25,102 nucleotides of DNA from Salpingoeca rosetta (taxonomy: Eukaryota; Protista; Choanoflagellata): contig JAWQFM010000008.1 of assembly GCA_033442325.1 (NCBI GenBank), forward strand, positions 1,540,246 to 1,565,347, read 5' to 3'. Shown piece after piece: positions 1 through 25,102 of the stretch (positions are counted from its first letter, which is position 1; every line of letters starts with the position of its first letter). The position numbers were made by a program, and so were the translations under genes. The notes beneath the pieces are model-generated. The model had not been told where the DNA came from. It saw nothing but the letters and a program-made list of their open reading frames with translations, and ran no database searches.

Positions 1-1742
1 ATCCATGTGCGCTGTCCGTCGTCGTGGAGCTTGGTGAAGAGGCAAGCGTCTGACATTGCTTTGCGCCCATCCGTTGGTCTTGAGGAAGGTGTGCAGCTTC
101 TTGGCCCATGCACGGCCAGCTTGCTTGAGGCCGTAGAGCGGCTTGAGCAGCCGGCACACCTTGCCCGCGTAGCGTTGAGCGCCGTCGCCGATGTCGGTGA
201 AGTGCGGCGGCAGCTCCATGTACAGCTCCTCCTTGAGATCAGCCTGCAGGTAAGCCGACTTGAAGTCGAGCTGGTGCAGCTGGTGCTGTCGTTGCAGGGA
301 GACGGCGAGCACAGTGAGGATGGTCTTGGCTGCTGGTGTTGGGGCGTAGGTCTGGTCGAAGTCGATGCCCGGTCGTTGGCTGAAGCCCTTGGCGACCCAG
401 CGTGCCTTGAAGCGCGTCGGCGCGCCCTCAGCATCACGCTTCACCTTGAAGACGAAGCGTGACTTGAGAGGCGTGTGCTGCCGTGGCACGACGCTGCGTG
501 GGATGAGCTTGATGACGCCGTTGCGCTCCATGGCCCCGATCTCCTCCAAGCATGCCTGAGTCCACTGCTTGCGTTGCTGGCTCTTGAGTGCCTGCTTGAT
601 GCTTGCAGGCTCCGTGAGGCTGGTGTCGTCACTGCTGCTTGCTGTGAACGCGCCTGCCTCGGTGTCGCTTGCATCTGTTGTGTCTGGATCGTAGTTGGCG
701 TCGTTGGTGTCGCTGCTGCTGTCGTCGTCAAAGTCCGTGAGCAGGAAGTCTGTCTCGACATCATCGTCCTGGTCCTCGTCGATGTGAACTGTTGGTTGCT
801 CACCGTCAGTGGTGCTGTTGCTGCTGTCACGTGCACTGGGAAGCTGGAGCATGGACGATGTCGTGGATGTCTGCACTTGCTCCTCCCCCTCATCCACGAC
901 ATCATCGGCCTTGGAGAAGGGAAGGAAGCGGACGTGGATGGAGGACACAACGGTGTTTGTGTCTGCGAAGTGGACGAGGTGGCTGTTGCTGCTGCTGTTG
1001 TGGCCGACGTAGATGCCTCGACGACCCTTGGGCTGCAGGCGACCGCGCTGTGTGCTGATATGGACGACGGCCGGCTGCCCGAAGACGTGCAGCTGCGGCA
1101 CGTGCTTGGGCAGCGAGCCCGTGACAATTTGCAGCGGTGTCTTGCCGTGGAGGGAAGGGCGAGGCATGTTGTTGAGGATGTGCAGGGCGTGGTTGCAGGC
1201 GAGGCTCCAGTACGATGCGTCGAGGCCTGCACCCGTGATCATGGCTCGCACCATGTCGGAGAGGGTGCGCACCTGTCGCTCGACGATGCCATTCTGCGCC
1301 TGGGTGTACGGCGGGGACTGCTGGTGCTGCTTCAGGTGCTTCTTGACGATGGCCTGGAAGTCAGCTCCGAGGAAGATGGCATCGGAATCCGTCTGGAGTG
1401 CTGTTGTTGTGGGCGAGATGGGGAGCTTGGTGTCGCGCAGGAAAGACTGGAACGCGGCAACTGCGTCCTTCTTGGCGTTGAGGTGGACTGCATGCAGGAG
1501 CTTGCTTCCCTCATCGACGATGACGAGACTGTAGCGCTTGCCCGTGGGTGAGTCCGCGGTCCAGTCGACGATGTCGGCGTGGATGCGCTCGCCGGGCACC
1601 TGTGTGCGTTCCGCGTGCTTGCTGACGCTGTGACGAGTGCTCTTGGTGACTGCGCACGTTGTACACTGCTTGCTGCTGATGGCGTTGCGATCATCAATGC
1701 CCATCAGCTTGCAGTACTGCTGCACGTCGTTGTCGTTGCGGT
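1..1742 (-). pseudogene. Copia pol fragment: integrase (Zn-finger CxxC, DDE core) and reverse transcriptase (RVT_2 type), frameshifted near 66-68
   Basis: My translation of the integrase: KQCTTCAVTK...RIHADIVD...YSLVIVDE...LQTDSDAIF...SPPYTQAQNGIVERQVRTL...YWSLACNHALHILN...LHVFG...GIYVGH. RT: EPASIKQAL...W..ACLEEI...FVFKVKRD...FKARWVAKGFSQRPGIDFDQTYAP...HQLDFKSAYLQADLKEELYMELP...LLKPLYGLKQAGRAW. It is absent from the ORF track because it has no stop inside the window. The + ORFs 7..462 and 475..1551 are its antisense shadows. Confidence 0.93.
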
Positions 1743-2295
1743 TGTTGAGAGTCAGTGAGTTTCTGTTTTGTGTTGAGTCCTTCCTACTTTGCCTTCTCAT
1801 GTGGTTTTGTCTTGTTTGCCAACAACACCTGCTTTGTGGTTTTTCCGTTTGCAAACATTCCTTCCTCTCTGCTGGCATGCATGTGTGCCAACTGCCTCTC
1901 CTCTCCTCCTTCCCCTACACACGTGAGTTGTGTGTCATGTGTGCCATGTGTGTGTGCATGCCCGTCATGCTTGGCAAATGACATGTGTGCGTGCCATGCA
2001 GTGTTGTGAAGTGTTGTCTGTTGTGTATGCTTGCCTGCAAGCATTCATGCTGCTTAGCATTGCTCTGCGCGCATGTATGCATGCTGTTCGTTGTTTAGAT
2101 TGTTTGTGTTCGTGCACACTCTGCCCATGTCGCCTTGGCAGCTCTGTTGACTGTGTGTGCACTTGTCTTGTGGTTGTTTGAGCATGCTGCCCGAGCTTAT
2201 TTGGCAGCAGCTTGCTGTATTTGTTCATTCTCCTTGTGTTCTTGTTTGTTGCGTTTGTCTACAGTACACACACACACACCTGTCGTGTTTCAACA
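1743..2295. repeat. Putative copia-type long terminal repeat (553 bp)
   Basis: Begins TGTTGAGA (1743) and ends TTTCAACA (2295), an inverted terminal match of 7/8 with the canonical TG...CA. It is non-coding, and its left end coincides exactly with the loss of integrase similarity. Orientation is not established. Confidence 0.75.
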
Positions 2296-2423
2296 TTAAC
2301 CACGGGCCTCTTTTGCACACACGTACACAACACGACCCACGCTTGCCAAAATTCACGGTTCGTTTGCAACAGCTTTCGTTGTATTGGTTTTGTTGTGTGG
2401 CTGAACAACAAACAAATTGTACT

Positions 2424-2791
2424 CTACGAAAACGATACATCTGGAGAAGGAGAGAGGGCTGAAGCGACATCAAATGACAGTTGCAATTCCAACAGCTCTG
2501 CACAAGTGGTTTCATCCAGCTCATCCTGCGCAGCTTCCGCTGCACGCCCCTCATTCCTGCGGTGACGCCGTATCGGCTCTGTGCTGTCCGTGTGACCGTC
2601 ATCCTCCTGTTCGTCTTCGCTTGATCCCGCATCGTCCGTGGAGACCTGGTAGTTTTATCATTGCGTGTGGTGAGAGTAAGCTTCGCATGCGCGCACACGC
2701 ACACAGTGACACCAACACGTTACTTGCATCTTGCATCAAACACACACACACACGCACGCACACACACACACGCACGCACACACACACACAC

Positions 2792-2841
<50 letters not shown>

Positions 2842-3570
2842 CCCATTCGCTGTCGTCGTCGTCACCAGCTTCTTCTTCTATTTCTGTGTTGGCAGGATGC
2901 CTTGCTTCGACCTCGCCTTGTCGCCATGGTTGCTGGGGCTCATTTCTGGGCGTAGCACTGCCAATGGTGCTTGATGAATGGCTGCTAGCTTCTCCCTGTG
3001 ACGCCATGGATTTTCTCTGTCGCGCCAGCCGTCGCTGCCTGCAGTAGCACGGACACGCATATTGTGTGAGGGAACAAATTTCCAATGCAGTGGCTCTTAC
3101 CAACGGTTCGCATAGCGCATCCAAAGTTGAAACCGTGAACGTACTGTCGCAACACGTCTTGGGTGGGCGTTGCCAGTTGTGACGAGGATCGCGAGCTCGC
3201 AGGTGAGCCCCCTTCTTCCCTGGGGGTGCTCACTCGTCTGTGCACGCTCTGTGGTATTGCTTTGGCTTTCGTGCTGGCAGACACTGCATCCGTGGGTGTT
3301 GCCGGCAAGGACGTTGATCGCGGTGCGGCCATCGCTTTCCTGTCAATGGCACGTGCATATGACCTTGTGTGAGTGTAGCAGCCAATCTGTGCATGTACGT
3401 GGAGGTCTGTTTGCGTGTGTGTGTGGATGTGTGTGTGGATGTGTGTGTATGTAAGCAGACAAAACAACAACACTTGCAGTGCTCACCGTTGTGCAAATTG
3501 CTGGACAAAGCGGTGCATGTGTTTGCGTGCATAGGGTGAACCCAAGATCTCCTTGACTGTTGGCCTGTCA

Positions 3571-3616
<46 letters not shown>

Positions 3617-5773
3617 AGAGATGTAATCAGATATGCAAAGCAATGCAGTGATGGCAAGGTGTTATCAACCGTTAGAGTGTACTTCATCACATGTGCCTCG
3701 AGTTCACCATACAAGTCAGCGTGTACATATGTGCACCCACACCCACACTCACACACGCGCGAGGGCAGATGTCCCCCTTCTCACCCTCAGTGGCAGTTCA
3801 GACGTACCTGGCTCCACAGCGAGCATGGAAGCGAACAGGGTGTCCATGTCATCGGGGTACGCGGAGGGCAGCCGCTGGATCTGTCAAAGACAGATGATGA
3901 CACACACATGCAAGGACACATGTGAGTTGCGCGCGAGGGAGTCATCGGTAGGTGCCAGCACTGTGCCGAACACCGTGTTGAATTGATGGGCGTGTATGCG
4001 TACCTGCCCCTTTGAAACTTTGAAGGCTAATGCGTTGTAGTCCTTTGCATTGAAGGCCTTCTTCAAGGTTGCGACTTCGTACATGACGCACCCAAACGAC
4101 CACACGTCCGACTTGATGTTGTACGGCTGCAAAATCATGGCAGCAACAGAGCCCACGCACGGTCAGCACAGAGAGGTGGGAGGGGGGAAGAAGCACAAGA
4201 AAGAACACAAAAGGATGAGAACAGCCCCTTGCACCGCATGCGTGTGACAAACACGTACCACGCGTGCGTAGAGCTCGGGTGACATGTAATATGGAGTGCC
4301 TGTCACCTGAAAAACAGGCGCAGCCCCCAGGCAAGAACAAGAACAACAAGGTTAGGGAGAGGGATGAGCATGGTGGAAGAGCGTGTCAAAGTGAAGGCAG
4401 GGGCAGAGCACACACAACACAGGCACATACAGACACACTGACAGCCACAGCCACGGCCACAGCAGCAGCAGGCATGTCACCACGAGGTCACGTATTGGCA
4501 CTCACTGTTGTGGCCATGTCATCTTCTGAATCCAGGACACGGGCGATGCCCAGGTCACCGACCTGAAAGGAGACGCACAGCAGCAATCGCAGCATCATCA
4601 TGTGAACGGCGACACAAACGCAAACAAACAGAACCTTGTGCATCGATACAGGGTGCACATGTACGGATGCACACACGAACGCACACATGTTAAAATGCGC
4701 ACACACGCACTTGCAAACATATACTTGCAAACATATACTTGCAAACACACGCACGCACACATGCTCAAACACACACACACACACACACTGCAAACACACC
4801 AACGGACTGGGTACCTTGACAACTTGTTTCTTTGTGAGGAAGATGTTCTGCGTTTTGAGGTCTCTGTGCATGATATTCTTGTCGTGGAGGTATTGCAAGG
4901 CCAGTCCAATTTGCACAAACCAGTCCATGATTTGGGTTTCGGGCAGCAGGTGACCGGTAGCGGCTTGTTGCCTGAGCCTGTGTGTTGAGAACGGACAGGA
5001 TGGAAGCGGTGATCAAGGAAGAAGCAAGGCATGTGAGTTGCGGTGCAAAATACGGAAGGACACATAAGGCGGAACATGATCAGGCATCGCGTCACAAGCC
5101 AACATGTATGCATGTCTGCACTCATGGCTGCAAAACAGGGTCAGCACACGCACGCACATGTGCACACACAGACAGACAGGCAGACAGCAAAGGGGCACAG
5201 ACAGACAGGCAGACAGACAGCAAAAGAGCAGACAGACACAGAAAGACACGCACGCACACACACACATACACACGCGCGGCGCACGCACGCACGCACACAC
5301 ACGCACACACACGCATGCACGCACGCACACACACGCATGCACGCACGCACACACGCACACACACACACACACACATTCATGAGACAGTGAACCGCACCGC
5401 GTGTAAAGATCTCCGCCCTCGCAGTACTGCATTACAATGTACAAGAACGCATTGTCTTTGCTGATGAAGGATTCGCGGTGCGATACAATGTTTGGGTGAT
5501 TGAGTGTGGAGAGCAGCTTTGCCTCCTGGAATGCGTTCCTTTGCTCCTTGGTTGTCGCTCGCTCAAGGGCAATCCTCTTGACAACATACTGCATGTGGCG
5601 TGCATGTGCATGCGTGTGGTTCGAAGAGGGTGCGCGGTTCGGAGACATGAGAAATGGCAACAAGCGGACACGGCACACAGATACTTACTGCGCAGAGACA
5701 CACGGGCACACGTACAAACAAACACAGACAGACAGACAGACAGACACACGCACACACACACATACACAGACAC

Positions 5774-5816
<43 letters not shown>

Positions 5817-6030
5817 GGCAGAGGGACAGACAGGCAGACAGACAGGCAGACAGAAAGACAGACACACACGCACACACAGACACACACACACACACAGACA
5901 CACATACACAGATACACAGACACACACACGAGCTTACTCGTTTGCGATCGTGCTTGCATTCGGTAAGAAAGACAACGCCAAAGGACCCTTTGCCAATCTC
6001 CCGCTTCTTGATGTAGTCAGCCAACCCCAT
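2424..6030 (-). CDS. NEK4: NIMA-related Ser/Thr kinase, NEK4-like; 11 exons (6030-5938, 5588-5398, 4977-4815, 4562-4506, 4306-4259, 4126-4004, 3880-3808, 3571-3487, 3363-3145, 3038-2840, 2645-2424)
   Basis: The spliced translation has [79 protein letters not shown] (DLG as in NEK4), [10 protein letters not shown] and KSDVWSFGC. All introns are GT-AG with consistent phases. The last three low-complexity exons are less certain, and one uses an AAG acceptor. Confidence 0.9.
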
Positions 6031-6155
6031 CTTGACTTGCTTGCCAGCAGGCTTGTTCTGTGTGGTGGTTGTCGTGGTCGGTGGCTGGATGAGTCAACGC
6101 TTGCTCTGCGGAAATTTATCGGTGTGCCTGCCAATCGTCAACAACACCAACCAAG
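6031..6155. promoter_or_regulatory. Probable compact bidirectional promoter/5' UTR region between NEK4-like and EHD-like genes
   Basis: Divergent ATGs at 6030 (-) and 6156 (+) are separated by only 125 bp. Confidence 0.6.
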
Positions 6156-8357
<2,202 letters not shown>

Positions 8358-8822
8358 TGCACACACGCACATGTTCGCGCAGTACATGCAGCCGCGGTGG
8401 GCGTTGTGTTGAGTTGCGTGCCTGCACGCTCACATTGCAAGTTTACGCTCCCGTGTGGCGAGGTGTTGCCTCACCCTCGCAGGACCTCTTCCGTCCTTGT
8501 GCGTTGGCTGTGTTGTGCTGTGCTGTGTTGTGTTGTGTTGTGTTGTGTTGTGAGGTGGTTCAGCTGCCAGCACGTCCTACACCTCATGTTCTCGCCAGAG
8601 TTGTGACTTCTTTTTCGCTTCTGCCGTGTTGCTTGTTTAGTGTGATGGCTGATGTAAACGCAACGCTTGATCCAGCCTCCCCCCGCCCCCGACATGAAGA
8701 CACTCATGACACGTCGACGACAGCGGGTAAACACGTAGAGAGGCAACGGATAACGAGCCATTCACAGAGACAGACACAGAGAACAGCAGAGGGAATGACA
8801 CACATTGACAGCAAGGTTGAAA

Positions 8823-8886
<64 letters not shown>

Positions 8887-8888
<2 letters not shown>

Positions 8889-10503
8889 AGGCGCTGTGGG
8901 TGGTGATGAACTTGAGAATGGCGTGGTTCAGCGCTTCTCCTTGATCAACTTGCACCCAATGCCCGCAGGGGAAAGCTTGCACCTGGAAAAAAGACAGGTG
9001 GGGTTCGGGATCCCGTGAACCACCAGACTCTATGAGGGAGAACAATGGAACAGCTCTTCGCTCTTTTACGACAAGGTAGCAAGCAGCACATGCACATGCA
9101 CAAACACACACTTGGCAGTCCTCGCGGCGATCCATCTCCTTGAGCCATCCGTCCGAGTGGAACATGAAGGGCTGCGTCATCATGGCACGTGCATGTACAT
9201 TGTCAGATGATCACAGTGAGGCGCAATCCCATTCAGAACACAAAACATGCGTGGAGACACACAGACACAGACACAGACACACACAGACACAGACACAGAC
9301 AGACACAGACACACAGACACACAGACACACCGACACACACACACACACACAACCATGTACGCACCTTGGCGGCGCCGTAGGAGTAGAAGGTTGGACGCTG
9401 AGGTGAGTAGTGCTTGAGGTAGTTTGTACCTCCACTCCCACCAAGGAAGAGGCCTTTGTAAAAGTAGAAGTATGGCTGGTCGACGGATGATAAACACAAG
9501 CAAATGCGCAAGGCGGTGTTGCGACAGGTGAGCACCGCGGCGGGTTTGCGAGACATCATGCAAGCTGCAATGGCACATGTGCGTGTGGGACATACATAGT
9601 TGACGTGGGAGCCATGGTCCGCAGAGAAGGACGGCGAGTGCGCAAAGTACTTGGCGCACAGTCGTGTCATCAGGTCCCCGATCGGCTTGCCAACTACAGG
9701 CACCACGTTCCCGAGAACAAAGGCAGATGACAGCCAAAGCTGGTACGCCGGAACCAGCACCTTCCCCGCGACGGATGCGATGTGGATGCGGCCACCAACA
9801 TCGATCGTGGACAGCGTCTTGACCAGCTCGGGTGCTTTGCGCTCAATCATGTACGCAAATACAGCACCCCAGTCGTGCGCAACCACATGCACAGGCTTCC
9901 CGTCGTTCACCTCCTTGATCTGCCGAATAAGCACATCTCGCACGTCCGGAAAGTCCAAGGCCCATTTGTGAGACGAGTCGTACCCACTGTAACTGGGCAG
10001 GGAAAGGCACGCACAATGGTACTTGTGCTTCGTGAAGAAGTCGACCTGCAAGCGAGAGGTTGAAGGAGGGACAGGGACGGGGAGTGTCAGGGAGACAAAG
10101 TGTGTATCAAAAGGGCGGGGGGGGGGCGGAGGTGATCAGCCAAACGTCTGGACATTGGACATGGCAGTGCAAAGGATAAGCTTGCAGCAAAACAACAACA
10201 CCCACGCACAGACAAGGATGGTCGAATAGACACGTAGGCAGACAGCCCGACCGACAGACACACAGGCACATCACTCAGAGACATCATGTAGGGACACACA
10301 AATACACATGAAAACAAACAGAATACAAATGTACATACGCACAACCTCGTACATACACGGTGACAGACCTGGTTCTTCCAGAGAGCGTTCGTGTCTGGCC
10401 ACCCGTGCAGGAACACGATGACGCCTTTGCAGGACTTGTCCTTTCGCGCTGGGCCAGCCCGCAGCACCTCCACAACCACATCAGCCGCCGCACTGCCACT
10501 CAT
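8887..10503 (-). CDS. Alpha/beta-fold hydrolase of the epoxide hydrolase/haloalkane dehalogenase-like group; 5 exons (10503-10369, 10045-9596, 9475-9365, 9171-9112, 8982-8887)
   Basis: Motifs: oxyanion-hole VFLHGWPD, Asp-nucleophile elbow VAHDWGA, and a C-terminal catalytic His in CGHWVQ. All introns are phase-0 GT-AG, and the start has an AAG-ATG context. Confidence 0.88.
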
Positions 10504-11533
10504 CTTCACTTGTCGTTGTCGATCTCGGCTCGGTCAAAGGCAAAATTGTCATTGATACGACTCTCATAGGCAGTTTGGCCTTTGCTTGGTTTGGCGCGCC
10601 ACTCCTCTTGCTTTTGTTTTTGTTTGAAATGATGATGCACCCAAACAAATAAGCGAAGCGTGCACCGCATGACATGCGGTGGTGATGCGACCGACCCCCC
10701 AACACTCACCTCGGCGTCATTGGAATGATGATGGTGGAACAGCATGAGAAGCACGCGATGATGACAGCAGCAGCGATACGAGCAACTGCAGCAAAAGCCA
10801 CGGACACAGGGTGATGCTGTGCATTACAACGAAGAAGCGTTCATGCTGCTGCTGTTGCTGTTGCTGCTGCTGCTGCTTTCCTCATGAGGTGCGGCACCGA
10901 CCTCTTTCATCCGTGCCACAGCGAATCCGCACCGGCTCCCACACAACACAGCCAGGCAAGCCGCAACCCAAGCAACTTGAGCAGTGGACACACATGAACA
11001 TGGCGGAGCGCTTCTTCGCATCAGCCATCAAGAAATGGGTGTGAGTGGACCCATGCCCCACCCAACCACGCTGCTTCCGACATTCGTCATCGTTTCCTCG
11101 CAACAACAACAACAACAGCAGCAGGTGAGACACATTGGTCGCTGTCGTGCTGTTATTGCTGGTGTGTGTGTGTGTGTGTATTTCACCCACACCTTTCTTC
11201 TTCTTTCTTCTTCCATCCTCTTCCTCCTCTTCCTCTGCTGTTTTGTTGTGCTGGTGGTTGCGTCTTTTCGGTTCTGTTTGTTGGTGCGTGTGTTTGTTGA
11301 TGTGTGTGCGTGTGTGTGTGTGTTTGGGTGGTTGGGGAATGACAAACGTGTTTGTTGATGTCATCGCACGCTGCACGGCCAGCTGCATTTGTTTCATCCA
11401 CGCACGTGGTTCCCTTTGCGGCTCCCTTTGCGGCGGTGGCACACGGTTGCTCATACTTTTCTTTTTACCCTTCCTCTCTTCCTCTCCTACTCTTCCTTCC
11501 CTCTCTTCAGTGGATGTGCTCTTTGCACGCCCA

Positions 11534-11620
11534 CCCCCCTCTCTCTCTCACATACACACGCACTGACTCACACACACCCCCCCCTCTCTCTCACATACAC
11601 ACGCACTGACTCACACACAC
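11534..11620. repeat. Tandem duplication of a ~43-bp unit
   Basis: ccc..ctctctctcacatacacacgcactgactcacacacac occurs twice back to back. Confidence 0.85.
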
Positions 11621-11897
11621 ATTTCGTGATGAAGGACTGATGGTGCTTGGCTGAGGGAGCGTTGGCGCCAAACCCGCGTCCACCAACTTTCTCTTCTTCT
11701 CTTCCTCTATCGCGCGGCAAAGCAAGCTCTCTGTGCCTGCCTGCGTGGCTTGCTTTTGGTTGGGTTGACTGTGCCACCGACTGCACTATCCATTTCTTGG
11801 CCAGTGTGTTGTTTCTTTGATGTTGGCACGCGGGCAACCAGCTCTTCGCTTCCCCTCTCCGTGTCTCTCTGTCTTTGTCTCTCCCGCACCTGGCGCC

Positions 11898-11931
<34 letters not shown>

Positions 11932-12870
11932 GCAGTTGTTGCACCACTGTTGGCGCGCTGCTACTGCTGCTGTTGCCAGCGTTGCCATTGTTGCTGCGGG
12001 CGCCAGCGCTTCTCTCTCCATCTCTCTCTCTCCTCTTGTCTTGTGCGGTCTATTCCAAGCACACTCTCTTGCGTGTGCGCATGTGCATGAGCGCGCGCTC
12101 CTGCGCATTGAAGGAGACAGCAACCAGTTTCTTCCTTAGCGCCTCTCTGTGGCAGCTACCACGACTCTTCCCCCTGCCTCGTCTGTTCTCAACAGCCTCC
12201 TCTTCTTCCTCCTTCTCCCTTCATCTTCACGGTCCTTTCAAGCACTCACCCTCGTACTGTCTTCCTCTCACCTTCCCAGCACGCTCTTGCGTGCTGTCAC
12301 ACGCACGCACACACGAACACGGACACCTTTGTCGCGCTGCGGCCTGTGCGCTGCGCCCCTTGCTTGGGGGGTCGCTGCCTTTCGCGCCAGTGTTGGCAGT
12401 TTTCCGCCTGTGGCCACGGGGGCATATCCACCACGCCTGCTGTGCATCGGCGGCGCTGTGCGCTGTGTGCGTTGCGTGCGTCCTCGGCACCTTTCCCACT
12501 TTTCTTGCATTGGCAACGAATTTCACTTCCCGCGCAAACTTTGAGCTGCGCACAAACACACACACACACACACAGAGCATTTGCCTTGCTTGTTGTGCAC
12601 TTCATTGTTCAATTCTTCTTCTCTTCCTCCCTTCCTCCTTTTTTTCATACGTGCATGTATGCATGGCTCAGCGCCATCCTTCCTGTTCATTTTCATCTGG
12701 GCCACTGATATCGGGTCGGTTGCTTGAGTGCACCCGTGCTATCCTCTCTCTCTGTGCACCTGTGGTGCCTGTGTACGTCCCACGCACGCCTCTTCTTCTC
12801 CGTGTCTGGTGGTGTCCATCACTCACCCTGCTTCTCCTCCACCCTTCTTCTCCTCCACCCATCCCCCCAG

Positions 12871-12930
12871 CCCCCTAAGCTTCCGTCTCCTTCCATCCCC
12901 CCTCCCATCCCCCCCTAAGCTTCCGTCTCC
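12871..12930. repeat. 20-bp direct repeat in a C-rich tract upstream of the JmjC gene
   Basis: ccccctaagcttccgtctcc at 12871 and 12911. Confidence 0.85.
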
Positions 12931-13007
12931 GCCACCCATCCGCTCTCCTCCTCCACCACCAGTCTTCTCTCTCCCTTCTCTTCATCCCCTGCGCGCTATC
13001 CTGCACC

Positions 13008-15320
13008 ATGCCTCGGACTGCATCGTCAGTGGTGTGGAAGGACGCGTGCCTGACGACCAACCGCGTTGGGCCCGGTGTTTTGCCCACGCCAACGGTCGAT
13101 AGCCCACCGCTTCTCCGCTACCCGGGCTTCACCACCAAGTACCCGCTGCCGGCATTCTCAAAGGGCCGCCTGGCCCGCCTCTCGACACCGCTAAGCATCC
13201 AAGTGCAGACCGGCTACAGCGGCTGGAGGCTCAAGGCAGAGAGGAACAACGGCAGCAGCAAGACAATGCTCTTGCCTGCCTACCTGCAGATGGCTGCTCG
13301 CAACGACCCAAGCCCAACAATGGCACAGGGTGAGCACCAGCCCAAGAGGGCCAAGTCCATGTCACCAACGCCGCTCGCCCTCAGCAACAGCCGCGGGTCC
13401 AGCACCTGGTCCAGCCCCAGCTCCAGCTCCGATTGCCAAGCACACGACACGCCGCCCCGCCCCACACAAGCACGCGAGGACGTTGTGCGCGCCGCGTACA
13501 TGGAGGCAGATGCGGCAGCGGTCCGAGCACTGAGGGTGCTGAAGACTGGGGCCAAGATTGAGTTTGCCGGCAACATCGACCTGTGCCAGGCCGTGTTCAC
13601 TGAGCAGTTGCAGAAGCTGAGCGACGCCCTCCCCGACGAGCTGCACTGGCGCGGCGGCAGCACCATGCTGGCAGAGCTCGACCCCATCGAGGGCATCAAC
13701 AGCCCGCAGATGTACCTCAAGATGACCGGGTGCACGACGCCTGCACACCAGGAGAACGACAACCTGCTGTCCATCAACATCAACGTCGGGCCGGGGTCGT
13801 GCGTGTGGTACGGCGTTGCTCCGCAGCACGTGGGCCGCGTCAAGTTGCTCTGCAAGACGAAGGGCATCGACTTCAAGGACGGCGGGTGGTGGCCAACACC
13901 TGGCGAGCTCGACAAGGAGAACATTCCGCTGGTGCGGTTCATCCAAGGGCCGGGCGAGGCTGTTCTCGTCAACCCAGGCACCCTTCACTGGGTTCGGGTG
14001 AGTTTCTCTCCTGCCTTGATTGTGTGTGCATGCATGCACGCATTGAGATGATAGATGGATAGATAGTGTGTGTATCTGTGTGTCACACACACACTGTTTG
14101 TGCGTGTGTATGTGTATGTGCATGTTTGTGTGTGTGCATGTGCATGTTTGTGTGTGTGCATGTGTGTGTGACTCTCTGCGAGTGCACTGTGTTTGATACT
14201 TGCTCGCAGCGATTCAACCACTCACCCATATTTTGGCACACGCATGTTGTTTGTTTGTCTTCATGCTCCACCCCTCTTTCTTTACCCCCCCCCCCCCACC
14301 TCTTCAAAATCTTGGTTGTTGGCGTCAGGCGCTGAGTGCATGCGTGCATGTGTCGTGGAACCTTGCGCCGGCCTGCGCGCTGCAGTATGTGTCGATGTTT
14401 GGTGCGACGTACCACATCGTTCCGCGCCGCCACCTTGCGCGCTGTGTCTTGTTGCGGGAGCAGAAGCGCCTGCCGCGTGACGCTGCCCTGTGCGCGGCCA
14501 TGCTGCGCGTGGTGACGCAGGACCTGGAGGAGCACAGGGCCGTCTGCGCAGACAAGACGCTGGTCGCTGTGGCATGCGAGCCGAGCAACGCGGCGTGCTT
14601 TGTGTGCGGTGGCGACGTGGGCAACGCCTTCTTCACCTCGTCCCCTTCTAAGGTGTTCTGCGTCAAGTGCCGCAACACCATTGTCGCCCGTGTCCGCACC
14701 GCCGCCAGGAGGCTCCGTAAGGACGTGTACACGCCCTTCATCCGGAAGCACTGCCAGTACCTGCAGGCCGAGAACGACCTGCCCATGTACATGTTCAAGG
14801 TGTACAACTTTGTGTTGAGCGTGGAGGAGCAAGAGGCCATGATTGCGGCGACGCGGCAGCACCTGCTGCGGCTGCGCAGCGGCGACGGGGTGGCGACCTT
14901 CACGCTTGGCGCGCCAGGCAATGACGACAACCGCAGCAGCAACAGTGGCAGCGGGGTTGAGACACTTGCTGACAGTGGTGCTGACGCTGATGATGCCGCT
15001 GGAAAGATGATGGGCACTCCCGCCACAGCTGTTGGTGGTGATGATGGCACAGCTGTTGGTGGTGATGATGGCACAGTTGTTGGTGGTGATGATGGCACCA
15101 CCCCTGCGTGCAGGATGCGAGTGGATGGTGCTGTTGTGACGGCGGTCTCAACTGGCGACACTGCCTCTCCCACTGGCGTGGTGATTCACAGCAGCATCGG
15201 CTGTGCCTGCGCTGACGATAACGACGATACCGGCGATGATGACAAGGAAGAGGAACAGGATGAGGAGAAGGAGCAGAAAGGGAAGGAGGGAGGGAAGGAA
15301 AAAGAGAAGGCGGAGAAGGT

Positions 15321-15395
<75 letters not shown>

Positions 15396-15480
15396 GATTG
15401 GGAGCGAGCACATGGGCGTTGTTCGGGCATGGCTGGCTGCTGTTGGGGAAGAAGACAGAATTGCAGAGTGGAAGCCATGA
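13008..15480 (+). CDS. KDM6 (UTX/JMJD3)-type JmjC histone demethylase-like protein, 713 aa; exons 13008-13997 and 14329-15480
   Basis: FAGNIDL...GINSPQMYLKMTGCTTPAHQENDNLLSININVGPGSCVWY...GGWWP...IPLVRFIQGPGEAVLVNPGTLHWVR|ALSACVHVSWNLAP parallels UTX FGTNIDL...[34 protein letters not shown]...GSWWP...[35 protein letters not shown]. It is followed by IVPRRHL and a CxxC...CxxC zinc-binding domain (CFVC...FCVKC). The single intron is phase-0 GT-AG. Confidence 0.9.
15025..15096 (+). repeat. 3 x 24-bp coding minisatellite (TAVGGDDG)
   Basis: acag(c/t)tgttggtggtgatgatggc three times. Confidence 0.9.
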
Positions 15481-16160
15481 GCGTGTCACACCAGTGCTTG
15501 CTTGGCCCCAAGGCGCTGCGAGTGAGTTGTTGGTGTTGTGATGACACACGCTGTTGTGTTGATGGCGTTGAAGCATAGCCGACATTTGTCGGACATTGTT
15601 GGATGGGTTTGATGCGTTGGGTCATGAAGGGTGCTTGCTGGTTTGGTGCGGCCCATGTGCCTGCTCCCTTTGCTTATTCAGCAAGCACCCTCTCCTCTCT
15701 TTTGTTCTTGTGCATTTATATTTGCAATTGTGCATGTGCGTGCTCCTGTGCGCTTGCATGCGTTTCATTTCATTTCCTCACTTGTGTACACAACCTGCCC
15801 ACCTGTGCCTTCTTTCCTTGTGCCATTGTTGTGCTTTGTTCTGTGTTGTGATTGACTGGGTGTTCCTTTCACAACGATGTGTGCGCTTGTGTTGCGCTGC
15901 TGGTTGTTTGCTTGATCAGCTTTTAATCTATGATTTCTGCAAGTGGTGGTAGAGTGGTGGTAGAGTGGTGGTGGTGGCGGCGCTTTGTTGTTGGGGTGGT
16001 GTCAGGCCGTCGTGCCACGTGCTGTATGTACGTAATGCACTGCTTTGTGCGTGGCAACTGACATGGATTCTCTCTGGTTCCCTTTTTGCTCCCTCTCCGT
16101 CAAAGCAATAAACGACACCTCCACACCCCAAACTGCAGAGACGTGCGTGTGTGTGTGTGT
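15119..16160 (+). repeat. Copy 1 of a ~1.05-kb near-identical direct duplication (JmjC gene tail + 3' UTR, AATAAA at 16107)
   Basis: Matches 19047-~20130. ORFs 15596/19565, 15603/19572 and 15631/19600 are identical. Ends in a (GT)n tract. Confidence 0.95.
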
Positions 16161-16164
16161 TGTG

Positions 16165-16200
<36 letters not shown>

Positions 16201-16502
16201 TTTCAGGGGGTTTGTATTGGTGGAAACGCTCAGCCGATTGCTCGGGAGTGACATGACACCAGTTGCAGTGGAGGGAGGTACGTTTATTGAGCGAATGCAC
16301 AAGTTGGCTGCCAGTCAGCAGCAAGCTCCTTATGAACATCCACAACATGGGACAACAACAGTGACATGTCATGCAACCAACTCACAGGGTGTCAGGCTTT
16401 CATGCCATGTTCATCAAAGCATTTGGTACACAGGAATCGCACATCACAGAAACAGCACAGAAAAAAAAAAGCACAGGGGCAGGAGGGGAGTTGAGCACAT
16501 GT

Positions 16503-17078
16503 TTAGAGGTTGCGCTTGATCCACTCCTGAAGGCAGAAGATGAGATCGCCGCGGTGCTTGGAGTTGAGCTTGGACACGTTCTGCTGAAGCCAGTCTCCAA
16601 ACACATCAGGGTCCTCGCCCATCACAAGGAATTGGCCCTGTTTACGGTGTGTGCGTTTGTGTACAAAGACGGACAGTGTGTGTGTGTGTTTGTGCACACA
16701 AAGACAGATAATGAGTGGGTACGTGCGTGTGCTCATAGACGGATAGTGTGTATGTGTGTGGAGGAAAGGGCGGCGTCAAGAAGGTGGATGAAGGACAAGC
16801 AGGTGATATCATGCGAAACCGCGCAGGTCAGAGAGTCAGAAGGATCTCAACACACCCTTGTCAATACAACATCCAGCCAACCAAGTCAACCAAGTCAACC
16901 AAGTCAACAGAACAACTCACAACAAACTCACCAGCACTTGCTTGGCCGTGGCGAAACCAAGCGCAGCAAGCTGCTCGCCACCCTTCTCGCCAATGCCGGC
17001 AAGTTCTGTGGCCGCCTTGTCCTCCATGCGCTCGCGCACGAACTCGTCGTGCTTCTTCGATGTCGTGCGCTCAGCCAT
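16503..17078 (-). CDS. BANF1: Barrier-to-autointegration factor homolog, 93 aa; exons 17078-16932 and 16637-16503
   Basis: MAERTTSKKHDEFVRERMEDKAATELAGIGEKGGEQLAALGFATAKQVL|GQFLVMGEDPDVFGDWLQQNVSKLNSKHRGDLIFCLQEWIKRNL aligns end to end with human BAF (TTSQKHRDFVAEPMGEK...LAGIGE...GF.KAYVVLGQFLV...F.EWL...CL.EW). Confidence 0.92.
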
Positions 17079-17128
17079 TCTCGTTGTTCTCGTTGTTGTT
17101 GTGGTTGGTTGTTGTTGTCGTGGTGCTG

Positions 17129-17518
17129 TCAGCAAAGTCGTGGGTCGGCTGCTGGCTGGTGTTTGAGGATTTTTGGTTTTGGTGGTTCGTCGGCTGTCGC
17201 TTGCAGGGTAACCGTTACTACTATTTTTGGTGTCGGATTTTGGAACTGCAAAACGTGACAGACTCGAGAATGCAGCAGCTTTGATTTCCAGCACGCTGCT
17301 GCAACCGGAACTGCAAATGCTTGTGTGCTGTGGCGGTGTGTAAACTCGGCTTTCACGTCAACGTCGTCGTTGTCTTGGGGAGATCGCGTCACGGCGAGAG
17401 TGCGAAGCAAGCGGTCAGCACCGGTAGTCAACACAGGCCTTTGGGTAAGCCTTGCAGTAGCTGCAGTGGCAACACCAGCAAACCACCGTGTGCAGCCAAT
17501 CATCAAGATCGACGACAT
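17129..17518 (-). CDS. Hypothetical 129-aa ORF with a mitochondrial-presequence-like N-terminus
   Basis: AAG-ATG context as in the neighbouring genes. The first ~45 aa are Arg/Thr/Ala-rich and nearly free of acidic residues. No recognisable domain. Confidence 0.25.
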   Translation of the reverse strand: MSSILMIGCTRWFAGVATAATARLTQRPVLTTGADRLLRTLAVTRSPQDNDDVDVKAEFTHRHSTQAFAVPVAAACWKSKLLHSRVCHVLQFQNPTPKIVVTVTLQATADEPPKPKILKHQPAADPRLC

Positions 17519-17915
17519 CTTCTTGCACGTGACAGCTCAACAGCTACAAGGTCACCTGGTGCTCTTGTTTTCCAGCTTTGACAGCGGCTTGATCTCTGCT
17601 TCGATGCCTGGTTGCGCTTTTCTGTGGGTGAGTGAGTGCGTGTGTGTGTGTGAGTGAGTGAGTGTGTGTGTGTGTGTGTGGCGGAAGCGGGTGGAGAGGG
17701 CGCGGTTATATTGGAGAGGGAGCAGTTGGATTGGAGAACAATAAGTGATCACAGCGTAGATGGATCATGTGTGCCACTGTTCCTCCGATCTGCCATCTCA
17801 TACAATTGTCATCGCGCTCGTGTCGCCTGTGAGAAGCAGGTACGCCGCCAGCCCTTGTGTCTCTGATCCCGTGGAGTCGAAACAAGAACGGTTTCGTGGT
17901 TTTAGAAACGCTAGA

Positions 17916-18725
17916 ATGTCGGGATCAACACTGGTAGTGGCCGCGATTCGCCGCCAGCCTGCTCAGTGCTTGTTCCGAATTGCGCACCAGCGATACTGCC
18001 GAAGCAGCAGCAGCAGGGCATCGCCATACAGCGTGGCGCGCTTTGGGTCGTCCAGTCAGAGGCTCAGCCAGAGGTTCAATGGCACCTGCAGCATTGGAAC
18101 AGCGTCCAGTGCGATCGACGCAGCTACCTCGAGCAAGACCAGGGCAGCCACTGTGACGTGTGGGAAGCGACAAGTCTCGTTTCGGCAAGATGTCATGGCC
18201 TGGCAAGCTGACGGCTCCGTCATTGCCGAGGATGGTCCGTCAAGCCTTTTGTGTTTTCATGTGCGTGTGTGCATGTGTGTGTGTGCATGTGTGTGCATGT
18301 GTGTGTGCGTGCGTGTGGCGCCGGGGGGAGAGTGAATGTGCTGCTCTGTGGATACCTGAGGCGCGCACGCGCGTGTGTGTGTTGTATGCTGTGTGCTGTG
18401 TGCTTTGTGGGTGTGTGTGTTGGGTGCGTGTGTGGTTGTGCGCGTACTTACGTCTTGAGCTTGCGCTGCTGCGGTCATTACTCACTGATGGAAACCCGTT
18501 CCCTCAGGCGGCAGTGCAGTGCTTGGGACGGTCATGGCCAACCCACATGACGTGCAGAGGGGCAAGCGTGTCAACGTGACATACCATGAGCCAGACGCAT
18601 CTGTCAATGTCATCTTCAAGAACTTTCTCCGCCGCCAGCTCTCCGAGACAGAGCGAGAGGTGGTCACCACATCCGTGCTGCGCCACGTGCTTGTTCCCCG
18701 GCTTCGCGGCAACCACACCTTGCAC
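17916..18725 (+). CDS. PNPT1: Polynucleotide phosphorylase (PNPase)-like, divergent; only the first two exons (17916-18234, 18508-18725) are present before the assembly gap
   Basis: An Arg/Ser-rich presequence is followed by VTCGKRQVSFRQDVMAWQADGSVIAEDG|GSAVLGTV...VNVTYHE...KNFLRRQLSETEREVVTTSVLRHVLVPRL. This is collinear with PNPase RNase PH domain 1 ([22 protein letters not shown]...LVVDYRQK...[29 protein letters not shown]). The phase-1 intron is consistent. Confidence 0.7.
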
Positions 18726-18946
18726 GTACGTGCATGCTCTCTATTTATCTTGGTTGATGGCGATGTCGTTTGCTTGCGCTGCATGGACTGCGGATGAGGG
18801 AGTGGGGGCTTGTCACTCGATGACCTCAGGGCGTGATTTTCGCTCTACACGCGCGCGTGTGTGTGTCTGTCTATCCGTCCGTCTGTGTGTGCGCGCGCGC
18901 GTGTGTGTGTGTCTGTCTATCCGTCCGTCTGTGTGTGTGTGTGTGT

Positions 18947-19046
18947 NNNNNNNNNNNNNNNNNNNNNNNNNNNNNNNNNNNNNNNNNNNNNNNNNNNNNN
19001 NNNNNNNNNNNNNNNNNNNNNNNNNNNNNNNNNNNNNNNNNNNNNN
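18947..19046. other. Assembly gap (exactly 100 N)
   Basis: N run. A length of 100 is commonly a placeholder for an unknown or negative gap size. Confidence 0.98.
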
Positions 19047-20130
<1,084 letters not shown>

Positions 20131-20144
20131 GTGCAGAGACGTGC

Positions 20145-20237
<93 letters not shown>

Positions 20238-20245
20238 CGCGCGCG

Positions 20246-24954
<4,709 letters not shown>

Positions 24955-25102
24955 CTACGCAGGGGCCGGATGCAGCGCGTGTCATCGTGAGAGTGGAATT
25001 GAGACCGACACGCGTGCATGAGTTGCACCTGGCGTCCTGAATTTGAATAAAACACACACACACACACACACACACAAGCACACACACACACACAAGCACA
25101 CA

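What the first reader, a model, noticed from the sequence alone, without database searches (positions are those of the whole stretch)
13008..15480. Minimal, TPR-less KDM6-type H3K27 demethylase in an apparently non-animal genome
Seen: the Fe(II) triad HQE...H, the 2-oxoglutarate ligands (YLK Lys, TPAH Thr, SININ Asn) and the KDM6-specific C-terminal zinc-binding domain are all retained. The protein starts right at the pre-JmjC region, with no TPRs or long disordered N-terminus. It has one intron in 2.5 kb, whereas the NEK4 and MetRS genes have an intron every ~100-200 coding bp. Established: KDM6 enzymes erase H3K27me2/3 and are best known from animals, and H3K27me3 silences transposons in many unicellular eukaryotes. 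Inference: a stripped-down, intron-poor and possibly multicopy KDM6 could be a lineage-specific expansion or an anti-silencing cargo of a mobile element rather than the housekeeping UTX ortholog.
Basis: partly seen in the sequence, partly recalled or inferred. Interest (0 to 1): 0.75.

Follow-up and report, generated by a model that had tools for sequence, protein, structure and literature searches.

The report
Choanoflagellate KDM6 histone demethylase gene
This is the one catalytically intact copy of a three-member KDM6 (H3K27 demethylase-type) gene family in the choanoflagellate Salpingoeca rosetta, an ordinary inherited gene and not transposon cargo, and the likely eraser of this organism's Polycomb mark.

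Summary
Window 13008-15480 (+) carries a two-exon gene (13008-13997 and 14329-15480, one phase-0 GT-AG intron) for a 713-aa protein with a KDM6-type JmjC domain. It matches PDB KDM6B at E 3e-33, against 2e-3 for KDM4. All Fe(II) and 2-oxoglutarate residues and a CxxC...CxxC motif are present.

The genome is Salpingoeca rosetta. It holds exactly three KDM6-type loci:
- the window copy (A);
- PTSG_03365 (B), 90 kb away;
- PTSG_02170 (C), on another contig.

All three share a roughly 4.3-kb unit that includes 2.4 kb upstream of the ATG. Only A keeps the canonical active site. B reads RQE with its 2-oxoglutarate Lys and Thr replaced. C has lost three 2-oxoglutarate ligands.

No TIR, LTR, transposase or reverse transcriptase flanks any copy. 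No TPR exon lies upstream. Choanoeca flexa and a metagenomic relative are also short and TPR-less, and the relative shares the intron position.

So "lineage-specific expansion" is supported. "Mobile-element cargo" and "not the housekeeping ortholog" are not: A is the best candidate for the real enzyme.

KDM6 in choanoflagellates was tabulated in 2010 (PMC2938197). The scan had already noted copies B and C on other DNA. Exons were searched separately and the joined protein was never used. Interest is modest.

The parts
10540..13007 (+). Upstream block duplicated together with the gene in all three paralogs. It is a presumed promoter and 5' UTR region. Features: a sharp common 5' edge, the GC-palindromes TTTGGCGCGCCAC (10590-10602) and TTGGCGCCAAA (11662-11672), a conserved short ORF (11000-11041), GT donors at 11039 and 11125, and an acceptor at 11510.
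   Evidence: blastn and MAFFT of the three loci. A is 91% identical to B and 70% to C. There is no Pfam hit in its ORFs. An in-frame stop lies at 12876-12878, 43 codons before the ATG. The function of this block is not tested.
13008..13997 (+). Exon 1, 330 codons. It encodes the N-terminal part of the KDM6 jumonji fold (structured about residues 30-100), a disordered linker (105-145) and the JmjC barrel up to the second Fe-binding His (K238, T244, H247, E249, N257, H327).
   Evidence: ORF and sequence. Pfam JmjC at 7.8e-21. PDB KDM6B at 3.2e-33. AlphaFold model with mean pLDDT 74, aligned to KDM6B 1174-1473 at Z 24.6.
13998..14328 (+). The only intron: 331 nt, GT...AG, phase 0, rich in TG/CA repeats. 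Its position directly after HWVR is conserved in paralogs B and C and in a metagenomic ortholog.
   Evidence: Sequence. The annotated products of B and C join HWVR to ALSAC and VLGQC respectively. Contig L024 shows HWVR|GTCAGT...TGCAG|TCC.
14329..15480 (+). Exon 2, 383 codons plus stop. It encodes the last barrel strands, the helical domain, the CxxC-x17-CxxC zinc motif (14596-14670) and a final helix (to about 14890). A copy-specific low-complexity acidic tail follows, with GGDDGT repeats and a run of about 25 Asp from (GAT)n around 15323-15394. The last residues resemble the C-terminus of B.
   Evidence: Sequence and ORF. Alignment with paralogs and vertebrate KDM6. The model of paralog B, identical in protein here (dN 0), aligns to JMJD3 through residue 1638. 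No Pfam or PDB sequence hit.

Best explanation
The window carries the canonical KDM6-family gene of the choanoflagellate Salpingoeca rosetta.

**What it encodes.** The product is 713 aa and consists of little more than the KDM6 catalytic module: a jumonji barrel, a helical domain and a C2C2 zinc domain, followed by an acidic low-complexity tail.

**How it most likely works (inferred).**
- It binds Fe(II) through H247, E249 and H327.
- It binds 2-oxoglutarate through K238, T244 and the Ser and Asn of SININ.
- It uses the helical and zinc domains to position the H3 tail.
- It oxidatively removes methyl groups from H3K27me3/me2, the PRC2 mark. That mark is known to sit on cell-type-specific genes and LTR retrotransposons in this species.

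**Origin.** The gene was inherited vertically. It groups with other choanoflagellate and protist KDM6 sequences outside the animal clade, and it shares an intron position with a relative.

**Family history.**
- In the S. rosetta lineage a roughly 4.3-kb unit (2.4 kb of upstream DNA plus the catalytic core) was duplicated twice.
- Gene conversion later homogenised copies A and B, except for an N-terminal patch and the active-site patch.
- The two paralogs keep the fold but have altered catalytic centres, so they are probably non-catalytic.
- Copy A is therefore the candidate eraser.
For: **Shown**
- Gene model and residues.
- KDM6 is the best family by sequence: 3e-33 against 2e-3 for KDM4.
- The nearest named homologues are all animal KDM6A, KDM6B or UTY, plus the Choanoeca flexa protein.
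- KDM6 is also the best family by fold. The exon-1 model scores Z 24.6 to KDM6B, with KDM4 next at 18.9. The paralog-B model scores Z 27.5 over JMJD3 1183-1638, with KDM5 next at 19.9.
- The species is S. rosetta, from the names of the paralogs.
- The genome has only three KDM6-type loci, and A is the best match to the C. flexa query.
- A, B and C form one clade (aLRT 91) with branch lengths 0.13, 0.28 and 1.23. That clade sits in a non-animal group split from 114 mostly unnamed rows (aLRT 85); every one of those rows that I looked up by name is animal.
- The flanks are shared and have a common 5' edge.
- A and B are 98-100% identical except at 13128-13614 and 13675-13794. In the active-site patch pS is 0.29, against 0.00-0.04 in the N-terminal (aa 1-45) and post-barrel (aa 263-330) stretches and 0.11 in the stretch just upstream (aa 186-222).
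- Between A and C, pN/pS is about 0.9 in the active-site patch and about 0.3 in the rest of the barrel.
- The intron position is conserved in contig L024.
- H3K27me3 and PRC2 are present and cell-type linked in S. rosetta (PMC12572184).

**Inferred**
- The substrate (H3K27me2/3), enzymatic activity and a role in cell-type switching.
Against: - No activity or expression data are available.
- I could not retrieve an annotated product for the window copy. Transcription and the exact 5' end are therefore unverified.
- Pfam's KDM6 C-terminal models do not hit exon 2.
- The zinc-domain fold evidence comes from paralog B. AlphaFold was fed an alignment of KDM6 homologues, which biases the model toward that fold.
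- dN/dS among the paralogs is high for an essential enzyme, at 0.5-0.7 in the JmjC region. Pairwise values cannot say which lineage is relaxed.
- The tree is a quick search on 157 residues with long branches. The careful search did not finish.
- The full-length joined protein was never searched or folded.
Confidence: 0.75

Rival explanations
1. The 4.3-kb unit is, or rides in, a mobile element, and the KDM6 gene is anti-silencing cargo that counteracts H3K27me3 on the element.
For: - There are three dispersed copies with different neighbours.
- All three pairs share a common, sharp 5' edge within about 20 nt.
- H3K27me3 marks LTR retrotransposons in this species (PMC12572184).
- Earlier scan notes report copia elements about 15 kb upstream of the window.
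Against: - There are no terminal inverted repeats or LTRs around the unit. Only microsatellite matches were found.
- No transposase, reverse transcriptase or integrase lies next to any copy. The neighbours are an alpha/beta hydrolase, EHD and BAF at A, a TPR protein at B, and PP2C, a mitochondrial carrier and PPR/PRORP at C.
- No target-site duplication is visible at the 5' edge, and the 3' edge is diffuse.
- Only three copies exist.
- The intron is retained and is older than the duplications.
- The common 5' edge is expected if gene conversion acts within an old duplication.
- An earlier follow-up on copy C reached the same negative result (s1-440355).
Confidence: 0.05
2. The real protein is longer. 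Upstream exons, possibly encoding TPRs as in UTX, are spliced onto the 13008 exon, so 'minimal' is an artefact of reading the DNA alone.
For: - The 2.4-kb upstream block is conserved in all copies.
- It contains a conserved ATG-initiated short ORF with GT donors (11000-11041, 11125) and good acceptors (11510, 12963).
- A TPR-rich ORF lies next to copy B.
Against: - An in-frame stop lies 43 codons before the ATG.
- The upstream ORFs are low-complexity with no Pfam hit.
- The next gene upstream of A is on the opposite strand, with its ATG at 10505.
- The annotated products of B and C both start at MPRTASS.
- The TPR ORF near B is on the opposite strand and is TPR_10/12 type.
- The C. flexa transcript ORF has no TPR hit.
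- The exon-1 model already begins at the N-terminal boundary of the KDM6 catalytic fold.
Confidence: 0.05
3. The protein is a KDM6-fold oxygenase with a different substrate or no catalytic role, for example another histone lysine, a non-histone protein, or a scaffold like the catalysis-independent roles of UTX.
For: - The helical and zinc region is too diverged for Pfam or phmmer, and this region helps select the H3 tail in UTX (my knowledge of the UTX-H3 structure, 3AVR).
- The N-terminal jumonji extension is shortened relative to animal KDM6.
- dN/dS among the paralogs is elevated.
Against: - Every Fe(II) and 2-oxoglutarate residue is canonical in A.
- A has the shortest branch in the tree.
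- The fold match covers the whole KDM6 catalytic fragment.
- The organism has the substrate mark and no other KDM6-type gene.
Confidence: 0.15

Closest known systems
Animal KDM6B/JMJD3 (catalytic fragment structures 2XUE, 4ASK, 4EZH)
   Same: - It is the best sequence match, at E 3e-33 and about 45% identity over the JmjC region.
- It is also the best fold match.
- It has the same K...T..HxE...S.N...H active-site pattern.
- Both have the helical plus C2C2 zinc domain after the barrel.
- Neither has TPRs.
   Different: - The window protein has 713 aa, against about 1,680 for human KDM6B (length from my own knowledge). The fish KDM6B-like proteins named here are 1,753-1,766 aa.
- It lacks the long disordered N-terminus.
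- The jumonji N-extension is shorter.
- The zinc motif spacing is CxxC-x17-CxxC. In the vertebrate sequences aligned here the spacing is about 23.
- It has an acidic low-complexity tail.
Animal KDM6A/UTX and UTY (3AVR, 3ZLI)
   Same: It has the same catalytic module. The exon-1 model aligns to UTX 928-1229 at Z 24.1.
   Different: UTX and UTY carry N-terminal TPRs. None is encoded here.
Choanoflagellate KDM6 proteins: Choanoeca flexa EP00730_P005846 (596 aa) and the metagenomic ortholog on contig L024
   Same: - They are short, TPR-less proteins limited to the catalytic core with a canonical active site.
- L024 shares the phase-0 intron after HWVR and the motif GCTTPAHQEN.
- They group with the S. 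rosetta clade outside the animals.
   Different: - Identity is only 36-42%.
- The C. flexa protein still hits Pfam KDM6_GATAL (4.8e-7), whereas the S. rosetta proteins do not.
Paralogs PTSG_03365 (B) and PTSG_02170 (C) of S. rosetta
   Same: - They share the same two-exon structure, start codon and intron position.
- They share the 2.4-kb upstream block.
- B is identical in protein to A over the helical and zinc region.
   Different: - B has K to H, T to M, H to R and S to A in the active site, plus a replaced N-terminal segment.
- C has K to E, E to D, S to Q and N to H.
- The C-terminal tails differ.
- Degenerate KDM6 copies have a precedent: the Paramecium expansion with 'some inactive' members (PMC2938197).

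Membership tests
KDM6 (JMJD3/UTX) family of JmjC demethylases | A JmjC domain closer to KDM6 than to any other JmjC family | tested here: met
   - PDB phmmer gives KDM6B 3.2e-33, KDM6A 4e-30 and UTY 2.4e-29, against KDM4C 1.8e-3.
- The top named hits of the 1.84-billion-protein HMMER search are KDM6A, KDM6B or UTY.
- Fold Z is 24.6 for KDM6 against 18.9 for KDM4.
KDM6 (JMJD3/UTX) family of JmjC demethylases | The HxE...H Fe(II) triad and the family-specific strand-1 lysine with the other 2-oxoglutarate ligands (family description in Iyer et al. 2010, PMC2938197) | tested here: met
   - K238, T244, H247, E249, the S/N of SININ and H327 align with the vertebrate residues.
- K238, T244, H247, E249, N257 and H327 fall in columns at least 90% conserved in a 53-sequence alignment; the Ser of SININ was not among the columns listed at that level.
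KDM6 (JMJD3/UTX) family of JmjC demethylases | A C-terminal helical domain plus C2C2 (GATA-like, treble-clef) zinc domain | tested here: met
   - The four Cys are in the expected place.
- The model of paralog B, identical in protein to A here, aligns to JMJD3 up to residue 1638. It covers 373 aligned residues at Z 27.5, against 245 residues at Z 20.2 for the JmjC-only structure 2XXZ.
- Caveat: Pfam PF21326 and PF21322 and phmmer give no hit, and the model used a KDM6 alignment.
KDM6 (JMJD3/UTX) family of JmjC demethylases | H3K27me3/me2 demethylase activity | not testable with these tools
   This needs an enzyme assay. Only the presence of the mark in the organism is documented (PMC12572184).
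UTX/UTY (KDM6A) subtype | N-terminal tetratricopeptide repeats fused to the catalytic module | tested here: not met
   - There is no TPR hit in exon 1 or in the upstream ORFs.
- An in-frame stop lies before the ATG.
- The paralog annotations start at the same Met.
- The only nearby TPR ORF, next to copy B, is on the opposite strand.
Transposable element carrying a captured host gene | Terminal repeats (TIR or LTR), target-site duplication, and an element-encoded transposase, reverse transcriptase or integrase in or next to the unit | tested here: not met
   - Repeat scans find only microsatellites.
- The sequences at the 5' edge show no duplication.
- The neighbouring ORFs are ordinary cellular genes.

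The most novel reading that the evidence does not exclude
S. rosetta runs a one-eraser, two-decoy system. The window gene would be the sole active H3K27me3 demethylase. Its two paralogs would be selected pseudo-demethylases: the fold is under purifying selection, and the active-site patch is kept different despite gene conversion that homogenised almost everything else between A and B. [quoted passage not shown]
Probability: 0.25. Interest if true: 0.55.

Novelty: new member of a known kind. Interest (0 to 1): 0.3.

Why it matters
S. rosetta is the main experimental model for the pre-animal state, and H3K27me3 was recently shown there on cell-type-specific genes and LTR retrotransposons (PMC12572184). 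That paper names no eraser, with zero occurrences of demethylase, KDM6, UTX or JmjC. This locus pinpoints the single catalytically intact KDM6 gene among three paralogs. That gives a concrete knockout and assay target for testing whether removal of the Polycomb mark accompanies choanoflagellate cell differentiation. Beyond that the gene is an expected ortholog of a family already tabulated in choanoflagellates in 2010.

Tried and rejected
- **Pfam and PDB sequence searches of exon 2** gave no hit, even at permissive thresholds. BLASTP of exon 2 against a fish KDM6 gave only E 0.026.
- **Two word-index protein searches** found only the two paralogs and two fish fragments. No annotated product of the window copy appeared in the 262-1353 aa range, so I could not check its public gene model.
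- **The look-up of encoding contigs for B** returned nothing.
- **A genome scan with Pfam PF21326** was uninformative, because the control genomes gave no signal either.
- **The careful maximum-likelihood tree** did not finish in two 300-s runs. Only the quick tree is reported.
- **The idea that B's changes reflect pure positive selection** was rejected. Synonymous divergence is also raised in that patch (pS 0.29 against 0.00-0.04 in the more distant stretches on both sides, and 0.11 just upstream), which points to an old patch that escaped gene conversion.
- **Retrogene origin for the intron-poor structure** was rejected. The intron is shared with a distant ortholog, and the promoter region was co-duplicated.
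- **tRNA bracketing** was seen only at copy C, not at A or B.
- **Literature searches** for the locus tags and for UTX in Monosiga found nothing. No supplements were held for the chromatin paper.
Full report
**1. What is in the sequence**

The + strand holds two long open frames, at 13008-14051 and 14200-15480. Reading the DNA gives this gene model:
- Exon 1 is 13008-13997 and ends ...TLHWVR.
- A GTGAGT donor lies at 13998, followed by a TG/CA-rich intron.
- The acceptor ...GGCGTCAG ends at 14328.
- Exon 2 is 14329-15480 including the TGA stop. The intron is phase 0.

The product would be 330 + 383 = 713 residues. The joined protein was never built, searched or folded.

**2. Family**

Exon 1 evidence:
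- It hits Pfam JmjC at 7.8e-21.
- Among solved structures it matches KDM6B at 3.2e-33, KDM6A at 4e-30 and UTY at 2.4e-29. The next family, KDM4, reaches only 1.8e-3.
- A full HMMER scan of 1.84 billion representative proteins gave 560 hits.
- The nearest named hits are animal KDM6A, KDM6B or UTY and a Choanoeca flexa protein.

Active-site residues, from the alignments:
- K238, T244, H247, E249, the Ser and Asn of SININ, and H327 fall in the same columns as in vertebrate KDM6.
- This is the pattern Iyer et al. 2010 give for the family: a strand-1 lysine and HxE (PMC2938197).

Exon 2 evidence:
- It aligns collinearly with the KDM6 helical and zinc region and has CxxC-x17-CxxC.
- It is too diverged for Pfam KDM6_GATAL or KDM6_C-hel, and for phmmer against the PDB.

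Structure models fill that gap:
- The exon-1 model (mean pLDDT 74) aligns from its first residues to KDM6B 1174-1473 and UTX 928-1229, at Z 24.6, rmsd 2.6 A and 247 residues. KDM4 is next at 18.9.
- The model of paralog B is identical in protein to the window copy over exon-2 residues 1-128. Its pLDDT is about 90 for residues 220-500.
- That model aligns to JMJD3 1183-1638 at Z 27.5 with 373 residues. This is 128 residues and 7 Z units more than the JmjC-only structure 2XXZ, and it stands above KDM5 at 19.9.

The protein is therefore a KDM6 catalytic module and little else. The caveat is that AlphaFold was given KDM6 homologues as its alignment.

**3. Organism and copy number**

The paralogs are named in public databases as Salpingoeca rosetta PTSG_03365 and PTSG_02170. 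The 55-Mb assembly has three KDM6-type loci and no more, whether queried with exon 1, with exon 2 or with the C. flexa protein:
- A is the window copy.
- B is at C8:1463005-1465035 on the minus strand, about 90 kb away.
- C is at C3:113999-115783 on the minus strand.

A is the best match to the C. flexa query.

**4. Nature of the duplication**

- Homology among the loci runs from window ~10540-10580 to ~14712 (A to B) or ~14865 (A to C). It therefore includes 2.4 kb upstream of the ATG.
- All three pairs share the same 5' edge within about 20 nt. At that edge CAAAATTGCC occurs twice and is followed by TTTGGCGCGCCAC.
- In A the edge lies about 70 bp from the ATG (10505, minus strand) of an alpha/beta-hydrolase gene.
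- In B it faces a divergently oriented TPR_10/12 protein. In C it faces a tRNA-Glu.
- No inverted or long terminal repeats bound the unit.
- No element-type ORFs lie nearby, and the neighbours differ at each locus.
- The intron was copied too, and its position is older than the family. A metagenomic ortholog (contig L024) has HWVR|GT...AG|SLAPCVNISWNLAP.

This is ordinary segmental duplication. It is neither retroposition nor transposon capture.

**5. Mosaic history and active sites**

A and B are 98-100% identical nearly everywhere, including the upstream block, the intron and exon 2. There are two exceptions:
- 13128-13614 is unalignable, because B has a different N-terminal segment.
- 13675-13794 encodes the catalytic centre.

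In that second patch both synonymous and non-synonymous differences are raised. pS is 0.29 and pN 0.165, against pS 0.00-0.04 in the more distant stretches on either side and 0.11 in the stretch just upstream. The simplest reading is an old duplication later homogenised by gene conversion that spared the active-site patch.

The paralogs' active sites differ from A as follows:
- B reads ...MFIHLPGTSMTARQEN.... The 2-oxoglutarate Lys has become His, the Thr has become Met, the first Fe(II) His has become Arg, and the Ser has become Ala.
- C reads ...IRLEEAGWATPAHQDRDRLMQVHIN.... Lys has become Glu, Glu has become Asp, Ser has become Gln, and Asn has become His.

Between A and C, pN/pS is about 0.9 in this patch but about 0.3 in the rest of the barrel. 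So C keeps its scaffold under constraint while its catalytic centre drifts or adapts.

In the quick tree A, B and C form one clade (aLRT 91), with branch lengths 0.13, 0.28 and 1.23. A is therefore the conservative copy and the only one with a canonical centre.

**6. Is 'TPR-less' special?**

No.
- An in-frame stop precedes the ATG by 43 codons.
- The upstream ORFs are low-complexity with no Pfam hit.
- B and C are annotated from the same Met.
- The C. flexa transcript ORF (596 aa) has JmjC and KDM6_GATAL hits and no TPR hit.
- The family has been listed in choanoflagellates, fungi and ciliates since 2010.

In the tree the S. rosetta clade sits with C. flexa, a Mallomonas sequence and unnamed metagenomic proteins. 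A split with aLRT 85 separates this group from 114 mostly unnamed rows; every one of those rows that I looked up by name is animal. This fits vertical descent. The tree is a quick search on 157 residues with long branches, and the careful search did not finish.

**7. Likely function**

S. rosetta has PRC2-dependent H3K27me3 on genes that switch on in thecate cells and on LTR retrotransposons (PMC12572184). That paper names no demethylase.

The window gene is the only KDM6-type gene with an intact centre, so it is the natural candidate eraser. This is inference. No expression or activity data were available, and I could not retrieve a public gene model for this copy.

**8. Verdict**

- A lineage-specific expansion is supported.
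- Mobile-element cargo, and the idea that this is not the main ortholog, are not supported.

The scan had already noted the two paralogs on other DNA (s1-432576 for B, s1-440355 for C) and the duplicated 3' end in this window (s1-436659). My tests agree with all three.

This is a new member of a known kind and of modest interest. Its main value is as a defined target for Polycomb-erasure experiments in a choanoflagellate. The retained pseudo-enzyme paralogs are a small curiosity.

Noticed in passing
window 19047-20173 (and the gap at 18947-19046): The last ~1.1 kb of the KDM6 gene plus its downstream (GT)n (15119-16199) recurs at 94.9% identity with 48 gap columns. The repeat starts exactly at the edge of a 100-N gap and includes frameshifting single-base differences. 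It looks like a contig-end or scaffolding artefact and not a real partial duplication. A second gap lies at 21631-22137.
   Followed up: partly
L019:1680-4391 (+) = G000:C8:1468179-1470890: A 903-aa ORF packed with TPR_10/TPR_12 repeats lies head-to-head with paralog B, about 600 bp beyond the edge of the duplicated unit. It is on the opposite strand, so it is not an upstream exon of B.
   Followed up: partly
window 10540-13007: The co-duplicated upstream block has islands conserved in all three copies:
- two GC-palindromes resembling E2F sites, TTTGGCGCGCCAC (10590-10602) and TTGGCGCCAAA (11662-11672);
- a short ORF, MAERFFASAIKKW..., at 11000-11041;
- GT donors at 11039 and 11125, and a polypyrimidine-CAG acceptor at 11510.

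In the NCBI annotation a 128-aa low-complexity 'gene' is called in the equivalent block upstream of copy C. The block may be 5' UTR exons or a small co-duplicated transcript. This is untested.
   Followed up: partly
window 13675-13794 versus paralog B (L017): Gene conversion has made A and B 98-100% identical almost everywhere, but this 120-nt active-site patch keeps old divergence. pS is 0.29, against 0.00-0.04 in the more distant stretches on either side and 0.11 just upstream. This suggests selection to keep B's RQE variant distinct.
   Followed up: yes
window 1947-2294 and L019:5065-5417: A 354-nt stretch is shared at 92% identity between the region upstream of A and the region upstream of B. 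It lies outside the KDM6 unit and in opposite orientation. Its nature is unknown; it could be a repeat or a second small duplication.
   Followed up: no
window 5013-5678 (-), 6377-8412 (+), 9233-10505 (-), 16917-17294 (-), 22189-22959 (-): Neighbouring genes, identified by Pfam on ORF fragments:
- a protein kinase;
- an EH-domain (EHD) protein;
- an alpha/beta hydrolase;
- barrier-to-autointegration factor;
- methionyl-tRNA synthetase.

   Followed up: partly
L024 (ENA ERZ17174937, NODE_1090876, 1832 bp): A metagenomic contig carries a KDM6 ortholog 36% identical to exon 1. It has the motif GCTTPAHQEN and the same phase-0 intron after HWVR, and presumably comes from an unsampled relative of S. 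rosetta.
   Followed up: partly
L018 4092-4163 (-) and L020 818-889 (+): Two tRNA-Glu(CTC) genes in inverted orientation bracket paralog C. One lies about 50 bp beyond the unit's 5' edge. No tRNA genes were found in the window or in the 20 kb fetched around B.
   Followed up: partly
window 14899-15400; P0002 residues ~530-750: Each paralog has grown a different low-complexity tail after the catalytic core:
- A has three GGDDGT units and a run of about 25 Asp from (GAT)n.
- C has four tandem repeats of about 43 aa.
- B has a short basic tail.
   Followed up: no
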